64,000 bases of DNA, from contig JANYCY010000087.1 in assembly GCA_025360045.1 (NCBI GenBank), forward strand, positions 23,398 through 87,397, read 5' to 3'. How positions within the stretch are numbered: position 1 is the first letter of the stretch; the number at the start of each line of letters is the position of its first letter. Under the pieces are notes generated by a model. That model ran no database searches, was not told the origin of the DNA, and was given only the letters and a program-made list of their open reading frames with translations. Positions 1 through 64,000 of the stretch are shown in pieces. The position numbers and the translations under genes are program-made. This DNA is from Janthinobacterium sp. (lineage in GTDB: Bacteria > Pseudomonadota > Gammaproteobacteria > Burkholderiales > Chitinibacteraceae).

Positions 1-1249
1 CCCGCACCATATCGCGGTTGGTTGGCACAATCACGGTTTCTAGACCGTAAATTTGCTGGAATTCGTAAGCTTCAGTATCGGCTGTACCGGTCATGCCAGA
101 CAGCTTGGTATACATGCGGAAGTAATTTTGTAGGGTAATCGTGGCAAGAGTTTGATTCTCTTGATTGATTTCTACGCCTTCTTTGGCTTCAACGGCTTGG
201 TGCAGGCCTTCAGACCAGCGACGACCCGACATTAAACGGCCGGTAAATTCGTCAACGATGACAATCTCGCCCTCGTCGGTCACCACATAATGCTGGTCAC
301 GTTGGAATAGGGCATGGGCGCGCATGGCAGCATACAGATGATGCACCAAGCTGATATTGCCAGCGGAGTACAGGCTGTCGCCTTCTTTTAACAGACCCTT
401 GCTGGTGAGGATGGCTTCCACTTTTTCGTGGCCTGCTTCTGACAGCAGTACCGAGTGGGCTTTCTCATCAACCCAGAAATCGCCTTCTGATTCTTCTTCG
501 CTTTGGCGAGTCAGTTGGCCGGGAATATCGTTAACTAGTTGGTACAGTTCGATGCTGTCTTCGGCGGGGCCAGAGATAATCAGCGGTGTGCGTGCTTCAT
601 CGATCAGAATCGAATCCACTTCATCGACAATGGCGTAGTTCAGCTTGCGTTGTACACGCTCGCCAACGGTAAACACCATATTGTCGCGCAGATAATCAAA
701 ACCAAATTCGTTATTGGTGCCGTAAGTGATGTCACAGCTATAAGCTTGTTGCTTTTCGTCGTGCTGCATTTGGCCGAGGTTCACGCCGCAAGTCAGGCCC
801 AAAAAGCTATACAGCTTATTCATCGTGGCCGCATCACGGCTGGCCAAGTAATCATTCACGGTAATGACGTGTACGCCATTGCCGGATAGGGAATTCAGGT
901 AGGCGGGCAGCGTGGCAACCAGCGTTTTACCTTCACCCGTGCGCATTTCAGAGATCTTGCCTTGGTGCAGCGCTAAGCCACCCATCAGCTGCACGTCAAA
1001 GTGACGCATGCCTAAGCTGCGTTTAGAGCCTTCGCGGCAAACAGCAAAGGCCTCTGGCAGAATTTGATCAAGCGTTTCACCCTTGGCGATACGAGCACGG
1101 AATTCTTCCGTTTTAGCGCGTAAGTCATCATCAGAAAGAGCGGCAATGCCCGCTTCAAGGGTGTTGATCTGCTTTACGATGGTGCCGTATTGTTTGAGCA
1201 GGCGGTCATTACGACTTCCGAAAACTTTTTTGAGCAAATTTGCAATCAT
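1..1249 (-). CDS. secA: Preprotein translocase ATPase SecA, N-terminal part (runs off window start)
   Basis: Manual translation from ATG at 1249 gives [19 protein letters not shown]..., with [21 protein letters not shown] (Walker A), [13 protein letters not shown] and [19 protein letters not shown], all SecA signatures. Confidence 0.98.
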
Positions 1250-1290
1250 CTAAAGCTACCAGCAATGGGCAAGGCCCGGTTAGTGTGACA

Positions 1291-1473
1291 ACGGCGGATA
1301 GAGCGTGCTGTAAAACGACTACGAAACCCGATTACTGCTAGCTATGCACTAGCTTCGCGTCGAAAAAACCTCTCAAAATCCTCGTTTACAAGTGTAAATT
1401 CCGGTTTTTCGAGATTTTTTGCCTTGTCCTCGGGCTTCTCGCTCGTTTTACAACTTAGCTAATCCGCCGTATA
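1291..1473. repeat. ERIC/IRU-like miniature inverted-repeat element (~180 bp) between the M23 gene and secA
   Basis: Imperfect 28-bp terminal inverted repeats (1291-1318 vs 1443-1470; outer 9 bp and inner 10 bp identical), an internal hairpin centred on TTTAC-AAGT-GTAAA, and a TATAC end on the minus strand. Confidence 0.55.
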
Positions 1474-1500
1474 TGCGACCGTTTTAATCAAAATTCAAGA

Positions 1501-2403
1501 TCAATCGCCAGATTTTGTAGCAGCAATATTAACTTCATTCGAGGCTGGGCCAATAAAGCGTAAGGGATTTTGTGCAATTCCCTTATAGCGAATTTCAAAG
1601 TGCAAGTGTGGGCCTGTCGAGCGCCCCGTAGATCCTAGTAAGGCAATCGTCTGGCCAGCGTTCACTTGTTCCCCTACTTTTACAGCTAATTTAGACGCAT
1701 GAGCATAGCGACTCGTGATGCCATTGCCGTGATCTAGGTCAACCATATTACCATATTGGGGATGGAAGGCCGCAAAGCTGACTTTGCCGCTGGCTGCAGC
1801 CATAATGGGCGTGCCGCTATCGCCCACAAAATCGATGCCTTCATGAAAGACCTGATTGCCATTAAAAGGATCAATCCGCTTACCAAAGCTGGATGATTGT
1901 AAGCCAACATTGAGCGGCGCTTTAGAAGGCAATTGCCATGCTTTAGGCCGCAGTAAAACACTTTCTGCCAAAGACAGCTGATCCAGCCTAGCGTTTAAAT
2001 TTTGGTTGGCTGCGTCAATTTCATTCCCCAAACTGAGGGTGGTGAGCGCCGTGCCAGCATGCTGTATGCCGCCACGTGGTACGGCTTGATTCGATAAAAA
2101 AGGCTTGATATCAATGCCGGTTTTATCGCCCACTTGGCTGGCTAAGCCGTCTAAGCGGAGTAATTTAGCTTGTAGCTCGCCAACACGGATGGCCAGCGCA
2201 TCGATTTCGCCTTGGCGGTTATTATTATTGGCGTTGGGCATAAATCGCCACAATGCTTGATTTTGCCCAGAGCGAAGAGCGGTAGTGATGGCAAATGTCA
2301 TTGACGATATGGTCAATAAAGCCATGAGCCCCAATAAAATAATTTGCTTGGCATCTAAAGAAACAGCCTTGCCAAGGCGGTTAGAAATCACGATAACATT
2401 CAT
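1501..2403 (-). CDS. M23 family metallopeptidase with N-terminal membrane anchor and coiled coil
   Basis: HEGID (HxxxD), YAH and STGPHLHFE (HxH) M23 motifs; position directly upstream of secA is typical. Confidence 0.93.
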   Translation of the reverse strand: MNVIVISNRLGKAVSLDAKQIILLGLMALLTISSMTFAITTALRSGQNQALWRFMPNANNNNRQGEIDALAIRVGELQAKLLRLDGLASQVGDKTGIDIKPFLSNQAVPRGGIQHAGTALTTLSLGNEIDAANQNLNARLDQLSLAESVLLRPKAWQLPSKAPLNVGLQSSSFGKRIDPFNGNQVFHEGIDFVGDSGTPIMAAASGKVSFAAFHPQYGNMVDLDHGNGITSRYAHASKLAVKVGEQVNAGQTIALLGSTGRSTGPHLHFEIRYKGIAQNPLRFIGPASNEVNIAATKSGD

Positions 2404-2433
2404 TTATTTATGCATCCTTACAGGCCATCAGCC

Positions 2434-2871
2434 ATGAAAAAGACCACCCTGAAGCAAGTTGGGCACGATAGGCAGCTCGCTAGCCTGATGCATCAGGTTG
2501 ACGATTTAGCCAGCGTATTAGCGGTAGTGCGCGCTGTATTGCCGCCAACGATGGCGGCGCATTGTCTTGGGGTGGCTTGGTCCGGCGATACTTTATTAAT
2601 TGGTGTAAGTGGCAGCGCTGCGGCATCAAGAGTACGCCTAAATGCGCCTCAGATTCTTGCGGCACTGCAAGCCGGCGGATGGAAAGCTACCGTAGTTCTG
2701 CCCAAGGTGCAAGTTGGCTTGCAATCCACAAATGCCATGCGAAGCAAAGACTTACACCTAAAAACGGGGGCCTGTGTTGCTTTCTCGCAATTGGCTGACA
2801 CACTGGAGGATGGGCCATTAAGGCAGGCCATTGCCTCGCTATTACATCGCCATGCAGCTAAAGACAGCTGA
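2434..2871 (+). CDS. dciA: DUF721/DciA-family helicase loader-like protein
   Basis: Divergent from M23-secA as in the conserved dciA-M23-secA arrangement; HC...G.LLIGVSGSAAASRVRL.APQIL pattern; start moved from the ORF-track 2410 to ATG 2434. Confidence 0.7.
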   Translation: MKKTTLKQVGHDRQLASLMHQVDDLASVLAVVRAVLPPTMAAHCLGVAWSGDTLLIGVSGSAAASRVRLNAPQILAALQAGGWKATVVLPKVQVGLQSTNAMRSKDLHLKTGACVAFSQLADTLEDGPLRQAIASLLHRHAAKDS

Positions 2872-2976
2872 GCTAATGGAATTAGTCTATAAACCTTGTA
2901 AGGCCCTGTAATGACATCCGATTAACTGACGTTCAGGCCCTATGCATAGAGACTAAATCGATGAAGGAGCTGGGCA

Positions 2977-3609
2977 ATGAGTTTGAATCAGGCGGGGTGT
3001 CAGGCTAAACAAGGTGGTTTTACTTTGGTCGAGCTGGCCATTGTGCTGGTGATTATTGGCTTGATCTTGGGAATGGCGTTTAAGGGCAAGGATTTGATTG
3101 ATGGGGCGAAGGTGAAATCTGCCCAAGCAAATATCAATAAAATTCAAGCGGCCATGAATATTTATTTTGAGCGCTACGGTGCTTATCCTGGTGATGGTTG
3201 CCCTGCTGCTGCAACGGTACCTACATGTAATGCAGGTGCACATAATGGTGCGATTGCTGGAGCCAATGAGATAGCCGGATTCTGGACTGTACTGACTGCT
3301 GCTCCACCTGCGGGCACTAATATTTTGCCGCTTGCCGAACGGACAAACCCATTTGGTTCAGTCTGGGCCGTGGCCGTTGGCACGCTTGCAACTAATACAG
3401 CAACAACTAGTAATTATTTGGTGGCTACTGGTATAGGGAATGCGGCAGTGGATGGACGCTTTGTGTGTGCGATGGACCAAAAGTTTGATGATGGAGTTCC
3501 AACTACAGGGACAATTCGTAGTAATGCGGGGACAGTTTATACTGCTCTTACAGATTGTTGGGCGATCACTACTGGACCGCAGTCGTTGTCAGTACAAATT
3601 TTGCCGTAG
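2977..3609 (+). CDS. Type IV pilin/pseudopilin-like protein with class III signal peptide
   Basis: G|FTLVELAIVLVIIGLILG prepilin cleavage/N-methyl-Phe motif with E5; SD AAGGAG upstream; two Cys pairs in the mature domain. Confidence 0.9.
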   Translation: MSLNQAGCQAKQGGFTLVELAIVLVIIGLILGMAFKGKDLIDGAKVKSAQANINKIQAAMNIYFERYGAYPGDGCPAAATVPTCNAGAHNGAIAGANEIAGFWTVLTAAPPAGTNILPLAERTNPFGSVWAVAVGTLATNTATTSNYLVATGIGNAAVDGRFVCAMDQKFDDGVPTTGTIRSNAGTVYTALTDCWAITTGPQSLSVQILP

Positions 3610-3705
3610 TTATATGATTTGGCTTGTATGGGCAGGAAGAAACTTGAGTTTTATTGCAATCGAGGGATTGCAAAGAGCAGTGCCCTCGATTGGTTGATTT
3701 TGGAT

Positions 3706-4383
3706 TTACTCCGTCCAATCCCCACGCAACACTTCTCTCAGCAAAGAAACCGTCACAGGTCTTTTTTCGGTTAAAGATAAACCATTGGCCGCGTCTAAAT
3801 GCTGATACAAAGTTGGCAAATCGCGCGATGCATGGCGCAGCAGATAATCCGCCAAATCATCACCTAGCTCAAAACCCAAGGCATAGGCGCGGCGTTTTAG
3901 GGCGGCGGCTTTGTCTGTGTCGGAGAGCGGTTTGAGCTGATACACCAAGCCCCAGCCTAGGCGAGTGGTTAAATCTGGCCTGAGCAGCAGCAGCATCGGT
4001 GGCTTAGGGCCAGCGGCCAGCAGCAGGCCTCCGCCATCTTTTAGCGTATTAAAGTGATCAAACAGGCGAATTTGCTCATCACGGCTAAGCGCATCCACGT
4101 TGTCTACAATGAGCGCGGCTTCTTTTGGCAAAGAGGCGGGCAAGGCATCGTGGGCTGCGTCAGTAAAAAATATTTGCGCGCCAACGGGCAGCATGGCGCG
4201 CGCGGCGGCGAGTAGGTGGCTCTTGCCACTGCCGCGTTCTCCCCAAAAATAGAGAAAACGCACGTCCCCCTCACCAAGGCTCCAACAACCAAGCTGATAC
4301 AGTAGCTCGGCGTTTTCACCACGGATAAAATCCTCAAAAGAGGGCAGGGCTGGCAGTTGCAGATCCAGCACGAGTTGCTTCAT
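3706..4383 (-). CDS. hda: DnaA regulatory inactivator Hda
   Basis: MKQLVLDL clamp-binding motif, GERGSGKSHLL Walker A, DLTTRLGWGLVY, DDLADYLLRHASRD; true start at 4383, not the ORF-track 4578. Confidence 0.92.
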   Translation of the reverse strand: MKQLVLDLQLPALPSFEDFIRGENAELLYQLGCWSLGEGDVRFLYFWGERGSGKSHLLAAARAMLPVGAQIFFTDAAHDALPASLPKEAALIVDNVDALSRDEQIRLFDHFNTLKDGGGLLLAAGPKPPMLLLLRPDLTTRLGWGLVYQLKPLSDTDKAAALKRRAYALGFELGDDLADYLLRHASRDLPTLYQHLDAANGLSLTEKRPVTVSLLREVLRGDWTE

Positions 4384-4566
4384 GCGGGAGGGGCTCCAAG
4401 AGGTCGATGACAAGCGTGCGGGTGTTTTTTCACAAGATGCGATAAAATGTCTGGCTTTGCAGCAGGTGCACCCCAAATTGGGCGCTACACCTGCACTAAT
4501 ATAACGAATGTTCGCCATTCTAGCGCAGAAGCCACTAGTGGCGCTGCCAGTTTCACGAGGCCATGC

Positions 4567-5604
4567 ATGACCAATCAAAGCTTGAGCTACCGCGATGCGG
4601 GTGTCGATATCGATGCCGGCGATCAGTTGGTTGAAAATATTAAGCCCTACGCCAAGCGTACCATGCGCCCAGAGGTGCTTAGTGGCATTGGCGGTTTCGG
4701 CGGTTTAGTCGAAATCAGTAAAAAATACCAAGAGCCTGTTTTAGTGTCCGGCACCGACGGTGTGGGCACTAAACTGAAGCTTGCTTTTGAGCTAAATCGC
4801 CACGATACCGTGGGGATTGATCTGGTTGCCATGAGTGTGAATGATATCTTGGTGCAAGGCGCCGAGCCATTATTCTTCCTCGATTACTTCGCTTGCGGCA
4901 AGCTAGATGTGCCGAATGCGACAGAAGTGATTCGCGGCATTGCCCACGGTTGCGAGCAAGCAGGTTGCGCGCTGATCGGTGGTGAAACTGCAGAAATGCC
5001 TGGTATGTACCCAGTGGGTGAATACGATTTGGCTGGCTTTGCAGTTGGTGTGGTCGAGAAAAGCAAAATCATTACTGGCGACGATATTGCACCGGGTGAT
5101 GTGGTGCTGGGCTTGGCATCTAATGGTGCACATTCCAACGGCTACAGCTTAATTCGCAAAATCATGCATCGTGCTGAAGCCGATTACGCTGCAGAATTTG
5201 ACGGCGGCAAGAGCCTTGCTGATGTAGTCATGGCTGCAACGCGCATCTACGTGAAGCCGCTGTTGAAACTTATGCAAGCTTTGCCGGTCAAGGGTATGGC
5301 GCATATTACTGGTGGCGGGATCAGCGAAAACGTACCGCGTGTACTGCCAAATAATGTCGTTGCTGCCATCGATGCCAAATCTTGGACCATGCCTAAGTTA
5401 TTCCAATGGCTGCAAAAAGAAGGCAATGTGGACGCGCAAGAAATGTACCGCACCTTTAACTGTGGCGTGGGTATGGTGGTGATTATGGCTGCAGATCAAG
5501 CTGCCGCCGCGATTGCCCTGCTTGAAGCCGAAGGTGAAACCGTTTACACCATGGGTACGATTCGTGCCCGCGTGGGTGATGAGCACCAGACGCAAGTTGC
5601 TTAA
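4567..5604 (+). CDS. purM: Phosphoribosylformylglycinamidine cyclo-ligase (AIR synthase)
   Basis: [48 protein letters not shown]. Confidence 0.98.
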
Positions 5605-5609
5605 TCTTT

Positions 5610-5671
5610 GTAGGGCGGGTGAAACCCGCCATTTTATCAATACTTGATAAAATGGCCGTTGAAAGCTCTAC
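5610..5671. repeat. GTAG-type REP doublet (class 1, right arm degenerate) with internal hairpin
   Basis: GTAGGGCGGGTGAAACCCGCC ... CCATTTTATCAA-TAC-TTGATAAAATGG ... CTCTAC. Confidence 0.8.
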
Positions 5672-5675
5672 AGAT

Positions 5676-5709
5676 AGGGCGAGGGCTCCTACCTCGCCCT
5701 TTCTATTTT
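5676..5709 (+). terminator. Hairpin with T-rich tail between purM and purN
   Basis: AGGGCGAGG-GCTCCTA-CCTCGCCCT followed by TTCTATTTT. Confidence 0.45.
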
Positions 5710-5716
5710 GAGACTT

Positions 5717-6352
5717 ATGAAAAATATTGTTATCTTGATTTCTGGCCGTGGCAGCAATATGCAAGCCATTGTGGATGCACAAATCGCAGGCGCAAATATC
5801 TGCGCCGTGATTGCTAATCGCCCCGATGCAGCAGGTTTGGCTTGGGCCGCAGAGCGTGGCATTGCCACTGCCGTGCTTGATCATAAGCTTTACGCTGGCC
5901 GTGAGGCCTTTGATGCCGCTCTCACCGCACTGATTGATGGCTATGCACCTGATTTAATCGTGCTGGCGGGCTTTATGCGGATTCTGACCGCAGGCTTTGT
6001 GAATCACTATGCGGGCCGCCTGATTAATATCCATCCTTCCCTGTTGCCTGCTTACACTGGCCTGCATACGCACGAACGTGCCTTGGCTGATGGCGTGAAA
6101 ATTGCGGGCTGTACGGTCCATTTTGTGACGGCCGAGTTAGATCATGGCCCTATTATTTTGCAAGCGGCTCTGGCCGTGCTGGATGACGATACGGTCGCTA
6201 GCTTATCCCGCCGAATGCTGGAGCAAGAGCATTTGATTTATCCGCAAGCGGTACGCTGGTTTGTGGAAGATCGCTTAAAGTTGGTGAATGGTAGGGTTCA
6301 TGTAGATAGCCCTGCGCCTGCTGCGGTATTGATTGCACCTCCGGTGCTTTAA
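5717..6352 (+). CDS. purN: Phosphoribosylglycinamide formyltransferase
   Basis: ILISGRGSNMQAI, LAGFMRIL, NIHPSLLP, GCTVHFVTAELDHGPII. Confidence 0.98.
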   Translation: MKNIVILISGRGSNMQAIVDAQIAGANICAVIANRPDAAGLAWAAERGIATAVLDHKLYAGREAFDAALTALIDGYAPDLIVLAGFMRILTAGFVNHYAGRLINIHPSLLPAYTGLHTHERALADGVKIAGCTVHFVTAELDHGPIILQAALAVLDDDTVASLSRRMLEQEHLIYPQAVRWFVEDRLKLVNGRVHVDSPAPAAVLIAPPVL

Positions 6353-7503
6353 TGCTGCGCTGGCCTGGATTGTTGCTGGTAGCTGCTGCTCTGCTGTCCC
6401 TGCTATTGCATCTGGGCTGGATCTTTAACGAGCAAATTTACGCTTGGCTGACGCAGCAACCCTACGCCGAGAGCGAGCTAAAAAAAGTCACGCAAAAATT
6501 GAGCGATATTGCACAGGCAGATGATGCTCGTCCTGCTGGTTTGAAAGGGATTAAACCAGTAGATCATCAGCTGGTGTATTTGCACCGTGGGCCAGTGCAA
6601 CAAGTGCCTGAGAAGCCTGTAGTGCGGGTGGCCAAAAAATCCCCGACCAAGATTACTGCAAGTCGTGCATCTGCAGTTGAGCAGGTAGTGAGCAGTGTTG
6701 TGGCCCATGCCGCAAGTGAAGTTGCAAAAGAAGTGGTGGAGGCAACGGTAGCAAGCAGCGTTAAACCCGTGGCATTGATTGCCTCGGCGCTCGTTGAAGA
6801 AGAATTACCTCCGCTTAAAGAAAGCCCCTTGGTCACTGAGCAAACTTATCCCGCAGCGGTAGAAATTACCTATGCTTATGGGATCTTCCCGATTCGGATG
6901 AGCTGGCAGGCCGTAAATGGCCAATACTCATTGAAGCTGCGAGGCGCTTTGTTTAGCAAATCACGTACTTTTGTGAGTGATGGTGAAGTAGGGCAAAAAG
7001 GGGTAATCCCGCATCGATTCGCCGATTATCGTGACGAAAAATTGATTAATGAGGCCGTGTTTAATTGGGAAGACAAACAAGTCACCATTAAAGATGGCGG
7101 CAGTAGCAAGGTTGAGGAGTTAAAAGCAGGCGATCAGGATATTTTCTCTGCCGCCTTTCAATTGGCCTTACAAGGCTCGCGGATGAAAGATTTTACTTTT
7201 ACCGTAGCCAGTGGCCGTAAGATTTATAAAGATGTGCCGTTTGAAATTAGCGGCCAAGCCAGCCTGCGATTAGGCGATAAACAAATCGAAGCCATTTTGC
7301 TACGAGGTCGTTTTGAAGACCGTACTTTTGATTTTTGGCTGGCACCACAGTGGCACAATATGCCAGTACGAATGACCTTATCACTGGGTAGCGAAGGTAG
7401 CTTCGATATCTGGGCTAATGATATAAAAATTAATGGGGAAATGGTGCTTGAGCCGCAAAGCGGCAACCCTAACTCCAACTCCAACCGCATGATGCGAAGA
7501 TAA
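6352..7503 (+). CDS. DUF3108-like exported/membrane-anchored protein
   Basis: N-terminal hydrophobic helix, low-complexity linker, beta-rich C-terminal domain (F.W, DIFSAAFQL, WLAPQWHNMPVRM); conserved position after purN; TAATG coupling. Confidence 0.65.
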   Translation: MLRWPGLLLVAAALLSLLLHLGWIFNEQIYAWLTQQPYAESELKKVTQKLSDIAQADDARPAGLKGIKPVDHQLVYLHRGPVQQVPEKPVVRVAKKSPTKITASRASAVEQVVSSVVAHAASEVAKEVVEATVASSVKPVALIASALVEEELPPLKESPLVTEQTYPAAVEITYAYGIFPIRMSWQAVNGQYSLKLRGALFSKSRTFVSDGEVGQKGVIPHRFADYRDEKLINEAVFNWEDKQVTIKDGGSSKVEELKAGDQDIFSAAFQLALQGSRMKDFTFTVASGRKIYKDVPFEISGQASLRLGDKQIEAILLRGRFEDRTFDFWLAPQWHNMPVRMTLSLGSEGSFDIWANDIKINGEMVLEPQSGNPNSNSNRMMRR

Positions 7504-7508
7504 AAGAC

Positions 7509-8777
7509 ATGATTGCTTTAAATAATACCCGTTACCACGCCGCTATTTCTGTTCTATCCGAAATGCTGGTGTTTGCCGCCCCGTCTGATGCCACCATGTC
7601 GCGTTTTTTTCGCAGCAATCCCAATCTGGGCGGCCAAGATCGCCATATGATTGCCGAGTGCGTGTACGGCATTTTGCGTAACAAAATTCGCCTTGAGTGG
7701 GTTTTAGGTGGCCCAGCGAATGCGCGCAGCCTGCTCACTGCTTACTTAGTGGTGGTAGAGCGCCGTAATCTGCGTGAATGTGGTGATTGGTTTCCAGACA
7801 CAGAAAAAGACAATTTTGCCCTGTGTAAAAGCAAAAAACTCGCCGAAGCACCGGTTTATGTGCGCGCCGACTTGCCGGAATGGGTAGTGAGCGATCTGCT
7901 CGCAGGCAATATGAACGACGCCGATATTCTGGCCCTAGGTGCTGGCCTGCAAGGTGCAGCCGCGCTTGATCTGCGGGTAAACAGCTTAAAAGCCAAGCGC
8001 GAGCAAGTCGCTGCCGAGTTGCTGGATGTAGGTGGTGTAGAAACCACGCCAACGCCTTATTCCCCTTGGGGCCTGCGTGTAACGGGCAAGCCAGCCATTA
8101 ATAAATACCGCGCCTTTACCGAAGGCCGTGTAGAAGTACAAGACGAAGGCAGCCAGCTTTTGGGCCTGCTTACCGGCGCAAAGCGCGGCCAAATGGTAGT
8201 GGATTTCTGCGCGGGTGCGGGTGGTAAAACCCTGCTGCTGGGCGCAATGATGAATTCTAGCGGCCGCTTGTACGCCTTTGATGTATCCGAAAAACGCCTG
8301 AATAACTTTAAGCCACGTTTGGCCCGCTCCGGCCTTTCTAACGTGAGTGCGCAGCTTATTTCTAGCGAAAACGATCAGAAAATCAAACGTTTAGTCGGCA
8401 AAATCGATTCAGTTTTGGTTGACGCACCTTGCTCCGGCATGGGCACAGTACGCCGCAACCCCGATCTGAAATTCCGCCAAAACCCAGCCAGCGTGCTCGA
8501 GTTGAACGCCATGCAAACCAGCATTCTGGCGTCGGCTTCACGCTTGGTAAAATCCGCAGGCCGCTTGGTTTACGCTACCTGCAGCTTCTTGCCATCCGAA
8601 AACGAAGCCATTGTTGAAGCCTTCCTTGCCGCCAACCCCGATTTCAAACTGCTGGATGCGCCAGAGCTATTGAAAGCCGAGCAAGTAGATATTCCATTGA
8701 CCGGCCCTTACTTCAAACTATCTCCACATCTGCATCAGGCTGATGCTTTCTTTGCGGCGGTAATGCAAAGAGATTGA
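7509..8777 (+). CDS. RsmB/NOP family SAM-dependent RNA m5C methyltransferase
   Basis: VQDEGSQ, DFCAGAGGKT, DAPCSGMG and YATCS catalytic Cys motifs. Confidence 0.93.
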   Translation: MIALNNTRYHAAISVLSEMLVFAAPSDATMSRFFRSNPNLGGQDRHMIAECVYGILRNKIRLEWVLGGPANARSLLTAYLVVVERRNLRECGDWFPDTEKDNFALCKSKKLAEAPVYVRADLPEWVVSDLLAGNMNDADILALGAGLQGAAALDLRVNSLKAKREQVAAELLDVGGVETTPTPYSPWGLRVTGKPAINKYRAFTEGRVEVQDEGSQLLGLLTGAKRGQMVVDFCAGAGGKTLLLGAMMNSSGRLYAFDVSEKRLNNFKPRLARSGLSNVSAQLISSENDQKIKRLVGKIDSVLVDAPCSGMGTVRRNPDLKFRQNPASVLELNAMQTSILASASRLVKSAGRLVYATCSFLPSENEAIVEAFLAANPDFKLLDAPELLKAEQVDIPLTGPYFKLSPHLHQADAFFAAVMQRD

Positions 8778-8793
8778 TTGCTTCCTTGTTAAG

Positions 8794-8823
8794 AAAAAGC
8801 CCATCACGTTGATGGGCTTTTTT
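8794..8823. terminator. Bidirectional intrinsic terminator
   Basis: AAAAAGCCCATCAC-GTT-GATGGGCTTTTTTT between convergent genes. Confidence 0.8.
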
Positions 8824-8897
8824 TGGGATAGGAATTAATTTATGGCGGAGCAAGGACACGGCTCGAAATAACTGTCCAAAATTAAGCATTCAAAACC

Positions 8898-8968
8898 CCG
8901 TCATCCCCGAGTGAATTTGTCGGGGATCCAGCAGCGCCACTAGATTCCCGCCTGCGTGGGCATGACTG
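8898..8968. repeat. dRS3-like double-hairpin repeat, copy 1 (orientation A)
   Basis: CCGTCATCCCCGAG...CGGGGATCCAG...GATTCCCGCC...GGGCATGAC; related copies at 15507, 43205 and 44749. Confidence 0.85.
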
Positions 8969-8995
8969 TATTCCGCGACATTGATAAGGGCTTAA

Positions 8996-11116
8996 TCAAG
9001 CAGGCTCACAAACTTTTTTTTGATCAAACACCAACTTGCCACGTTCCATCACCACCACTCTATCGGCCATCGCGATGGTTTCTGGTCGATGAGCAATAAT
9101 AATCCGAGTGATTTTAAGCTGCTTAATCGCGGCATTGACATGCTGCTCACGGCTAACATCTAAATGAGATGTTGCCTCGTCGAGCACAAGAATTTTTGGC
9201 TGCTTATATAATGCTCTGGCTAATAAAACACGTTGTTTTTGCCCGCCAGAAAGGGATGTTCCCATATCGCCAACAAGCGTGTTGTAAGCCATAGGCATGG
9301 TTAAAATATCGTCATGTATGGCGGCCATTAGTGCGCATTGCAGCATGCGGTTTTGATCGGGCTGTGGATCAAAGAAAGTAATATTATCTTCGATAGAGCC
9401 AGCAAATAGGCTATCGTCTTGCATCACCGTACCAAACAGGCTGCGATATTGGCTTAAACCTATTTGTCTAGGTGTTAAGCCGCCTAATTTAATCTCACCC
9501 GCTGTTGGTTCTAAAATACCCAAAATGATTTTAGCCAGTGTCGTTTTACCGCAGCCCGATCCGCCTGTAATGGCAATACATTCGCCAGCTTTAATTTGCA
9601 GATCAAAATGATCAAGCACATTAGGGTCGAGAGGTGAATATCTAAAGCCTGTGCCATTTAATGAAATATTTAAATCAGCAGGAGATTGTCCCAATACGGC
9701 TTTGGCTTCTTCTGGTTCAGCCAAAACAATATCGGCTAAGCGCTCGCCGTGTAACTTTAATAAACGGAACTCTAAAAATTTATCAATTAAGCCAGCCATA
9801 CGGCTACTAAATTGATCTTTATAGGATAAATAGGCAAATAGCATCCCGACGCTAAGGCTAGAATTCATAACGGCCAAAGCCCCCAGCCAAATGACAATAC
9901 TTCTTTCAAATCCAAATAATAATGTTTGGCCATTTTGAAAAATAATCAGCATCTTTTGCTGGCTTAAGTGGCTATTAAACTGATTAACCAGTTGATTTAG
10001 CCAAACAACTCGCCGTTCTTCTACACGGTTAAATAGTTTTACACTCTGAATACCACGCACACTTTCCATAAAACTTGATTGTGCTTTAGCGGTATGAATC
10101 ATTTCTTCTTGCGATACAGCACGCATGGGTCTGAATAAGGCAAAACGCATCAATGCATAGATTAAGACCGCAGCTATGGTGATGGCCGCTAGCTTTACGC
10201 TATAGAGCAGCATCATAATCAGCGTGCCAATTACTAATACGCCATCAATGGCGGCTTCAACAAAACTATTGGTCAGTGTGCGTTGAATGGTGTCAATGGA
10301 TTGAAAGCGTGAAACAACATCCCCCAAATGGCGTTTTTCAAACCAACTCACTGGCAAAGATAATAAATGGCTAAATACTCGTGCCGCCCATTGATAGCCC
10401 AAGCTGGCACTCATAGCCATCAACACCCAACCGCGTAATGTGCCAATCACGACTTGCACAATAATTAATAGGCCAAAGCCCAGCCCCAATACCATCAGCA
10501 GGTCTTTATCTTGTGCAACTAATACTTCATCGACCACCCATTGCATTTGAAAAGGCAGAGCGATGGCGCAGAGTTGCAGTAATAGAGTGAGAAAGAAAGC
10601 TTGAACTAACGAACGCTTTAAGCCACTGACTTTGCCAAATAGCTGGCTAAAACGTAATGGGCGTGTTTCTTCTTGGTGGGTGAAGGCGCTGGTGGGAGTG
10701 AGTTCTAATGCGATACCAGTAAAGTGCTTACTGAATGCTTGCAAGCTTAATTCGTGCTTGCCTATGGCTGGATCATGAATGATTGCGGAATTTTTTGTGA
10801 CTTCAATTAGCACAACAAAATGGCTCATATCCCAATGCAAAATACACGGCAATTTGAGTTGAGTAAGATGCTCCATTTCTAGTTTTAATGGGCGACTGGC
10901 TAATTCCAAATGTTTGGCAATATCCATTAAATGCTTGAGTGTTGCGCCTTTTAAAGAAGGAGAAAATTGCCGCCGCAAACTATTTAAATCACGCTTATCG
11001 CCACAATGCGCGGCAATCATTGCCAAGCAGGCGAGGCCACATTCGGTGGATTCTGTTTGTAAAATAACTGGGGTGCTGGTACGCCACCCCATATTTAATG
11101 CGGGTAAATAATTCAT
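8996..11116 (-). CDS. Peptidase-containing ABC transporter (PCAT, CvaB/MchF-like) for double-glycine peptides
   Basis: N-terminal C39 domain (QTESTECGLACL, CILHWDMSHFVVL), TM domain, NBD with GGSGCGKT, LSGGQKQR and ILVLDEATS; start set at MNYLP (11116) because the ORF-track extension runs into a REP. Confidence 0.96.
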   Translation of the reverse strand: MNYLPALNMGWRTSTPVILQTESTECGLACLAMIAAHCGDKRDLNSLRRQFSPSLKGATLKHLMDIAKHLELASRPLKLEMEHLTQLKLPCILHWDMSHFVVLIEVTKNSAIIHDPAIGKHELSLQAFSKHFTGIALELTPTSAFTHQEETRPLRFSQLFGKVSGLKRSLVQAFFLTLLLQLCAIALPFQMQWVVDEVLVAQDKDLLMVLGLGFGLLIIVQVVIGTLRGWVLMAMSASLGYQWAARVFSHLLSLPVSWFEKRHLGDVVSRFQSIDTIQRTLTNSFVEAAIDGVLVIGTLIMMLLYSVKLAAITIAAVLIYALMRFALFRPMRAVSQEEMIHTAKAQSSFMESVRGIQSVKLFNRVEERRVVWLNQLVNQFNSHLSQQKMLIIFQNGQTLLFGFERSIVIWLGALAVMNSSLSVGMLFAYLSYKDQFSSRMAGLIDKFLEFRLLKLHGERLADIVLAEPEEAKAVLGQSPADLNISLNGTGFRYSPLDPNVLDHFDLQIKAGECIAITGGSGCGKTTLAKIILGILEPTAGEIKLGGLTPRQIGLSQYRSLFGTVMQDDSLFAGSIEDNITFFDPQPDQNRMLQCALMAAIHDDILTMPMAYNTLVGDMGTSLSGGQKQRVLLARALYKQPKILVLDEATSHLDVSREQHVNAAIKQLKITRIIIAHRPETIAMADRVVVMERGKLVFDQKKVCEPA

Positions 11117-11143
11117 TAGTGTGCTCAATAAAAGGCGTAGCTT

Positions 11144-11202
11144 GTAGGGCGGGTGCAACCCGCGAGCGATGCTGAAAAATACGCGGGTTGCACCCGCCCT
11201 AC
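11144..11202. repeat. GTAG-type REP doublet (REPIN, class 1) between the HlyD and PCAT genes
   Basis: GTAGGGCGGGTGCAACCCGCG...CGCGGGTTGCACCCGCCCTAC perfect inverted arms. Confidence 0.9.
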
Positions 11203-11266
11203 GAAAAAGTCATGTGTTGTATTGGATCAAATTACTGTGCAAGGCGCGCTCGCACGTGAGTAAGCC

Positions 11267-12505
11267 CTAAACCCTTTTCCCCGCACTAATTAATGGCTCA
11301 AACAGCCATTCAATAATCCGGCGGCGGTCTAATTCCACACTGGCTTCTAAACGCATGCCGGGTTTGAAATACTGCGTTTTTCCATAAGCCTGTAAAGATT
11401 CAGCATCAAGCTTTACTCGCACCCGATACAGCGGCTCGCCATTGGCCAAACCCAGTACACTGGGGTCGGTAGTGGCGTCCGAAACCTCACTAACAATACC
11501 GCCTTGCTGGCCAAATTTTTGATAGGGGAAGGCATGCAGGCGCAAATAAACGGCTTGGCCGGTTTTTAAAAAACCTATTGCTGAGCTGGGTGCGTAGAGC
11601 TGAGCTTCTAAATGACTACCTGCAGGCAGCAGCGTGGCTAAGGCAGTATTGGGCTCGACGCGATTACCTTGATGGCTGTTGATCGCTGCGACGACCCCAG
11701 ATGCAGGGGCTGTAACAATAAATCGTCGCTGACCTTCGTTTTCTGCTTGTGCTTGCGAGAGGGTGGAGATCTCTCTTTGCAAAGCACTGATTTGTGATTG
11801 GCTGCGCAATGGTAGCGTTGCTAGCTCGCTTTTTAAGCCAGAGAACTCACGTTGTAGGGCCATTTGATTACGAGTTGTGCTGGCGTATCGGGATTGTAAA
11901 TCGAGCAATTCTTCCTGCTTTTGTTGAATCTGCAAGCTGGAAACAAAGCCTTGCAACGATTGAAACTTGGCGAGGGTTTGCTCGGCCAGATGAACTCGCT
12001 GCTTGCCTAAGCTCACTTCTTGCTGGGTTTGTGCCATTTCTTGCTGCAGCTCTAGCAGATGCCGGCTAAGGTTTTGTGCCTGATCGCCAGCTAGCGTGCG
12101 TAAATAGCCTATTTCATTTTGTAAGTTATTGGTTTTTTCTGTAAGCGACGCATTGCCACGAGCCAGTGCCCCACCACCCCCTGCTGTTTCGCGCTCACCA
12201 CTCAAAACAAACAAAACCTGCCCTGCGACTACGCTTTGTCCTTCACTCACCCTTTGCTCTAGCAGGGTAGCGGCAGTAGGCGTATAGACTTTTAACTCCC
12301 CATATTGAGGGGCAATCAAGCCGCTTAATGTCGCTTTGCGTGAGTATTGGCTTAAAAACAAAAAAGTGATAATAATCAATGATAATAAACAAAATATACT
12401 AATTATTAACCCTGTTTTAAACGGTGAAATTAAAAGAATATTACCGTTTAATTGTGCTCTGCTATTTTCTAGTACGGCACTGCGATAGAGACTGGATCGT
12501 TGCAT
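11267..12505 (-). CDS. HlyD-family membrane fusion protein (CvaA/MchE-like)
   Basis: Single N-terminal TM, long coiled coil, APASGVV lipoyl-like motif, AFPYQKFGQQGG.V, LKPGM-like FKPGMRLEA; directly upstream of the PCAT. Confidence 0.95.
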   Translation of the reverse strand: MQRSSLYRSAVLENSRAQLNGNILLISPFKTGLIISIFCLLSLIIITFLFLSQYSRKATLSGLIAPQYGELKVYTPTAATLLEQRVSEGQSVVAGQVLFVLSGERETAGGGGALARGNASLTEKTNNLQNEIGYLRTLAGDQAQNLSRHLLELQQEMAQTQQEVSLGKQRVHLAEQTLAKFQSLQGFVSSLQIQQKQEELLDLQSRYASTTRNQMALQREFSGLKSELATLPLRSQSQISALQREISTLSQAQAENEGQRRFIVTAPASGVVAAINSHQGNRVEPNTALATLLPAGSHLEAQLYAPSSAIGFLKTGQAVYLRLHAFPYQKFGQQGGIVSEVSDATTDPSVLGLANGEPLYRVRVKLDAESLQAYGKTQYFKPGMRLEASVELDRRRIIEWLFEPLISAGKRV

Positions 12506-12542
12506 TTTAAAAAACTTAATAAAAATAAATGATAAGTAGATA

Positions 12543-12615
12543 TTGACGTAGGTATTTTTTTTTTTGCAATAATTTGTTCAGCTTTTTGAAAGAAAGCTTG
12601 TTGCAAGCTTGATGC
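12543..12615 (+). promoter_or_regulatory. Candidate promoter/operator of the bacteriocin precursor in an AT-rich divergent region
   Basis: TTGACG (12543-12548), T11 tract (12555-12565), AATAAT (12568-12573) and tandem 11-mers AAGCTTGTTGC/AAGCTTGATGC (12594-12615). Confidence 0.4.
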
Positions 12616-12647
12616 TTGTTTGATAAACTTAAATGGAAGTATGAAAA

Positions 12648-12863
12648 ATGCAAGAATTGAATATGATGGAAGTTGGAATGGTGAGTGGTGGTGGAGATGC
12701 AAATGATGCGTGTGTCAATGCTTCTATAGGTTTTTATGGAGCATTAGGTGGCGGGGTTGCCGGTGCAGGCTCATTTGGTTTTGGTGCGATTGCTGGTGCA
12801 ACTTTTGGTTCAGCTGTAGGTGGGTGGGTGGGCAAGCGGCTTTGCAATATGTTCTTTAATTAA
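12648..12863 (+). CDS. Double-glycine-leader bacteriocin/class II microcin precursor (15-aa leader + 56-aa core)
   Basis: Leader MQELNMMEVGMVSGG fits the M-x-x-L-x3-E-hyd-x2-V-S-G-G consensus; Gly/Ala-rich core with two Cys; SD-like GGAAG 8 nt upstream; divergent from PCAT+HlyD. Confidence 0.9.
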   Translation: MQELNMMEVGMVSGGGDANDACVNASIGFYGALGGGVAGAGSFGFGAIAGATFGSAVGGWVGKRLCNMFFN

Positions 12864-12877
12864 GGTTGGCTTAAGTG

Positions 12878-12912
12878 GCTAAGCCATCTTTGTGGTGGCT
12901 TGGCTTTGTTTG
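12878..12912 (+). terminator. Hairpin with U-rich tail between precursor and immunity candidate
   Basis: GCTAAGCCATC-TTTGT-GGTGGCTTGGC (11 bp including G-U pairs) followed by TTTGTTTG. Confidence 0.5.
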
Positions 12913-12946
12913 AAAGGATTGGTTTTATTTTTAGGGCTGTTTGGAT

Positions 12947-13135
12947 ATGCTAAAAAATTTCTTTGCTAGCATTGGTTTGCTAGCTGTCGCATTGGATGTA
13001 AATTTGTACTTTGGCTTTGTGGAGGGGGTTGCTCCATGGGTTAAATATTTTGGTGGAATAGTACTGCTAGCGATAATAATTTTTTCAAATAGAAACAAAG
13101 AGTTGAGGCTTGGCTCCGTAAAAGTAGTCGAATAA
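12947..13135 (+). CDS. Small two-TM membrane protein, candidate bacteriocin immunity protein (62 aa)
   Basis: Two hydrophobic segments (FFASIGLLAVALDVNLYFGFV; WVKYFGGIVLLAIIIFS) and a basic tail; immediately downstream of the precursor. Confidence 0.65.
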   Translation: MLKNFFASIGLLAVALDVNLYFGFVEGVAPWVKYFGGIVLLAIIIFSNRNKELRLGSVKVVE

Positions 13136-13347
13136 TTATTTGGTTTAGGCTAATGAATCTAGTTGGCAAGTGGTTAATTGCTGGGCCGTGGTGGGGGAAA
13201 CTGGGAACAGACCATGGTTAATTTTTAACTGCAAGTTGAACAAATATTAAATTTTTATAGAATGACAGCAGCTGAGCTGCTTTATCGTGATGTAGAAGCG
13301 CCTCAACTGTAAAATACTCAGCTTAATATGTTTTTTTTAAAAACTGC

Positions 13348-14427
13348 ATGCCTGACTCCCAATATTGCCAATTCCGCCTTCGCCTCGCCACAAGCGCCAT
13401 TCGCGAATTGCTTTCTGCCCTAAAACATAATGCCTTGATTGTGTGTGCCTCTGCTGGCATTGGCTTGCTAGGGCTATTAGCCTTTATTGCACTGCCCTTG
13501 TTTTATGCACCTTTATTATCTTGGCCCAAGGCATTGGCAACGGTGCTTGGGCAGTCGGCATTAATGGCTTTGCCGGTGCTTTTGCTTAAAACCACGATCT
13601 TGCCTATGCATATTCGGCCGTGGTTGCGGGCCTTGCCGATTAGTCGCTTTGACTTATGGATGGCCAATGCCTTGGTTTGTGGGCGTTGGATTGCTATTTT
13701 GGCTGGCTTTTATGCAGTTTCGGTGGCGATTTGGTTGTGGCAGTTTCCGCCGTGGCTACAGCCGGTGTGGTATTGGGGCGTGCTGAATGTGTGCTTGCTG
13801 CTGTTGATTAGCTGGGTGTTGGGCACGCTGATTTTGCAGTTTGAATATCAGCCCAAGGCCAAGGCGCTGGCCGTGCCGTCGGCTTTGCGCCTTGTGGCGC
13901 GTTGGCAGGGCTGGCGCTTGGCGTTTCCGCTGTTGATATTGCCGTTTTTTCGGGCAGGAAAGCTGCATATCGCGCTGCGGCAAATTTTTTTGCTCGTGCT
14001 TAGCACATCGACGCTACTTGCATGGTTTTGTCATCAGCAGTTGCATATTGCCGGCGCGCTGCTGGCTTTTTTGTTTAGCGTGAGTTTTGTGATGCTGATT
14101 AGCTTAGGGGATGCGGCGCTTAAGCTGCAGTATCGCCATTTACAGCCGCATATTCAGGCTTGGCCAGTGCAGGCGCAGATGATTAGCCATAGTGCGCGGG
14201 TGTTGGCGGCCTTGCCGTTATTACTAGTCATTGGGCTGTTTTTGCTGCTCGCCGTGCAAAATGAGGCTTTGATTAGCCTTAGGGTGATGTGGGTGTATTG
14301 CTCGGTTGCCTTGCTTGGTCATTTCACAATGATTGCTTTTAGCCAACTGGGCAGTCAGCTACGCGCCATGTTGTTGGTGTTAACCATGGGTATTTTATCT
14401 GCCGCAGGAAGTGAATTATGGCTTTAG
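13348..14427 (+). CDS. Polytopic membrane protein, probable ABC permease
   Basis: About 9-10 hydrophobic segments; LRALPISR motif typical of ABC-2-like permeases; overlaps the downstream ATPase by 10 nt. Confidence 0.7.
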   Translation: MPDSQYCQFRLRLATSAIRELLSALKHNALIVCASAGIGLLGLLAFIALPLFYAPLLSWPKALATVLGQSALMALPVLLLKTTILPMHIRPWLRALPISRFDLWMANALVCGRWIAILAGFYAVSVAIWLWQFPPWLQPVWYWGVLNVCLLLLISWVLGTLILQFEYQPKAKALAVPSALRLVARWQGWRLAFPLLILPFFRAGKLHIALRQIFLLVLSTSTLLAWFCHQQLHIAGALLAFLFSVSFVMLISLGDAALKLQYRHLQPHIQAWPVQAQMISHSARVLAALPLLLVIGLFLLLAVQNEALISLRVMWVYCSVALLGHFTMIAFSQLGSQLRAMLLVLTMGILSAAGSELWL

Positions 14428-15029
14428 CTTTACAGATTGATGCACTGGATTTCTCCTACGCTGGGCGGGCGATTTTTACTGAATGGGGCCATCGTTTTCA
14501 GCTGGGGATTACTTGGCTGCGTGGCAGTAATGGCTCGGGTAAAACCACTTTGCTGAAGATTATCGGCGGGGCAATGGCGGCTCATGCGGGGGAAATTAAG
14601 CTGGGCGATTTGGAGTGCGCGGCTCAGCCGCTGGATTATCGGCGCAAGGTGTTTTTGTGCGCGGGTGAAGCACCTGCTTTGCCGTGGTTAAAAACACGTG
14701 AGTTGTTTGATTTGTATTTATCACTCTACCCCGTGGCGCAGCTCGATAATTTTCACCGCCATTTAGCTGCTTTTGGTTTGCATTCAGTATTGGATCAGCC
14801 AGTGAGCACGCTGTCTTTGGGCCAGCATAAGAAAATGCAGCTGGCGATTGCTTTGGCTTTGCCGGTGAGCTTGTTATTACTAGACGAGCCATTTAATGGC
14901 GTGGATCAGGCGTCATTGGCTTATTTGCAGACGCAATTGGCGCTGACGCAGCGCTTAGCGCAGCAGACCATTATATTAACGAGTCATGTACAGCCTGAGA
15001 TTGCGATTGTGGAGCAGGTGTTTCTGTAG
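14418..15029 (+). CDS. Stand-alone ABC ATP-binding protein (short, 203 aa)
   Basis: GSNGSGKT Walker A, LSLGQ signature, LLLLDEP Walker B, LTSH H-loop. Confidence 0.92.
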   Translation: MALALQIDALDFSYAGRAIFTEWGHRFQLGITWLRGSNGSGKTTLLKIIGGAMAAHAGEIKLGDLECAAQPLDYRRKVFLCAGEAPALPWLKTRELFDLYLSLYPVAQLDNFHRHLAAFGLHSVLDQPVSTLSLGQHKKMQLAIALALPVSLLLLDEPFNGVDQASLAYLQTQLALTQRLAQQTIILTSHVQPEIAIVEQVFL

Positions 15030-15033
15030 CGGG

Positions 15034-15064
15034 CGAAAAACTGTGGGCAAACCACAGTTTTTCG
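15034..15064. terminator. Bidirectional terminator
   Basis: CGAAAAACTGTGG-GCAAA-CCACAGTTTTTCG perfect 13-bp stem between convergent genes. Confidence 0.75.
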
Positions 15065-15089
15065 AAAAGTGCTTTGCTCAGCAGTGGTG

Positions 15090-15329
15090 TTAAGCGATGG
15101 TTTCTAAATCCTCAAGCGGATGTTCCATCGTGACGTCGTTTTCGGTGGGGCGGCGGGCTATCCAGCGGACTTTGACCAGGCTTTTATTGCCGCCTAGTGG
15201 CACAAATACATCGAGTACTTGGCCTTTGCGTCGATCAAGGAGTCGGCCTATTTCTGGTTTAAGGTACTGAATCTGGCTTCTGCGAAACTGTACCATTTGT
15301 TTTGCTTTAATCATCTTGCTCTTCTGCAT
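15090..15329 (-). CDS. Small hypothetical protein (79 aa, or 74 aa from MIKAK)
   Basis: Only sizeable ORF in the gap; protein-like beta-strand pattern (GQVLDVFV..KSLVKVRW); ends at a terminator. Confidence 0.5.
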   Translation of the reverse strand: MQKSKMIKAKQMVQFRRSQIQYLKPEIGRLLDRRKGQVLDVFVPLGGNKSLVKVRWIARRPTENDVTMEHPLEDLETIA

Positions 15330-15506
15330 ATGAATGAGGCCATATTGCTGTGAAACACCATGGGCTTTGAGTTGATTTTTTAAACTGCTGTAAAATTCTG
15401 CGTATGTGTAAGCATGACAAAGATATCGATCGATGCCAATAGGAGTTTACGAACGTGTCCCTTCAATAAGGATCTGGTTCAGGATAATTTCCCGTTTGTG
15501 AAAGAT

Positions 15507-15581
15507 CGTCATTCCCGCGTGCCTTTGGCGGGAATCCAGTCGCGCTGCTGGATCCCCGACTAAAACACTCGAGGATGACGG
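15507..15581. repeat. dRS3-like repeat, copy 2 (orientation B, inverted relative to copy 1)
   Basis: CGTCATTCCCGCG...GGCGGGAATCCAG...CTGGATCCCCGAC...GAGGATGACGG; its reverse complement aligns with 8898-8968. Confidence 0.88.
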
Positions 15582-15631
15582 TTTTATTTGGAATATATCA
15601 TTTTGGAAAGTTGTTTCGAGCTACATCTTAA

Positions 15632-15666
15632 GCAGAAAAAAACCCATCACTCGATGGGTTTTTTGC
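15632..15666. terminator. Intrinsic terminator of the S9 peptidase gene
   Basis: GCAGAAAAAAACCCATCAC-TC-GATGGGTTTTTTGC. Confidence 0.8.
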
Positions 15667-15669
15667 GTT

Positions 15670-18045
15670 TTATTTATCTGCTTTTAAATACGTCCCCAGC
15701 CACTGATCCTGCTCCCACAGCATTTGCATAATGGATTCGCGGGCGCGGTAGCCGTGGCTTTCATTGGGCAGCATCACAAGGCGTGCTCTTGCGCCTAGGC
15801 CTTGCAGGGCTTGGTACATGCGCTCGCTTTGTACGGGGAAGGTGCCGGAGTTGTTATCCATTTCGCCATGAATCAACAATAGCGGATCTTTGATTTGATC
15901 GGCAAAGTTGAATGGCGCCATGGCTTGGTAGACGGGCTTAGCTTCCCAGAAATTGCGGTCTTCGGATTGAAAGCCAAAGGGGGTCAGCGTGCGGTTATAC
16001 GCGCCGGATCGGGCGATGCCTGCTTTAAATAAGCGAGTATGCGCCAGTAGATTAGCGGTCATAAATGCACCGTAGCTGTGGCCACCGACGGCGATTTTAT
16101 TGCGATCGGCCACACCCAGCTTCACCACGGCATCGACGGCGGCCTCGGCATTCATGCTGAGCTGTGGCAGGTAGTTATCGTTAGGCTCGGTTTTTCCTTC
16201 GCCCACAATCGGCATGGCGGGGTTGTCGAGTACGGCATAGCCTCGGGCCAGCATGGCTTGTGGGCCGTTATAGCTGATGCGGTTAAAGCGGTAAGGCGAT
16301 TCGCGCACCTGGCTGGCAAGCTGGGCGTTTTTAAATTCGCGCGGGTAGGCCCACATCAGCATCGGCAGCGGCCCATCTTTTTTAGCGTCGTAGCCTGCGG
16401 GCAGATAGAGCGTGGCATCCAGCATCACCCCATCTTTACGCGGATACTGGATTTTCTGCTTTTGCACGTCTTTAAGCTGTGGCGTGGGATGTGGGAATTG
16501 CGTGAGCGCGCGGCTGCTGCCCGCCAAGTCTCGCAAGTAGAAGTTGGGCCGTTCGGTAGTAGCTTCGCGGCTGCTGATGAAGCGATGCTCATCCAGCATC
16601 GCGACGGGGACTTCATAAAATGGGGCTTGTGATTGCCAGAGGCGTACCGATTTTTTGCTGGCTAATTCATAGCGGTCCAGAAAGGGCCGGTCGCCTTCCG
16701 GGCCAGCGCCTTCACCAATCAGATAAATAGCCTTGCCATCGCTCTTAATGATGTTCTGGCCATAGGCATTTTTTGCCATGACTGGCTCACCCGGGTCGGC
16801 ATAGCGGTCTTCTGATTTGCGGGCGGTGAGCAGCTCAGGCGCTTGCTCTGGGTGATCGGGGCGGATGCGCCAAGTGCGGGTATCGCGCGTTTTCCACCAA
16901 GATTCTTCGACCAGCGCCAGATCGCCACTTCCCCATTGCAGTGATGAGGCACGCCAAGCCAGCTCGATCAGCTTTTGTGGCGGGGCGGTGAAGGGGGCGC
17001 TTTGCTGGAACAGTGCATCGCGTGTTTTTGCTTCTGCCGCTGGGTTGCCGCCATCCTGCGCTTCTAGCCAAGTGAGGGTGGCAGGCAGATCTTTACGCCA
17101 TGCAAAATCACGCGGCTCTTTGGATACGGCATCGTTGCCCGGCGGGATGCGGTCTTGCAGTGGTAAGGCCACGGTTTTAAGCAGCTTGCCCTGCGTATTC
17201 CAAACTTCAACCGCCTGCGGGAAGTAGGAAACCGGCAGCAAATAGGAATAAGGGCGGCGCAGCGAGGTAGTCAGAATTAATTCGCCATCAGGAGACGTGC
17301 TGGCAGCCAGCAGGGTAAGCGGCTGGGCGATTTTTTTGAGCTCGCCTTTAAGGTTTACGGTAGCCAGCTGGCTTTGCAGATGCCAGTCGAGCAGATCGGC
17401 GTCGCTTGGCGTTTTAAGCATATCGGCATAGGTGCGAATCGCGCTTTTACTGCCGGGCTGGCTATCTTGAGTATTGGGGCCGCTAGGGGTGAGCGCCGCT
17501 GTGGGGGCTGCGCCTGTGGGCTTAAGCTGCACCAGCAATTGCTCGCTGGCACTTAGCCAGCTAAAGCCTGCTCCTGCAATGGCGTTGATGGGCTCTTTAA
17601 TCAAAGGCTTGGCGCTGGCTTGGGCGACGTCAATCAGCCATAGCTCAACCCCTGTATCGCCCCAGCGGCTAAAGGCAATCCAGCGCTCATTGGCCGACCA
17701 TGCCGTATCGGCAATCCTTGCTTCCTTAGGCAGGCCACTGATGCTGCGGCTTTGTCCGGTTTTGATATCTAGTAGGCTAGCGCCGTTGGCAAAGTCAAAG
17801 CGGCTTTGGCTACTCATTCTTGGATTGATACGTAGGCCAGCGAGCTTTAACTCGGGCTGGGCCACATCGCTGATGCTGGGCAAACCCGGCAGGCTGAGCA
17901 GCAGGGCGTTGCCATGCTTGGGGCCAAGGCGGAATAAGGGGCCACGTGGTGCGTCGACAATGGCTTGCAATTCGGCTGGCGGGGTTTGATAAGCGGCGAT
18001 GGCGATAGGGCTCATAAGCAGGGACAGAATCAGGATTAGGCGCAT
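15670..18045 (-). CDS. Secreted S9 (prolyl oligopeptidase/acylaminoacyl peptidase family) serine peptidase
   Basis: Signal peptide; beta-propeller region; GGHSYGAF nucleophile elbow, HGEMDNN (Asp) and ESHGY (His). Confidence 0.93.
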   Translation of the reverse strand: MRLILILSLLMSPIAIAAYQTPPAELQAIVDAPRGPLFRLGPKHGNALLLSLPGLPSISDVAQPELKLAGLRINPRMSSQSRFDFANGASLLDIKTGQSRSISGLPKEARIADTAWSANERWIAFSRWGDTGVELWLIDVAQASAKPLIKEPINAIAGAGFSWLSASEQLLVQLKPTGAAPTAALTPSGPNTQDSQPGSKSAIRTYADMLKTPSDADLLDWHLQSQLATVNLKGELKKIAQPLTLLAASTSPDGELILTTSLRRPYSYLLPVSYFPQAVEVWNTQGKLLKTVALPLQDRIPPGNDAVSKEPRDFAWRKDLPATLTWLEAQDGGNPAAEAKTRDALFQQSAPFTAPPQKLIELAWRASSLQWGSGDLALVEESWWKTRDTRTWRIRPDHPEQAPELLTARKSEDRYADPGEPVMAKNAYGQNIIKSDGKAIYLIGEGAGPEGDRPFLDRYELASKKSVRLWQSQAPFYEVPVAMLDEHRFISSREATTERPNFYLRDLAGSSRALTQFPHPTPQLKDVQKQKIQYPRKDGVMLDATLYLPAGYDAKKDGPLPMLMWAYPREFKNAQLASQVRESPYRFNRISYNGPQAMLARGYAVLDNPAMPIVGEGKTEPNDNYLPQLSMNAEAAVDAVVKLGVADRNKIAVGGHSYGAFMTANLLAHTRLFKAGIARSGAYNRTLTPFGFQSEDRNFWEAKPVYQAMAPFNFADQIKDPLLLIHGEMDNNSGTFPVQSERMYQALQGLGARARLVMLPNESHGYRARESIMQMLWEQDQWLGTYLKADK

Positions 18046-18130
18046 AGTGAATGATGGGCTGTGTGGGTGTGTTTCTCCACTTTACCATGATGATTCGTAA
18101 GATTAATGAAATGAATGGTGCTGTAAATAT

Positions 18131-18158
18131 AAAAAAATCCCACCATAGAGGTGGGATT
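18131..18158 (-). terminator. Intrinsic terminator after sspB
   Basis: AATCCCACC/GGTGGGATT stem with an A7 tract (U-tail on the minus strand). Confidence 0.65.
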
Positions 18159-18249
18159 GGATTTACTTCACTGATGTTATGTAGGGCTTTGCGTGAAATA
18201 CGCTCAGTAGTAGATTGAGAAAATCGTCAGCCAGTGATTTTTCAATCAG

Positions 18250-18654
18250 TTACTTCACAATACGTAATTGCGGCTTGCCCGTTGGGCGAGGAGGGGTATC
18301 GCTCGGGGGGCTATCGTCAGGGGTTTCTTCAAGCTCGCTTGGGCCTTCGTACTCAAAGCCCATTCCTTCGCCATTTTCGCGCGAGAAAATAGAAACCACG
18401 CAGCCAATCGGCACCAGAATCTCTCTGGAAACACCGCTAAAGCGCGCTGAAAAGCTGATGTAGTCGTTGCCTAGGCTGAGATTGTGCGTGGCGTTATAGC
18501 TGATATCCAGCACGATCTCGTTGTTTTTAACGTGCTCCATCGGCACTTGCAGCTTGCCCATCACACGCACAACCAAATAAGGCGTGTAGCTATGATCTGA
18601 GCACCATTCATGCAGTGCACGAATGAGGTAAGGCTTGGTGGATACGGTTTGCAT
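18250..18654 (-). CDS. sspB: ClpXP adaptor stringent starvation protein B
   Basis: STKPYLIRALHEWCSD...TPYLVV, IVLDIS, SFSARFSGVSREILVP, C-terminal PQLRIVK XB motif. Confidence 0.97.
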   Translation of the reverse strand: MQTVSTKPYLIRALHEWCSDHSYTPYLVVRVMGKLQVPMEHVKNNEIVLDISYNATHNLSLGNDYISFSARFSGVSREILVPIGCVVSIFSRENGEGMGFEYEGPSELEETPDDSPPSDTPPRPTGKPQLRIVK

Positions 18655-18709
18655 AGACTCTCCGATAAAAAAGCAGGGTGAGCCGTTGCCGTATCACCCC
18701 TTTGAGCTA

Positions 18710-19315
18710 TTACTTACGCATCGCTTTTTCGTTCGCGGTTAGCGAATCAATAAAGGCTTGACGGCTAAACAGACGCTCGCCGTATTTCATAATTGGCGCA
18801 AGTGCCTTAGTCACTTCAATCCCGTAGTGCTCAAAACGCCAGATTAGTGGTGCAATCGCTACGTCTAGCATCGAGAACTCTTCGCCCAGCATGAATTTTT
18901 GCTTAGCAAACAAAGGTGCGATTTGGGTTAGGTTGTCGCGAATGGTGGTGCGCGCCTTTTCCATTTCTTTTTTGGTGGTGCCGCTGGTTTCCAGTGTTTT
19001 TACGTGGATAAACAGCTCGCGTTCGAAGTTAAACAACATCAAACGAGCACGGGCGCGCATCACAGGATCCGCTGGCATTAGCTGCGGGTGTGGGAAACGC
19101 TCATCGATATATTCGTTGATAATGTTAGATTCATACAAAGTTAGATCGCGCTCAACCAACACAGGCACTTCATTGTATGGATTCATCACCGCCAAATCTT
19201 CTGGCTTGCTATGGACATCGACGTCGATGATTTCGAAATCCATGCCCTTTTCAAATAAGACAATACGGCAGCGGTGGCTAAACGGGCAGGATGTACCGGA
19301 ATACAGCTTCATCAT
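18710..19315 (-). CDS. sspA: Stringent starvation protein A (GST fold)
   Basis: MMKLYSGTSCPFSHRCRIVLFEKG, NPYNEVPVLVERDL.LYESNIINEYIDERFPHP. Confidence 0.97.
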   Translation of the reverse strand: MMKLYSGTSCPFSHRCRIVLFEKGMDFEIIDVDVHSKPEDLAVMNPYNEVPVLVERDLTLYESNIINEYIDERFPHPQLMPADPVMRARARLMLFNFERELFIHVKTLETSGTTKKEMEKARTTIRDNLTQIAPLFAKQKFMLGEEFSMLDVAIAPLIWRFEHYGIEVTKALAPIMKYGERLFSRQAFIDSLTANEKAMRK

Positions 19316-19466
19316 GGTGACGGATCTCTGCAAAAGGATATGAATTGCAGCATTCTACGCATTTTGGCGCGTTTAATCCATTAAATGAGGATAAGTTATT
19401 GATTATAATAAATATTTGGTGGTTGTGCTTTTAGAGGGGTGGTTATGTGTTTTTATGTGCGTGAAA

Positions 19467-19504
19467 TTAAAAAAGCGGAAAGGTTGCCCTTTCCGCTTTT
19501 TTAA
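19467..19504. terminator. Intrinsic terminator after petC
   Basis: TTAAAAAAGCGGAAAGG-TTGC-CCTTTCCGCTTTTTTAA. Confidence 0.85.
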
Positions 19505-19516
19505 TCGCTGTTGCGT

Positions 19517-20272
19517 TTAGTGAACATCGCGCCAGTATTCTTTTTTCAGCATATAGCTAATTGGGATCATAAAGAATAAGAGGAATAGCAAGACGCCATA
19601 GCCAATTTGTTCTCGTTTAACCTGACCAGGCTCACCCATATAAACCATATAGTTCACCAAATCGCCAACACGGTGATCGAATTCGGCTTGGTCGAATTCG
19701 CCGTTTTCTGCGGTTTTGGTGAGGCTACCTGATTTAACGAGTTTGAGCGTCTTATGCTCATGCTCGCCTTCTTTTTTAACTTCTAATATTTGCTGCCCTT
19801 GCAGATCCCACAACACGTTCGGCATGCCGACTTTATCAAAAGTCAGATTGTTCCAACCTGTAGGACGAGTTTCGTCGCGATAGAAGCTGCGCAGATAGGT
19901 GTAGAGGTAATCCGCACCGCGTGAGCGTGAGATCACCGACAAATCGGGTGGCGTCGCACCAAACCAAACCTTGGCGTCTTTGGCTTGCATCGACACTTTC
20001 ATCAGGTCACCCACTTTTTCGGTAGGGAACATCAGATTGGCTTTGATCTGGTCTTCGGTCAGGCCGATGTCTTGCAGGCGGTTGTAGCGCATGGCTACCG
20101 CACCGTGACAGGACAAGCAGTAGTTGGCGAAGGTTTGCGCACCCCGTTGCAGGCTTTCAGTATCGCGCAGATTAATCGGCGCTTTATCCAAATGCACATC
20201 GGTATTGGCTTGGCTGCCAAAGCTAACGCTGGCCAAGAGGGCGAACAGCAGTGTATTGAGTGTTTTTTTCAT
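19517..20272 (-). CDS. petC: Cytochrome c1 of the bc1 complex
   Basis: SLQRGAQTFANYCLSCH heme motif, PPDLS, GMPNVL, C-terminal TM. Confidence 0.97.
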   Translation of the reverse strand: MKKTLNTLLFALLASVSFGSQANTDVHLDKAPINLRDTESLQRGAQTFANYCLSCHGAVAMRYNRLQDIGLTEDQIKANLMFPTEKVGDLMKVSMQAKDAKVWFGATPPDLSVISRSRGADYLYTYLRSFYRDETRPTGWNNLTFDKVGMPNVLWDLQGQQILEVKKEGEHEHKTLKLVKSGSLTKTAENGEFDQAEFDHRVGDLVNYMVYMGEPGQVKREQIGYGVLLFLLFFMIPISYMLKKEYWRDVH

Positions 20273-20284
20273 GTCGTCCTCCCC

Positions 20285-21559
20285 TTAGTGCATCGTTACG
20301 CGGTCAGGAACCGGCTTGGTCTTATCAATCTTGGTGTAGTAAGGCATGGCCAAGAAGAAGACAAAGTAAACCACCGACAGTACCTGTGCGATCACCGTAC
20401 GGACGTTGGTCGAAGGCAATGCGCCCAAGATACCAAGGCCAATAAAGGCAACTACAAATAGAGCCAGCATGGTCTTATAAATCGGGCCACGGTAGCGGAT
20501 CGATTTCACTGGCGATTTATCCAGCCAAGGCAAGGCGGCAATAATCATGGTCGCCGCACCCATGGCTAATACACCCCAAACTTGTGTGCCAAGGAAAGAC
20601 GGCACCGCGCGCAAGATGGCATAAAACGGGGTGAAGTACCAAACCGGTGCAATATGCGCAGGGGTTTTTAGTGCATCAGCAGGGTCGAAGTTTGGATGCT
20701 CAAGGAAGTAGCCACCCATTTCTGGGGCAAAGAAAATAATTGCGCTGAATACGGCCAAGAATACCGAAACGCCAAATACATCTTTTACGGTGTAGTAAGG
20801 GTGGAAAGGAATACCGTCGAGTGGAATGCCAGTCTTCGGGTCTTTCTTCTTCTTAATTTCTACGCCGTCAGGGTTGTTCGAGCCCACTTCATGCAGTGCC
20901 ACAATATGTGCAACTACCAATGCCAGAATAACCAGCGGCAGGGCAATCACGTGCAAGGCAAAGAAGCGATTCAGCGTGGCGTCAGACACCACAAAGTCAC
21001 CACGAATCAGCACAGATAAATCTGGGCCAATCACGGGGATAGAGCTGAACAAGTTAACAATAACCTGCGCACCCCAGAATGACATCTGGCCCCAAGGCAG
21101 TAAGTAGCCCAAGAACGCTTCAGCCATCAGGCAGAGGTAAATCATCATGCCGAATACCCAGATCAGCTCACGCGGCTTTTGGTAAGAACCATAAATCAAG
21201 CCACGGAACATGTGCAGGTAAACAACCACGAAGAACATCGATGCGCCAGTGGAGTGCATATAGCGAATCAGCCAGCCACCCGCCACGTCTCGCATGATGT
21301 ATTCGACCGAGGCAAAGGCCACCGAGATATTGGTTCCTGGAATCAAGGAGCCATCTGGCTTGTAGTTCATGGTGAGGAAAATACCGGTGACAATCTGAAT
21401 CACCAATACCAACATCGCCAAAGAGCCAAAGAAGTACCAAAAGTTAAAGTTTTTTGGTGCGTAGTATTCGGAAATGTGTGCTTTCCAAGTCGACGTCAGC
21501 GGGAAACGCTCGTCAACCCAGTTGAGGGCCTGTTGGCCCATCTCTTGTGCTTTGCTCAT
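20285..21559 (-). CDS. petB: Cytochrome b of the bc1 complex
   Basis: IRYMHSTGAS, GYLLPWGQMSFWGA, LNRFFALH, APVWYF (PEWY variant). Confidence 0.98.
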   Translation of the reverse strand: MSKAQEMGQQALNWVDERFPLTSTWKAHISEYYAPKNFNFWYFFGSLAMLVLVIQIVTGIFLTMNYKPDGSLIPGTNISVAFASVEYIMRDVAGGWLIRYMHSTGASMFFVVVYLHMFRGLIYGSYQKPRELIWVFGMMIYLCLMAEAFLGYLLPWGQMSFWGAQVIVNLFSSIPVIGPDLSVLIRGDFVVSDATLNRFFALHVIALPLVILALVVAHIVALHEVGSNNPDGVEIKKKKDPKTGIPLDGIPFHPYYTVKDVFGVSVFLAVFSAIIFFAPEMGGYFLEHPNFDPADALKTPAHIAPVWYFTPFYAILRAVPSFLGTQVWGVLAMGAATMIIAALPWLDKSPVKSIRYRGPIYKTMLALFVVAFIGLGILGALPSTNVRTVIAQVLSVVYFVFFLAMPYYTKIDKTKPVPDRVTMH

Positions 21560-21570
21560 GGGTCAGCCTC

Positions 21571-22155
21571 TTATTTATCGTCGCCAATCAACAACCGCGC
21601 TTCAGTAATATATTTGTGCGGTGGAATGACGAGGTTTTTCGGAGCTGGAACGCCAGAATACACGCGGCCAGCGAGGTCGAATTTGGAACCATGACATGGG
21701 CAATAAAATCCACCTAACCATTCTGGGCCTAAATCGGCAGGAGCCAGATCAGGGCGGAAGGTTGGCGAACAGCCCAAGTGCGTACAGACGCCGAGTGCTA
21801 CCCAGATTTCGGGCTTAATCGAGCGAGCTGCGTTATTACAATAATCTGGCTGCTCGCTGGCTGCTGACGTTGGATCGGTCAGTTTGCTGTCGAGCTTTGG
21901 TAAGTTCGCCAGCATTTCGGGTGTGCGTTTCACAACCCAAACTGGTTTGCCCCGCCATTCGGTGGTTACTTGTTGGCCCAGTTCAAGCTTACTGATATCC
22001 AATTCTACGGGGGCACCCGCAGCCTTGGCTCGCTCGGAAGGGAAAAAACTGGCGATGAAAGGCGTGGCTACACCTGCCCCTGCTACCGCACCGGCGACAC
22101 CCGTGGCGATCAGCAGAAATCGCCGTTTGCTGTTATCTACTTGCTGGTCACTCAT
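21571..22155 (-). CDS. petA: Rieske Fe-S subunit of the bc1 complex
   Basis: Tat-type KRRFL; CTHLGC and CPCHGS boxes. Confidence 0.98.
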
Positions 22156-22259
22156 AACCCAATCCCTGATTGACGGCTAAAACCACCAAATTCTACCTGA
22201 AACGACAGGGGAACTTAAAGCTTTGCGCGTATGTCTTTGATAATCTTTTTTGTCTAAGG

Positions 22260-22724
22260 CTAAGGAGTTGTCTTAGAACGGGCGTAAGTCTGCAATTCTT
22301 CAGCGATTTTGTCGGCGACAGCCGATGTAATTTCGCTGACACTTTCGCGTGAAGTTCCGGGCGAGGTAATTTGCCAAACACGGGCAGAAAGCTGCCAGCC
22401 GCCATCCAATGGGGCCATGACATAGCTCATCCTAGCCTCAGTAGCCTGCGTCACATTAGGAATTTGCATGCTGAATTCTAAACGCTGCGCGGTTCTACGT
22501 TTGAGCTGCATGCCCTTTTGTTTTCGGTAGATCACAATGTCATCAAAAATAGCCCGTGCTGGCCGATCTTTGATCACAATGCTAGGCGCATTCATGCCGG
22601 TATCTTGCGTGTTTACTGGGGTTTGCGTGCTTGTTGTTGATGGGGGTGATACGGGGCCGCTTGGGGTATTTGCACACGCTGCAAGCAGGGTAATCATTCC
22701 GAGTGAGATTAAAAAACGTTTCAT
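22260..22724 (-). CDS. Hypothetical lipoprotein
   Basis: MKRF...LLAA|C lipobox, Pro/Thr linker; TAATG coupling to the nif3 gene. Confidence 0.75.
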   Translation of the reverse strand: MKRFLISLGMITLLAACANTPSGPVSPPSTTSTQTPVNTQDTGMNAPSIVIKDRPARAIFDDIVIYRKQKGMQLKRRTAQRLEFSMQIPNVTQATEARMSYVMAPLDGGWQLSARVWQITSPGTSRESVSEITSAVADKIAEELQTYARSKTTP

Positions 22725-23476
22725 TAGACGGGATTCTCTAGGTCAAGATGAATATGTTCTAGTCCATATTGGCTGGCTAGGTGTTGTCCTAATGCCTCAA
22801 TCCCATAGCGCTCGGTGGCATGGTGGCCTGCAGCGATATAGCTCACCCCCGTTTCTCGTGCCAGATGCGTGACAAACTCGGATGCTTCGCCAGTAATAAA
22901 GCAATCGATCTCTAGATTGGCGGCTTCATGAAAAAAACTTTGCGCGCCACCGGTGCACCAAGCCACACGTTTGATTAATTGATCGCTTGGGCCAATGACG
23001 AGGGGAGTGCGTTGTAATTGCGCATCAATATGGAGTGTAAATTCTGCCAAAGTCTGCGCATTTTCTAGCTCACCAAGCCAGCCTAGCTTTTGATCGCCAA
23101 ATCGAGCGGAGCCAATCAAGCCCAATTTTTGGCCCAGTTGTGCGTTATTGCCTAGGGTGGGATGAGCATCAAGCGGTAAATGATAGGCGAGTAAATTAAC
23201 ATCGTTGGCGAGTAGCTTGGCGATGCGAGCCTTTTTACTACGGGTGATGCAGGCGTTTTCGCCTTTCCAGAAAAAACCATGATGGACGAGTAAGGCATCA
23301 GCATTGAAGTCGATTGCCGCATCGATCAATGCAAGCGAAGCCGTTACGCCAGTTACAATGCGCTGTACGTTTGCTCGTCCTTCAATTTGCAGCCCATTTG
23401 GGCAGTAGTCACGCCAAGTGTCTACGAGCAGCAGTTGTCCGATATAATTTTCTAAATCTTGTCGTGCTATGGGCAT
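22724..23476 (-). CDS. Nif3/YbgI-family dinuclear metal-centre protein
   Basis: DYCPNGLQIEG, VHHG, YHLPLDAH, WCTGG, GHHATE. Confidence 0.95.
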   Translation of the reverse strand: MPIARQDLENYIGQLLLVDTWRDYCPNGLQIEGRANVQRIVTGVTASLALIDAAIDFNADALLVHHGFFWKGENACITRSKKARIAKLLANDVNLLAYHLPLDAHPTLGNNAQLGQKLGLIGSARFGDQKLGWLGELENAQTLAEFTLHIDAQLQRTPLVIGPSDQLIKRVAWCTGGAQSFFHEAANLEIDCFITGEASEFVTHLARETGVSYIAAGHHATERYGIEALGQHLASQYGLEHIHLDLENPV

Positions 23477-23497
23477 ATCAACAGCGCCTTGGAAAAC

Positions 23498-24649
23498 ATG
23501 AAAAAACTTTGGTTAATTTTCGCACAAACTACAACCGCAGGTCTTGCTGTCTGGTTTCTAGTTGTCTTACTCCGCCCCGATTTAGTTCGTCCTCCTTCTG
23601 CGGCTCCTGTGGTAACGGTACTGCAAAACCACCAGGAGGTAGCCTCTGCGCCTGTTGTGGCGTCTTACAGCCCCGCCGCAAAACTTGCGATGCCGTCGGT
23701 AGTAAATATCTACACCGCAAAAGAAGTAAAGACACCACTTCCTCCTCTGTTGAAAGATCCACGCTTTCGGCGTTTTTTGGGGGACCGCTTAGGCGGGGAA
23801 GATCCGCGTGCTTCTAGTTTAGGCTCTGGGGTTATTGTTTCTGATCGTGGCTATATCATCACCAATAATCATGTGGTGGAGTCGGCCGATGAAATAGAGG
23901 TGGCCCTATCTGATGGGCGTACTGCATCAGCTAAATTGATAGGTTCAGATCCTGATACTGATTTGGCGGTGATTAAAATCGAGCTTGATCATTTGCCCGC
24001 CATTACCTTTGCAGATGCAAGCAAGGCGGAGATCGGTGATGTAGTGCTGGCGATTGGTAATCCTTTTGGCGTAGGGCAGACCGTCACCATGGGGATTATC
24101 TCGGCCTTGGGTCGCTCCGAATTAGGCATCAATACCTTTGAAAACTTTATTCAGACCGATGCGCCGATTAATCCGGGTAATTCTGGTGGTGCTTTGATTG
24201 ATACCAAGGGCCATTTAGTGGGGATCAATACGGCGATTTATTCCAAAACAGGTGGATCTTTAGGGATTGGTTTCGCGATTCCTGCGTCAACGATCCGCCA
24301 AATTATGGATGCGCTGATTAAAGACGGCAGCGTCACTCGTGGTTGGCTTGGGGTTGAGATGCAGGAAGTGACCCCTGAATTGGCAGCGTCTTTTCATTTA
24401 GATGAAGCGAAAGGTGCTTTGATTGCTGGCGTCGTTCGTGGTGGGCCTGCTGATAGGGCGGGCCTGAAACCAGGGGACGTCTTGCTTAAAATTGGCGGCG
24501 CTGATGTGCGTAATGCATCGGGCATGTTGAATCTGATTGCGGCGTTTAAGCCGGATGAAGAAGTAGAAATGCAGGTGTTCCGCAAGGGCAAGCCGCTTGC
24601 GCTACCGGTTAAATTAGGTAAAAGGCCTAAGTTTAATCGGCGTGAGTAG
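23498..24649 (+). CDS. HtrA/DegS-like periplasmic serine protease with one PDZ domain
   Basis: TNNHVV, DLAVIK, QTDAPINPGNSGG, C-terminal PDZ; start at MKKLW (23498). Confidence 0.95.
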   Translation: MKKLWLIFAQTTTAGLAVWFLVVLLRPDLVRPPSAAPVVTVLQNHQEVASAPVVASYSPAAKLAMPSVVNIYTAKEVKTPLPPLLKDPRFRRFLGDRLGGEDPRASSLGSGVIVSDRGYIITNNHVVESADEIEVALSDGRTASAKLIGSDPDTDLAVIKIELDHLPAITFADASKAEIGDVVLAIGNPFGVGQTVTMGIISALGRSELGINTFENFIQTDAPINPGNSGGALIDTKGHLVGINTAIYSKTGGSLGIGFAIPASTIRQIMDALIKDGSVTRGWLGVEMQEVTPELAASFHLDEAKGALIAGVVRGGPADRAGLKPGDVLLKIGGADVRNASGMLNLIAAFKPDEEVEMQVFRKGKPLALPVKLGKRPKFNRRE

Positions 24650-24659
24650 GCAGGGGAGA

Positions 24660-25064
24660 GTAGGTTGGGTTAGCAGGTTTATTCGCCTTTTAGGGCGAAT
24701 AAACCTGCGTAACCCAACATTTAGGCCAAGCAAATCAAAAAGATTTTTTTTAGTGCCTTCGGCTCGTTGATTTAGGAGCGGTAGCCACCGCAGGGGCGTT
24801 CTTTTCTTGAACGGCCAAGAAAAGAACCAAAAGAAGGCCGCCCCACGAAACACGAAGGCCCCTCATCTGCGGACAATCGAGCGGCGGCTGCGGAACTCGC
24901 TTCGCTCAAACAGTCCTCGCCGAAACCCCGCCCGCTTGTTCCTCGCTTCGGCGTGTTTCAAGGGGACTCAAAAGCCCCATGCGGAGAGCGTGGTCATTAC
25001 GTTTTTTCGTTGTTTGCTATTTCAAAAGCAAATTGCATAGCGCAATGGAATTCACTCGCCCTAC
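24660..25064. mobile_element. Composite non-autonomous element, copy 1: class-2 GTAG REP + ~320-bp structured core + class-1 REP right arm
   Basis: GTAGGTTGGGTTAGC...CGTAACCCAACA (24660-24719); core 24751-25043 aligns over its length with 53941-54238; ends GGAATTCACTCGCCCTAC. Confidence 0.75.
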
Positions 25065-25085
25065 GACAACCACATACGAATCCCC

Positions 25086-27053
25086 TCACCCCTGCAACAA
25101 TCGCATCTCGGCCGCAGCTAAATTGTCGCTTTCTCCCAATAGCACCAAGATATCCCCTGCTTGTAATTCAAAGCTGGCATCTGGCTGGATAGGGCGCATA
25201 TTGCGGCGGCGGATGCTGCGTACTTCGATATGTATATTGCCTAGCTGAAGCTCTCCCAAGGGTTTGCCAACGGCGGCAGCTTCATTGGCAAGATAGAGGG
25301 TGTGCAAGCGTGGCTGTGGTCTATCGTTATCATCCGCATCTTCGCTGACTCCGCGATAAAACCCGCGTAATAGCTGATAACGCGCTTCACGGACTTCTCG
25401 TACGCGGTGGACTACTTTATTGAGTGGCACACCAAGCAGCATCAGGGTGTGCGATGCTAGCATCAGGCTGCCTTCCATAATTTCGGCGACCACTTCGGTG
25501 GCGCCCGCGTCTTTGAGTTGGTCGATATCGCTATCGTCTTGGGTGCGAATAATAACGGGCAGCTCTGGCCGCATGGCGTGCACAATTTCTAAGATTTGCA
25601 TGGCGGAATGTGTGTCGGCATAGGTCACCACAATGGCGCTGGCTCGCATTAAGCCTGCCGCAATTAATACTTCACGCTTGGCTGCATCGCCATAAACTAC
25701 AGAATCCCCTGCTGACGCGGCTTCACGCACCATGTCTGGATCTAAATCGAGAGCAAAAAAGCCAATATTTTCTTGAGTTAAAACTCGGGCGAGCGATTGG
25801 CCGCTACGGCCATAGCCACACAAAATGACATGGCCTTGGCTCTGCATGCTGCGCACGGCAATCTGGTGCAAATTGGCCGCAAGATTCATCCACTCTGAGC
25901 GGGCGAGCCGCAAGACCAATTTATCGGAGTGCTGGATTAAAAATGGGGTGATGAGCATCGATAAAACAATGCCAGCGATGGTGGTTTGTAGAATGCTTTC
26001 TGGCAGCAGTGCACTTTTTGAGGCCAGCGCCAGCATGACAAAAGCAAACTCGCCACCTTGGCCGATGGTAAAGCCCGTTCGCCATGCCGCTCCTGGCGTG
26101 CTGCCAAACAGCCTAGATAGTCCCGCAATCATTAAAATTTTGCCGGGGCCTAGTAGCGCCAACACGAGTAGCACCCGCCACCATTGTGTGAGCAAGACTG
26201 AATAATCTAAATTCATGCCGACGGTGACAAAAAATAGCCCAAGCAATAGATCGCGAAATGGCCGAACGTCGTCTTCAACTTGGTAGCGAAAATCGGTTTC
26301 AGCAATCAGCATGCCAGCTAAAAATGCCCCTAAGGCCAAGGATAAACCGGCTAATTCAGTGAGCCACGCAATGCCTAGCGTGACCAGCAAGAGGTTGAGC
26401 ATAAATAGCTCACTGGAATGCTGCCTTGCAACCATATTGAACCAAGGGCGCATCAGTTTTTGCCCAAAATAGAGCAAAACTAATAACACCACGATGATTT
26501 TTACTGCAGCAAAGCCAAGGGCCATGAGTAATTCATTGCCCGGAAAGCTCAGCACGGGAATCATAATTAAAAAAGGAACCACGGCTAAGTCTTGAAACAA
26601 TAAAATGCCGATGGCATTTTGGCCGTGCACAGAGTGCAGCTCATTTCGATCCGCCAGTAGCTTGGAGGCCATCGCGGTGGATGACATCGATAACACCCCG
26701 CCGAGCGCGAGGCCCACTTTCCAATCTAAACCTGCAAGTAAGCAAATCCCCATGACCACGGCCATCATGGCCATCACTTGCATTGCGCCCAAGCCAAATA
26801 CGATATTGCGCATGGCATTAAGGCGAGCAAGATTAAACTCTAGCCCTAGGGTAAACATCAAAAAAACCACACCAAACTCGGCTAGGTGGGTGGCCTCATC
26901 ACTACTGGCAATCAGGCCCAAGGCATGTGGCCCAATGATTAAGCCGACGACTAAGTAACCCAGCATGGCGGGTAATTTAAGGCGACGGCAAAGCACCACG
27001 GTTAAAACGGCGGCGGCAAGCAAAAGTAATAATGAGGATAGTTGAATGGACAT
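25086..27053 (-). CDS. CPA2/Kef-type monovalent cation:proton antiporter with TrkA-N and TrkA-C domains
   Basis: GVVFLMFTLGLEF, SSTA, LLFQDLAVV, GAFLAGML, GYGRSGQ, YGDA. Confidence 0.93.
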   Translation of the reverse strand: MSIQLSSLLLLLAAAVLTVVLCRRLKLPAMLGYLVVGLIIGPHALGLIASSDEATHLAEFGVVFLMFTLGLEFNLARLNAMRNIVFGLGAMQVMAMMAVVMGICLLAGLDWKVGLALGGVLSMSSTAMASKLLADRNELHSVHGQNAIGILLFQDLAVVPFLIMIPVLSFPGNELLMALGFAAVKIIVVLLVLLYFGQKLMRPWFNMVARQHSSELFMLNLLLVTLGIAWLTELAGLSLALGAFLAGMLIAETDFRYQVEDDVRPFRDLLLGLFFVTVGMNLDYSVLLTQWWRVLLVLALLGPGKILMIAGLSRLFGSTPGAAWRTGFTIGQGGEFAFVMLALASKSALLPESILQTTIAGIVLSMLITPFLIQHSDKLVLRLARSEWMNLAANLHQIAVRSMQSQGHVILCGYGRSGQSLARVLTQENIGFFALDLDPDMVREAASAGDSVVYGDAAKREVLIAAGLMRASAIVVTYADTHSAMQILEIVHAMRPELPVIIRTQDDSDIDQLKDAGATEVVAEIMEGSLMLASHTLMLLGVPLNKVVHRVREVREARYQLLRGFYRGVSEDADDNDRPQPRLHTLYLANEAAAVGKPLGELQLGNIHIEVRSIRRRNMRPIQPDASFELQAGDILVLLGESDNLAAAEMRLLQG

Positions 27054-27243
27054 AGGCGCTGGATTCGGCTTTCACTTGCAAATGAAAAGTAGAGAGTTAC
27101 ATCCTAGCATTTTAGGGAAGACCTTTTACTGCTAATGAATTGCAGATTAAAGGCAAATTTGCAAGATGATTGATCTTGATTGGCATATTGCCAGCAGACG
27201 CAGGTGGCGGGAGGGGGCCTGCATCTCTTATACTTTCGCGCAT

Positions 27244-28215
27244 ATGAAAAATGCTGAATTTATCCTCGAGTGCGCTCGTCGCGTACTGCGGGTTGAGGCT
27301 GATGCTGTTTTCGCGCTGGCCGAGCGACTCAACGATCAGTTTGCCACTGCTTGTGAGCTGATTCTTTCCTGCCAAGGGCGGGTGGTCGTGATTGGGATTG
27401 GCAAATCAGGGCATATTGCTAAAAAAATAGCCGCCACGATGGCCAGTACCGGCACACCTGCTTTTTTTGTTCATCCTTCGGAGGCCGCGCACGGTGATTT
27501 GGGAATGATCACCCGCAGCGACGTGGTGCTGGCCTTGTCTAACTCTGGCGAAAGCGATGAAGTGATTGCCTTGTTGCCCAGCCTAAAGCGCTTAGGTATT
27601 CCTTTGATTGCCATGACGGGCAATGCTGAATCCACTTTAAGTACGCAATCGAGCGTGCACCTTGATTCAGGCGTGACCCAAGAAGCCTGCCCGCTTAATC
27701 TGGCCCCTACCGCCAGTACGACTGCCGCGCTTGCCTTGGGCGATGCACTGGCTGTGGCCCTGCTGGAAGCGCGTGGTTTTCAGGCTGAAGACTTTGCCTT
27801 GTCGCATCCGGGCGGTAGCTTAGGTCGGCGCTTACTGGTGCTGGTTAAAGACTTAATGCATAGCGGTGATGATTTACCCGTGGTGCAGCATGATGTATTA
27901 CTGCGTGATGCCTTATTAGAAATTAGCAAGAAAGGCATGGGGATGACGGCGGTAGTCGATGGGCAAGGTGGATTACTGGGCATCTTTACCGATGGCGATC
28001 TGCGCCGCGCACTGGATCAGGGCGTCGATGTGCGTGATACTCCTGTATCCACCGTCATGACTTTAAACCCTGCGGCGATAGAATCGAATAAATTAGCGGC
28101 AGAGGCTGTGCAGCAAATGGATACCCGCCGCGTGAATGGCTTACTGGTGCTTGAGGCCGGCGTTTTGGTTGGGGCGATTAACATGCATGACCTGTTACGG
28201 GCCCGTGTAGTTTAA
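27244..28215 (+). CDS. kdsD: Arabinose-5-phosphate isomerase (KpsF/GutQ family)
   Basis: GIGKSGHIA, HPSEAAHGDLG, EACPLNLAPTAST, HPGGSLG, CBS pair; start MKNAE (27244). Confidence 0.96.
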   Translation: MKNAEFILECARRVLRVEADAVFALAERLNDQFATACELILSCQGRVVVIGIGKSGHIAKKIAATMASTGTPAFFVHPSEAAHGDLGMITRSDVVLALSNSGESDEVIALLPSLKRLGIPLIAMTGNAESTLSTQSSVHLDSGVTQEACPLNLAPTASTTAALALGDALAVALLEARGFQAEDFALSHPGGSLGRRLLVLVKDLMHSGDDLPVVQHDVLLRDALLEISKKGMGMTAVVDGQGGLLGIFTDGDLRRALDQGVDVRDTPVSTVMTLNPAAIESNKLAAEAVQQMDTRRVNGLLVLEAGVLVGAINMHDLLRARVV

Positions 28216-28243
28216 AATGATTAAAAATAAGAGAGACAGCAGA

Positions 28244-28759
28244 ATGACGGATATGGCCAAAGTGGTGCGCTTAATGATTTTTGACGTTGATGGCGTTATG
28301 ACCGATGGTAGTTTGTACTACACCGATGCCGGTGAAGAGCTGAAAGCTTTTAACTCCTTGGATGGTCATGGCTTAAAAATGTTGCGCGCCAGTGGTGTGA
28401 AGTTAGCCATTATTACCGGCCGCACTTCTTTGCTGGTTGAGAAACGCGCTAAAGATTTAGGCGTCGATTTTCTCTACCAAGGCGCCCACGATAAACGGGC
28501 CAGCTACGAAGAATTATTACTGGCTGCCGGTGTGAGCGCTGATGCCTGTGGCTATATGGGCGACGATGTGATCGATATTCCTGTGATGCGTCGTGTGGCA
28601 TTTGCGGTGGCCGTGCCAGATTCTCCTGAATTAGTCCGTAAGCACGCTCATTACATTACGGGTAGCTCGGGTGGGCGCGGTGCGGTACGAGAAGTGTGTG
28701 AGTACTTGATGCAGTCGCAAGGTACGCTCGATGCCGCTATGGCGCCTTACCTCGCATAA
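28244..28759 (+). CDS. kdsC: KDO-8-phosphate phosphatase
   Basis: IFDVDGVMTDG, DGHG, IITGR, GDDVID, GGRGAVREV. Confidence 0.95.
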   Translation: MTDMAKVVRLMIFDVDGVMTDGSLYYTDAGEELKAFNSLDGHGLKMLRASGVKLAIITGRTSLLVEKRAKDLGVDFLYQGAHDKRASYEELLLAAGVSADACGYMGDDVIDIPVMRRVAFAVAVPDSPELVRKHAHYITGSSGGRGAVREVCEYLMQSQGTLDAAMAPYLA

Positions 28760-29334
28760 TGGCCCTTCCTACGACTCGCTTCTTACCATTGGCACTGATC
28801 TTCCTCTTGGGTAGCTTGACTTGGCTGCTTGATCGAGCGGCCAGTTTGCCTAGCTCTGCGGTTGCAATTAATGCCAATCAACCCGATATGTTGGTAGATA
28901 AGGCAACCGCTGTTCGCTTTGGAGAAGATGGGCATCCTTTAACATTGCTAACCGCAACGCATGTTTCTCATTTGCCTGCCGGTGATATTACGTGGCTAGA
29001 AAACCCTCGTTTACGTTACACCGCACCCGATCAGCCGCTATTAGATGTGATCGGTGAGCGAGCTAAGTCTGTCAAGCAAGGCAGTGATGTTTGGTTTCCG
29101 GGTAAAGTAAAAATGGTTCGAGCGGCCAGTGGAACGCAAGCTGAGCTGATCATCAATGGTCGTGATATGCGGGTGTTGCCGCAGGAAGGTCTTGCCAGCT
29201 CAGAAGCCCCGATGATCGCAGAAATGGGCACGTATATTGTTGAATCAGTTGGCTTTATTGCTGACTCTAAGGCTGAAACGCTGGAACTTAAATCTAAGGT
29301 TAGGATGAGCTATGAGCCGATTCGTACCCGTTAA
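28759..29334 (+). CDS. lptC: LPS export periplasmic protein LptC
   Basis: N-terminal TM plus beta-jellyroll pattern; position kdsC-lptC-lptA-lptB. Confidence 0.85.
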   Translation: MALPTTRFLPLALIFLLGSLTWLLDRAASLPSSAVAINANQPDMLVDKATAVRFGEDGHPLTLLTATHVSHLPAGDITWLENPRLRYTAPDQPLLDVIGERAKSVKQGSDVWFPGKVKMVRAASGTQAELIINGRDMRVLPQEGLASSEAPMIAEMGTYIVESVGFIADSKAETLELKSKVRMSYEPIRTR

Positions 29335-29815
29335 AATAGTATTACTTTTGCTGCTGGCGGCTCCCGCTTATGCAGAAAAAACTGACCGTGAAAAGCCAAT
29401 CAAAATTGCGGCCGCCAATTGTGTGATGAATCAAAAAACACAGGCAAGCGTCTGTACTGGCGATGTTGTTTTGACCCAAGGCTCACTGAGCATTCGCGCC
29501 GATAAGCTAAATGTGCGTCAAGATGAGGCAGGCAAGTCGTTTGTGACTGGCAATGGCAACCCTGTGCGTTTTCGGCAGAAAATGGATGGCAGTAATGATT
29601 GGGTGGATGCGGAAGCCCAGCGTTTTGATTATGACGGACGCACTAGCATTATTAAGCTAATCGATAAGGCATGGGTGAAGCGGGGAGACGATCAAATCAA
29701 TAGTGATTTAATTGTTTATGATCTGGAAAACGAAGCGTATCAAGCGCAAAGCAAGCCAGAGAGTGGCGGGCGAGTCAATATCGTGATTACTCCGAAAAAG
29801 GCACCTGCTCCATGA
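29312..29815 (+). CDS. lptA: LPS transport periplasmic protein LptA
   Basis: Signal peptide, [17 protein letters not shown]...[11 protein letters not shown]. Confidence 0.93.
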
Positions 29816-30537
29816 CCAGTTCTTTGCGTGCGGAGCAGCTAGAAAAGCGTTACGGCAAAAGAACCGTAGTACGTGATGTCACCATGGAAATTTCGAGTGG
29901 TGAAGTGGTGGGTTTACTTGGCCCTAATGGCGCGGGTAAAACCACCAGCTTTTATATGATTGTGGGTTTAGTCGGCATGAATGGCGGGCGAATTACCTTG
30001 GATGGCGAAGACATCGGCCATTTGCCCATTCATCAGCGGGCGCGGCGTGGTTTAGGCTACTTGCCGCAGGAAGCGTCTATCTTTCGTAAAATGACAGTGG
30101 CGCAAAATATCACTGCCGTACTCGAATTGCATTGTAAAAATCGGGCCGAAATTAATGCTCGTCTCGATGAGCTATTGCACGATTTGCATATCGATCATTT
30201 GCGTGATGCAGGCGCGATGGGCTTATCAGGGGGCGAGCGTCGCCGAGTAGAAATTGCCCGTGCATTGGCCGCTAGCCCGCGTTTTATCTTGTTGGATGAG
30301 CCATTTGCTGGGGTAGACCCGATTGCGGTGATGGATATTCAACGTATTATTGGTTTTTTAAAGCAACGTGGAATCGGTGTTTTGATTACTGACCATAATG
30401 TGCGTGAAACCTTAGGCATTTGCGATCGTGCTTACATCATCTCAGAAGGCGCGGTGATGGCGTCAGGTGCTCCGAAAGATATTGTAGAAAATGAAAGTGT
30501 GCGTCGGGTTTATCTCGGTGAACATTTCCGTATGTAA
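29812..30537 (+). CDS. lptB: LPS export ABC ATPase LptB
   Basis: [47 protein letters not shown]. Confidence 0.98.
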
Positions 30538-31914
30538 ATGAAACAAACCCTGCAGCTGCGGTTATCCCAGCAACTTAATCTCACTCCCCAGTTGCAGCAG
30601 GCCATCAAGCTGCTGCAGCTTTCAACGCTTGAGTTTCAGCAAGAGCTTGAACAGTATTTAAGTGAAAATCCGCTGCTGGAGCGGGGCGAGGAAGCTGCCG
30701 CAGGTGAGGCAGAACAGCCAGAGCCTCAATGGGAAATGGGCGGGGAAGACGATGGTTTGCGCTGGGAAGGCACGAGCCACGGCAGCTCGGATGATGACAA
30801 TGATTTTGATCCGGCCAGCAATATTGCTCGTGATTTAGATTTACGCGAATACTTGCTGCAGCAAGCGGGTTTACTGCCTCTATCGCATCGGGATAAATCC
30901 TTATTATTTATGCTGATTGAGGCTTTGGATGAAGATGGATTCTTACCGCAATCTTTGGAAGAAGTCTTTCTGCAGCTGCCAGAGGAACTTATTGCAGAGT
31001 ACGAGCTCGAACTAGATGATATCAAGATTGCCTTGGTACGCTTACAGCACTTAGAACCCTTAGGTATTGGTGCTCGTGATATGGCAGACTCTTTATGCTT
31101 ACAATTGCGCCAAAAACCTGCCAGTGCCGCTAAAGAATTAGCATTGCAAATTGCCGAAAATTCACTCGATTTATTAGCGGGACGGGACTACACTAAGCTT
31201 AAACGAGCCTTTAAATGTGAGGATGCTGAGTTAAAAGCAGCGCAAGAATTGATTGTAAGTTTGAATCCTAGACCGAGTGCCCAATGGTCTGTAGCATCAC
31301 CTAGATATGTAAGCCCTGATGTGATTGTGCAAAAAGTAAAAGGCGTTTGGCGGGTTAGATTACACGATGCCTCGATGCCAAAATTAAGAGTTAACCGTCT
31401 TTATGCAGATATCTTACAAAAAGGCGATGGCGGACATTTAGCTCGCGAGTTACAAGAAGCACGTTGGTTAGTAAAAAGTGTGCAGCAGCGATTCGATACT
31501 ATTTTGCGAGTCGCGACAGCGATTGTAGAACGGCAACGAGCATTTTTTGAACACGGCGAAGTGGCGATGCGGCCGCTAGTGCTCAGAGATATCGCTGAAG
31601 AGCTAGATTTGCATGAGTCGACTATTTCTAGAGTAACCACGCAAAAATATATGCTCACCCCGCGTGGTCTGTATGAATTTAAGTTTTTCTTCGGTAGCCA
31701 TGTAGATACGGATGCCGGAGGAGAGTGTTCTGCTACAGCGATCAAAGCATTGATCAAGCAGATGGTGCAGCAAGAAGATAAGAAAAAACCTTTAAGTGAT
31801 AGCGTATTGGCAGAAGCATTATCCGCTCAGGGTATTGTGGTAGCGCGTCGTACAGTTGCCAAATACCGTGAGGCGTTGCAGATTTACCCAGTAAGTCAGC
31901 GCAAAAGTTTGTAA
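30538..31914 (+). CDS. rpoN: RNA polymerase sigma-54 factor
   Basis: LTPQLQQAIKLLQL region I, LHESTISR HTH, ARRTVAKYRE RpoN box. Confidence 0.98.
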   Translation: MKQTLQLRLSQQLNLTPQLQQAIKLLQLSTLEFQQELEQYLSENPLLERGEEAAAGEAEQPEPQWEMGGEDDGLRWEGTSHGSSDDDNDFDPASNIARDLDLREYLLQQAGLLPLSHRDKSLLFMLIEALDEDGFLPQSLEEVFLQLPEELIAEYELELDDIKIALVRLQHLEPLGIGARDMADSLCLQLRQKPASAAKELALQIAENSLDLLAGRDYTKLKRAFKCEDAELKAAQELIVSLNPRPSAQWSVASPRYVSPDVIVQKVKGVWRVRLHDASMPKLRVNRLYADILQKGDGGHLARELQEARWLVKSVQQRFDTILRVATAIVERQRAFFEHGEVAMRPLVLRDIAEELDLHESTISRVTTQKYMLTPRGLYEFKFFFGSHVDTDAGGECSATAIKALIKQMVQQEDKKKPLSDSVLAEALSAQGIVVARRTVAKYREALQIYPVSQRKSL

Positions 31915-31938
31915 GGCCCCAACGGAAGGAGTAACCCT

Positions 31939-32265
31939 ATGAATTTGAATATCAGTGGCCATCATCTTGAAGTAACCCCATCTATCCGCGAGTACGTAAA
32001 CAGTAAGATGGAAAGGGTTATCCGGCACTTTGATAATGTGATTGACGTAAATGTCATCCTCTCCGTGGAGAAACTGCAACATCAGGTTGAAGCTACCGTT
32101 CACGTTCGCGGCCGCGACATCCACGTCGAAGCGACGGATGAAAATATGTACGCCGCTATTGATCTTTTGGCAGATAAGCTAGACCGCCAAGTTGTGAAAC
32201 ACAAAGAAAAATCAATGGATCATCGTAATGAATCCATAAAGCAACACCAACCTACCGCTGAATAA
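31939..32265 (+). CDS. hpf: Ribosome hibernation promoting factor
   Basis: MNLNISGHHLEVTPSIREYV...MYAAIDLLADKLDRQV. Confidence 0.96.
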   Translation: MNLNISGHHLEVTPSIREYVNSKMERVIRHFDNVIDVNVILSVEKLQHQVEATVHVRGRDIHVEATDENMYAAIDLLADKLDRQVVKHKEKSMDHRNESIKQHQPTAE

Positions 32266-32284
32266 AGCGATTTCTCTCACCTTA

Positions 32285-32320
32285 ACGGGAACCGGAATAT
32301 TCGGGTTCCCGTTTTTGTTT
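32285..32320 (+). terminator. Intrinsic terminator after hpf
   Basis: ACGGGAACC...GGTTCCCGT followed by TTTTGTTTT. Confidence 0.7.
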
Positions 32321-32370
32321 TCAAGCGGCGGCGCTACAATAGCTGTCGTCCTTGTTTTGGTCTGCCTACA

Positions 32371-32844
32371 ATGAGTCTGATCGCACAAATTCTGCCAAGT
32401 GGCAATGTCTTCCTAAATATGGAAGTCGGCAGCAAAAAACGTATTTTTGAGCAAGTGGGTATTTTGTTTGAAAATAGCCACGGCATTGCCCGTAGTGTTA
32501 TTTTTGATAGCCTCTTTGCCAGAGAAAAACTCGGTTCTACCGGTCTGGGCCAAGGCGTGGCTATTCCGCATGGCCGGATTAAAGGGTTGAAAGAAGCCAC
32601 AGGTGCGTTTGTGCGCTTGGACGAGCCTATTCCTTATGATGCACCCGATGGCAAGCCTGTTTCTTTAGTTTTTGTTTTGCTGGTGCCTGCCCACGCTACT
32701 GATTTACATCTACAAATCTTGTCTGAGCTTGCTCAGCTTTTCTCAGACAAAGTGCTGCGCGAGAGCCTGCTAGCGGCCACTGAACCGGGCCAAATCTGGA
32801 AGTTAATCAGCACTTGGGAACCCTATGCCACAGATTTCAGTTAG
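32371..32844 (+). CDS. ptsN: PTS IIA-Ntr
   Basis: [36 protein letters not shown]. Confidence 0.97.
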
Positions 32845-33769
32845 ACAACTTTTTATTGATAACGCCGAGAAGCTGCGACTGACTTGGGTGGCAGGGCAAT
32901 CGGGTGCGAATAATCTGTTATCTAATGACGCGTCGGAGCAAAAACCGACCTTATCTTTGGTAGGCCACCTGAATTTTATTCACCCCAATCGCATTCAAGT
33001 GCTTGGGGTGGCTGAAACGGTTTATCTTTTGCAGCTAAGCGTTGAGGCGCAAAGAGAATCACTGGCCCGATTATTTTCAAACGAGATGGCGGCGGTGATT
33101 GTGGCCAACGGCCAGATCGTTGGCGACTGCCTGCGCGAAGCCTCCGAGCGCTTTCATGTGCCGCTGCTCACCTCCCCTGAGCAATCCCCCTATTTGATGG
33201 ATGTGCTGCGCTATTACCTATCAAAAGCGCTAGCGGTTTCAACCCATCTGCACGGGGTATTTCTGGATGTGCTGGAAGTCGGCGTTTTGCTCACGGGCGA
33301 ATCATCGATGGGTAAGAGCGAGCTGGCGCTGGAGCTAATCTCACGCGGCCACGGCCTTGTGGCAGACGATGTGGTCGAGGTTTATCGCACCAACCCCGAA
33401 ACGCTAGAAGGGCGCTGTCCGCCGATGTTGCGCGATTTTCTGGAAGTACGCGGGATTGGCGTGCTGAATATCCGTACTATTTTCGGTGAAACCGCCGTCA
33501 GGCCGCGTAAAACGCTAAAGCTGATTATGCATTTGGCTAAGGCGGGTGGCGAGAAAGTGGCTCCGATCGATCGATTGCAAATGCAGGCGGCGACGCAAGA
33601 TATTTTGGGCGTGCCAATTCGTAAGCTGGTGATTCCTGTGGCGGCGGGGCGAAATTTAGCGGTTTTGGTTGAAGCTGCGGTTAGAAATTATATTTTGCAA
33701 TTACGCGGCATTGATTCCACGCGTGAATTTATTGAAAGACACCAAAAATTTATGGAAATGGGCGAGTAG
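32825..33769 (+). CDS. hprK: HPr kinase/phosphorylase
   Basis: [52 protein letters not shown]. Confidence 0.98.
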
Positions 33770-33815
33770 TAGCTAGCCCTCCGCGTATCAAATTAAGCCA
33801 ATAGCATGCGTTTTT

Positions 33816-33885
33816 GTAGGGGGGGTGAAACCCGCCGTTTTCCGAGCATTTCATGCCAAAGTCTGGCGGGTTTCACCCGCCCTAC
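33816..33885. repeat. GTAG-type REP doublet (class 1)
   Basis: GTAGGGGGGGTGAAACCCGCC...GGCGGGTTTCACCCGCCCTAC. Confidence 0.88.
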
Positions 33886-33994
33886 GGTGATTCGATGTTT
33901 GTGGTGTGCCGTTGGCGTATGGTAAACGCATGGCGCTTTCATAAGCATCAAAATAGAAAGTACACAAAAAATAGTCAAAAAATGGGGGCGGGGA

Positions 33995-34846
33995 TTGAAA
34001 CAGCAGCAGGTTATTTTATTATCTGGTTTATCTGGGGCGGGTAAAAGCGTTGCACTCAAGGCTTTGGAAGACCTAGGTTATTTTTGCATCGATAATCTGC
34101 CCGCGCCTTTGTTGCCACAAACGGCGGCATTGCTGGATGAAGATGGCTATCCCAAAGTCGCCATTTCGGTTGATGTGCGCAGTGCCCATAATTTTGCTAG
34201 CTTCCCTAATCATCTAGAAGCCCTGCTTGAGCTAGGGCTTGATGTGCAAATGCTGTTTTTGGAAGCAAATAACGACACACTGGTGAAGCGCTTTTCAGAA
34301 ACACGCCGTAGCCACCCGCTCTCAGCTGGCACATTAACGGTGACCGAGGCGATTGCCTTAGAGCGTGAAATGCTGGCAGATTTCTCCGCGGTTGCTCATC
34401 GCATTGATACCAGTGATTTATCGGCCAACCAGCTACGCAGCTGGATTCGGCAGTTTGTGGCGCTTGATCGCTCCAGGCTCACCGTGATTTTTGAATCCTT
34501 TGGCTTTAAGCATGGCCTGCCGATGGACGCCGATTTTGTGTTTGACGCCCGCTGCCTGCCTAATCCCTATTACGATAAATCTTTGCGTCCTTTAACGGGC
34601 AAAGATCAGCCAGTGATTGATTTCTTGGCGCGGCAAGAAGTGGTAGGGCGTTTTCAGACCCATATCAAAACATTTATCGAAGCGTGGTTGCCAGAGTTTG
34701 ATGCCGATAACCGCAGCTATATCACGGTAGCCATTGGCTGCACTGGTGGCCAGCATCGCTCGGTTTATCTGGCGGAGCAGCTGGCTAAATACTTTGCCGA
34801 GGATAGGCAGGTATTGCTCAGACACCGTGAGCAACATGCAGATTAG
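33995..34846 (+). CDS. rapZ: RNase adapter RapZ (YhbJ/YvcJ family)
   Basis: GLSGAGKS, DNLP, RFSETRRSHPL, SFGFKHG, DARCLPNPY, IGCTGGQHRSV; TTG start. Confidence 0.96.
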   Translation: MKQQQVILLSGLSGAGKSVALKALEDLGYFCIDNLPAPLLPQTAALLDEDGYPKVAISVDVRSAHNFASFPNHLEALLELGLDVQMLFLEANNDTLVKRFSETRRSHPLSAGTLTVTEAIALEREMLADFSAVAHRIDTSDLSANQLRSWIRQFVALDRSRLTVIFESFGFKHGLPMDADFVFDARCLPNPYYDKSLRPLTGKDQPVIDFLARQEVVGRFQTHIKTFIEAWLPEFDADNRSYITVAIGCTGGQHRSVYLAEQLAKYFAEDRQVLLRHREQHAD

Positions 34847-35213
34847 CAAAGTAATGCGGCCAGGCGACTGGCCGTTTGCCATATTGGCGCTGGCTTTTGT
34901 GGTGTATTTGGGTTTTTGGAGCTGGCAGCAGGAGGGTGCGACTCGGGTGCGCATTTATCAGGCGGGTAAAGTCTTTGCCGAGCTGGATTTAAACGCAGAG
35001 CGCACCTTGCAAGTGGCAGGTCCCCTTGGGCTTACCTTTGTAGAAGTAAAATCGGGCCGAGTGCGGATCAGCAGTGACCCTAGCCCGCGCCAATATTGTG
35101 TGCGCATGGGCTGGCTGGATCAGGCCGGCCAAATGGCGATTTGCCTGCCTAACCGTATCAGCATCGAGCTTTTAGGCTCGCGTCCTCATGAATTCGACAG
35201 CCTCAGTTACTGA
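34836..35213 (+). CDS. NusG domain II-containing membrane-anchored protein
   Basis: N-terminal TM then GRVRI.S.PSPRQYCVRMGW......AICLPNRISI, characteristic of NusG_II; start MQISK (34836). Confidence 0.85.
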   Translation: MQISKVMRPGDWPFAILALAFVVYLGFWSWQQEGATRVRIYQAGKVFAELDLNAERTLQVAGPLGLTFVEVKSGRVRISSDPSPRQYCVRMGWLDQAGQMAICLPNRISIELLGSRPHEFDSLSY

Positions 35214-35712
35214 AATCCGCATCAAACCTAGCCTCGCCGATGTGTGCATTGCCCGCTATGCCGCGCTGGCGATTGCGCTGTCGGTGCTCGAAGCGGGTAT
35301 TCCTTCGCCTATTCCAGGTATTAAACCGGGGCTGGCCAATATCATTACCCTGATTGCACTCTGGCGCTTTGGCTGGACAGACGCCGCATGGATTTCCATG
35401 CTCAGAATCATGGGCAGTGGTATTGTGCTAGGCGGTTTTTTATCTCCCGGCTTTGCCATGAGCTTGATGGGCGGGATAAGCAGCCTCTTGGCCTTGGCCG
35501 CAGTTCAGTACCTACCTAGGCGCTGGTTCGGGCCCGTTTCGCATTCCCTCGCTGCCGCCTTTGCCCATATGGCAGGGCAGCTATTATTAGCGCGGCTCTG
35601 GCTGATTCCGCATAATGGCATCTATCATTTAGTACCCCTGTTTGCGGCAGCGGCGTTGGTATTTGGTGTGGTAAATGGGGTGATTGCAGCAAAGCTGCTG
35701 GCTCGTGAATGA
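35188..35712 (+). CDS. Gx transporter family protein (heptaprenyl diphosphate synthase component I-like)
   Basis: LSVLEAGIPSPIPGIKPGLANIITL, S..GGI.S, S...A.AH..GQL. Confidence 0.88.
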   Translation: MNSTASVTEIRIKPSLADVCIARYAALAIALSVLEAGIPSPIPGIKPGLANIITLIALWRFGWTDAAWISMLRIMGSGIVLGGFLSPGFAMSLMGGISSLLALAAVQYLPRRWFGPVSHSLAAAFAHMAGQLLLARLWLIPHNGIYHLVPLFAAAALVFGVVNGVIAAKLLARE

Positions 35713-35831
35713 AGAAATTTAATAAAAATCTGTAAACACAGGGTTGTAGGAAGAGCAGAGTAGTGGGCAAGTTTTTTTGCCCGCTATAAGCGTCATGGAA
35801 AGGAAAAACATAGCAGGCAAGCCGGTTTTTC

Positions 35832-35903
35832 GTAGGGTGTGCAAGTCGTTTCTCTTGCGCACCGGCTCTTGGTGCGCAACGACTTCGTCGTTGTACACCC
35901 TAC
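35832..35903. repeat. GTAG-type REP doublet (class 4)
   Basis: GTAGGGTGTGCAA...TTGTACACCCTAC with internal TGCGCACC/GGTGCGCA hairpin. Confidence 0.75.
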
Positions 35904-35925
35904 GAAATACCGATTCATTCTTATG

Positions 35926-36010
35926 AGTACAGAGAACATAAAGAAATATCAATTGATTTGGTTTTCTCTGTGTTCTGTTTTTAAACTCCGTGTTCTCTGT
36001 GTCTACAGAC
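35926..36010. repeat. CACAGAG-family hairpin repeat (degenerate)
   Basis: TACAGAGAACATAAAG...TTCTCTGTGTTCTG...CTCCGTGTTCTCTGTGTCTACAG; related to 55380-55501. Confidence 0.7.
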
Positions 36011-36043
36011 CTTTAAGTATTTCGCCGTTTTAATAGGTTTCAA

Positions 36044-36652
36044 ATGAAAACAATAACATTGGCTTTTACCGGCGCATCCGGCCTGCCTTATGGTTTACGC
36101 ACGTTGGAATGCTTGCTGGCGGCGGGTTGTACCGTGCATGTGCTCTATACCCAAGCGGCGCAAATTGTGGCCAAGCAAGAGCTAGATGAAACTTGGCCTT
36201 CGCGTGCGGCAGATCTGGCGGTGCTTTTTCGCCAGCGTTATGGCGTTACTGATGAGTCGAAGCTGCAAGTTTTTGGTCAGCAAGAATGGTTTGCCCCTAT
36301 GGCATCCGGCTCTAATCCCGGCGATGGCATGATTGTTTGCCCCTGCACCATGGGCGCTTTATCGGCGATTGCGGTGGGCGCTTCGGATAATTTATTAGAG
36401 CGCGCTGCGGATGTGATGATTAAGGAAGGCAAAAAATTGGTCGTTGTTCCACGTGAAGCACCTTTTTCGGTGCTGCATCTGGAGAATATGCTCAAGCTAG
36501 CAAGGCTGGGCGTGGTGATCTTGCCACCTAATCCGGGCTTTTATCACCACCCTAAAACCATCGCCGATTTGGTTGATTTTGTGGTGGCAAGGATATTGGA
36601 TCAGTTCCAAATTCCGCATCAGCTGATGCAGCGCTGGGGGGATAAGGGATGA
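36044..36652 (+). CDS. ubiX: Flavin prenyltransferase UbiX
   Basis: TGASG, ASGS, PCTMGALSAIA.G.SDNLLERAADV.IKE, PREAPFS.LHLENM, PP.PGFYH. Confidence 0.97.
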   Translation: MKTITLAFTGASGLPYGLRTLECLLAAGCTVHVLYTQAAQIVAKQELDETWPSRAADLAVLFRQRYGVTDESKLQVFGQQEWFAPMASGSNPGDGMIVCPCTMGALSAIAVGASDNLLERAADVMIKEGKKLVVVPREAPFSVLHLENMLKLARLGVVILPPNPGFYHHPKTIADLVDFVVARILDQFQIPHQLMQRWGDKG

Positions 36653-38277
36653 ATTTAAAGATTGATTGGCCTTCATGGAAAGTCGGGTGCTTTGTCCTGC
36701 TTGCACTGTGGTTCTGGCCCTCGTTCGCTCCGCACGATCCTTGGAAGCCTGATGAAAGCTATATCCTTGGCCTAGTTTATGAATACACGCTGCGGGATAA
36801 CTGGCTAGTGCCGATGCTATCTGGCGAGCCATTTATGGAAAAACCGCCTCTGTTTTTCTGGACGGCAGCGGGCTTCTCCCGTTATGTATTTACCTGGCTG
36901 CCTGTGCACGCAGCGGCAAGGCTGGCTGCGGCATTTTATATAGCGCTGACTTTTATCTTTGCCGCTCTGGCCTCAGGGCAATTTGCTGCCCGCAGCCGAT
37001 CGAATAATCCATCGCAAGCCGCATGGCTCACCGCCATTTTGCTGGCAGGCACGTTGGGCTTGGTTGGCAATGGCCATCATATCCTGACCGATAGCGCCTT
37101 ATTTGCCAGCTTTGCCATCGCCCTCTACGCATTCTCCATCTTTCCAAACCGGTCACTCGCCAGCGGCCTGCTGATGGGTACTGCTTGGGGAATGGCGTTT
37201 TTGACTAAGGGTTTATTGGGGCCGGGCTGCCTTGGTTTGGCGGCTTTGCTGCTGCCGATTGTTGATCGCACTTACCGGCAAAAAACCTATTTACTGACGC
37301 TAAGTATCGCCCTGCTGGCCGCATTGCCCTGGTGGCTGATCTGGCCTTGGCGCTTATGGCTGGCCTCGCCCGAGTTATTCCACACTTGGTTTTGGGTGAA
37401 TAATCTTGGGCGTTTCTTAGGTGAGAATAATCTTGGCCCAGAATACGAGCGTGGCTTTTACCTGAAGATTCTGCCTTGGCACGCCTTCCCATTGATCCTC
37501 TATCTGCCGGTACTGTTTTTCAGGCAGCGCCTCGATGCGTTTAAAAACGCAGCCCCGGCTGCCCTGCTTTGCCTGCTGACTTACAGCATCTTATCGCTGG
37601 CTAAAACCTCGATGGAGCTATACGCCGTGCCAGCCGTGGTGGCGTTTGCCGTATGGATGGGCGCACAAGCATCCAGCGTCCCCGCCACTTTCGAGCGCCG
37701 CTTTGGCCTCGTCGCTCTGTGCTTAGTGGCCGTCAGTGCGTTATTGCTATGGTGGGCATGGGCCGCCCTCTATTTCGGCCTGCCCTTGCAAGCTCGCCTG
37801 CTGCATTTCTTACCGGGTTTTGCAGAAAAGCCAAACTGGCTGGGCGTGCTATCCGCGCTCGCACTCACCATCATCGTGTGGAATCTCGCTTGGCGAGCCC
37901 CTGCTTGGGCCAAACACCAGGGCGCAGTGCGCTGGCTGGCTGTGCTGGTCATGAGCTACGGCCTCGTCTTCAGCCTGCTACTACCCAGCTTAAATTACAG
38001 CAAAAGCTATAAACCCATGATGCTGGATTTAGCTACTCAGCTAGATAAAACCCAGTGTCTAGCTAGCTTTGGTCTAGGCGAGCACGAAAGAGGCAACTTC
38101 CACTACTACACCACAATGAGGGTGGAACGCTTTGAAATAGGCCGTGGCAAAGAATGCCCGCAGCTATTAATCCAAGGCAGCATCATGCCTGCGAATATTG
38201 GCGAATATAGCCTGTTGAAAAAAACCACAAGGGCTACGGATAAGGGCGAGGAGTTTAGTGTTTGGCGTAAGAAATAA
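36649..38277 (+). CDS. ArnT-like GT-C (GT39/GT83-type) lipid glycosyltransferase
   Basis: WKPDESY...WLVP.LSGEPFMEKPPLFFW, FLTKG..G, many TM segments; ATGA overlap with ubiX. Confidence 0.85.
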   Translation: MNLKIDWPSWKVGCFVLLALWFWPSFAPHDPWKPDESYILGLVYEYTLRDNWLVPMLSGEPFMEKPPLFFWTAAGFSRYVFTWLPVHAAARLAAAFYIALTFIFAALASGQFAARSRSNNPSQAAWLTAILLAGTLGLVGNGHHILTDSALFASFAIALYAFSIFPNRSLASGLLMGTAWGMAFLTKGLLGPGCLGLAALLLPIVDRTYRQKTYLLTLSIALLAALPWWLIWPWRLWLASPELFHTWFWVNNLGRFLGENNLGPEYERGFYLKILPWHAFPLILYLPVLFFRQRLDAFKNAAPAALLCLLTYSILSLAKTSMELYAVPAVVAFAVWMGAQASSVPATFERRFGLVALCLVAVSALLLWWAWAALYFGLPLQARLLHFLPGFAEKPNWLGVLSALALTIIVWNLAWRAPAWAKHQGAVRWLAVLVMSYGLVFSLLLPSLNYSKSYKPMMLDLATQLDKTQCLASFGLGEHERGNFHYYTTMRVERFEIGRGKECPQLLIQGSIMPANIGEYSLLKKTTRATDKGEEFSVWRKK

Positions 38278-38544
38278 TAAATATTGCTTACTTTTTGCTG
38301 ATATTATGCTGGGTTAGTTGTTTGGTTTTTGGCTGTGCGAATAATGTGCAAGTTTCGCTGAATAGGGAGTAGGCATTTTTCAGCATCGTATTATTCTTGC
38401 GATGCCTAGCCCCTTAGGGCCGCTTCGTTTTATCAATCGCTCGAAGCTAACTTCGCTTTATCGCCAAGCCTGAAAAGCGGGTTACCCCGGCGGCTAACTC
38501 GCTTTTCAGGATTTCCTTAACTCTATGTTTGGAAATAGAAAGTA

Positions 38545-38823
38545 ATGACCATCATTTACATCATTGCGCTACTCCTTTTCTTTGCTGCAATCTTTTATTA
38601 CACAATGTATATGCCCTCTGCCCAAAAAGATTGGGAGCGTCTTCCGACGCTGGACGAATACTTAGCTAAAAATCCAACTGCAAAACATGGCGAAAAGATT
38701 TCATGCTCAAAATGCGGTTATACAGAGCAACTTGATACTGGTTTGATTCGAATCACTGATTACCGCAGAAAGCTGATGTGTACGAAATGTAAAAAAATAT
38801 TGTGGCGCGAAGAAGAAAAATAA
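38545..38823 (+). CDS. Small protein with N-terminal TM and a CxxC...CxxC zinc ribbon
   Basis: MTIIYIIALLLFFAAIFYY TM; CSKC and CTKC. Confidence 0.7.
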   Translation: MTIIYIIALLLFFAAIFYYTMYMPSAQKDWERLPTLDEYLAKNPTAKHGEKISCSKCGYTEQLDTGLIRITDYRRKLMCTKCKKILWREEEK

Positions 38824-38967
38824 ATTCATTCATATTTCGGTACTTGAGAATCCCCCCTTAAATAACTGGGGGTAGAGTCCTGTATGGTGGGGGGGCTTTA
38901 TCAACCCGCGCAGCGTGATAAAGCCATAAAGCCAACCCAATTATCACGCGGCTTGTCATGCTTAAAT

Positions 38968-38999
38968 CGCGGGTTACGCCTGCGGCTAACCCGCCCTAC
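38968..38999. repeat. Single GTAG-type REP arm
   Basis: GCGGGTTACGCCTGCGGCTAACCCGCCCTAC; similar hairpin at 38487-38530. Confidence 0.65.
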
Positions 39000-39049
39000 A
39001 GGGCTATATCTTGCTAATGCATAAGGAGGGTAATAATGAGCTACAGCTA

Positions 39050-39131
39050 GTAGCTTGGGCTAAAGCTTTACCTGCCCAACATTTAAATATGCGCCGCAAC
39101 TCGTTGGGCAGATAAACCTTGCCCAACCTAC
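39050..39131. repeat. GTAG-type REP doublet (class 2)
   Basis: GTAGCTTGGGC...GCCCAACA...GTTGGGCAG...GCCCAACCTAC. Confidence 0.75.
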
Positions 39132-39163
39132 GTGTTAATCAATAACACGCTTATGGAATCGCC

Positions 39164-39820
39164 ATGATTTTACCTAGCCTGCTGCAATCCTCCTCCCCGC
39201 GCACTTGGCTGTTCTACGGCGACAGCATTACCCATGGTGTGCTGCATACAGCGGGCGCGCGTTGTTTTAGTGAGCACTTTACCGAGCGGCTGCGTTTTGA
39301 GCTGGAGCGGCCGGATGATGTGGTGCTCAATACGGCCTGCTCCGGGCATAACACGCGGCAGATGCTGAGCCATTTCCCCCTGCGCGTGGAGCGCTTTAAG
39401 CCGGATGTAGTGCTGCTGATGGCCGGAATGAACGATTGCAACAGCAGGCTGGCCGATGGGCAATATGTGCCGCTGGACGAGTTCTGCGCCAATTTGGCCT
39501 CGATGATCTCCGCCGTGCGGGGCTGGGGCGGCGAGGTGATTTTGCAGACTGTTACCCCAGTGTTGCCGGGGCTGGCCTCGGAGAGGGAGCTGACGCTGCC
39601 ACTATACAATGCGGCCATCCGTAATCTGGCGGCAGAGCTGGCCGTACCCCTGGTTGACCATGCCGCCGTGTGGGAAGCCCTCGCCGCAAAGTTGCCCGTC
39701 TATATGGCCGATGCCTTTCACCCCAACGCCCACGGCCACGTTCTGCTGGCACACACGCTATTTCGCGCACTGGGGGTGTTTGATGAGGCAGCGCCCAGCT
39801 GTGGATTGTTTTTGCCTTGA
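39164..39820 (+). CDS. SGNH/GDSL-family hydrolase
   Basis: FYGDSIT (Ser), SGH, AGMND (Asn), DAFHP (DxxH). Confidence 0.92.
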   Translation: MILPSLLQSSSPRTWLFYGDSITHGVLHTAGARCFSEHFTERLRFELERPDDVVLNTACSGHNTRQMLSHFPLRVERFKPDVVLLMAGMNDCNSRLADGQYVPLDEFCANLASMISAVRGWGGEVILQTVTPVLPGLASERELTLPLYNAAIRNLAAELAVPLVDHAAVWEALAAKLPVYMADAFHPNAHGHVLLAHTLFRALGVFDEAAPSCGLFLP

Positions 39821-40027
39821 GTGTATTTTTTGCCTGAATAGCCGAGGATACGGTGTGTTGCCTTTTGTTTTCAGCGCCCCCCCTTTACTTCCAATATTCA
39901 CCACCTACACGCTTAGCCAGCAATATAAGAATACCTGATACCGATAAGCGTTTACGAAGCGCAGGACTATGGTTGAAAAACAAGGGATAATGCGGTCAAA
40001 AATGCGCATTATTTAAGGAATTCTTCC

Positions 40028-42229
40028 ATGGAAATTAAGGTCAATTTTCTCGATAAGCTTCGTCTTGAAGCCAAGTTCGATGATTTCACGGTGATCGCCG
40101 ATCAGCCTATCCGCTATAAGGGCGATGGCTCGGCGCCGGGCCCATTCGATTACTTTTTAGCTTCATCTGCCTTGTGCGCGGCTTATTTTGTGAAGTTGTA
40201 CTGCGAAACCCGCAATATTCCTACCGAGAATATCCGCCTGTCGCAGAACAATATTGTTGATCCGGAAAACCGCTACCAGCAGATTTTTAAGATTCAGGTG
40301 GAGTTGCCTGCGGATATTTCTGCTAAAGATAGGCAGGGCATTTTGCGCTCTATCGACCGTTGCACCGTAAAAAAAGTCGTGCAAACTGGCCCAGAGTTTG
40401 TCATTGAAGAGGTAGAGAGTTTAGAGGCCGATTCTCAAGCCTTGCTGACCTTAAATTCATCCGACGCCGCCACCTATATCGTGGGCAAGGATCTGCCGCT
40501 TGAGCAGACCATCGCCAATATGTCGGGCCTGCTGGCCGACCTAGGTATCAAAATTGAAATCGCTTCATGGCGCAATATTGTGCCTAATGTGTGGTCGCTG
40601 CATATCCGCGATGCACACTCGCCCATGTGTTTTACTAATGGCAAAGGCGCAAGCAAAGAAAGTGCGCTGGCGTCCGCGCTGGGCGAGTATATCGAGCGGA
40701 TCAGCTGCAATCATTTTTATGCTGGTCAGTATTGGGGCGAAGAGCTCGCCAATGCGGAATTTGTGCATTACCCGCAAGAGCGCTGGTTTAAACCTGGCCC
40801 TAAAAATGCCCTGCCGCTTGAAATACTGGATGACTACTGCCGTGAAATTTACAATCCAGATGGCGAATTACTAGGCACGCATCTGTATGACACCAATTCC
40901 GGCAATACAGAGCGCGGTATCTGCTCGCTGCCCTTTGTGCGCCAGTCGGATGGCGAAACGGTGTATTTCCCATCCAATCTGATCGAAAACCTCTATGTAA
41001 GCAATGGCATGAGCGCGGGCAATACGCTGGCCGAAGCGCAGGTGCAATGCCTTTCAGAGATTTTTGAGCGCGCAGTAAAGCGCGAAATTTTAGAAGGCGA
41101 AATCACCCTGCCGGATGTGCCGCAGGAAGTCTTGGCGAAATACCCTAGCATTCTGGCTGGGATTGCTGGCCTTGAAGAACAAGGCTTCCCCGTACTAGTC
41201 AAAGATGCATCGCTCGGCGGTGTTTATCCAGTAATGTGCGTCACCCTGATGAATCCGCGTACCGGCGGTGTATTTGCCTCATTCGGCGCGCACCCAAGTT
41301 TAGAAGTGGCCTTAGAGCGCAGCCTGACCGAATTACTGCAAGGCCGCAGCTTTGAAGGCCTGAACGATCTGCCACGGCCGACCTTTGAAAGCCATGCTTT
41401 AACTGAGCCAAATAACTTTGTTGAGCATTTCATCGATTCGAGCGGTATTGTTTCATGGCGCTTTTTCAGTGCGAAATCGAATTACCAATTTGTTGAATGG
41501 GATTTCTCCAGCGAAGGTGAAAACGCCAATACCGAAGAAGCCGCGGCCCTGTTCGGCATTCTGAAAGACTTGGGCAAAGAGTCCTATATGGCGGTCTACG
41601 ATCAATTAGGCGCCACAGCCTGCCGCATTCTGGTGCCCGCCTATTCAGAAATTTATCTGATAGAAGATTTGATCTGGGATAACACCAATAAAGCGCTGCT
41701 GTTCCGCGAAGACATCTTGAATCTGCATAGGCTGGATAATGCCGCCCTCTCCGCGCTGCTCTATCGCCTGGAAGACAACGAGCTGGGTGATTACTCCAAG
41801 GTATCGGATTTAATTGGCATCAAGTTTGACGAGAACACGGTGTGGGGCCAGCTGACCGTGCTGGAATTAAAACTGCTGATTAATCTGGCCTTACAGCACT
41901 TTGCAGACGCACACGATCTGGTCGGCGCCTTCCTGCAATACAACGACAACACTCTGGAGCGAGTCCTGTTTTATCAGGCCCTCAATGCCGTGCTGGATGT
42001 ATTACTGGATGATGAGCTGGAGCTGGCAGACTACGAAGTCAACTTCCGCCGCATGTTTGGCAATCCACGCATGGACGCAGCACTAGGCTCCGCCGACGGC
42101 AGCGTGCGTTTCTTTGGTTTAACAGAAACCAGCATGAAACTGGAAGGCTTAGATAAGCATCATCGCTTGATCGACAGCTACAAAAAACTGCATGCGGCGC
42201 GAAGCAGTTTTGCGGCAAAGCCTGTTTAG
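40028..42229 (+). CDS. OsmC-domain/YcaO-domain fusion protein
   Basis: N-terminal ADQP...GDGSAPGPFDYFLASSALC...IDRC (OsmC); then GKDLPLEQTI, TNGKG, ASALGEYIER, SNGMSAGNT..EA..QCLSEIFER (E. coli YcaO-type ATP/Mg motifs). Confidence 0.92.
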   Translation: MEIKVNFLDKLRLEAKFDDFTVIADQPIRYKGDGSAPGPFDYFLASSALCAAYFVKLYCETRNIPTENIRLSQNNIVDPENRYQQIFKIQVELPADISAKDRQGILRSIDRCTVKKVVQTGPEFVIEEVESLEADSQALLTLNSSDAATYIVGKDLPLEQTIANMSGLLADLGIKIEIASWRNIVPNVWSLHIRDAHSPMCFTNGKGASKESALASALGEYIERISCNHFYAGQYWGEELANAEFVHYPQERWFKPGPKNALPLEILDDYCREIYNPDGELLGTHLYDTNSGNTERGICSLPFVRQSDGETVYFPSNLIENLYVSNGMSAGNTLAEAQVQCLSEIFERAVKREILEGEITLPDVPQEVLAKYPSILAGIAGLEEQGFPVLVKDASLGGVYPVMCVTLMNPRTGGVFASFGAHPSLEVALERSLTELLQGRSFEGLNDLPRPTFESHALTEPNNFVEHFIDSSGIVSWRFFSAKSNYQFVEWDFSSEGENANTEEAAALFGILKDLGKESYMAVYDQLGATACRILVPAYSEIYLIEDLIWDNTNKALLFREDILNLHRLDNAALSALLYRLEDNELGDYSKVSDLIGIKFDENTVWGQLTVLELKLLINLALQHFADAHDLVGAFLQYNDNTLERVLFYQALNAVLDVLLDDELELADYEVNFRRMFGNPRMDAALGSADGSVRFFGLTETSMKLEGLDKHHRLIDSYKKLHAARSSFAAKPV

Positions 42230-42254
42230 GACCAGCAATTCTAAATCACACCTT

Positions 42255-42303
42255 GTAGGAGCGCCGTTAATAGCGCTGCACTCGCGGATAAATCCGCTCC
42301 TAC
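42255..42303. repeat. GTAG-type REP (class 3)
   Basis: GTAGGAGCG...GCGGATAAATCCGCTCCTAC. Confidence 0.75.
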
Positions 42304-42536
42304 GGGGGGATTAATTAATTTCTATCAATTTAGAGTTGCCGATTTAGGATAAATAGAGTTGTCGTGCGTAGTCGCCAAAAAAGTCACTACGCAAATAAGA
42401 TAAAGCGAGGAATGTCGTAAGAAATAATTTATTTTGCTTACCATTTGCTGATACTGTTCTGAGTAAATCGCCGTGATATCGCATACCTATGTCTGATCTC
42501 TCAAATAAATAGTGGCTTAATCATTTAATTAGCAAG

Positions 42537-42992
42537 GTGACAATAATGATAGGTATTGGTCATTTTTCTTTTCTAATTGGCGCAGGGATTGCTCTCTTTG
42601 GCGCGTTAATTCATTGGGTTGCACCGCTTATTGGCCCAGATTGGTACGCCTTTCTTACCGCGCCAAGGTGGGTGGTTGATTCAGCTCGAAATGGAACGTT
42701 AGAGGCGCCGCTTAGCGCGGTGTTGATTGGTTTTTTGATGTTCACTTGCGCCGTATATGCGTTTTCTGGTGCTGGCGTGATGAAGCGCTTGCCTTTGCTA
42801 AGAACAGGATTGATCGTTATTTCTAGTATTTGTTTGCTGAGGGGGCTGCTGCTGGTGCCATTGTTGATAAGGGTGCCTGAACTATTGAGCGCCTTTGATA
42901 TTGTTGGCTCCGTTGTTTGGTTTGTGGCAGGTCTTGGTTTCTTTGTTGGCACGATTAAAAATTGGGCATCTCTTAGATTAAACGTTAGGTGA
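42537..42992 (+). CDS. Hypothetical four-TM membrane protein
   Basis: Four hydrophobic segments; GPDWY.FL.AP and RLPLLRTGL..I..I.LLRG patterns; start uncertain (GTG 42537 or ATG 42546). Confidence 0.75.
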   Translation: MTIMIGIGHFSFLIGAGIALFGALIHWVAPLIGPDWYAFLTAPRWVVDSARNGTLEAPLSAVLIGFLMFTCAVYAFSGAGVMKRLPLLRTGLIVISSICLLRGLLLVPLLIRVPELLSAFDIVGSVVWFVAGLGFFVGTIKNWASLRLNVR

Positions 42993-43204
42993 TCGCTTTC
43001 TTCGTGCGATATACGCGGTCTGCCAAAGAAGCGCTTTATTACGTAGCGCCGGTGGGCGAAAAAGAAGAATACGTGGCGAGAGCGATGAAGAATATTGCGA
43101 TGTATTTGGCTTGATTTTGAAGCTGGTGGTGTTGAGGTTCAAATGCGCCTAAACGCGAGTCCTGTGTTTAGGATGTGGCTAGAAATAAACCTCGATATGA
43201 CAAG

Positions 43205-43280
43205 CCGTCATCCCCGAGTGTTTTTATCGGGGATCCAGTGGTGTCGCTGGATTCCCGCCAAAGGCACACGGGAATGACGG
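43205..43280. repeat. dRS3-like repeat, copy 3 (orientation A)
   Basis: CCGTCATCCCCGAG...CGGGGATCCAG...CTGGATTCCCGCC...CGGGAATGACGG. Confidence 0.88.
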
Positions 43281-43316
43281 TGTTTCGGAAATGGGAAGTT
43301 AATAAGAACCAAATCC

Positions 43317-44666
43317 TTAGATTGCCAACTGCTTCAAACTTACCCTACGAAACAGTGCCATCAACGATAGTGCGGCGCAGGTGAGGGCGGCGACTAGGGC
43401 GATCCAATAGCCTTGCACGCCGTAGCCTGGCAGGGTGGAGGTGCCGAAGGTGAGCAAATAGCCTAGCGGAATGCCGATCACCCAGAAGGCGGTAAGGTGA
43501 ATGAGCATGGGGCCACGGGTGGATTTGTAGCCGCGTAATACGCCTGCCACCACCACTTGCGTGGCGTCTGAAAACTGGAAGAAGCCTGCCAATACCAGCA
43601 GCTGGCTGGCCAGCATCAGTACGACGGTATCGCTGGTGTAAAACCCTGCGATCAGGCGCGAGGCAAAAATCATGGTGGTGCCGGTTAATAAGGCGATGCA
43701 CAGGCCCATGCGAATGCCGCTCTGGCCAATAAAACGCGCCGCTTTATAATCCCCCGCACCAATCGCATGGCCTACCCTGACGGTAAGCGCCGTGCCGAGT
43801 GCCATCGGCACCATAAAGGTGAGCGATGAAAAATTCAGCGTGATTTGGTGTGCGGCTACGGTAACGGTGCCCAAGCTGGCAATCAGCAGGCCAATCAGGC
43901 TAAACGCGCTGACTTCCACAAAAAACATCATGCCAATCGGCAGGCCCAGCTTGATAAGTTGCTTTTGAGCATGCCAATCAATGCTTTGCCATGCGCGAAA
44001 TGGATGGGTGTTTTTGTAAACGTGGGCATAACGAATCCACGCGGCTAATAGCAAGAAATTAACCCATACGCAAAACGCCGTGGCCCAGCCGCAGCCTACG
44101 CCGCCCATGGCTGGAAAGCCCCAATGGCCGTAGATCAATACCCAGTTGCAAGGGATATTAAGCAAGAGGCAGAAGATGGAAATTACCATCATGGGCTTGG
44201 TTTGATTCAGTGCAGCGCTATAGCAATACAAAACGCGGTAGCAGGCAAAGGCAGGCAAGCCCCAGCTTACGGCTTTTAAGAATTCCCCAGCCTTATGCGC
44301 GACGACGGCTTCAAGGCCCAGATGGTTAAAAATTGGCACTAAAAAGCGAATTAAAATCAGGCCGATTAGGGCGAGGATCAAGGCTTGTAGCAGTGCTTGC
44401 TGGGTAAGATTCGGAATGGGCTTTAGATCATTTGCGCCAATTTTTTGCGCCACCAGCGGGCTAATCGCCAGTAAAAATCCCATCAGCGTTACCATCATGG
44501 TCACCCAGATGGACGAGCCCACCGATACCGCTGCCAGATCGCCTGCCGAAACATGGCCAGCCATCACCGCATCAATAAAGGCCGTGCCTGTGGTGGCAAG
44601 TTGCCCAATAGCAATGGGCCATGCAAGGTGCCAAGTGGCGCGAATATCGGCGAGTCGGGTGGTCAT
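43317..44666 (-). CDS. MATE-family efflux transporter (NorM-like)
   Basis: LAWPIAIGQL...IDAVMAGH...DLAAV, GGVGCGWAT, KLGLPIG...EV, AAHQI, FQFSDATQ...GVLRG. Confidence 0.95.
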   Translation of the reverse strand: MTTRLADIRATWHLAWPIAIGQLATTGTAFIDAVMAGHVSAGDLAAVSVGSSIWVTMMVTLMGFLLAISPLVAQKIGANDLKPIPNLTQQALLQALILALIGLILIRFLVPIFNHLGLEAVVAHKAGEFLKAVSWGLPAFACYRVLYCYSAALNQTKPMMVISIFCLLLNIPCNWVLIYGHWGFPAMGGVGCGWATAFCVWVNFLLLAAWIRYAHVYKNTHPFRAWQSIDWHAQKQLIKLGLPIGMMFFVEVSAFSLIGLLIASLGTVTVAAHQITLNFSSLTFMVPMALGTALTVRVGHAIGAGDYKAARFIGQSGIRMGLCIALLTGTTMIFASRLIAGFYTSDTVVLMLASQLLVLAGFFQFSDATQVVVAGVLRGYKSTRGPMLIHLTAFWVIGIPLGYLLTFGTSTLPGYGVQGYWIALVAALTCAALSLMALFRRVSLKQLAI

Positions 44667-44748
44667 AGTGATCTACATTTTTTGTGTTTGCTTGCAGTAG
44701 ATCAGTCTTTAAGGACTGGGCTCATATTAATTTCCCGCTACAAAACGT

Positions 44749-44823
44749 CGTCATTCCCGCGTGTCTTTGGCGGGAATCCAGCTGCGCTGCTGGATCCCCG
44801 ATAAAATCATTCGGGGATGACGG
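44749..44823. repeat. dRS3-like repeat, copy 4 (orientation B, inverted relative to copy 3)
   Basis: CGTCATTCCCGCG...GGCGGGAATCCAG...CTGGATCCCCGA...CGGGGATGACGG. Confidence 0.88.
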
Positions 44824-44873
44824 GGTGTTTGATAAGTTCAACGAGAAGCTATTTGGAGCCACATCCTAAGCTG

Positions 44874-45167
44874 CTACTTACGCAAGCAAAATGGATTAAT
44901 GGGTTCGTATTCGGCAAGTAAATCGGGATATCGTCGGCTAAACATTAGCGCATCTTGCAAATCGACATTCAAAATAACGATGCTGCCGTTGGCCAAATTT
45001 TCGGTACGAAAGCCTAAGCTGGTGGCTGCTGCAAAGGCCTTGGATAGGGCCAGTGGCGAGGTATTGCGTTTGGCATTGAGGCGCAGCCAGCTTTGTGTTT
45101 TCCAGCGCAGCGCGGGGTGGAGTTCGCGAGTGGCTTTTGTTAATTCTGGGGCTAGGCAGTCGTACAT
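44874..45167 (-). CDS. Hypothetical protein (97 aa)
   Basis: ORF with AGGA about 8 nt upstream; no recognisable motif. Confidence 0.4.
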   Translation of the reverse strand: MYDCLAPELTKATRELHPALRWKTQSWLRLNAKRNTSPLALSKAFAAATSLGFRTENLANGSIVILNVDLQDALMFSRRYPDLLAEYEPINPFCLRK

Positions 45168-45436
45168 GGCAGCATTCCTAATTCACATAGTGGGAAGCTG
45201 GTCGCAAGGCTTTTGATGTCGGATGCGGCCAACGCTTTAGCGATATTTCCCCTCATCTGTACTGCCGACTTGGGCGCGCCTCGCAAGTTGTCGATTAATA
45301 GGCGCGTAAAACAAAAAAACCCGCAACGCGGGTTACGCTGCTTTAGCTGCATTTATAAAGCGCCCGCAAGCTGGCAAAATCAACTCGGCGCTGTGTAGTT
45401 CATTTTGGCGGCGAGCGGCCTAGCTGTCAAGCAGCT

Positions 45437-45889
45437 TTATTCTGGATGCTTTGAATCTAACATCAGCGTGATCGGGCCGTCATTAATCAGCGCTACTTGC
45501 ATGTCTGCGCCAAAGATTCCTGTGGGAATGGGCTTGTTACTCAGCTCAGCCAGCTTTGCCACAAAGGCATTAAACAGCGGCTGAGATATTTCCCCCTTGG
45601 CCGCTCTGCCCCAAGACGGGCGATTGCCTTTGTTGTAAGAGCCAAATAGCGTGAATTGCGAAACGGCCAGCATTTCACCTTGGCAATCAAGCACCGAGCG
45701 ATTCATCACCCCAGCTTCATCTTCAAAGATGCGCAAATTGCATATTTTTTTGGCGGTCCAGTTTAAATCGGCGTCAGTGTCGCTATTTTCAATGCCAACC
45801 AGCAGCAATAATCCGCCAGATATTTCCCCGCAGATTTTGCCATCTACAGCCACACTGGCCTGCTTTACTCTTTGAATCAGAACGCGCAT
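45437..45889 (-). CDS. dtd: D-aminoacyl-tRNA deacylase
   Basis: [42 protein letters not shown]; start 45889. Confidence 0.97.
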
Positions 45890-46084
45890 TTTTCTTCTCC
45901 CAAGCGGAGATCTTACCTTGCTTACAGGGTTTATTAAGCACAAATATTGCCCGCTGAAATAGGCTTTGGAAAAGAGGTACGTATGGCAGAACCCTAATTT
46001 ACATTTTCTGAAAAAAGGGGGGGCAGCTAGTCAATCCCTTGAATATTCAGTATTCTGGTTTATTTTATCGCTAGGGATAGAACC

Positions 46085-47188
46085 ATGAAAAAAGTAGGTC
46101 TGGTTGGCTGGCGCGGCATGGTGGGTTCTGTCCTCATGCAACGGATGCAGGAAGAAAAAGATTTTGACGTGATTGATCCCGTGTTTTTTACTACTTCGCA
46201 AGCTGGCCAAGCCGCTCCGAATTTTGGTAAAGACGCAGGCACACTGAAAAACGCCAACGATATCGCAGAGCTATCCGCGATGGACGTGATCATTTCTTGC
46301 CAGGGCGGTGATTACACCTCAGATATCTTCCCAAAACTGCGTGCTGCGGGCTGGGATGGTTACTGGATCGACGCGGCTTCTACCCTGCGCATGGAAGAAA
46401 ACGCGGTAATTGTGCTCGACCCCGTGAATGACGATCTGATTCGCGCATCGCTGGCAAAAGGCGTTAAAAACTATATCGGCGGCAACTGTACCAATTCCAT
46501 CATGCTGATGGGGATGAGCGGCTTGTTTAAAGCAGGTCTGGTGGATTGGGTTAGCTCCATGACTTACCAAGCGGCATCCGGCGGTGGTGCAAATCATATG
46601 CGCGAGCTAATTAAGGGCATGGGCGTGGTTTATGGCTCGGTGGCCGATGAACTAGCAACGCCTGCGTCAGCGATTTTAGAAATCGATCGTAAGGTTGCAG
46701 AAACCATTCGCAGCGATGTGCCTACAGAATTCTTTGGCGCGCCATTGGCTGGTGGCTTGATCCCTTGGATTGATGCGCAGCTTGATAACGGCCAGACTAA
46801 GGAAGAATGGAAAGGTCAAGCTGAGGTGAATAAAATCCTCGGTAATGAAGCGCCAATCCCCGTTGATGGCCTCTGTGTGCGTATCGGCGCAATGCGCTGC
46901 CACAGCCTTGCCTTAACGATTAAGCTAAATAAAGACTTACCATTGAGCGAAATTGAAGCGCTGATTCAATCTGGCAATCAGTGGGTGAAGTGGGTGCCTA
47001 ATGAGCGCGCGGTAACGGTTAAAGAGCTGACCCCTGCTTCTATCACCGGCAAAATGGACATCGGCGTAGGCCGTGTGCGTAAGCTCAATATGGGCCCGGA
47101 ATATATCAGCGCTTTTGTGATTGGCGATCAGCTGCTCTGGGGCGCTGCCGAGCCATTGCGCCGTATGTTGCGGATTTTGCTGGGCTAA
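46085..47188 (+). CDS. asd: Aspartate-semialdehyde dehydrogenase
   Basis: [57 protein letters not shown]. Confidence 0.98.
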
Positions 47189-47215
47189 AAGCTAGGGCAG
47201 TATTGCAAGCATGAC

Positions 47216-47274
47216 GTAGGGCGGGTGCAACCCGCGTGCCATATTGAGAAATACGCGGGTTTCACCCGCCCTAC
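47216..47274. repeat. GTAG-type REP doublet (class 1)
   Basis: GTAGGGCGGGTGCAACCCGCG...CGCGGGTTTCACCCGCCCTAC. Confidence 0.9.
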
Positions 47275-47431
47275 ATGAAGTACATCGTATTGTTTGCTGT
47301 CCATTCAAAGAAATAGAGCACATCTGTGCTCTATTTCTTTGCCTGTTACGGTGCATGATAAATAAATCTGTCTCTGTTACTGATTTGAAGCTTGCACGAT
47401 AATGATCGCTCATCTGCATCTGCGAGTTTCT

Positions 47432-48199
47432 ATGCTTACTGATTTAATTCTTTTGCTTCCGCTCGCGTTTACTGCCGGTTTAATCGACGCTGCCGTTGGT
47501 GGCGGTGGGCTGGTGATGATTCCGGGGTTGTTTGCGATTTTGCCGCGTGAAATTCCAGCTGCACTGTTTGGTACTAATAAATTAGCTTCGATGATGGGTA
47601 CGGCGTCTGCTGCTGTGCGTTATGCACGGCGGGTTAAATTGCCGTGGAATATCTTATTACCCACGGCCGGATCGGCTTTTGTTGGCTCTTATCTGGGCGC
47701 ACGGTCTTTGCATTTGCTGCCATTGGAATGGGTCCGACCGTTGGTGATTGGCCTGCTGGCCATTATGCTGGTCTACACATGGCTAAAACCCTCTTTTGGC
47801 TATGAAGATGCAGAGCGGGAGCTGACCGGCCGTGATCTCTATATCGGCCTATTGATTGGGCTGGTGATTGGTTTTTATGATGGTTTCTTTGGCCCCGGCA
47901 CCGGTTCATTTTTGATTTTTCTATTTGTGCGCTTATTTCACTTCGATTTTCTGCGCGCTTCGGCATCGGCCAAAGTGGTAAACCTAGCCACCAATCTGGC
48001 CGCGCTGGCCTTCTTTATTCCCGCTCAGATGCTGATCTGGGGTTACGCCATCCCGATGGGACTTGCCAATATCGCCGGAGCGCAAGTTGGTAGCAAAATG
48101 GCCTTAAAAGGCGGGAACGTCTGGGTACGTCGTTTATTTTTGATTTTGTCGGTTACGCTGATTTCTAAGCTGGTATGGGATACGGTTAAAGCGATGTGA
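47432..48199 (+). CDS. TSUP/TauE-SafE family membrane protein (YfcA-like)
   Basis: AGLIDAAVGGGGL, GTNK, IGFYDGFFGPGTGSF, AKVVNLATN. Confidence 0.92.
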   Translation: MLTDLILLLPLAFTAGLIDAAVGGGGLVMIPGLFAILPREIPAALFGTNKLASMMGTASAAVRYARRVKLPWNILLPTAGSAFVGSYLGARSLHLLPLEWVRPLVIGLLAIMLVYTWLKPSFGYEDAERELTGRDLYIGLLIGLVIGFYDGFFGPGTGSFLIFLFVRLFHFDFLRASASAKVVNLATNLAALAFFIPAQMLIWGYAIPMGLANIAGAQVGSKMALKGGNVWVRRLFLILSVTLISKLVWDTVKAM

Positions 48200-48232
48200 T
48201 TGCTGGCTTCGCATGACGCAGTGTTAAGTCTT

Positions 48233-48332
48233 AAAGCACAGAGAACACAGAGGGCACAGAGTTTCACAAGGAGGCGGTGGTTTTCTCTGTGACCTCTGTG
48301 TCCTCGTTTTACTCTGTGGTTCAAGGTTTAGC
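48233..48332. repeat. CACAGAG-family hairpin repeat
   Basis: CACAGAGAA-CACAGAGGG-CACAGAGTT ... CTCTGTG arms; near reverse complement of 57359-57478. Confidence 0.85.
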
Positions 48333-48373
48333 TCAATATACCACTCTGAAATGCTTACTAATTGAGGCTAAGG

Positions 48374-48832
48374 ATGAATTATTGGTTGATGAAATCAGAG
48401 CCGGATGATGTGTCGATTGATGATCTGGCGGCTCGCCCAGATCAGACGGTGGGCTGGTACGGTGTGCGTAATTATCAGGCGCGTAATTTTATGCGTGATG
48501 AGATGCAGCTTGGTGACCAAGTGTTTTTTTATCATTCCAGCTGCAAAGAGCCGGGGATTGCTGGCCTTGCGAGCGTCTGCCATCTAGCCTATCCAGACCC
48601 AACTCAGTTTGATACGGCTTCCGAGTATTTTGACGTTAAATCGACGACCGACAAGCCCCGTTGGCTGCAAGTTGATGTGCATTTCGTGCAAAAAACGCGT
48701 TTGTTGAGTTTAAGCGAGCTGCGAAGCTTTCCTGAGCTGGCCCAGATGGTGTTATTGCAAAAAGGCTCGCGCCTATCGATCACCCCAGTTTCTGCTGCCG
48801 ATGCGGCCTTTATTCTGGCCAAGCTATGCTGA
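48374..48832 (+). CDS. EVE domain-containing protein
   Basis: MNYWLMKSEP, W.GVRNYQARNFMRD.M..GD..FFYHS, RLSITPV. Confidence 0.96.
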   Translation: MNYWLMKSEPDDVSIDDLAARPDQTVGWYGVRNYQARNFMRDEMQLGDQVFFYHSSCKEPGIAGLASVCHLAYPDPTQFDTASEYFDVKSTTDKPRWLQVDVHFVQKTRLLSLSELRSFPELAQMVLLQKGSRLSITPVSAADAAFILAKLC

Positions 48833-49623
48833 CCGCGATTCTGGCTTTTTTAAGTGTTGGCTTGATTGCCGGGTTCTTAGCCGGTCTCTTGGGTGTGGGT
48901 GGGGGGCTGGTGATTGTGCCTGCGCTCTTATATGTGTTTGCCCTGCTTGGCTTACCGCCAGAGCATCATCAGCATCTGGCCCTAGGCACGTCGATGGCGA
49001 CGATTGTGTTTACGGGCATCGCTAGCTTTAAAGCCCACCATGCCCGTGGTGCTGTGCGTTGGCCGGTGGTAAAGGCGATTACGCCGGGGATTTTGCTGGG
49101 CACTTTTGCTGGCGCGCAGCTGGCGGCTTTTGTGCCTGCATTAGGTTTGCAGTGGTTTTTTGTGGTGTTTGCTTATTTGGTTGCCGCACAAATGCTCTTG
49201 GATTTTAAACCTAAGCCATCTAGGGCCTTGCCTGCAAAAGGCGGCATGACGGCAGTGGGGACTTCCATTGGCTTGGTTTCGAGCTGGGTAGGCATAGGCG
49301 GTGGCTCTTTATCAGTGCCGTTTATGACGCTATGCAATGTGCCGGTGAAAGAGGCGATAGGGACATCGGCTGCGATTGGTTTTCCAATCGCCTTGGCTGG
49401 GGCGCTAGGCTATGTGGTGAGCGGCTGGTCGGCGAGTTTGCCACAGGGGGCTTTAGGCTTTGTCTATCTGCCTGCGCTGGCGGGCATTGTGCTGGCAAGC
49501 TTCCCTATGGCCAAAGTCGGAGCCGCCGCCGCGCACCGCCTGCCTGTACCCGTGCTGAAAAAATGCTTTGCAGCGCTGTTGATTGTGCTGGCGAGCAAGA
49601 TGTTGTGGAGTTTGTTGAAGTAG
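48826..49623 (+). CDS. TSUP/TauE-SafE family membrane protein
   Basis: AGLLGVGGGLVIVP, GTSMA, S.VGIGGG...VP, AIGTSAAIG; overlaps the EVE stop. Confidence 0.92.
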   Translation: MLTAILAFLSVGLIAGFLAGLLGVGGGLVIVPALLYVFALLGLPPEHHQHLALGTSMATIVFTGIASFKAHHARGAVRWPVVKAITPGILLGTFAGAQLAAFVPALGLQWFFVVFAYLVAAQMLLDFKPKPSRALPAKGGMTAVGTSIGLVSSWVGIGGGSLSVPFMTLCNVPVKEAIGTSAAIGFPIALAGALGYVVSGWSASLPQGALGFVYLPALAGIVLASFPMAKVGAAAAHRLPVPVLKKCFAALLIVLASKMLWSLLK

Positions 49624-49638
49624 CTGATAAGCAATAAA

Positions 49639-49920
49639 ACCCAAACCTTGAACCACAGAGGGCACAGAGAACACGGAGTTCCACAGAGAAAAGCAGGACT
49701 TAAGCTATTTACAGTGAGCCTTAGGCTAAATGAGTCTTGATGCCTACAGGTCTGTACGCGGTTATTTCCATGTTTTGTTGCTTTGAAGGTAATTAGGCAG
49801 GGCTCTAAATCTTGAACTGCAGAGTAAAACGAGAACACAAAGTCCATGACTAGCCAATTATTAGGTTTTCTCTGTGAAACTCTGTGCCCTCTGTGTTCTC
49901 TGTGGTTCAAGATTTGGGTT
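49639..49920. repeat. CACAGAG-family repeats: left-arm copy (49639-49692) and full hairpin (49807-49920)
   Basis: AAACCTTGAACCACAGAGGGCACAGAGAACACGGAG ... CTCTGTGCCCTCTGTGTTCTCTGTGGTTCAAGATTT; outer arms are near-perfect inverted repeats. Confidence 0.85.
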
Positions 49921-49931
49921 TTTACTCCACC

Positions 49932-50549
49932 CTACACCACATAAAACAAGATGCTGATAAATTGGCACAGGCTGCCGCCCAGCACGAACAGATGCCATAT
50001 CCCGTGGCCGTGGGGGATGCGGGTGTCGAGTACGTAAAATACAATTCCTAGCGTATAGACCACGCCACCTGCGGCTAGCCAAGTCATTCCTGCCGCAGGA
50101 AGAGCTGCCATTAATGGCTTGATGGCAAAGATAATTAGCCAGCCCATCACCACATAAATCCCTAAGGACAAGATGCGGGTGCGTTTGCCTAGAATGTTTT
50201 CCTGCACAATGCCAAAGATCGCTAAACCCCAATTCACGCCAAATAGCGTCCAGCCAAGTGGCCCGCGCAGGGTAACAAGGGCAAAGGGCGTGTAGCTGCC
50301 TGCAATCAGCAGGTAAATAGCGCAGTGATCTAAGCGCTGAAAAACCGCCTTGGCTTTACCGCTAAGCGAGTGGTAAAGGGTGGAAATCACATACAGAAGC
50401 ACCAGCGTGCTGCCATAGACGGCTACGCTGACGATTTTCCACGGGTCGCCCGTCATGCCTGCAAAGGTGAGTAGCACGATCAGCCCGCTGATCGCGAATG
50501 CCGCTCCGATCAGATGGCTCCAGCTATTTAACCGCTCTCCATGGTACAT
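49932..50549 (-). CDS. Hemolysin III/PAQR family membrane protein
   Basis: GERLNSWSH, STLYH, RLDHCAIYLLIAGSYTP, YVVMGW, HGIWHLFVLGGS. Confidence 0.95.
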   Translation of the reverse strand: MYHGERLNSWSHLIGAAFAISGLIVLLTFAGMTGDPWKIVSVAVYGSTLVLLYVISTLYHSLSGKAKAVFQRLDHCAIYLLIAGSYTPFALVTLRGPLGWTLFGVNWGLAIFGIVQENILGKRTRILSLGIYVVMGWLIIFAIKPLMAALPAAGMTWLAAGGVVYTLGIVFYVLDTRIPHGHGIWHLFVLGGSLCQFISILFYVV

Positions 50550-50800
50550 AGTCGTCCTTTATGTGCATTTACTTGCCGAGGATAACGGCAATGAGGGCAG
50601 AGTGCATGGTACAAATGCCAAGTGAATGAGTTCGGTTTTTATTACAAAGAAATATAGCAAGATGACTTTACCGGTGGGTTTTGTCTGTAAATAGTATGCT
50701 TCATTATGATTTTATTACGTTAATCTGTTGATTTTATGCTAGATTTGCCGCCCTTTTGAATCATGTGTGCACACGCTTATTTATGTCGATGTCGTCATTT

Positions 50801-52468
50801 ATGAACCCTGTTTTCCTTAAAAAAACGGCCAAGCAGTTGGCCTTTATTATTGGCCCCATTCTGCTATTGCTGGCTGGTCGATATTTTGTGGATCAGAACT
50901 GGAGCGTTCAGCGCCTCCTGTTTTCTGGCCTACTATTTGCGTTTTTAGCGCTGGCACTGAATCGCTGGGCAGCGGTAGCGGCGGCTCTTGGTATAGAAGG
51001 TTTGCTCTGCCAAGCCAGCTGGTTAAAAGAAGGGCAAACAGGTGAGCCGCTTTTGGCGCGTGATTTATTCGAAGTCTCGCAAGGGGCATCTCTAGCTAGT
51101 TATTTAAATTGGGAAATGATTGCTTTTACGCTGCTGGTAGTCTGTGCCATTGGCCTAGGTCTTTGGAAACGGCCGCGTTTTGCATGGTGGCGGTTGGCTT
51201 TGGCGCTGCTGTTACCTAGCCTGTTACTGATTCGTATTTTTGACGAAGGTGCTTTGCAAAAAACCACCGCTAGCGTTTTGGCTGACTACTTTAATGCCGG
51301 CTATCTGTCGTATAACTTTATTCAAAATACTCGCCAGAATGGGCTTTTAGTCCATCTTTACCAAACTGCTGAGAGCGTAAAGCTACCTGCCGCTGGGCCG
51401 CATTCTTTTTACAAAATGGGTTCGCTTAAAACCCAAGAGGCCATCGAGCCCGATGTGGCGCTAATTTTATGTGAGGCGTGTTTTACTAGCCTAAATGATG
51501 AGCGCTTTGTGACGCCGATTGCTCGTTTGAAGGAAAAGGGCTTTAGCGCCAGCATGATGCTCAGCCCCGTTTATGGTGGTGGCACGGCCGAGGCTGAGTT
51601 TGAAATGTTGACTGGTTTATCTTCGGTTGTGTTGCCGGGGATTAATTATCAGAATTACGCTAGCAGCTATCGTGAGGATGCCGCTACGCTGGTTTCTCGC
51701 TACAAAGATGCGGGCTACCGAACGATTGGTATGCATAATTTTCACGGTAATTTCTGGAAGCGGGCTGAGGTTTACCCCCGCTTTGGCTTTAGTTCTACCC
51801 GTTTTGTAGAAGAAATGTTGTGGAAAACTAGAACTTGGCCGGACGATGGTCTTTTATACGATGCGGCGCTGAAAGCCTACGCAGCAGGCCCAGCCAAAGG
51901 TAAAACGATGCTGTCTTTGGTCACGGTGATGACACACGGTAATTATGTCGATAGAGATTATGACGGCGGCGTGGGCGATTACAATCAGCGTTTGGATGCC
52001 GCAGTAAAGCATTTAGAGAAATTTGTAAAACAGCTAGAAGTGCAAGCCAAAAAACGTAAACGTCCGCTAGTGATTGCCTTAATTGGCGATCATAAGCCCT
52101 CTTTAACGGCGGCCTTTTATCGCAAAGGCGTGTTTGATGATCGCTTCTTTCGTAGTAAAGGCGATCGTAATGATAAGTTCCGCTTTGCCTACAAGCTAAC
52201 GCAGCAGCAATGGCGCAAGCGTGCGGAAGTACCCTTGTTTATTAAGGCCAGCACGCCTGAACTAGCCGCCAGTATGGCGAGCAATTTGGCCGATAAGCCG
52301 ATGTTTTGCCTGCCAGGAGAGTTAGCGCAGCTGCTACCTAAGCAAGATCCATTCTGGGGTGCGTTGTCTGTTCTTTGTGCTAGAGAGCCAGATCAACTCT
52401 TGCCAGCGCAGCAAGTAGAGTGGCATAAGGTGTTTGAGCCTGCATTATTTGCCGAGCGCTTGTTTTAA
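50801..52468 (+). CDS. LTA synthase-like membrane sulfatase/phosphotransferase family protein
   Basis: N-terminal TMs; ILCEA, GGGTAEAEFEMLTG (catalytic Thr), HNFHGNFWKR..YP..GF, TH, GDH; start uncertain (50756-50801). Confidence 0.85.
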   Translation: MNPVFLKKTAKQLAFIIGPILLLLAGRYFVDQNWSVQRLLFSGLLFAFLALALNRWAAVAAALGIEGLLCQASWLKEGQTGEPLLARDLFEVSQGASLASYLNWEMIAFTLLVVCAIGLGLWKRPRFAWWRLALALLLPSLLLIRIFDEGALQKTTASVLADYFNAGYLSYNFIQNTRQNGLLVHLYQTAESVKLPAAGPHSFYKMGSLKTQEAIEPDVALILCEACFTSLNDERFVTPIARLKEKGFSASMMLSPVYGGGTAEAEFEMLTGLSSVVLPGINYQNYASSYREDAATLVSRYKDAGYRTIGMHNFHGNFWKRAEVYPRFGFSSTRFVEEMLWKTRTWPDDGLLYDAALKAYAAGPAKGKTMLSLVTVMTHGNYVDRDYDGGVGDYNQRLDAAVKHLEKFVKQLEVQAKKRKRPLVIALIGDHKPSLTAAFYRKGVFDDRFFRSKGDRNDKFRFAYKLTQQQWRKRAEVPLFIKASTPELAASMASNLADKPMFCLPGELAQLLPKQDPFWGALSVLCAREPDQLLPAQQVEWHKVFEPALFAERLF

Positions 52469-53739
52469 GCCTCTTCACTTGCGGCCTCTACACTCAGTAG
52501 CGCCTCGTAATACATGGTGAAATAGTGATTGGCGTTGATCCCGCATTCCACTAATAGCTTGCCATCTGGGCATTGGGAGGACTCGCTAGCAATGGCGAGA
52601 TTTAAAAAAGGGGCGTAGGGGCCGCTGCCATGTAAGAGGGCGGAGCAGACGGCCTCTGGCAGCTTCAGCAGGCCCACAATTTGCGCTAAAGGACGGTGGA
52701 TGAGCTGCTCAAGTACAGAAAACAGCCCCAGCAGATAAAGATGGTCTCTTTCCTGTGGCCAGCGTTGGCTACCTAGGCGCTCAGTGAGCTCGGCGCGTAA
52801 TAAAGCATATTCCAGCAGAGCAGGGTTAGGCTTTTCTTGGCCGGGCAAGGAAAACAGCAGCAAAGATAACCAGCGATACAAACGTTCCCGTCCTAAGGCC
52901 ACCAAGGCTTGATCTAGCGTGTCAATTTTTTTATTGCGGGCTTCGGCAGCGGAATTGGCTTGTGCCAGCACCCTAAAAGAGAGCAGCGGATCGGTTTTGA
53001 GCGAGAGCGCAATATCGCTATTACTGGCATCTTGCCGCAGCAAATTGAGTAAATCCATAATTCTTAAAAATCCCGCCTCGATCGGCCCCTCCTGCCAAGT
53101 GCTTTGATGAAATAACCTGCCTGCGGCATAGGCAATATCCAATTGCTGGCACAGCTGAAATTCATCGTGCCAAGCCAGATCCAGCATTAGCATCGGTTTA
53201 CTTGGGCCTTGCGCCCGGATGCGCCGCGCCAGTCTTTCAATATCGGGAGCGAGCTTGCCGTTTACTGAAAAACCCAGCCACTGTGCTTGGGCAATGATCT
53301 CGGACGACCACGTTGCGGGTAGTTGCAGGGCGAGGCGAAGGCCTGCTTTTTGCAGTTTTTGTAATGCCGCTAAACCGCGCTCAGGCAGGGCGGTATTGGT
53401 ATTGAGTAGCAGCATACTATTTTGTGCCGCTAATTGAGTCAGCTCAGACTGAAGCAAGCTGCCTGCTGAAATTTCTAAAAGGCGTAGGCGTTTTTTTCCC
53501 ATTGTTGTGCCTAAGCGCACGGCATGGCGAATTAACTCGCCTTCTTCAAGCAAAATCTGCGCAAGGCTTTCTTTATTTTGTGCTCTTCTGCGCAGTAGGC
53601 TACCCACGATTTTGCCACTGCTATCAATAATATTGACGTGTTGCAGCTGCAAAGTGATCGCAGGCCCCTGCTGAAAAGGCTGTGCCTTAGGGGGAGGTGG
53701 TGCTGGTTTGGCAAAAAGCTGTTGTAAGAATTTAAGCAT
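52465..53739 (-). CDS. Degenerate EAL + HDOD domain protein
   Basis: HDOD pattern LKTDPLLSFRVL..ANSA...IDTLDQALV.LG...L.RW and GLFS.L; N-terminal EAL-like region lacks the EAL Glu. Confidence 0.8.
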   Translation of the reverse strand: MLKFLQQLFAKPAPPPPKAQPFQQGPAITLQLQHVNIIDSSGKIVGSLLRRRAQNKESLAQILLEEGELIRHAVRLGTTMGKKRLRLLEISAGSLLQSELTQLAAQNSMLLLNTNTALPERGLAALQKLQKAGLRLALQLPATWSSEIIAQAQWLGFSVNGKLAPDIERLARRIRAQGPSKPMLMLDLAWHDEFQLCQQLDIAYAAGRLFHQSTWQEGPIEAGFLRIMDLLNLLRQDASNSDIALSLKTDPLLSFRVLAQANSAAEARNKKIDTLDQALVALGRERLYRWLSLLLFSLPGQEKPNPALLEYALLRAELTERLGSQRWPQERDHLYLLGLFSVLEQLIHRPLAQIVGLLKLPEAVCSALLHGSGPYAPFLNLAIASESSQCPDGKLLVECGINANHYFTMYYEALLSVEAASEEA

Positions 53740-53856
53740 GGAGGCTGAACACAGGGCAAGTGAGTGCTTAAGCCTAGCAGAAGACGTGAGGATTGTTGGA
53801 GGGGGCTTGTTGGGAGGGGGAAGGGCATCAAGGCAATGTTACATAGTGCGAATTAT

Positions 53857-54260
53857 GTAGGGCGGGTGAAACCCGCGTATTTTTAAACTTTGCTCGTGGG
53901 TTGCACACTATCCGCGCAACCAAATACAAAAAGACCTTTTTAGTGCCTTCGGCACGTTGATTTAGGTGCGGCATCCCCGCGGGGACTCACTTTCTTGAAC
54001 GGCCAGAAATCATAGTACGCAAAGAAGGCCGCCCCACGAAACACGAAGGCCCCTGCGCTGCGGACAATCGAGTCGGCGGCGGGCGGGATCGGCTCGCTGC
54101 CTCGCTCCCTGGCCGAAACCCCGCCCCGCTTGTTCCTCGCTCCGGCGTGTTTCAAGGGGACTTTTAAGCCCCATGCAAAGAGCGTGGTTATTAATGCTTT
54201 TTCGCTGTTTGCTAATGAAAAAAAATTTGGTTAGCGCGTATAGGGTTGCACCCGCTCTAA
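53857..54260. mobile_element. Composite element, copy 2: class-1 REPIN interrupted by a 334-bp MITE-like insertion (53909-54242)
   Basis: Terminal inverted repeats TATCCGCGCAACCAAAT / ATTTGGTTAGCGCGTATA; flanking direct repeats GGGTTGCACAC / GGGTTGCACCC; core homologous to 24751-25043. Confidence 0.8.
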
Positions 54261-54322
54261 GATGAATGCAATGCTTGCAAGTGAGTCGTCGCCCCATGAC
54301 AAACATCGCTTTCCACATATGC

Positions 54323-54358
54323 AAAAAGCGGCTGCTTCTGTGTAAAGAAGCAGCCGCC
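54323..54358 (-). terminator. Intrinsic terminator after purC
   Basis: AAAAAGCGGCTGCTTC-loop-GAAGCAGCCGC. Confidence 0.75.
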
Positions 54359-54374
54359 TTAATTGAATCTTGGC

Positions 54375-55253
54375 TTACTTAGTTAGCTTATCCAGCGCTT
54401 CGCGATATTTAGCGGCGGTTTTTTGCGCTACTTCTAAAGGCAGGGCAGGCGCTGGCGGGGTTTTATCCCAGCCGGTGGTTTCTAGCCAATCACGGACAAA
54501 TTGCTTGTCGTAGCTTGGTGGATTGCTGCCCGGCACGTATTGATCGGCAGGCCAGAAGCGGCTGGAATCCGGTGTGAGTGCTTCATCCATCAGGCACAGC
54601 GTGCCGTCTACATCCAGACCAAATTCAAACTTGGTATCTGCAATGATAATGCCGCGAGTCGCCGCATAAACGCTGGCGGCTTTGTAGAGCGCAATCGCGG
54701 TATCGCGTACCTTGGCGGCAAGCTCTACACCAATGACTTCTTCGCAGCGCGCGTAGCTGATGTTTTCATCATGGTCACCCAATTCTGCCTTGGTTGACGG
54801 GGTAAAAATAGGCTCTGGTAATTGATCTGCTTCGCGCAAACCTGCAGGCAAAGCCATGCCGCAGATGGTGCCGTTTTGTTGATACTCTTTCCAACCCGAG
54901 CCTGCGATATAGCCGCGCACAATCGCTTCTACGGCGACGGGTTTCAGGCGTTTTACCACCACGGCGCGCCCCTCTACTTGCGGCAGGTCCGCTGCGCTCA
55001 CCACATCTTCAGCACGCTCGCCAGTGAAATGGCTAGGCACCACGTCTTTTAGTTTTTCAAACCAAAAGTTGGAAATAGCGGTCAGGATTTTGCCTTTTTC
55101 AGGAATCGGCTCGGCCAAAATTACGTCAAACGCGGAAAGGCGGTCGGTTGCGATCATCAGCATGCGCGCATCATCAATCGCGTAAAGATCGCGTACTTTG
55201 CCTGAGTAAATTTTAGTCAGGCTGGTCAAATTGGTCGTGGTAAGGCCGGTCAT
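54375..55253 (-). CDS. purC: SAICAR synthase
   Basis: [57 protein letters not shown]. Confidence 0.98.
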
Positions 55254-55379
55254 CGCAATTCCTTAAGGCATCAGAGTGGAGCAACAGGCCGCTATTTTGC
55301 CCGATTATTGGCCGCTTTTGCATAAAAGCTGGCAAGTTCTTAGCCAAAAGGTGCCGACCCTACACAATTTAAAAGCGAA

Positions 55380-55501
55380 GTTCTGTGGACACAGAGCTAA
55401 ATGAGAACACAGAGAACACAGAGAAAAACTAAACACCTTAATTTCTTAAGGTTTTCTTTGTGTGCTGCTTTTTAACTCTGTGTTCTCTGTGTCTACAGAA
55501 C
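55380..55501. repeat. CACAGAG-family hairpin repeat
   Basis: GTTCTGTGGACACAGAG ... CTCTGTGTCTACAGAAC terminal inverted repeat; tandem GAACACAGA units. Confidence 0.85.
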
Positions 55502-55510
55502 TTGGGGGTT

Positions 55511-57250
55511 TTAAATGCCTGCATCCAGCTGCTGCAACAGATAAAGCCGCTGGTAAATGCCGCGTTCGATTTGCATTAGTTCTTCGTGATTGCCTTTTTC
55601 TGCGATACGGCCATGGTTAAGTACGATGATTTGATCGGCGTCGCGGATGGTGGATAGGCGGTGGGCGATCGAGATCATGGTGACTTTACCGTGCAAGCGC
55701 GATAAAGCTTGCTGGACGATTTGCTCGGTTTCGCTGTCGATATGCGAGGTGGCTTCGTCCAGCAGCAGGATGCGCGGCTTGCCTGCCAGTGCGCGGGCGA
55801 TGGCGATCAGCTGCTTTTGGCCGGTAGAAAGCCGTGTGCCGCTTTCGCCCATATCGGTGTCGTAGCCGTTTTCTAAGCTTAAAATTAGCTCGTGTACATT
55901 GGCGGCTTTGGCGGCGGTTTCGATCTCTTCTTGGCTGAGTTTACGGCCCATATCGATATTGTCGCGCGCGCTGGATGCCAGCAGAAACGGGTCTTGTGGC
56001 ACCAAGCCTACGCCACTTCTGAACGCGGCATCGCCAATTTCGAGTAGCGGATAACCATCAATTTCGATTTCCCCCGCTTGCGGGGTATAAAAGCGTAGCA
56101 GCAGGGAGAGGAGTGTCGATTTACCGCTGCCAGTATGGCCGACAATGCCGTAGAAAGAGCCTGCTGGAATGGTGAGCGACAGATCGTGCAACACCGGGTG
56201 CTTGGCGTCATAGCCAAAAGCCACATCTTTAAAGTGCACCGCGCCTTTGCTAATTTGGCCCTCACCATCGCCATTGATGGCTTGTTTTTCACCCAGCAGC
56301 ACATTCACCCGCGCAGCAGAAACCACGGCCTGCTGGATTTGGCTAAATTGCATGGTGATTTGGATGAGCGGCTCAACTACCCGAGCGATATAGCTGACAA
56401 AGGCATAGAGCACACCAATTTCTAGGCCGCTAAAGCTTTGCTGGCCAAACATCCAAATCACCGTGGCAAGCAGCGCCACATTTAAAAAGTCCAGCGCAGG
56501 GCGCAGCAGCCAAGCATTGGCACGCAGTTCGGCCATCCGTGCGCCGTAGAGGCTATGGTTGGTTTTTTGAAAGCGTGCGGTAAAGCGTTGCTCTGAATTG
56601 GTCGCCTGTAAAACGCTCATCCCAGCGATGGATTCGGCCATCTGGGCGTTGATATCGCTGCGTAGCTGACGCGCCTTAGTCACCGATGGCGCACTCCAGC
56701 GTTGATACAGCCAAACAATTAAAACCACTGCCGGAATTAGGATCAGTACGACCAGCATCAGTCGCCAATTGAGCCAAGCCATCGCCGCCAACGTGCCGAG
56801 CACCACTATCAGGCTATCGAGCATTACAAACAGCACTTGCACATACAGCGCTTTGACTGATTCGGTATCGTTGGTTACGCGGCTTACTAGCTGGCCGGTG
56901 ATGGCTTTATCAAAAAATGCCATCGGCAGCGCTAACACATGGCTATACACCTGCTCACGTAAACGCTTGACCGAGCGCATCGCTACACCGGCAAGCCGTA
57001 GCAATTGCAAATAGCGGATCAAAGACGCTGCCCAGCCGCAAGCCAGAGCACCACCCAGCAGCATAAAAATCTCTGGCCAGTTTAAAACGCGCGGCAAGAG
57101 ATGCTGATCAATAAACGCCTTACCCAACAGCGGCCCAGCAGCCTCGAGTAGCGCAGCGCAGATCAGCCAGAATAAACCCAGCCACAAATGGCGGCGCTCT
57201 GGCAGCGCGGCCTTATTAAGCAGCGAAATAGCTTGCTTACGTTCGCTCAT
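55511..57250 (-). CDS. mdlB: Heterodimeric multidrug-type ABC exporter subunit (MdlB-like)
   Basis: TM domain; GHTGSGKST, VPQDP, degenerate LSTGQKQ, LLDEATS; partner of the upstream half-transporter. Confidence 0.85.
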   Translation of the reverse strand: MSERKQAISLLNKAALPERRHLWLGLFWLICAALLEAAGPLLGKAFIDQHLLPRVLNWPEIFMLLGGALACGWAASLIRYLQLLRLAGVAMRSVKRLREQVYSHVLALPMAFFDKAITGQLVSRVTNDTESVKALYVQVLFVMLDSLIVVLGTLAAMAWLNWRLMLVVLILIPAVVLIVWLYQRWSAPSVTKARQLRSDINAQMAESIAGMSVLQATNSEQRFTARFQKTNHSLYGARMAELRANAWLLRPALDFLNVALLATVIWMFGQQSFSGLEIGVLYAFVSYIARVVEPLIQITMQFSQIQQAVVSAARVNVLLGEKQAINGDGEGQISKGAVHFKDVAFGYDAKHPVLHDLSLTIPAGSFYGIVGHTGSGKSTLLSLLLRFYTPQAGEIEIDGYPLLEIGDAAFRSGVGLVPQDPFLLASSARDNIDMGRKLSQEEIETAAKAANVHELILSLENGYDTDMGESGTRLSTGQKQLIAIARALAGKPRILLLDEATSHIDSETEQIVQQALSRLHGKVTMISIAHRLSTIRDADQIIVLNHGRIAEKGNHEELMQIERGIYQRLYLLQQLDAGI

Positions 57251-57358
57251 AGATCAACCTTTTTGCTTACAAGCAACTTCAAACCTGTAGGGGAAATTTA
57301 GTGTAAAGGCTTACAAACCCACCTGATCAACAAGATTCTTCAGTTGGCCTTGATAAAG

Positions 57359-57622
57359 AGCTAAACCTTGAACCACAGTAGTAAAACGAGGACACAGAGG
57401 CCACAGAGAAAACCATCAAACCTACCGTTTCCTCTGTGAAACTCTGTGCTCTCTGTGTCCTCTGTGGTTCGAGATTTTGCTCTCTCAACTTTAAGTAGAA
57501 TCTTTAAAATCAGGGAAACCCAAGTTTCAAAACACGGCGTTTCACGGAGAAAAAATGGAACATTGTTTTTCCTCTTGGCCCTCCGTGCCCTCTTTTACTC
57601 CGTGGTTTAAGGTTTGGGTTTG
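57359..57622. repeat. Two tandem CACAGAG-family repeats (57359-57478; degenerate 57520-57622) between mdlA and mdlB
   Basis: AAACCTTGAACCACAG...CTCTGTGGTTCGAGATTT and CACGG...CTCCGTGGTTTAAGGTTTGGG. Confidence 0.8.
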
Positions 57623-57627
57623 TTCGA

Positions 57628-59367
57628 TCACTCTTCCAAGCTTGCTTCCAGCTGTTGGTAGCGCCATTGGCTGGCGTACCAGCCGTCTAACTCGACCAGT
57701 TCTTGATGCGTGCCGCTTTCTACCACCTTGCCGTGTTTCAGTACCGCAATATGGTTGGCGTCGACCACGGCAGAGAGGCGGTGGCTGACGATAATCATGC
57801 TGCGTCCCTGCTTGGCGTCTCTTAGGTGATCCAAAATCTGCGTTTCGGTCTGTGTATCCACGGCTGACAGCGCATCGTCGAGTAGCAAGAGTGGTGCGTC
57901 AGACAATAGGGCGCGGGCGATGGCGACGCGCTGGCGTTGTCCGCCAGAGAGCGATACGCCTTTCTCGCCCACAGGGGTTTCATAGCCCTGCGGCAGGCGC
58001 AGAATATCGTCGTGCACTGCCGCCAGCTTGGCGACGCGCTCGATCTCGGCCTGCGTGGCGTCTGGCTTAATTAGGGCAATATTTTCTGCGACCGATGCCG
58101 AGAATAAAAATGATTCCTGAGGTACCCAGCTCATCGCCGAGCGGAGTTGCTGCAATTTATAGTCTTCAACATTCACGCCATTCCAGCGCACCGCGCCGCT
58201 TTGCGGATGGTATTGGCGCAGCAGCATACGCAGCAGCGTTGATTTACCCGAGCCCGTTGGGCCAACTAAGGCCAGCGTTTGCCCAGCAGCAAGGCTGAGC
58301 GAAATGCCCGCCAGTGCGGCATGGTTTTGTTCGGGGTAAGTAAACTCAATCGCATCAAAATTGAGTAAGCCACTGGGGGCGGTTTCAACGGTCCCGTGAT
58401 CATCCACGGAAAGAGGCTGACTGAGCAGCGGATCAAGCCGCGCCCATGCGGCCTTGCCTCGCTCCAGTAAGGAGAGCACCCAGCCCGCGGCAAACATCGG
58501 CCAGATCAGCTGGCCCAGATACATGCTAAAGCTGGTTAGCTCACCAATAGTCAGCTGATTGTGCCAAACCAGATAACCGCCTAAAGACAGCGTTAATACG
58601 CTGGCGGCAGTCAGCGTCATGCCGACTACCGGCTCAAATGCGGCCTCCCAGCGCTGTGCATCAAGGCTGGCCTTGGCTGCGTTTTCTGCAAGGCCAGATA
58701 GCACCTTGCTATTGCGGCCTTCTAAGCCCAATGCACGAAGTGTACGCACGCCAGCCAGTGTTTCTTGCACATGATCGTTCAGCGCCGAAAAGCGTTCCAG
58801 CGAATCGGTAGACGCCTGATGCACTTGGCGCGAGAGCCGCCAAAAACCAAGCGCCATCAGGGGGAAAGGCAGCAGGGCGACGGCGGCCAAGCGCCAATCT
58901 ATGCCCAGCGTCATCATCGCTAGCACTAGGATCAGCGTCATTGAGCCATCAAAACCAGCCAGCATGGCTTCACCCGCGGCCATCTCGACCGCATCGATAT
59001 CATTGGTGCCACGCGCCATCAAATCGCCAGTGCGTTGGCGGTGGTAAAACGCTGGGCCTTGGGCGGCTAGCTTTTGATAAAGCTGTACCCTTAGCTCTAT
59101 CCCTAGGCGATAGGCCGCGGTAAACAGTTGCAAGCGCCAGCCTACGCGTAAGAAGTAGATGGTTAGCCCCATCGCAACGAGTCCCGCCAGTTGCCAGAGC
59201 AGTAAATCAGGCGTCAGTGTTTTATTGACTAAGCCATCAATCAGTTGCCCCACTTTGCGTGGAATCCATACCGTCAGCACGGCCACAGCAAACAGCATCA
59301 GCGCAGCCAAAATATAGGCACGCCAATGGCGGCGGACAAAGTCGCCCAATAGTTTAAACAGCGTCAT
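57628..59367 (-). CDS. mdlA: Heterodimeric multidrug-type ABC exporter subunit (MdlA-like)
   Basis: RTGDLMARGTND, GPTGSGKST, VPQES, LSGGQRQR, LLDDALSAVD. Confidence 0.88.
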   Translation of the reverse strand: MTLFKLLGDFVRRHWRAYILAALMLFAVAVLTVWIPRKVGQLIDGLVNKTLTPDLLLWQLAGLVAMGLTIYFLRVGWRLQLFTAAYRLGIELRVQLYQKLAAQGPAFYHRQRTGDLMARGTNDIDAVEMAAGEAMLAGFDGSMTLILVLAMMTLGIDWRLAAVALLPFPLMALGFWRLSRQVHQASTDSLERFSALNDHVQETLAGVRTLRALGLEGRNSKVLSGLAENAAKASLDAQRWEAAFEPVVGMTLTAASVLTLSLGGYLVWHNQLTIGELTSFSMYLGQLIWPMFAAGWVLSLLERGKAAWARLDPLLSQPLSVDDHGTVETAPSGLLNFDAIEFTYPEQNHAALAGISLSLAAGQTLALVGPTGSGKSTLLRMLLRQYHPQSGAVRWNGVNVEDYKLQQLRSAMSWVPQESFLFSASVAENIALIKPDATQAEIERVAKLAAVHDDILRLPQGYETPVGEKGVSLSGGQRQRVAIARALLSDAPLLLLDDALSAVDTQTETQILDHLRDAKQGRSMIIVSHRLSAVVDANHIAVLKHGKVVESGTHQELVELDGWYASQWRYQQLEASLEE

Positions 59368-59626
59368 ATGGAGTGATCTCGAAAGCTTGAGGTGATGCAG
59401 GTAAGGAAGAGCGTTCTATTTTAATGCTTAGATATTACGCAAGAGTTTATCTAGGAATCGGTAAGCTGGGAAGCAAGCATTACCCACTTCTTGTGTATTA
59501 AATGTACGGTGTTTGGAGCGGAACGACGGCAATGTGCCTGCTGGTCGTCCTTTATAAATCGCAAGCAAGGGGTGGGCTGGTAAGATTCGGCTATAGCTAA
59601 TTAATTAAAGATTGAAGAGAGAAAAC

Positions 59627-60616
59627 ATGTCTTCCCATTACGATGTTCTTATTCTTGGCGCAGGCATGGCGGGTTTGAGCTGTGCGCGGCGTTTGCAGGA
59701 TGCAGGAAAAAAGGTTTTAGTATTAGAAAAAGCCTCGGTTTTAGGAGGGCGTATGGCTTGCCGCAGTACGGCTAAAGGCGAGTGGGATCATGGCGCGCAA
59801 TACGTTACCGCCAGCGATAGCGATTTTGCAGCGCAAGTTGCAAAGTGGCAGCAAGCGGGCTGTGTGGACGAATGGGCAGGCAAAGTTCAGGCATGGGATG
59901 GTGAATATTTTAGCCAGCCAACAGCAGTGCAGCGCTGGGTCGGTGTGCCAAGCATGGATGCGCCACTGCACCAGCTCGTTGAAGGCATCGAAGTTTTATT
60001 TGAGATTGATATCGATGGCATCCGAAATCTGGATGGCAGCTGGCAAGTGCTAGCAGGCGAGGAAAGCTGGCAAGCGAGCAAATTAGTACTGACGATGCCT
60101 GCCGACCAGCTTGCTCCGCTATTACCTAGCGATCATGCCTTAGCCGCCGTTGCCGCATCTTGCCCAATGGAGCCATGCTGGGCGCTGCTGATTCATTCTT
60201 CCAGACCGATAGATCTGCCTTTTGATGGCTTGTTTATTAATCAAGGCCCGTTTACTTGGCTGGCAAGAAACACCAGCAAACCGGGCCGTGGTGGCGAAGA
60301 AAACTGGGTGGTACATGCCTCGCCAGAATGGTCACGCGAGCACTTAGCTTTAACGCCAGATAAGGCCTGCGCACTATTAACCCGTGCTTTTGGCGATTTA
60401 TTCCACGATATGCCGGTCGATAATTTGCCGGTATTTAAGCTGCTACAAATGAGTGCCTATCGTTGGCGCTTCGCAAGCAGCAATATGCCAGCAGCAGAAA
60501 AGCCTTACGCATTGAGTGATGATGGTCTAGCAATAGCAGGGGATTGGCTGGCAGGCGGCAAAGTAGAAGGCGCTTACCGATCGGGGTTTGCTTTGGCTGG
60601 GGCTTTGTTGGTTTAG
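59627..60616 (+). CDS. Renalase-like NAD(P)/FAD-dependent oxidoreductase
   Basis: GAGMAGL, LEK....GGRM..R, WDHGAQY, W..HA..EWS, RWRFA, GDW..GG.VEGA..SG. Confidence 0.93.
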   Translation: MSSHYDVLILGAGMAGLSCARRLQDAGKKVLVLEKASVLGGRMACRSTAKGEWDHGAQYVTASDSDFAAQVAKWQQAGCVDEWAGKVQAWDGEYFSQPTAVQRWVGVPSMDAPLHQLVEGIEVLFEIDIDGIRNLDGSWQVLAGEESWQASKLVLTMPADQLAPLLPSDHALAAVAASCPMEPCWALLIHSSRPIDLPFDGLFINQGPFTWLARNTSKPGRGGEENWVVHASPEWSREHLALTPDKACALLTRAFGDLFHDMPVDNLPVFKLLQMSAYRWRFASSNMPAAEKPYALSDDGLAIAGDWLAGGKVEGAYRSGFALAGALLV

Positions 60617-60662
60617 GCTGAGGGAAAGCTTCAATCCTATCAATTTAAGCGAAATGTTTTTT

Positions 60663-60721
60663 GTAGAGCGAGTGCAGCCCGCGAGCCATGCTGAAAAACA
60701 CGCGGGTTGCACCCGCCCTAC
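60663..60721. repeat. GTAG-type REP doublet (class 1)
   Basis: GTAGAGCGAGTGCAGCCCGCG...CGCGGGTTGCACCCGCCCTAC. Confidence 0.85.
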
Positions 60722-60746
60722 AAAATTTGATTCTTTAGGTGGCGGC

Positions 60747-61268
60747 TTAAAACGGCATATCACCCGTTCTAAACTCCACACCCAGCGCCTCAGCAAGACT
60801 CAGCATTTCTTCGTCATCTGCGCTTCTCGCCATCCAGCCGCCATAGCAATCACTATCTGTTGCCCAATTCCATAGCGTGTAGCCGTGAGTGCGTAGCTGC
60901 TCAAAAGCGGCTTCCATCAGGTCGGGAACGCTGGTGTTGTCTAGAAACTCATCATCATCTGGGTCTTCTACGCCCCAGTCGATATTGATATCGACGCGTT
61001 CGGCCAATTTTTCTACGCTGGCGATAAAGGACTCGGTGTCTTTCCAATCAACAAAAAAGCCGGATTCCCAGTCGATCACATCTTTGATGACCCATATGAG
61101 CCCTAGCTCGTCGTCGCCATCATCATCGCTTTGAGTTTCTAGCTCTTCTGCAAATGCCGCCCATTGCGCTTCAACAGCGGCACTGTCATCTAGATTAATC
61201 AGTTCTAAAAGCCGTTTAACGGATGCTTCGTCAGTAGCGCTCACGGTGGACTCCTTTTGAAACAGCAT
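60747..61268 (-). CDS. Acidic hypothetical protein (DUF6630-like)
   Basis: Highly Asp/Glu-rich; F.VDWK and D.Y.GW patterns; start uncertain. Confidence 0.65.
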   Translation of the reverse strand: MLFQKESTVSATDEASVKRLLELINLDDSAAVEAQWAAFAEELETQSDDDGDDELGLIWVIKDVIDWESGFFVDWKDTESFIASVEKLAERVDINIDWGVEDPDDDEFLDNTSVPDLMEAAFEQLRTHGYTLWNWATDSDCYGGWMARSADDEEMLSLAEALGVEFRTGDMPF

Positions 61269-61480
61269 TGGTTGAAAGTGATCTGAAAGAAAATATTATG
61301 CTGATATATATTAAAAGTTGTTTTGAGCTCAAAAATCTGTGTGCAATGCCGAGATATCGCGGACTCTAAATATTAGTTTGATCATAATACGCTTGGATTG
61401 CACAGGCATTTACTTTAGCCAAGCTGTCAGTAAGATGCCACACTGCTTAGCTCAAGGCGGGAGCATTTGTTTTTTAAAAA

Positions 61481-61508
61481 GCAAAAACCCGCATTCAAGC
61501 GGGTTTGT
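61481..61508 (-). terminator. Intrinsic terminator after mnmE
   Basis: GCAAAAACCCGC-ATTCAA-GCGGGTTTGT. Confidence 0.75.
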
Positions 61509-61524
61509 CGATGAGTTTTCAGGC

Positions 61525-62859
61525 TTACTTGCCGATACAAAAGCGGCTAAAAATCACCCCAAGTAAATCATCAGAAGTAAATTGTCCGGTGATTTCGCTG
61601 AGCGCGTTTTGCGCTAGGCGTAATTCCTCTGCAAATATTTCGATTTGCAGATAGGCGCTTTCCGCTGTTACCAGATGGCTTTGGGCGCGGCGGATGGCGT
61701 TCAGGTGGCGCTCTCTGGCGATAAATACGCTGTCATCATGGCCGTGCCAGCCTACTAAGGTGAGCAGCTTGCTGCGTAGTTCATCCAAGCCGATGCCTGC
61801 TTTGGCGGAAACGTGGATTTCATTGTCGGCCACAATGCCTGGTACCTCGCCGGTCAGGTCAATCTTATTAAAGACGCGGAGCACAGGTAGCTCTGGCGGC
61901 AGCTTGTCGAGGATGGCTTGATCGTCGCTAGTAATGCCGATGCGGCTGTCGATCAGCAGTAGGGCGAGTTCGGCTTTGGCAATCGCTGCCCATGTGCGCT
62001 CAATACCGATTTTCTCAACCGTATCGGTGGTGTCGCGTAAGCCTGCTGTGTCGATAATATGCGCGGGCACGCCGTCGAGCTGAATCAGCTCGCGCACGGT
62101 GTCGCGGGTGGTGCCAGCAATATCGGTCACGATGGCGACTTCTTCGCCAGCGAGCGCATTCATTAAGCTGCTTTTACCTACATTGGGCTGGCCGATAAGC
62201 ACCACATGCATGCCTTCACGTAGCAATTTTCCCTGAGTAGCCGTGCCAAGCACGCGTTGTAGCTGGCTTTGCAGCTCTAGCAATTTGCCGTGTGCATTGG
62301 CAGCTTCTAGAAAATCGATGTCTTCTTCGGGGAAATCCAGTGTGGCTTCTACCAGCATGCGCAGGGTGATTAGCTCGTCGACCAGCACATGAATCTCACG
62401 CGAGAATGCGCCGTCGAGTGATTTAAGTGCCGATTTGGCGGCGGCTGTCGATTGGGCGTCGATTAGATCGGCAACGGCTTCGGCCTGAGCCAAATCCATT
62501 TTTCCATTAAAGAATGCGCGTTTGCTGAATTCACCCGCTTCGGCAAAACGCGCGCCTAGCTCTAGGCAGCGTGACAGCAGCATTTGCATCACCACAGGCC
62601 CACCGTGACCTTGCAGCTCCAGTACTTCTTCGCCGGTAAAGGAATTGGGGCCGGGAAAGTAGAGCGCAATGCCTTCATCTAACACCGTGGCGTCTGCAGC
62701 TTTAAAGCGGGCGAAGTGGGCGTAGCGGGGCGTCAAAGGTTTGCCGATGAGCTTGTCTACAATATCGCCCAAATGGCGGCCAGAAATGCGAATAACGCCC
62801 ACACCACCTCGACCTGGGGCAGTGGCAATGGCGGCGATGATGTCGGGGGTGTAAAGCAT
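61525..62859 (-). CDS. mnmE: tRNA modification GTPase MnmE (TrmE)
   Basis: [74 protein letters not shown]. Confidence 0.98.
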
Positions 62860-62960
62860 ATTAGACTCGCTGAAAAAAGCTGTAGGCATAGAACTGAGCG
62901 TAGTGTGTATTAAGTCTGGTTTAGTGCGCTGTCTACAGATTTTTTACAAAGGTGGATAAG

Positions 62961-62985
62961 AAAAACGCCGCCCTAAGGCGGCGTT
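62961..62985 (-). terminator. Intrinsic terminator after yidC
   Basis: AAAAACGCCGCC-CTAA-GGCGGCGTT. Confidence 0.75.
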
Positions 62986-63001
62986 ATTTGGCAGTGACTT
63001 G

Positions 63002-64000
63002 TTAAGCTTTAGCTAGCTTAACCGGCTTGTCGTCATCTGCATTTTCAATCTGGCGCGTGATATACCATTGCTGGGCAATAGAAATCACGTTATTCACTAC
63101 CCAGTACACTACCAAGCCTGCTGGGAAGAAGAAAAAGAACACGCTGAACATCAGCGGCATAATCTTCATCATCTTAGCTTGCATCGGATCCGGTGGAGGA
63201 GGGGACAGCGATGTTTGGATATACATCGAGATCGTCATCAACACAGGCAGTACGTAGTAAGGATCTTTCACCGATAAGTCGGTAATCCAGAAAATCCATG
63301 GTGCTTGGCGTAATTCAACTGATGCCAGCAGTGCCCAGTAGAGTGCAATAAATACCGGAATCTGTACCAGCATAGGCAGACAACCACCTAGCGGATTCAC
63401 TTTTTCGGTTTTATACATTTCCATCACGGCTTGCTGGAACTTCATCTTATCATCGCCATGCTTCGCTTTTAGCTGTTCCATACGCGGTGCAAGCTTGCGC
63501 ATTTTAGCCATCGAGCGGTAGCTCGCAGCAGCCAGCGGGAAGAACATCGCTTTGATCAGCATGGTCAAGAGAATAATCGACCAGCCCCAGTTGCCAACCA
63601 TCTTGTGGATAAAATCCAGAACCGCAAAGATAGGCTTAGAGAAAATGGTGAAAATGCCATAGTCTTTAATCAGATCGAAGCCTTCGGCTACGGTGTTCAG
63701 TACGCGGGTTTCTTCTGGGCCAACAAATAGCGGAATGCTGGTTTCATACTTTGCATTGGCAGCAATTGTTGGTAAATCAACGATTACACCGGCAGAGTAC
63801 AAGCCATCAGGCAGTTTTTTTAGCTCGTAGCGAACACCATGAGCGCCGCCCACTGCTGGCAAGCCAGTAGGGGAAACGATCCAAGCCGTCGCAAAGTAGT
63901 GTTGCAACATGGCAACCCAACCGTCTTTCGCTGCTTGCTCGTAGGTGGCTTCACCTTTATCTAGCTTGCTGAATTCAACCTTTTGGAATTTCTTCTTGTC
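63002..64000 (-). CDS. yidC: Membrane protein insertase YidC, C-terminal part (runs off window end)
   Basis: [52 protein letters not shown]. Confidence 0.98.

Follow-up and report, generated by a model that had tools for sequence, protein, structure and literature searches.

What does the AT-rich accessory module placed between rsmB and orf79, a conserved 79-aa ORF, make, and how much of it is new? The module lies in a window of 64,000 nucleotides, the whole stretch of DNA analysed here, whose source is an Iodobacter chromosome (Neisseriales/Chromobacteriaceae in NCBI terms). Iodobacter is a freshwater betaproteobacterium. We consider it likely that the module is a bacteriocin system resembling those of the class IIa microcins. 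We read the cassette as complete yet ordinary in type: it would produce, cut and export a small Gly-rich peptide and carry a presumed self-protection gene. The machinery, layout and logic are already known from microcin V, and comparable loci are common in Proteobacteria; what appears to be new is a peptide with almost no relatives, inside a known type of system. The initial annotation, which saw here a good candidate for an undescribed antibacterial system, is supported in part.

Results

Exporter genes

All six ORFs of the initial annotation are present at their stated coordinates, real and intact, with the PCAT and HlyD genes on the minus strand and the precursor, a 62-aa ORF and an ABC permease/ATPase pair on the plus strand; domains, motifs and homology support its reading of four of them as a complete locus of PCAT, membrane fusion protein, double-glycine precursor and small membrane ORF of the class IIa microcin type. 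The PCAT (8996–11158, minus strand), recognized from Pfam and NCBIfam matches, joins a C39 peptidase (Peptidase_C39, E 2e-37), a 6-TM ABC exporter (ABC_membrane, E 6e-39) and an ATPase (ABC_tran, E 7e-31). Alignment to PCAT1 (PDB 4RY2) confirmed that the catalytic Cys (TECGLACL) and His (MSHFVVL) motifs of the C39 domain are intact, and the Asp (IHDP), Walker A, signature motif, Walker B and H-loop are conserved as well. Over 95% of its length, the PCAT is 42.2% identical to annotated CvaB and 42.0% to MchF. The neighboring gene (11267–12505, minus strand) encodes a HlyD/CvaA-type membrane fusion protein, or periplasmic adaptor, with HlyD_3 and HlyD_D23 domains and one N-terminal TM segment, homologous to CvaA over its full length (20% identity, E 3e-22). 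TolC-family outer-membrane genes number 0 in the locus and 9 (OEP family) elsewhere in the genome, available in trans. Between the HlyD and PCAT genes lies a REPIN-like perfect palindrome with 21-nt arms (11144–11202), its arm having 59–78 copies in the genome. Because the TTG start of the PCAT falls inside this palindrome, translation probably begins at the ATG 14 codons further on, at 11116 (MNYLPALNMGW).

Precursor and core peptide

The precursor gene (12648–12863, plus strand), present in a single copy in its own genome, encodes 71 aa: a 15-aa double-glycine leader, MQELNMMEVGMVSGG (12648–12692), followed, as first described, by a 56-aa core beginning GDANDAC (12693–12863). In the leader, Q2, L4 and G14-G15 match Motif 2 of the published class II microcin signal, M..[KEQI]x[IL]x9G[GAS] (PMC12219008). 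Class II microcins are defined by a precursor of less than about 10 kDa with an N-terminal double-glycine signal of 15–19 aa. The core, of 5.34 kDa, has 27% Gly and 18% Ala (GRAVY +0.61), is rich in GxxxG motifs and holds two Cys residues, at core positions 7 and 51. Four hallmarks of class IIa, namely a double-glycine precursor, a PCAT with a catalytic C39 domain, a CvaA/HlyD-type fusion protein encoded alongside it and an available TolC-type partner, are found here. No tailoring or modification enzyme gene lies between rsmB and orf79, as the initial annotation had noted. Class IIb (siderophore) microcins have a Ser-rich C-terminus and enterobactin glycoside attachment genes (mchA/mceC, mceIJ type); we set this class aside, since the core ends in ...GKRLCNMFFN and the locus has no such genes. 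An AF2 model of the precursor shows a helix-turn-helix hairpin at low confidence (pLDDT 59), which is suggestive only of such a fold in the core.

A full phmmer scan of 1.84 billion representative proteins found one distant relative of the core (P0008, E 1.4e-4), 46% identical to it with both Cys kept (pairwise E 1e-13). It is encoded at a locus of GCA_039708975.1 (L127) with the gene order precursor/63-aa 2-TM ORF/HlyD/PCAT. A word-indexed search of 5.8 billion proteins returned nothing but the query precursor, and neither a back-translated scan of GTDB genomes nor tblastn against plasmids found a relative. The core has no significant similarity to Pfam or NCBIfam families, and BLASTP against CvaC (microcin V) gave E 28. 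The best Pfam match of the precursor, PF17508 (MccV), is insignificant (13.3 bits against a cut-off of 27, E 0.13), and we do not assign it to that family.

Small ORF and control region

The small two-TM ORF, identified by position and hydropathy (12947–13135, plus strand), begins 84 nt downstream of the precursor. It encodes 62 aa from ATG 12947, or 64 aa from TTG 12941, with two hydropathy peaks and a basic C-terminal tail. Searches of 5.8 billion proteins and of 56 genomes from the family found no homolog, and comparison showed no similarity to Cvi or to the small ORF of L127. Because it has no homolog, it is position and topology that point to its presumed role as the immunity protein. In I. 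arcticus, Janthinobacterium and L127 the precursor is likewise followed by small 2-TM ORFs, whose sequences are not detectably similar where compared. A 12-bp hairpin followed by a U-rich run (12877–12905, plus strand) separates the precursor from the presumed immunity ORF and may act as a terminator or attenuator between them; the surrounding region (12860–12946) folds with an MFE of -25.1 kcal/mol (z = -3.07).

The 142-bp divergent control region (12506–12647) is conserved in I. arcticus and in a further allele (L110/L111). It contains a -35-like TTGACG (12543–12548), a T11 tract (12555–12565), an extended -10-like TGcAATAAT (12565–12573), a palindrome, AAGCTTGTTGCAAGCTT (12594–12610), and the RBS GGAAG. 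The T11 tract, which separates the -35 element from the -10, is the longest A/T homopolymer of the 4.02-Mb genome, and one metagenome allele has T10 at this position. In this strain the two elements are 19 nt apart, a poor spacing unless the extended -10 is enough by itself. The number of sites in a sigma-70 promoter scan did not exceed that in shuffled sequence, a Fur box was rejected (best match 10/19), and no Rfam family was found at the locus.

A variable site with exchanged cores

The rsmB-orf79 site is a variable hotspot. There, I. arcticus CCUG 62945 has the same exporter. Its sequence resembles that of the window (87.5% at the nucleotide level) from 6002 exactly as far as the last leader codon (12692) and again from 15086; between the equivalent positions, I. 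arcticus has a different Gly-rich, Cys-free core of 58 aa and a different 2-TM ORF of 74 aa. Core and small ORF are thus swapped as a unit between the two species, which would be the toxin/immunity co-replacement expected of bacteriocins. The exporter protein, the PCAT, is 96% identical between these species and the DNA here 87.5%, and therefore purifying selection is implied. In a third variant, L110/L111, a 32-aa precursor has a 17-aa hydrophobic core, and no small TM ORF follows it. The leader is conserved in all three alleles, and the cores seen so far at the site are the 56-aa two-Cys, the 58-aa Cys-free and the 17-aa hydrophobic peptides.

An inverted repeat of 92–95 nt flanks the module (left copy 8861–8952, right copy 15527–15621). 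Both copies are present in I. arcticus, and the right copy is absent from two genomes without the PCAT module (G009 and G006). We did not adopt these repeats as transposon ends, since the core gene orf79 lies between them and their 55-nt core recurs about 100 times across the genome. No tRNA gene was found as an integration site.

Unannotated homologous cassettes occur in other betaproteobacteria: besides I. arcticus, on a Janthinobacterium lividum plasmid (NZ_CP139977), in a Pseudogulbenkiania MAG and in GCA_039708975.1. The layout precursor/2-TM ORF/HlyD/PCAT is found in Janthinobacterium, the Pseudogulbenkiania MAG and other relatives of the same GTDB family. These cassettes share the PCAT/HlyD lineage (51–96% identity), leaders of the form ..EL.M.EV..VSGG and a small TM ORF after the precursor (in the Pseudogulbenkiania MAG, an ORF of 281 aa). 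Their cores differ from that of the window everywhere but in GCA_039708975.1, whose copy, unlike ours, lies at a prophage end beside a serine recombinase; the PCATs nearest to it are those of the Pseudogulbenkiania MAG and a Burkholderiales MAG.

Discussion

Our proposal for how the system works starts from what can be read directly: gene content, intact catalytic motifs, the leader motif, exporter homology to CvaAB, both Cys residues kept in the single homolog, and the joint swap of core and small ORF. From these we infer export, a disulfide, antibacterial activity, a target and immunity. The 71-aa precursor would be expressed from a promoter within the divergent region. The C39 domain of the PCAT would bind the 15-aa leader and cleave after Gly14-Gly15. 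The 56-aa core would then be exported in one step through the PCAT, the HlyD adaptor and an outer-membrane protein of the TolC family whose gene lies elsewhere. The mature peptide would be unmodified except for a probable Cys7-Cys51 disulfide clamping a GxxxG-rich helical hairpin. Once taken up by way of a receptor, it would most likely kill related bacteria by insertion into the inner membrane or by action there, and the 62-aa two-TM protein, encoded past a leaky terminator, would protect the producer.

The ABC pair raises the question of a second protective layer. It consists of a polytopic permease with about 9 TM segments (13348–14427, plus strand), belonging to an Iodobacter-restricted orphan family, and a short CcmA-like ATPase recognized by domain matches (14418–15029, plus strand); the ORFs overlap by 10 nt and are translationally coupled. 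If the pair served immunity or efflux in the manner of McbEF/LanFEG, its solitary copy beside rsmB at the corresponding site of a second Iodobacter genome (G009) would be orphan immunity. Its adjacency on the same strand in the window would fit, as would its position directly after the 32-aa precursor in L110/L111, where the small TM ORF is missing, the confinement of the permease family to this hotspot in Iodobacter, and the secreted-peptide clusters that make up two of the three kinds of left-hand neighbor. However, co-occurrence with producer genes is not consistent: besides standing alone in G009, the pair adjoins an unrelated radical-SAM RiPP cluster in a metagenome contig (L131/L132), and it is absent both from I. 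arcticus, despite the comparable Gly-rich core there, and from L127, the sole locus with a homologous core. Between the pair and the 62-aa ORF lies a gap of 212 bp, recombination breakpoints map to the 5' end of the pair, and the permease has neither a Pfam match, even at E 10, nor a usable AF2 model (pLDDT 40.6). Composition also speaks against it. The AT-richness noted at first for the whole block holds for the PCAT, HlyD, precursor and small ORF genes (GC 0.37–0.475, GC3 0.31–0.44; genome GC 0.487) and fails for the ABC pair, which is host-like (GC 0.505–0.517, GC3 0.55–0.60). We therefore regard a second immunity layer in the form of an ABC-type pump as unlikely; the pair probably occupies this hotspot as a separate resident. 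Given this independent occurrence and host-like composition, the initial annotation's five-gene-plus architecture with possibly two immunity layers is not upheld.

Whether the exported peptide is an antibiotic at all must also be weighed. PCATs also export double-glycine signals and matrix proteins, so the cargo could be a pheromone or a surface or matrix peptide, of the EbfG type or like a self-assembling microcin-type biofilm component. The 17-aa hydrophobic core of L110/L111, with no small TM ORF, resembles a pheromone more than a toxin, and A. baumannii microcins are reported to self-assemble in biofilm (PMC13188072). However, no sensor kinase or response regulator adjoins the locus, and the Gly/Ala-rich GxxxG core, its two conserved Cys residues and the co-varying 2-TM ORF are typical features of a bacteriocin and its immunity protein, so that we think a signal or matrix role quite improbable. 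The chance that the cassette, though intact in sequence, is silent or decaying in this strain seems smaller still. The suboptimal 19-nt spacer and the REPIN that has colonised the HlyD-PCAT spacer would agree with such a state; against this, every ORF is open, the catalytic motifs are intact and the exporter bears the sign of purifying selection noted above. The REPIN-like element lies at the identical place in I. arcticus, and because it is common to both species it has long been tolerated. A functional bacteriocin cassette of the class IIa type is thus the reading that we prefer.

The closest known model is microcin V of E. coli (CvaC, Cvi, CvaA, CvaB and chromosomal TolC). The two share an active-C39 PCAT (42% identical to CvaB), a CvaA-homologous fusion protein, a 15-aa double-glycine leader, a small Gly-rich core with two Cys that is predicted to be unmodified, a small membrane ORF beside the precursor and TolC provided in trans. 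Unlike microcin V, the Iodobacter genes are chromosomal and in a betaproteobacterium, and their precursor diverges from the exporter; in the ColV record examined, by contrast, cvi-cvaC lies downstream of cvaAB on the opposite strand. The Iodobacter core is not detectably related to CvaC, nor is the small ORF related to Cvi; the core has 56 aa against 88, and its two Cys, 44 positions from each other, span the whole peptide, whereas those of CvaC form a C-terminal loop.

The weight first placed on a non-enterobacterial host is not supported, since Parker et al. (2025, PMC12219008) describe class II microcins as ubiquitous across bacteria. Validation in Acinetobacter (Mcc17978; PMC10333792) has been followed by prediction and testing in Xanthomonas, with candidates in Pantoea and Erwinia too (PMC13174018). 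With this expanded set our locus shares the double-glycine signal, PCAT/MFP export, an adjacent small inner-membrane protein of presumed immunity function, high core diversity as a rule and a host beyond Enterobacteriaceae; it differs in that its peptide family has a single known relative. Our literature searches found no paper dealing with Iodobacter or with a betaproteobacterial class II microcin.

The locus leaves the understanding of this system type unchanged. If active, it would provide a betaproteobacterial class II microcin amenable to experiment, and would found a very small peptide family of 2 members among 1.84 billion representative proteins. It is tempting to see the rsmB-orf79 site as a cassette-exchange platform, where a fixed exporter, promoter and leader take new cores through recombination precisely at the Gly-Gly codon, T11 slippage might modulate expression, and the ABC pair would be a shared peptide-resistance pump, acting as orphan immunity in non-producers; this is a speculation to which we give little credence. 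The natural alleles, with one leader and exporter and unrelated cores, offer a ready illustration of how such systems diversify and a cargo set for probing the promiscuity of PCAT export.

Gene content and comparison with microcin V

Our analysis found every open reading frame named in the initial annotation present and open in the window. The PCAT, which combines a C39 peptidase with an ABC exporter (8996-11158, minus strand, 720 aa), carries Peptidase_C39, ABC_membrane and ABC_tran domains. It can be aligned over its full length with PCAT1 (4RY2), and the alignment shows every ATPase motif conserved, as well as the catalytic residues Cys, His and Asp. Upstream of it lies a 412-aa HlyD-family adaptor (11267-12505, minus strand) that has a single TM segment at its N-terminus. 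A gap of 142 bp separates the HlyD start from the gene of a 71-aa precursor on the plus strand (12648-12863), which is preceded by GGAAG. In the precursor a leader, MQELNMMEVGMVSGG, is followed by a core running GDANDAC...NMFFN. The leader matches M..[KEQI]x[IL]x9G[GAS], the pattern published for class II signals (PMC12219008). The core has 56 residues (5336.9 Da; Gly 27%, Ala 18%) with one Cys close to either end. Beyond the precursor stop codon lie a 12-bp hairpin followed by a U-rich run and then a 62-aa ORF (12947-13135, plus strand), the presumed immunity protein, which combines two hydrophobic stretches with a basic tail.

In the comparison with microcin V, the PCAT shares, over 95% of its length, 42.2% of its residues with annotated CvaB and 42.0% with MchF, and the adaptor is a homolog of CvaA (E 3e-22). 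The precursor, in contrast, has no detectable relationship to CvaC (E 28); its top Pfam match is MccV, far under threshold (E 0.13). The 62-aa ORF is likewise unrelated to Cvi. No tailoring enzyme lies between rsmB and the conserved 79-aa ORF (orf79) that border the site, and nine TolC-family genes are present, all elsewhere in the genome. By everything that the sequence allows to be judged (domains, leader, adaptor, TolC-family genes, no tailoring enzyme), the locus would therefore be a class IIa-type microcin system, as the initial annotation had it. The genome holding it comprises 4.02 Mb in 97 contigs, with the window on contig C31. Since its sister genome, with a PCAT identity of 96%, is Iodobacter arcticus CCUG 62945, we assign the host to the genus Iodobacter.

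Cargoes behind a shared exporter and leader

In Iodobacter arcticus, the site between rsmB and the 79-aa ORF, which adjoins an S9 peptidase gene, contains this PCAT and HlyD as well. By BLASTN, similarity between I. arcticus and the window (87.5%) is unbroken from 6002 to 12692, where the leader's second Gly codon ends, and restarts at 15086. The I. arcticus leader, MKMKELTMSEVEIVSGG, is near-identical to that of the window; behind it come a 58-aa Gly/Ala-rich core that lacks Cys and a 74-aa two-TM ORF, both unrelated to their counterparts in the window. Two metagenome contigs, L110 and L111 (JGI metagenomes 3300060288 and 3300060281), have the same exporter, promoter and leader (MQELNMVEVEEVSGG), then a 17-aa hydrophobic core, IVWFVAAAMVLYSAYAE (L110 4327-4425, L111 4039-4137). 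This third allele has no small TM ORF, and the ABC permease comes directly after the precursor. An IS3-type transposase ORF adjoins the PCAT on L110. Because the cores of the window, I. arcticus and L110/L111 differ behind a shared exporter and leader, one platform bears at least three unrelated cargoes. The core and the small TM ORF change jointly between the window and I. arcticus, which is the behaviour that would be expected of a toxin/immunity pair.

The core peptide and its single relative

When 1.84 billion representative proteins were scanned in full with phmmer, one relative of the core emerged, P0008 (46% identity, pairwise E 1e-13), in which both Cys are kept; for the 62-aa ORF, our homolog search found none at all. 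The P0008 cassette, at the end of a prophage on contig L127 (GCA_039708975.1, JAYFSJ010000009.1; 8001-11959), reads precursor, 63-aa two-TM ORF, HlyD and PCAT, the last 51% identical to that of the window; the PCATs closest to it are those of two MAGs, one of Pseudogulbenkiania and one of Burkholderiales. Since it lies directly 3' of prophage tail, holin and CHAP-endolysin genes and 5' of an adjoining serine recombinase, it looks like prophage cargo. An AF2 model of the precursor of the window (pLDDT 59, low confidence) has a helix at 18-41, a turn and a helix at 46-70; Cys22 would face Cys66, which is suggestive only.

The ABC pair and the rsmB-orf79 site

After a 212-bp gap from the 62-aa ORF, the plus strand encodes an ABC pair: a permease of about nine TM segments (13348-14427), without a Pfam match, and a CcmA-like ATPase of 203 aa (14418-15029) that overlaps it by 10 nt. 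The initial annotation counted this pair as part of the system, possibly as a second immunity layer of the bacteriocin. We consider such a role unlikely. The GC3 of the pair (0.60 and 0.55) is similar to that of the flanking core genes (0.47-0.62), whereas the module is lower (PCAT 0.40, HlyD 0.44, precursor 0.31, small ORF 0.35). Only about five proteins make up the permease family; they are about 88% identical, and each is Iodobacter-like. In one relative genome, G009 (GCA_026399755.1), the pair stands alone between rsmB and orf79, and similarity to the window starts only at the permease start codon. On contigs L131 and L132, it adjoins a different cluster, which comprises a 57-aa (TVGG)x7 repeat peptide, a radical-SAM/SPASM maturase, a 2OG-Fe oxygenase and AzlC. 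Moreover, neither I. arcticus nor L127, the sole locus with a homologous core, has the pair. The pair is most likely a bystander, and the initial interpretation is supported in part, as a putative class IIa-type microcin system without it.

Most simply read, the region that follows the rsmB terminator is a recombination hotspot, of which the ABC pair is one resident. Alternative contents number at least five; in other Iodobacter, rsmB and orf79 enclose a GNAT acetyltransferase (174 aa, Acetyltransf_3; L123 4832-5356 in G006, and also G004, G007 and G010). The L131 cluster (1415-5048, JGI 3300080851) is RiPP-like and occupies the same hotspot in another Iodobacter-like genome. The precursor on L131/L132 contains seven TVGG repeats, the maturase matches the PapB family best, below cut-off, and the permease beside the cluster is apparently split into pieces of 119 and 220 aa.

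Putative promoter and repeats

In the control region a T11 tract (12555-12565), the longest A/T homopolymer of the genome, lies between a -35-like TTGACG/TTGACA and an extended -10-like TGcAATAAT, and may be a slippage-prone promoter spacer. The tract is T11 in the window, I. arcticus and L110 and T10 in L111, with a spacing to the -35 of 19 nt, and 18 nt in L111. Since the extended -10 may suffice without the -35, and an error in assembly could account for the single-base difference, phase variation here is only a hypothesis. A Fur box, an Rfam family and a tRNA gene were looked for, and none is present.

The HlyD-PCAT spacer contains a perfect REPIN-like palindrome with 21-nt arms (11144-11202), which includes the TTG annotated as the PCAT start. 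The arm has 59-78 copies in the genome. The same element occupies the same position in I. arcticus, so the module has been resident since before the window species and I. arcticus diverged. The PCAT module and orf79 lie between two inverted repeats of 92-95 nt (8861-8952 and 15527-15621), which are 81% identical to each other. Of the genomes examined, both that bear the PCAT (the window and I. arcticus) have them, and the right copy is missing from genomes without the module. We did not adopt them as element ends, their 55-nt core being a repeat of about 100 copies; its ATTCCCGCC motif presumably resembles neisserial dRS3-type repeats. Two very similar terminator hairpins (AAAAAGCCCATCA...TGATGGGCTTTTT) follow rsmB (8795-8825) and lie between the right inverted repeat and the S9 peptidase gene (15637-15664).

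Distribution of the system type

PCATs 43-57% identical to that of the window occur in Janthinobacterium, Burkholderia, Xanthomonas, Acinetobacter, Pantoea, Erwinia, Yersinia, Serratia and many MAGs. On a Janthinobacterium lividum plasmid, MSIQEMTVSEIDEVNGG with a Gly/Ala-rich core and a 70-aa two-TM ORF lie ahead of PCAT and HlyD; a Pseudogulbenkiania MAG has MKELTALEISIVSGG with a larger core. A genome of the same family, G017, holds a homologous PCAT/HlyD locus with a double-glycine peptide (...LTMEEVNDVSGG, 41-aa core; L015 10684-11931). This peptide adjoins a 293-aa ORF with a P-loop that may be HPr-kinase-like by its appearance. The host genome itself has a second double-glycine system outside the window (G000:C87:41294-49716), with two precursors (MTMYQLDDKEVLMVDGG... 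and MRKLEVVELNCVVGG...), a CxxxCxxC radical-SAM-like ORF, HlyD, a PCAT 45% identical to that of the window and a TolC-like gene that seems to be interrupted by a TAG codon.

[quoted passage not shown] Our literature search found no paper on Iodobacter or on any betaproteobacterial class II microcin; what is lacking here is a description, and the kind of system is not new. The peptide is new and almost an orphan, the system type is well known, and the chromosomal site is variable.

What the first reader, a model, noticed from the sequence alone, without database searches (positions are those of the whole stretch)
12648..12863. Precursor core is a Cys-clamped glycine-zipper hairpin with a microcin V/L-like RLCN motif
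Seen: after the 15-aa leader the core GDANDACVNASIGFYGALGGGVAGAGSFGFGAIAGATFGSAVGGWVGKRLCNMFFN has G16-G20-G24 and a five-Gly i+4 zipper G31-G35-G39-G43-G47. Its only two Cys (C7 and C51) sit at the two ends, suggesting a disulfide-closed helical hairpin. The C-terminal GKRLCN resembles the GRLCN/GRMCN segment I recall from microcins V and L. Its N-terminal-to-C-terminal Cys placement instead resembles Gram-positive Blp/class IIb-IIc peptides. There is no Ser-rich C-terminus, so siderophore modification (class IIb microcin) is not expected. Inference: a membrane-inserting, pore-forming peptide that blends features of two families.
Basis: partly seen in the sequence, partly recalled or inferred. 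Interest (0 to 1): 0.7.

Follow-up and report, generated by a model that had tools for sequence, protein, structure and literature searches.

The report
Hairpin microcin resembling Gram-positive bacteriocins

Summary
Window 12648-12863(+) encodes a 71-aa precursor: a 15-aa double-glycine leader and a 56-aa neutral, hydrophobic core with G16/G20/G24, G31/35/39/43/47, C7 and C51. It lies divergent to an HlyD-type adaptor and a C39-peptidase ABC exporter, so by context it is an unmodified class II (IIa-type) microcin.

Searches of billions of proteins found one homologue (Chromobacterium sp., 46% identity). It keeps both Cys with identical spacing and the five-Gly zipper, but RLCN becomes DAFCG. 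BLASTP against a verified MccV sequence gives E=30. The microcin V/L link is therefore not supported.

The core does match real Streptococcus/Enterococcus 'Blp family' peptides of the thermophilin 13 ThmA / brochocin C BrcA type:
- hhalign probability 95%, aligned from Cys to Cys.
- 0 of 2000 shuffles reach its HMM score.
- The shared pattern is D-C ... GAxxGAxxGxxxGxxxGxxxC.

In the literature this group is modelled as helical hairpins, and in gallocin A an intramolecular disulfide is needed for activity. AlphaFold gives helix-turn-helix at low confidence.

Against I. arcticus, DNA homology stops exactly at the Gly-Gly codons, so the core and immunity genes were swapped behind a conserved leader.

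Most likely this is a disulfide-stapled, membrane-permeabilising hairpin microcin. That is a new variant of a known kind and moderately interesting. Activity, disulfide and target are untested.

The parts
12648..12692 (+). Double-glycine leader (MQELNMMEVGMVSGG), cleaved after GG by the C39 domain of the exporter
   Evidence: The leader DNA is conserved with I. arcticus up to the GGTGGT codons, after which similarity is lost. BLASTP of the two precursors aligns only residues 1-23.
12693..12863 (+). 56-aa core plus stop codon: a neutral, hydrophobic, Gly-zipper helix-turn-helix with C7 and C51 (probable disulfide)
   Evidence: AlphaFold gives H3-26 / H30-54 at pLDDT 67, and the same topology at pLDDT 47.5 with a 33-sequence alignment. 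The homologue P0002 keeps both Cys and the zipper. hhalign to ThmA/BrcA-type cores gives 95%.
12877..12905 (+). Terminator-like hairpin (12 pairs, T-rich tail) between the precursor and the next ORF; possibly sets the ratio of peptide to immunity transcript
   Evidence: This is a pattern match only.
12941..13135 (+). Candidate immunity protein: 62-64 aa (likely ATG at 12947), two hydrophobic segments, basic C-terminal tail
   Evidence: No Pfam or NCBIfam hit. A 63-aa two-segment ORF holds the same position after the Chromobacterium homologue, with only weak similarity (E=0.01). Replaced together with the core in I. arcticus.
12506..12647 (.). AT-rich divergent intergenic region between the adaptor gene and the precursor; GGAAG lies 8 nt before the ATG
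   Evidence: A sigma-70-like match at 12620-12649. GC about 0.35.
11267..12505 (-). HlyD-family membrane fusion protein (type I secretion adaptor)
   Evidence: Pfam HlyD_3 E=3e-15; TIGR01843 E=1e-40, below its cut-off.
8996..11158 (-). Peptidase-containing ABC transporter (C39 peptidase + ABC membrane domain + ATPase). The true start is probably the Met at about 11116 (MNYLPALNMGW).
   Evidence: Peptidase_C39 E=2e-37, ABC_membrane E=6e-39, ABC_tran E=7e-31. 96% identical to the I. arcticus protein. 51% identical to the Chromobacterium exporter, with the alignment starting at residue 18.
13348..15029 (+). 359-aa polytopic permease and 203-aa ABC ATPase (overlapping genes). They are neighbours in the slot; a role in self-protection is possible but not supported by co-occurrence.
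   Evidence: An 89%-identical pair sits in the same rsmB / S9-peptidase slot of another Iodobacter species that lacks the exporter, adaptor, peptide and immunity ORF. Absent from I. arcticus and from the Chromobacterium locus.

Best explanation
This is the structural gene of an unmodified, double-glycine-leader bacteriocin, a class IIa-type microcin, in an Iodobacter chromosome.

Shown:
- A 71-aa precursor sits next to its exporter (C39-peptidase ABC transporter and HlyD adaptor). TolC-type outer-membrane factors are encoded elsewhere in the genome.
- A small two-segment membrane ORF follows the precursor.
- The core has one close homologue in the databases searched, and it resembles the ThmA/BrcA-type Gram-positive peptides.
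- The core is swapped, relative to I. arcticus, exactly at the leader/core junction.

Inferred:
- The exporter cuts after Gly15 and releases a 5.3-kDa neutral, hydrophobic peptide.
- The peptide folds as two antiparallel helices (about residues 3-26 and 30-54) packed through Gly/Ala faces.
- Oxidation of C7-C51 staples the open end of the hairpin.
- The hairpin inserts into the cytoplasmic membrane of related bacteria and dissipates ion gradients, alone or after docking on a membrane protein.
- The downstream 62-64-aa membrane protein protects the producer.

The core is most likely a remote relative of the thermophilin 13 ThmA / brochocin C BrcA / gallocin A group. It is not a relative of microcin V.
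For: Context:
- Pfam and NCBIfam assign the neighbours to Peptidase_C39 + ABC and to HlyD.
- Eight OEP/TolC-type genes are present in the genome.

Genuine conserved family:
- P0002 from Chromobacterium sp. is 46% identical and also sits beside a 63-aa membrane ORF, an adaptor and a peptidase-ABC exporter.
- Both Cys are conserved with identical spacing (43 residues between them), as is G31-G35-G39-G43-G47.
- At the predicted turn, the homologue has the hydrophilic stretch GESKAG.

Fold: AlphaFold gives helix-turn-helix in two runs.

Link to ThmA/BrcA-type 'Blp family class II bacteriocins' (real sequences):
- An HMM built from 14 Gram-positive cores scores the window core 16.5 bits and the Chromobacterium core 18.3 bits. 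None of 2000 shuffles reaches these scores (maxima 10.7 and 9.7). The I. arcticus core scores -2.9 and MccV 6.3.
- hhalign of the two Gram-negative cores against 10 Gram-positive cores gives probability 95.1%, E=3e-8, 49 columns from Cys to Cys. Controls give 1% and 15%.
- The same HMM ranks the two peptides 1st and 2nd among 18,749 ORFs from 81 Gram-negative exporter loci plus the window.

Literature:
- Gallocin A peptides are helical hairpins whose intramolecular disulfide is required for activity. [quoted passage not shown]
- ThmA is active alone, and thermophilin 13 is described as a poration complex that works without a receptor (PMC10059821).
Against:
- AlphaFold confidence is low (pLDDT 67, and 47.5 with the alignment). 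No coordinates were available, so the Cys-Cys distance could not be measured.
- The peptide does not reach the Pfam cut-offs for Bacteriocin_IIc or MccV.
- An unbiased phmmer search of 1.84 billion representatives did not retrieve the Gram-positive peptides.
- With HMMER bias correction on the full ORF, the window peptide scores only 9.7 bits, E=0.92 among 18,749 ORFs. Convergence of simple Gly-zipper hairpins is therefore not excluded.
- ThmA and BrcA work best with a partner peptide, and no second double-glycine peptide is present here.
- The 56-aa core has no evident uptake module for crossing a Gram-negative outer membrane.
- The immunity assignment rests on position and hydrophobicity alone.
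Confidence: 0.7

Rival explanations
1. Convergence rather than homology. The peptide is a lineage-restricted betaproteobacterial microcin. Its likeness to ThmA/BrcA reflects the limited ways of building a Gly-zipper helical hairpin closed by one disulfide. Function would be the same as in the best explanation; only the origin differs.
For: - A database-wide phmmer search found only the Chromobacterium homologue.
- Pfam PF10439 is not reached.
- The bias-corrected HMM score is 9.7 bits, E=0.92.
- Weak sub-threshold hits to generic Gly-zipper families (Gly-zipper_Omp, DUF6861) are shared by all these peptides.
- The exporter is typically proteobacterial, about 50% identical to Burkholderiaceae and Kangiella exporters.
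Against: - The agreement extends beyond composition: D-C near the N-terminus, GAxxGAxxGxxxGxxxGxxxC in register, and an N-x-F-N-like tail.
- hhalign gives 95% against 1% for another Gly-rich core from the same locus type.
- None of 2000 shuffles reaches the observed score.
Confidence: 0.35
2. A microcin V/L-type peptide. The C-terminal GKRLCN would be the remnant of the MccV/MccL receptor-uptake module, and the peptide would use a Cir-like TonB-dependent route.
For: - RLCN is shared with verified MccV. The shuffle p for a shared Cys-containing 4-mer is 0.0013.
- Pfam MccV gives a weak hit, E=0.13.
Against: - RLCN is DAFCG in the only homologue.
- BLASTP against MccV gives E=30.
- hhalign gives 15%, in the Gly-rich region only.
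- The rest of the MccV C-terminal module (…WNYAAGRLCNWSPNNLSDVCL) has no counterpart.
- In MccV that Cys pairs with a Cys 11 residues downstream. Here the partner is 44 residues upstream.
- The Pfam match covers profile positions 1-52 of 104 only.
Confidence: 0.04
3. Not primarily a weapon. The exported hairpin peptide would serve the producer itself as a signal, an autolysis factor or a self-assembling matrix or amyloid component. Such roles are reported for some double-glycine peptides of Neisseria and Acinetobacter.
For: - Nap peptides of Neisseria have double-glycine motifs yet promote autolysis rather than killing competitors (PMC11798529).
- One listed paper reports microcins promoting Acinetobacter biofilm (title and abstract only).
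- Gly-zipper helices tend to self-associate. The nearest matches among solved structures are sub-threshold hits to CHCHD10/CHCHD2 segments.
Against: - A dedicated small membrane ORF sits directly downstream in both family members.
- Core and ORF are exchanged as a unit between species, as expected for toxin-immunity pairs under diversifying competition.
- No sensor kinase or response regulator lies beside the locus.
Confidence: 0.1
4. A silent relic: the ORF is intact but no longer expressed or exported.
For: - No expression data are available.
- The locus is present in only 2 of 12 Iodobacter species.
Against: - All reading frames of the exporter, adaptor, precursor and downstream ORF are intact.
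- The leader keeps every consensus position.
- The exporter is 96% identical to its I. arcticus orthologue, with no stops.
Confidence: 0.06

Closest known systems
Thermophilin 13 ThmA / brochocin C BrcA and the gallocin A-type subgroup of Gram-positive class IIb ('Blp family', Pfam PF10439) bacteriocins
   Same: - A double-glycine leader.
- A long (about 56-62 aa), weakly charged, Gly/Ala-rich core.
- One Cys a few residues from the N-terminus (D-C) and one near the C-terminus.
- The same GAxxGAxxGxxxGxxxGxxxC register.
- A predicted helical hairpin.
- A small membrane protein encoded next to it.
   Different: - Proteobacterial host, with type I secretion through a peptidase-ABC exporter plus an HlyD adaptor (and presumably TolC).
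- A 15-aa leader instead of 18-23 aa.
- No partner peptide, no Blp-type quorum-sensing genes and no thiol-disulfide oxidoreductase in the locus.
- Below the Pfam PF10439 cut-off.
- About 30-37% identity only.
Microcin V (ColV, CvaC) and microcin L, class IIa microcins
   Same: - Gene organisation: precursor, small immunity gene, CvaA-like adaptor and CvaB-like exporter.
- A 15-aa double-glycine leader.
- A Gly-rich hydrophobic N-terminal part.
- Unmodified apart from a possible disulfide.
- The four residues RLCN.
   Different: - No homology in the core (BLASTP E=30).
- No C-terminal uptake module.
- The MccV disulfide is a local C-terminal loop, not an end-to-end clamp.
- RLCN is not conserved in this family.
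- The core is 56 aa, against 88 aa for MccV.
Microcin E492 (class IIb), helix-turn-helix toxic domain solved in complex with ManYZ (PDB 7dyr)
   Same: - A Gly-rich helical hairpin that sits in the inner membrane.
- Foldseek lists 7dyr_A among the nearest folds (TM 0.63, not significant).
- NCBIfam E492_microcin gives a weak hit, E=0.31.
   Different: - No man-PTS recognition segment.
- No Gly/Ser tail or siderophore genes.
- MccE492 has no Cys clamp.
Glycine-zipper two-helix membrane hairpins of SlyB/Rick_17kDa-type lipoproteins (Pfam Gly-zipper families)
   Same: The same GxxxG-repeat hairpin pattern. Sub-threshold Pfam hits, and SlyB appears among the Foldseek neighbours.
   Different: Those are domains of larger lipoproteins exported by the Sec pathway. 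They are not leader-cleaved secreted peptides with dedicated exporters.

Membership tests
Class II microcin (class IIa type) | Ribosomal peptide under 10 kDa with an N-terminal double-glycine leader | tested here: met
   71-aa precursor. Leader MQELNMMEVGMVSGG has hydrophobic residues at -4, -7, -12 and -15 and Glu at -8.
Class II microcin (class IIa type) | Adjacent peptidase-containing ABC transporter and membrane fusion protein | tested here: met
   Peptidase_C39 E=2e-37 with ABC_membrane and ABC_tran; HlyD_3 E=3e-15.
Class II microcin (class IIa type) | TolC-type outer-membrane partner available | tested here: met
   Eight OEP-family genes in the genome, none in the locus. Which one is used is unknown.
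Class II microcin (class IIa type) | Dedicated small immunity protein next to the precursor | tested here: inconclusive
   A 62-64-aa ORF with two hydrophobic segments lies downstream. It has no family hit. A positional analogue exists in the Chromobacterium locus.
Class II microcin (class IIa type) | Antibacterial activity of the secreted peptide | not testable with these tools
   Needs secretion and inhibition assays.
Class IIb (siderophore) microcins | Gly/Ser-rich C-terminus ending in Ser, with siderophore-attachment genes | tested here: not met
   The C-terminus is ...KRLCNMFFN. No such genes lie among the neighbours.
Microcin V family (Pfam PF17508) | Score above the Pfam gathering threshold | tested here: not met
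   13.3 bits against a cut-off of 27. The match covers profile positions 1-52 of 104 only.
Microcin V family (Pfam PF17508) | C-terminal uptake module containing GRLCN and its local disulfide, conserved among members | tested here: not met
   Only RLCN is shared. It becomes DAFCG in the sole homologue. BLASTP E=30. hhalign 15%, outside that region.
Blp / ThmA-BrcA-type class IIb bacteriocins (Pfam PF10439; gallocin A-type hairpin subgroup) | Score above the Pfam PF10439 gathering threshold | tested here: not met
   No PF10439 hit at E<=1 for the precursor or at E<=10 for the core.
Blp / ThmA-BrcA-type class IIb bacteriocins (Pfam PF10439; gallocin A-type hairpin subgroup) | Long, weakly charged peptide with two Cys close to the N- and C-termini and repeated GxxxG | tested here: met
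   C7 and C51 of 56 residues, net charge 0, five-Gly chain. The same columns are invariant or nearly invariant in the 33-sequence alignment.
Blp / ThmA-BrcA-type class IIb bacteriocins (Pfam PF10439; gallocin A-type hairpin subgroup) | Sequence-profile similarity to family members beyond composition | tested here: met
   hhalign 95.1%, E=3e-8. None of 2000 shuffles reaches the HMM score. Ranks 1 and 2 of 18,749 ORFs. However, the bias-corrected E-value for the window peptide alone is 0.92.
Blp / ThmA-BrcA-type class IIb bacteriocins (Pfam PF10439; gallocin A-type hairpin subgroup) | Two-peptide system (partner peptide gene adjacent) | tested here: not met
   No second double-glycine ORF in the window locus or in the Chromobacterium locus.
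Blp / ThmA-BrcA-type class IIb bacteriocins (Pfam PF10439; gallocin A-type hairpin subgroup) | Intramolecular disulfide required for activity | not testable with these tools
   Only conservation of the Cys pair and low-confidence hairpin models are available.

The most novel reading that the evidence does not exclude
The hairpin core was exchanged across the Gram divide. Under this reading, a ThmA/BrcA-type toxic core of Firmicutes bacteriocins now works as a stand-alone, single-peptide microcin in Betaproteobacteria. It would be plugged in at the Gly-Gly codons behind a resident leader and type I exporter. The leader/core junction would thus act as a recombination joint that lets unrelated toxin-immunity cassettes be swapped under one secretion system.
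Probability: 0.35. Interest if true: 0.65.

Novelty: new variant of a known kind. Interest (0 to 1): 0.45.

Why it matters
Class II microcins are now regarded as widespread and very diverse in sequence (PMC12219008), but few have been characterised outside the Enterobacterales.

This peptide defines a two-member family with three notable features:
- It consists of little more than the membrane-active hairpin.
- It is probably stapled end to end by one disulfide.
- Its best match is a group of Gram-positive two-peptide bacteriocins.

If it is active, it would be a minimal model for asking how a 5-kDa neutral hairpin crosses a Gram-negative envelope without an obvious uptake module. It would also test whether the hairpin toxic domains of Gram-positive and Gram-negative bacteriocins share ancestry.

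The clean break of homology at the Gly-Gly codons is a natural example of the modular leader/cargo design that engineers already use in microcin secretion chassis.

Tried and rejected
Searches for more family members:
- Word-indexed search of 5.8 billion proteins with the peptide found only itself. With the two-member profile it found only the two members.
- Six-frame searches of the own genome, 56 genomes of the family and 400 of the order found no further member. They returned only weak Gly-rich noise and Gly-zipper lipoprotein-like ORFs.
- Two metagenome scans and one viral scan found nothing.
- tblastn against plasmids found no match.

Mining of the 80 related exporter loci turned up many unrelated double-glycine peptides, but only the Chromobacterium one is homologous in the core. 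My first regular-expression screen was too noisy and was dropped.

Structure comparisons:
- The profile search of solved-structure sequences gave only sub-threshold CHCHD10/CHCHD2 matches.
- Foldseek against the PDB gave no significant match (E>5).
- AlphaFold with a 33-sequence alignment lowered confidence instead of raising it.

Other attempts:
- A literature search for exact ThmA/BrcA sequence strings found nothing. I therefore checked my recalled sequences against database proteins: P0010 differs from recalled ThmA by one residue, and P0025 and P0044 are BrcA-like.
- No supplementary files were held for PMC12219008.

Ideas rejected:
- The 55-nt inverted repeats are not island boundaries. 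The element has at least 43 copies genome-wide.
- The ABC permease/ATPase pair is not clearly part of the bacteriocin cassette. It occurs in the same slot of another species without the cassette.

Full report
OBSERVATION

The ORF at 12648-12863(+) exists exactly as described. It encodes a 15-aa double-glycine leader (MQELNMMEVGMVSGG) and a 56-aa core, GDANDACVNASIGFYGALGGGVAGAGSFGFGAIAGATFGSAVGGWVGKRLCNMFFN. The Gly positions 16/20/24 and 31/35/39/43/47 and the two Cys (7 and 51) are correct. C51 lies four residues after G47, so it extends the zipper register.

The core is neutral (net charge 0), hydrophobic (GRAVY 0.61) and has a mass of 5337 Da. By composition-preserving shuffles, the five-Gly chain (p=0.025) and the terminal Cys placement (p=0.028) are each mildly unusual. 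Conservation, described below, is the stronger argument.

CONTEXT

An HlyD-family adaptor (11267-12505, minus strand) and a C39-peptidase ABC exporter (8996-11158, minus strand) lie divergently upstream. Downstream come three features:
- A terminator-like hairpin at 12877-12905.
- A 62-64-aa ORF with two hydrophobic segments at 12941-13135.
- A 359-aa permease overlapping a 203-aa ABC ATPase.

Eight TolC-type outer-membrane factor genes lie elsewhere in the genome. The flanks are 90% identical in DNA to Iodobacter arcticus, and the exporter is 96% identical in protein. The genome is therefore an Iodobacter species.

Only 2 of 12 Iodobacter species carry this exporter. The module has lower G+C than its flanks.

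HOW RARE THE PEPTIDE IS

- A search of 5.8 billion protein clusters found only the peptide itself.
- A full phmmer pass over 1.84 billion representatives found one relative, P0002 (95 aa, E=1.4e-4, 46% identity), from Chromobacterium sp. TRC.1.1.SA.
- Six-frame searches of the own genome, 56 family genomes and 400 genomes of the order added nothing.
- Metagenome, viral and plasmid scans also added nothing.

P0002 is followed by a 63-aa two-segment ORF, an adaptor and a peptidase-ABC exporter. It sits just after a prophage lysis cassette and next to a serine recombinase. Its exporter and adaptor are only 51% and 38% identical to the window's.

WHAT IS CONSERVED

In the pairwise alignment the following are all kept:
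- the leader;
- D-C-x-N-A near the N-terminus;
- G16 and G20;
- the block GA(I/V)AGAT(F/V)GS(A/V)VGGW(V/M)G;
- both Cys, with exactly 43 residues between them.

The centre of the peptide (AGAGSF here, GESKAG there) is variable and becomes hydrophilic in the homologue, as expected for a turn.

The homologue also has a 28-aa G/N/D/R-rich tail with two more Cys, which the window peptide lacks.

THE MICROCIN V CLAIM

My recalled MccV sequence matched cvaC on E. coli plasmids at 100%, so GRLCN is truly present there. A shared Cys-containing 4-mer is unlikely in one comparison (p=0.0013). Nothing else supports the link:
- BLASTP gives E=30 and does not align the C-termini.
- hhalign gives 15%, over the Gly-rich part only.
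- Pfam MccV scores 13.3 bits against a cut-off of 27 and covers only the first half of the profile.
- In MccV that Cys closes a short C-terminal loop inside the uptake module, not an end-to-end clamp.

THE GRAM-POSITIVE LINK

A literature search returned the gallocin A paper (PMC10100652). It reports the following:
- GllA1 and GllA2 are modelled as alpha-helical hairpins. Each contains an intramolecular disulfide that was confirmed experimentally.
- Reduction abolishes activity.

Recalled ThmA and BrcA sequences aligned to the window core with the same pattern, D-C ... GAxxGAxxGxxxGxxxGxxxC. Because memory is only a lead, I used the joint alignment to retrieve real database proteins. This returned 50-odd Streptococcus and Enterococcus 'Blp family class II bacteriocins' carrying PF10439. 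P0010 is recalled ThmA with one residue changed.

Tests using real sequences only:
- An HMM of 14 Gram-positive cores scores the window core 16.5 bits and the Chromobacterium core 18.3 bits. None of 2000 shuffles of either reaches that score. The unrelated Gly-rich I. arcticus core scores -2.9 and MccV 6.3.
- hhalign of the two Gram-negative cores against ten Gram-positive cores gives 95.1% probability, E=3e-8, over 49 columns from the first Cys to the second. Controls give 1% and 15%.
- Among 18,749 ORFs from 81 Gram-negative exporter loci plus the window, the same HMM ranks the Chromobacterium peptide first (E=0.01) and the window peptide second (E=0.92 after bias correction).

Caveats: Pfam PF10439 is not reached. 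The unbiased database search did not connect the groups. I therefore rate true homology at roughly 60% and convergence at 35-40%.

STRUCTURE

AlphaFold on the core alone gives helices 3-26 and 30-54 (pLDDT 67, pTM 0.40). With the 33-sequence alignment and the leader it gives the same helix-loop-helix, but at pLDDT 47.5. No coordinates were returned, so the Cys-Cys distance is unmeasured.

With a turn centred near residue 28, positions 7 and 51 lie within about two residues of facing each other. That is compatible with a disulfide at the open end, but this is inference.

Foldseek finds nothing significant. The nearest shapes are two-helix membrane hairpins, including SlyB and microcin E492 bound to ManYZ. 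[quoted passage not shown] A Gly-packed hairpin is thus the usual toxic element of class II microcins. What differs here is that the peptide is little more than that element, and that it carries an end-to-end Cys pair.

MECHANISM PROPOSED

1. The precursor is made. The C39 domain cuts after Gly15 during export through the ABC exporter, the adaptor and a TolC-type channel. The parts are shown; the process is inferred.
2. C7 and C51 oxidise outside the cell or in the target periplasm, stapling the hairpin (inferred).
3. The hairpin inserts into the cytoplasmic membrane of related bacteria and collapses ion gradients. Thermophilin 13 is described as a poration complex that needs no receptor, and ThmA alone is active (PMC10059821). 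Gallocin A permeabilises vesicles.
4. The downstream two-segment protein shields the producer (inferred from position, and from co-replacement with the core).

How the peptide passes an outer membrane is unknown. The hydrophilic extra tail of the Chromobacterium homologue may be an uptake module that this peptide lacks.

CASSETTE SWAP

- DNA homology with I. arcticus runs from 7000 to 12692 and resumes at 15086.
- The alignment shows conserved leader codons up to GGTGGT and unrelated sequence afterwards.
- In I. arcticus the slot holds a different 75-aa double-glycine precursor with no Cys (ending ...RRLFMHY) and a different 74-aa membrane ORF.
- The leader/core junction is therefore the exchange point.

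THE ABC PAIR AND THE REPEATS

The 359-aa permease and its ATPase occur at 89% identity in another Iodobacter species, in the same slot between rsmB and the S9 peptidase, without the exporter, adaptor, peptide or small ORF. They are absent from I. arcticus and from the Chromobacterium locus. Co-occurrence therefore does not support a dedicated immunity pump, although an orphan-immunity role is not excluded.

The 55-nt inverted repeats at 8898-8952 and 15527-15581 belong to a dispersed element with at least 43 copies in the genome. They do not mark an island.

VERDICT

By context the gene is a class IIa-type microcin. By core sequence it is a new two-member family that is probably remotely related to the ThmA/BrcA/gallocin hairpin bacteriocins.

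Noticed in passing
window 12692/12693 and 15085/15086; L021 4475 and 3480: Homology with Iodobacter arcticus breaks exactly after the Gly-Gly codons of the leader and resumes 2.4 kb later. I. arcticus has an unrelated Cys-free 75-aa precursor and a different 74-aa membrane ORF behind the same leader and exporter. This is a toxin-immunity cassette swap at the leader/core joint.
   Followed up: yes
window 13348-15029; L131 (G042:C22) 5480-7191: The permease/ATPase pair is 89% identical in another Iodobacter species. There it sits in the same rsmB / S9-peptidase slot without any bacteriocin genes, so it is a resident or orphan of the slot, not clearly part of the microcin cassette.
   Followed up: yes
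window 8898-8952 and 15527-15581: 55-nt inverted repeats flank the region, but the element is a dispersed REP-like repeat with at least 43 copies in the genome. One copy lies right after the second peptidase-ABC exporter gene on contig C87.
   Followed up: yes
window 11144-11202: A perfect 21-bp palindrome (17-nt loop) lies between the adaptor gene and the exporter gene. It overlaps the annotated TTG start of the exporter ORF. The true start is probably the Met near 11116, judging from the alignment with the Chromobacterium exporter.
   Followed up: partly
G000:C87:45962-49677: The same genome has a second peptidase-ABC exporter (45% identical), immediately followed by a TolC-type outer-membrane factor gene. 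This is another secretion locus, shared with three other Iodobacter species. Its cargo was not examined.
   Followed up: no
L101 1-13501 (Chromobacterium sp. TRC.1.1.SA): The only homologous microcin operon sits directly after a prophage tail-fibre, holin, CHAP-endolysin and spanin-like block, and before a serine recombinase. It looks like phage-borne cargo.
   Followed up: partly
L101 8001-8288: The Chromobacterium homologue carries an extra 28-aa G/N/D/R-rich C-terminal tail with two further Cys (…GGACRDRSDCGRDND). This may be an uptake module that the Iodobacter peptide lacks.
   Followed up: no
L055-L088 (Serratia, Erwinia, Rosenbergiella, Tatumella, Yersinia loci): Related exporters in Enterobacterales are accompanied by many different small ORFs with Gly-Ala leaders (M(R/K)ELxxxExxxVSGAG...). 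None is related to this core.
   Followed up: partly
Pfam PF21724 (DUF6861), profile positions about 38-84: The window core and the ThmA/BrcA sequences as I recalled them gave weak sub-threshold hits to the same stretch of this uncharacterised family. The Chromobacterium core gave no DUF6861 hit. I did not look up what that family is.
   Followed up: no
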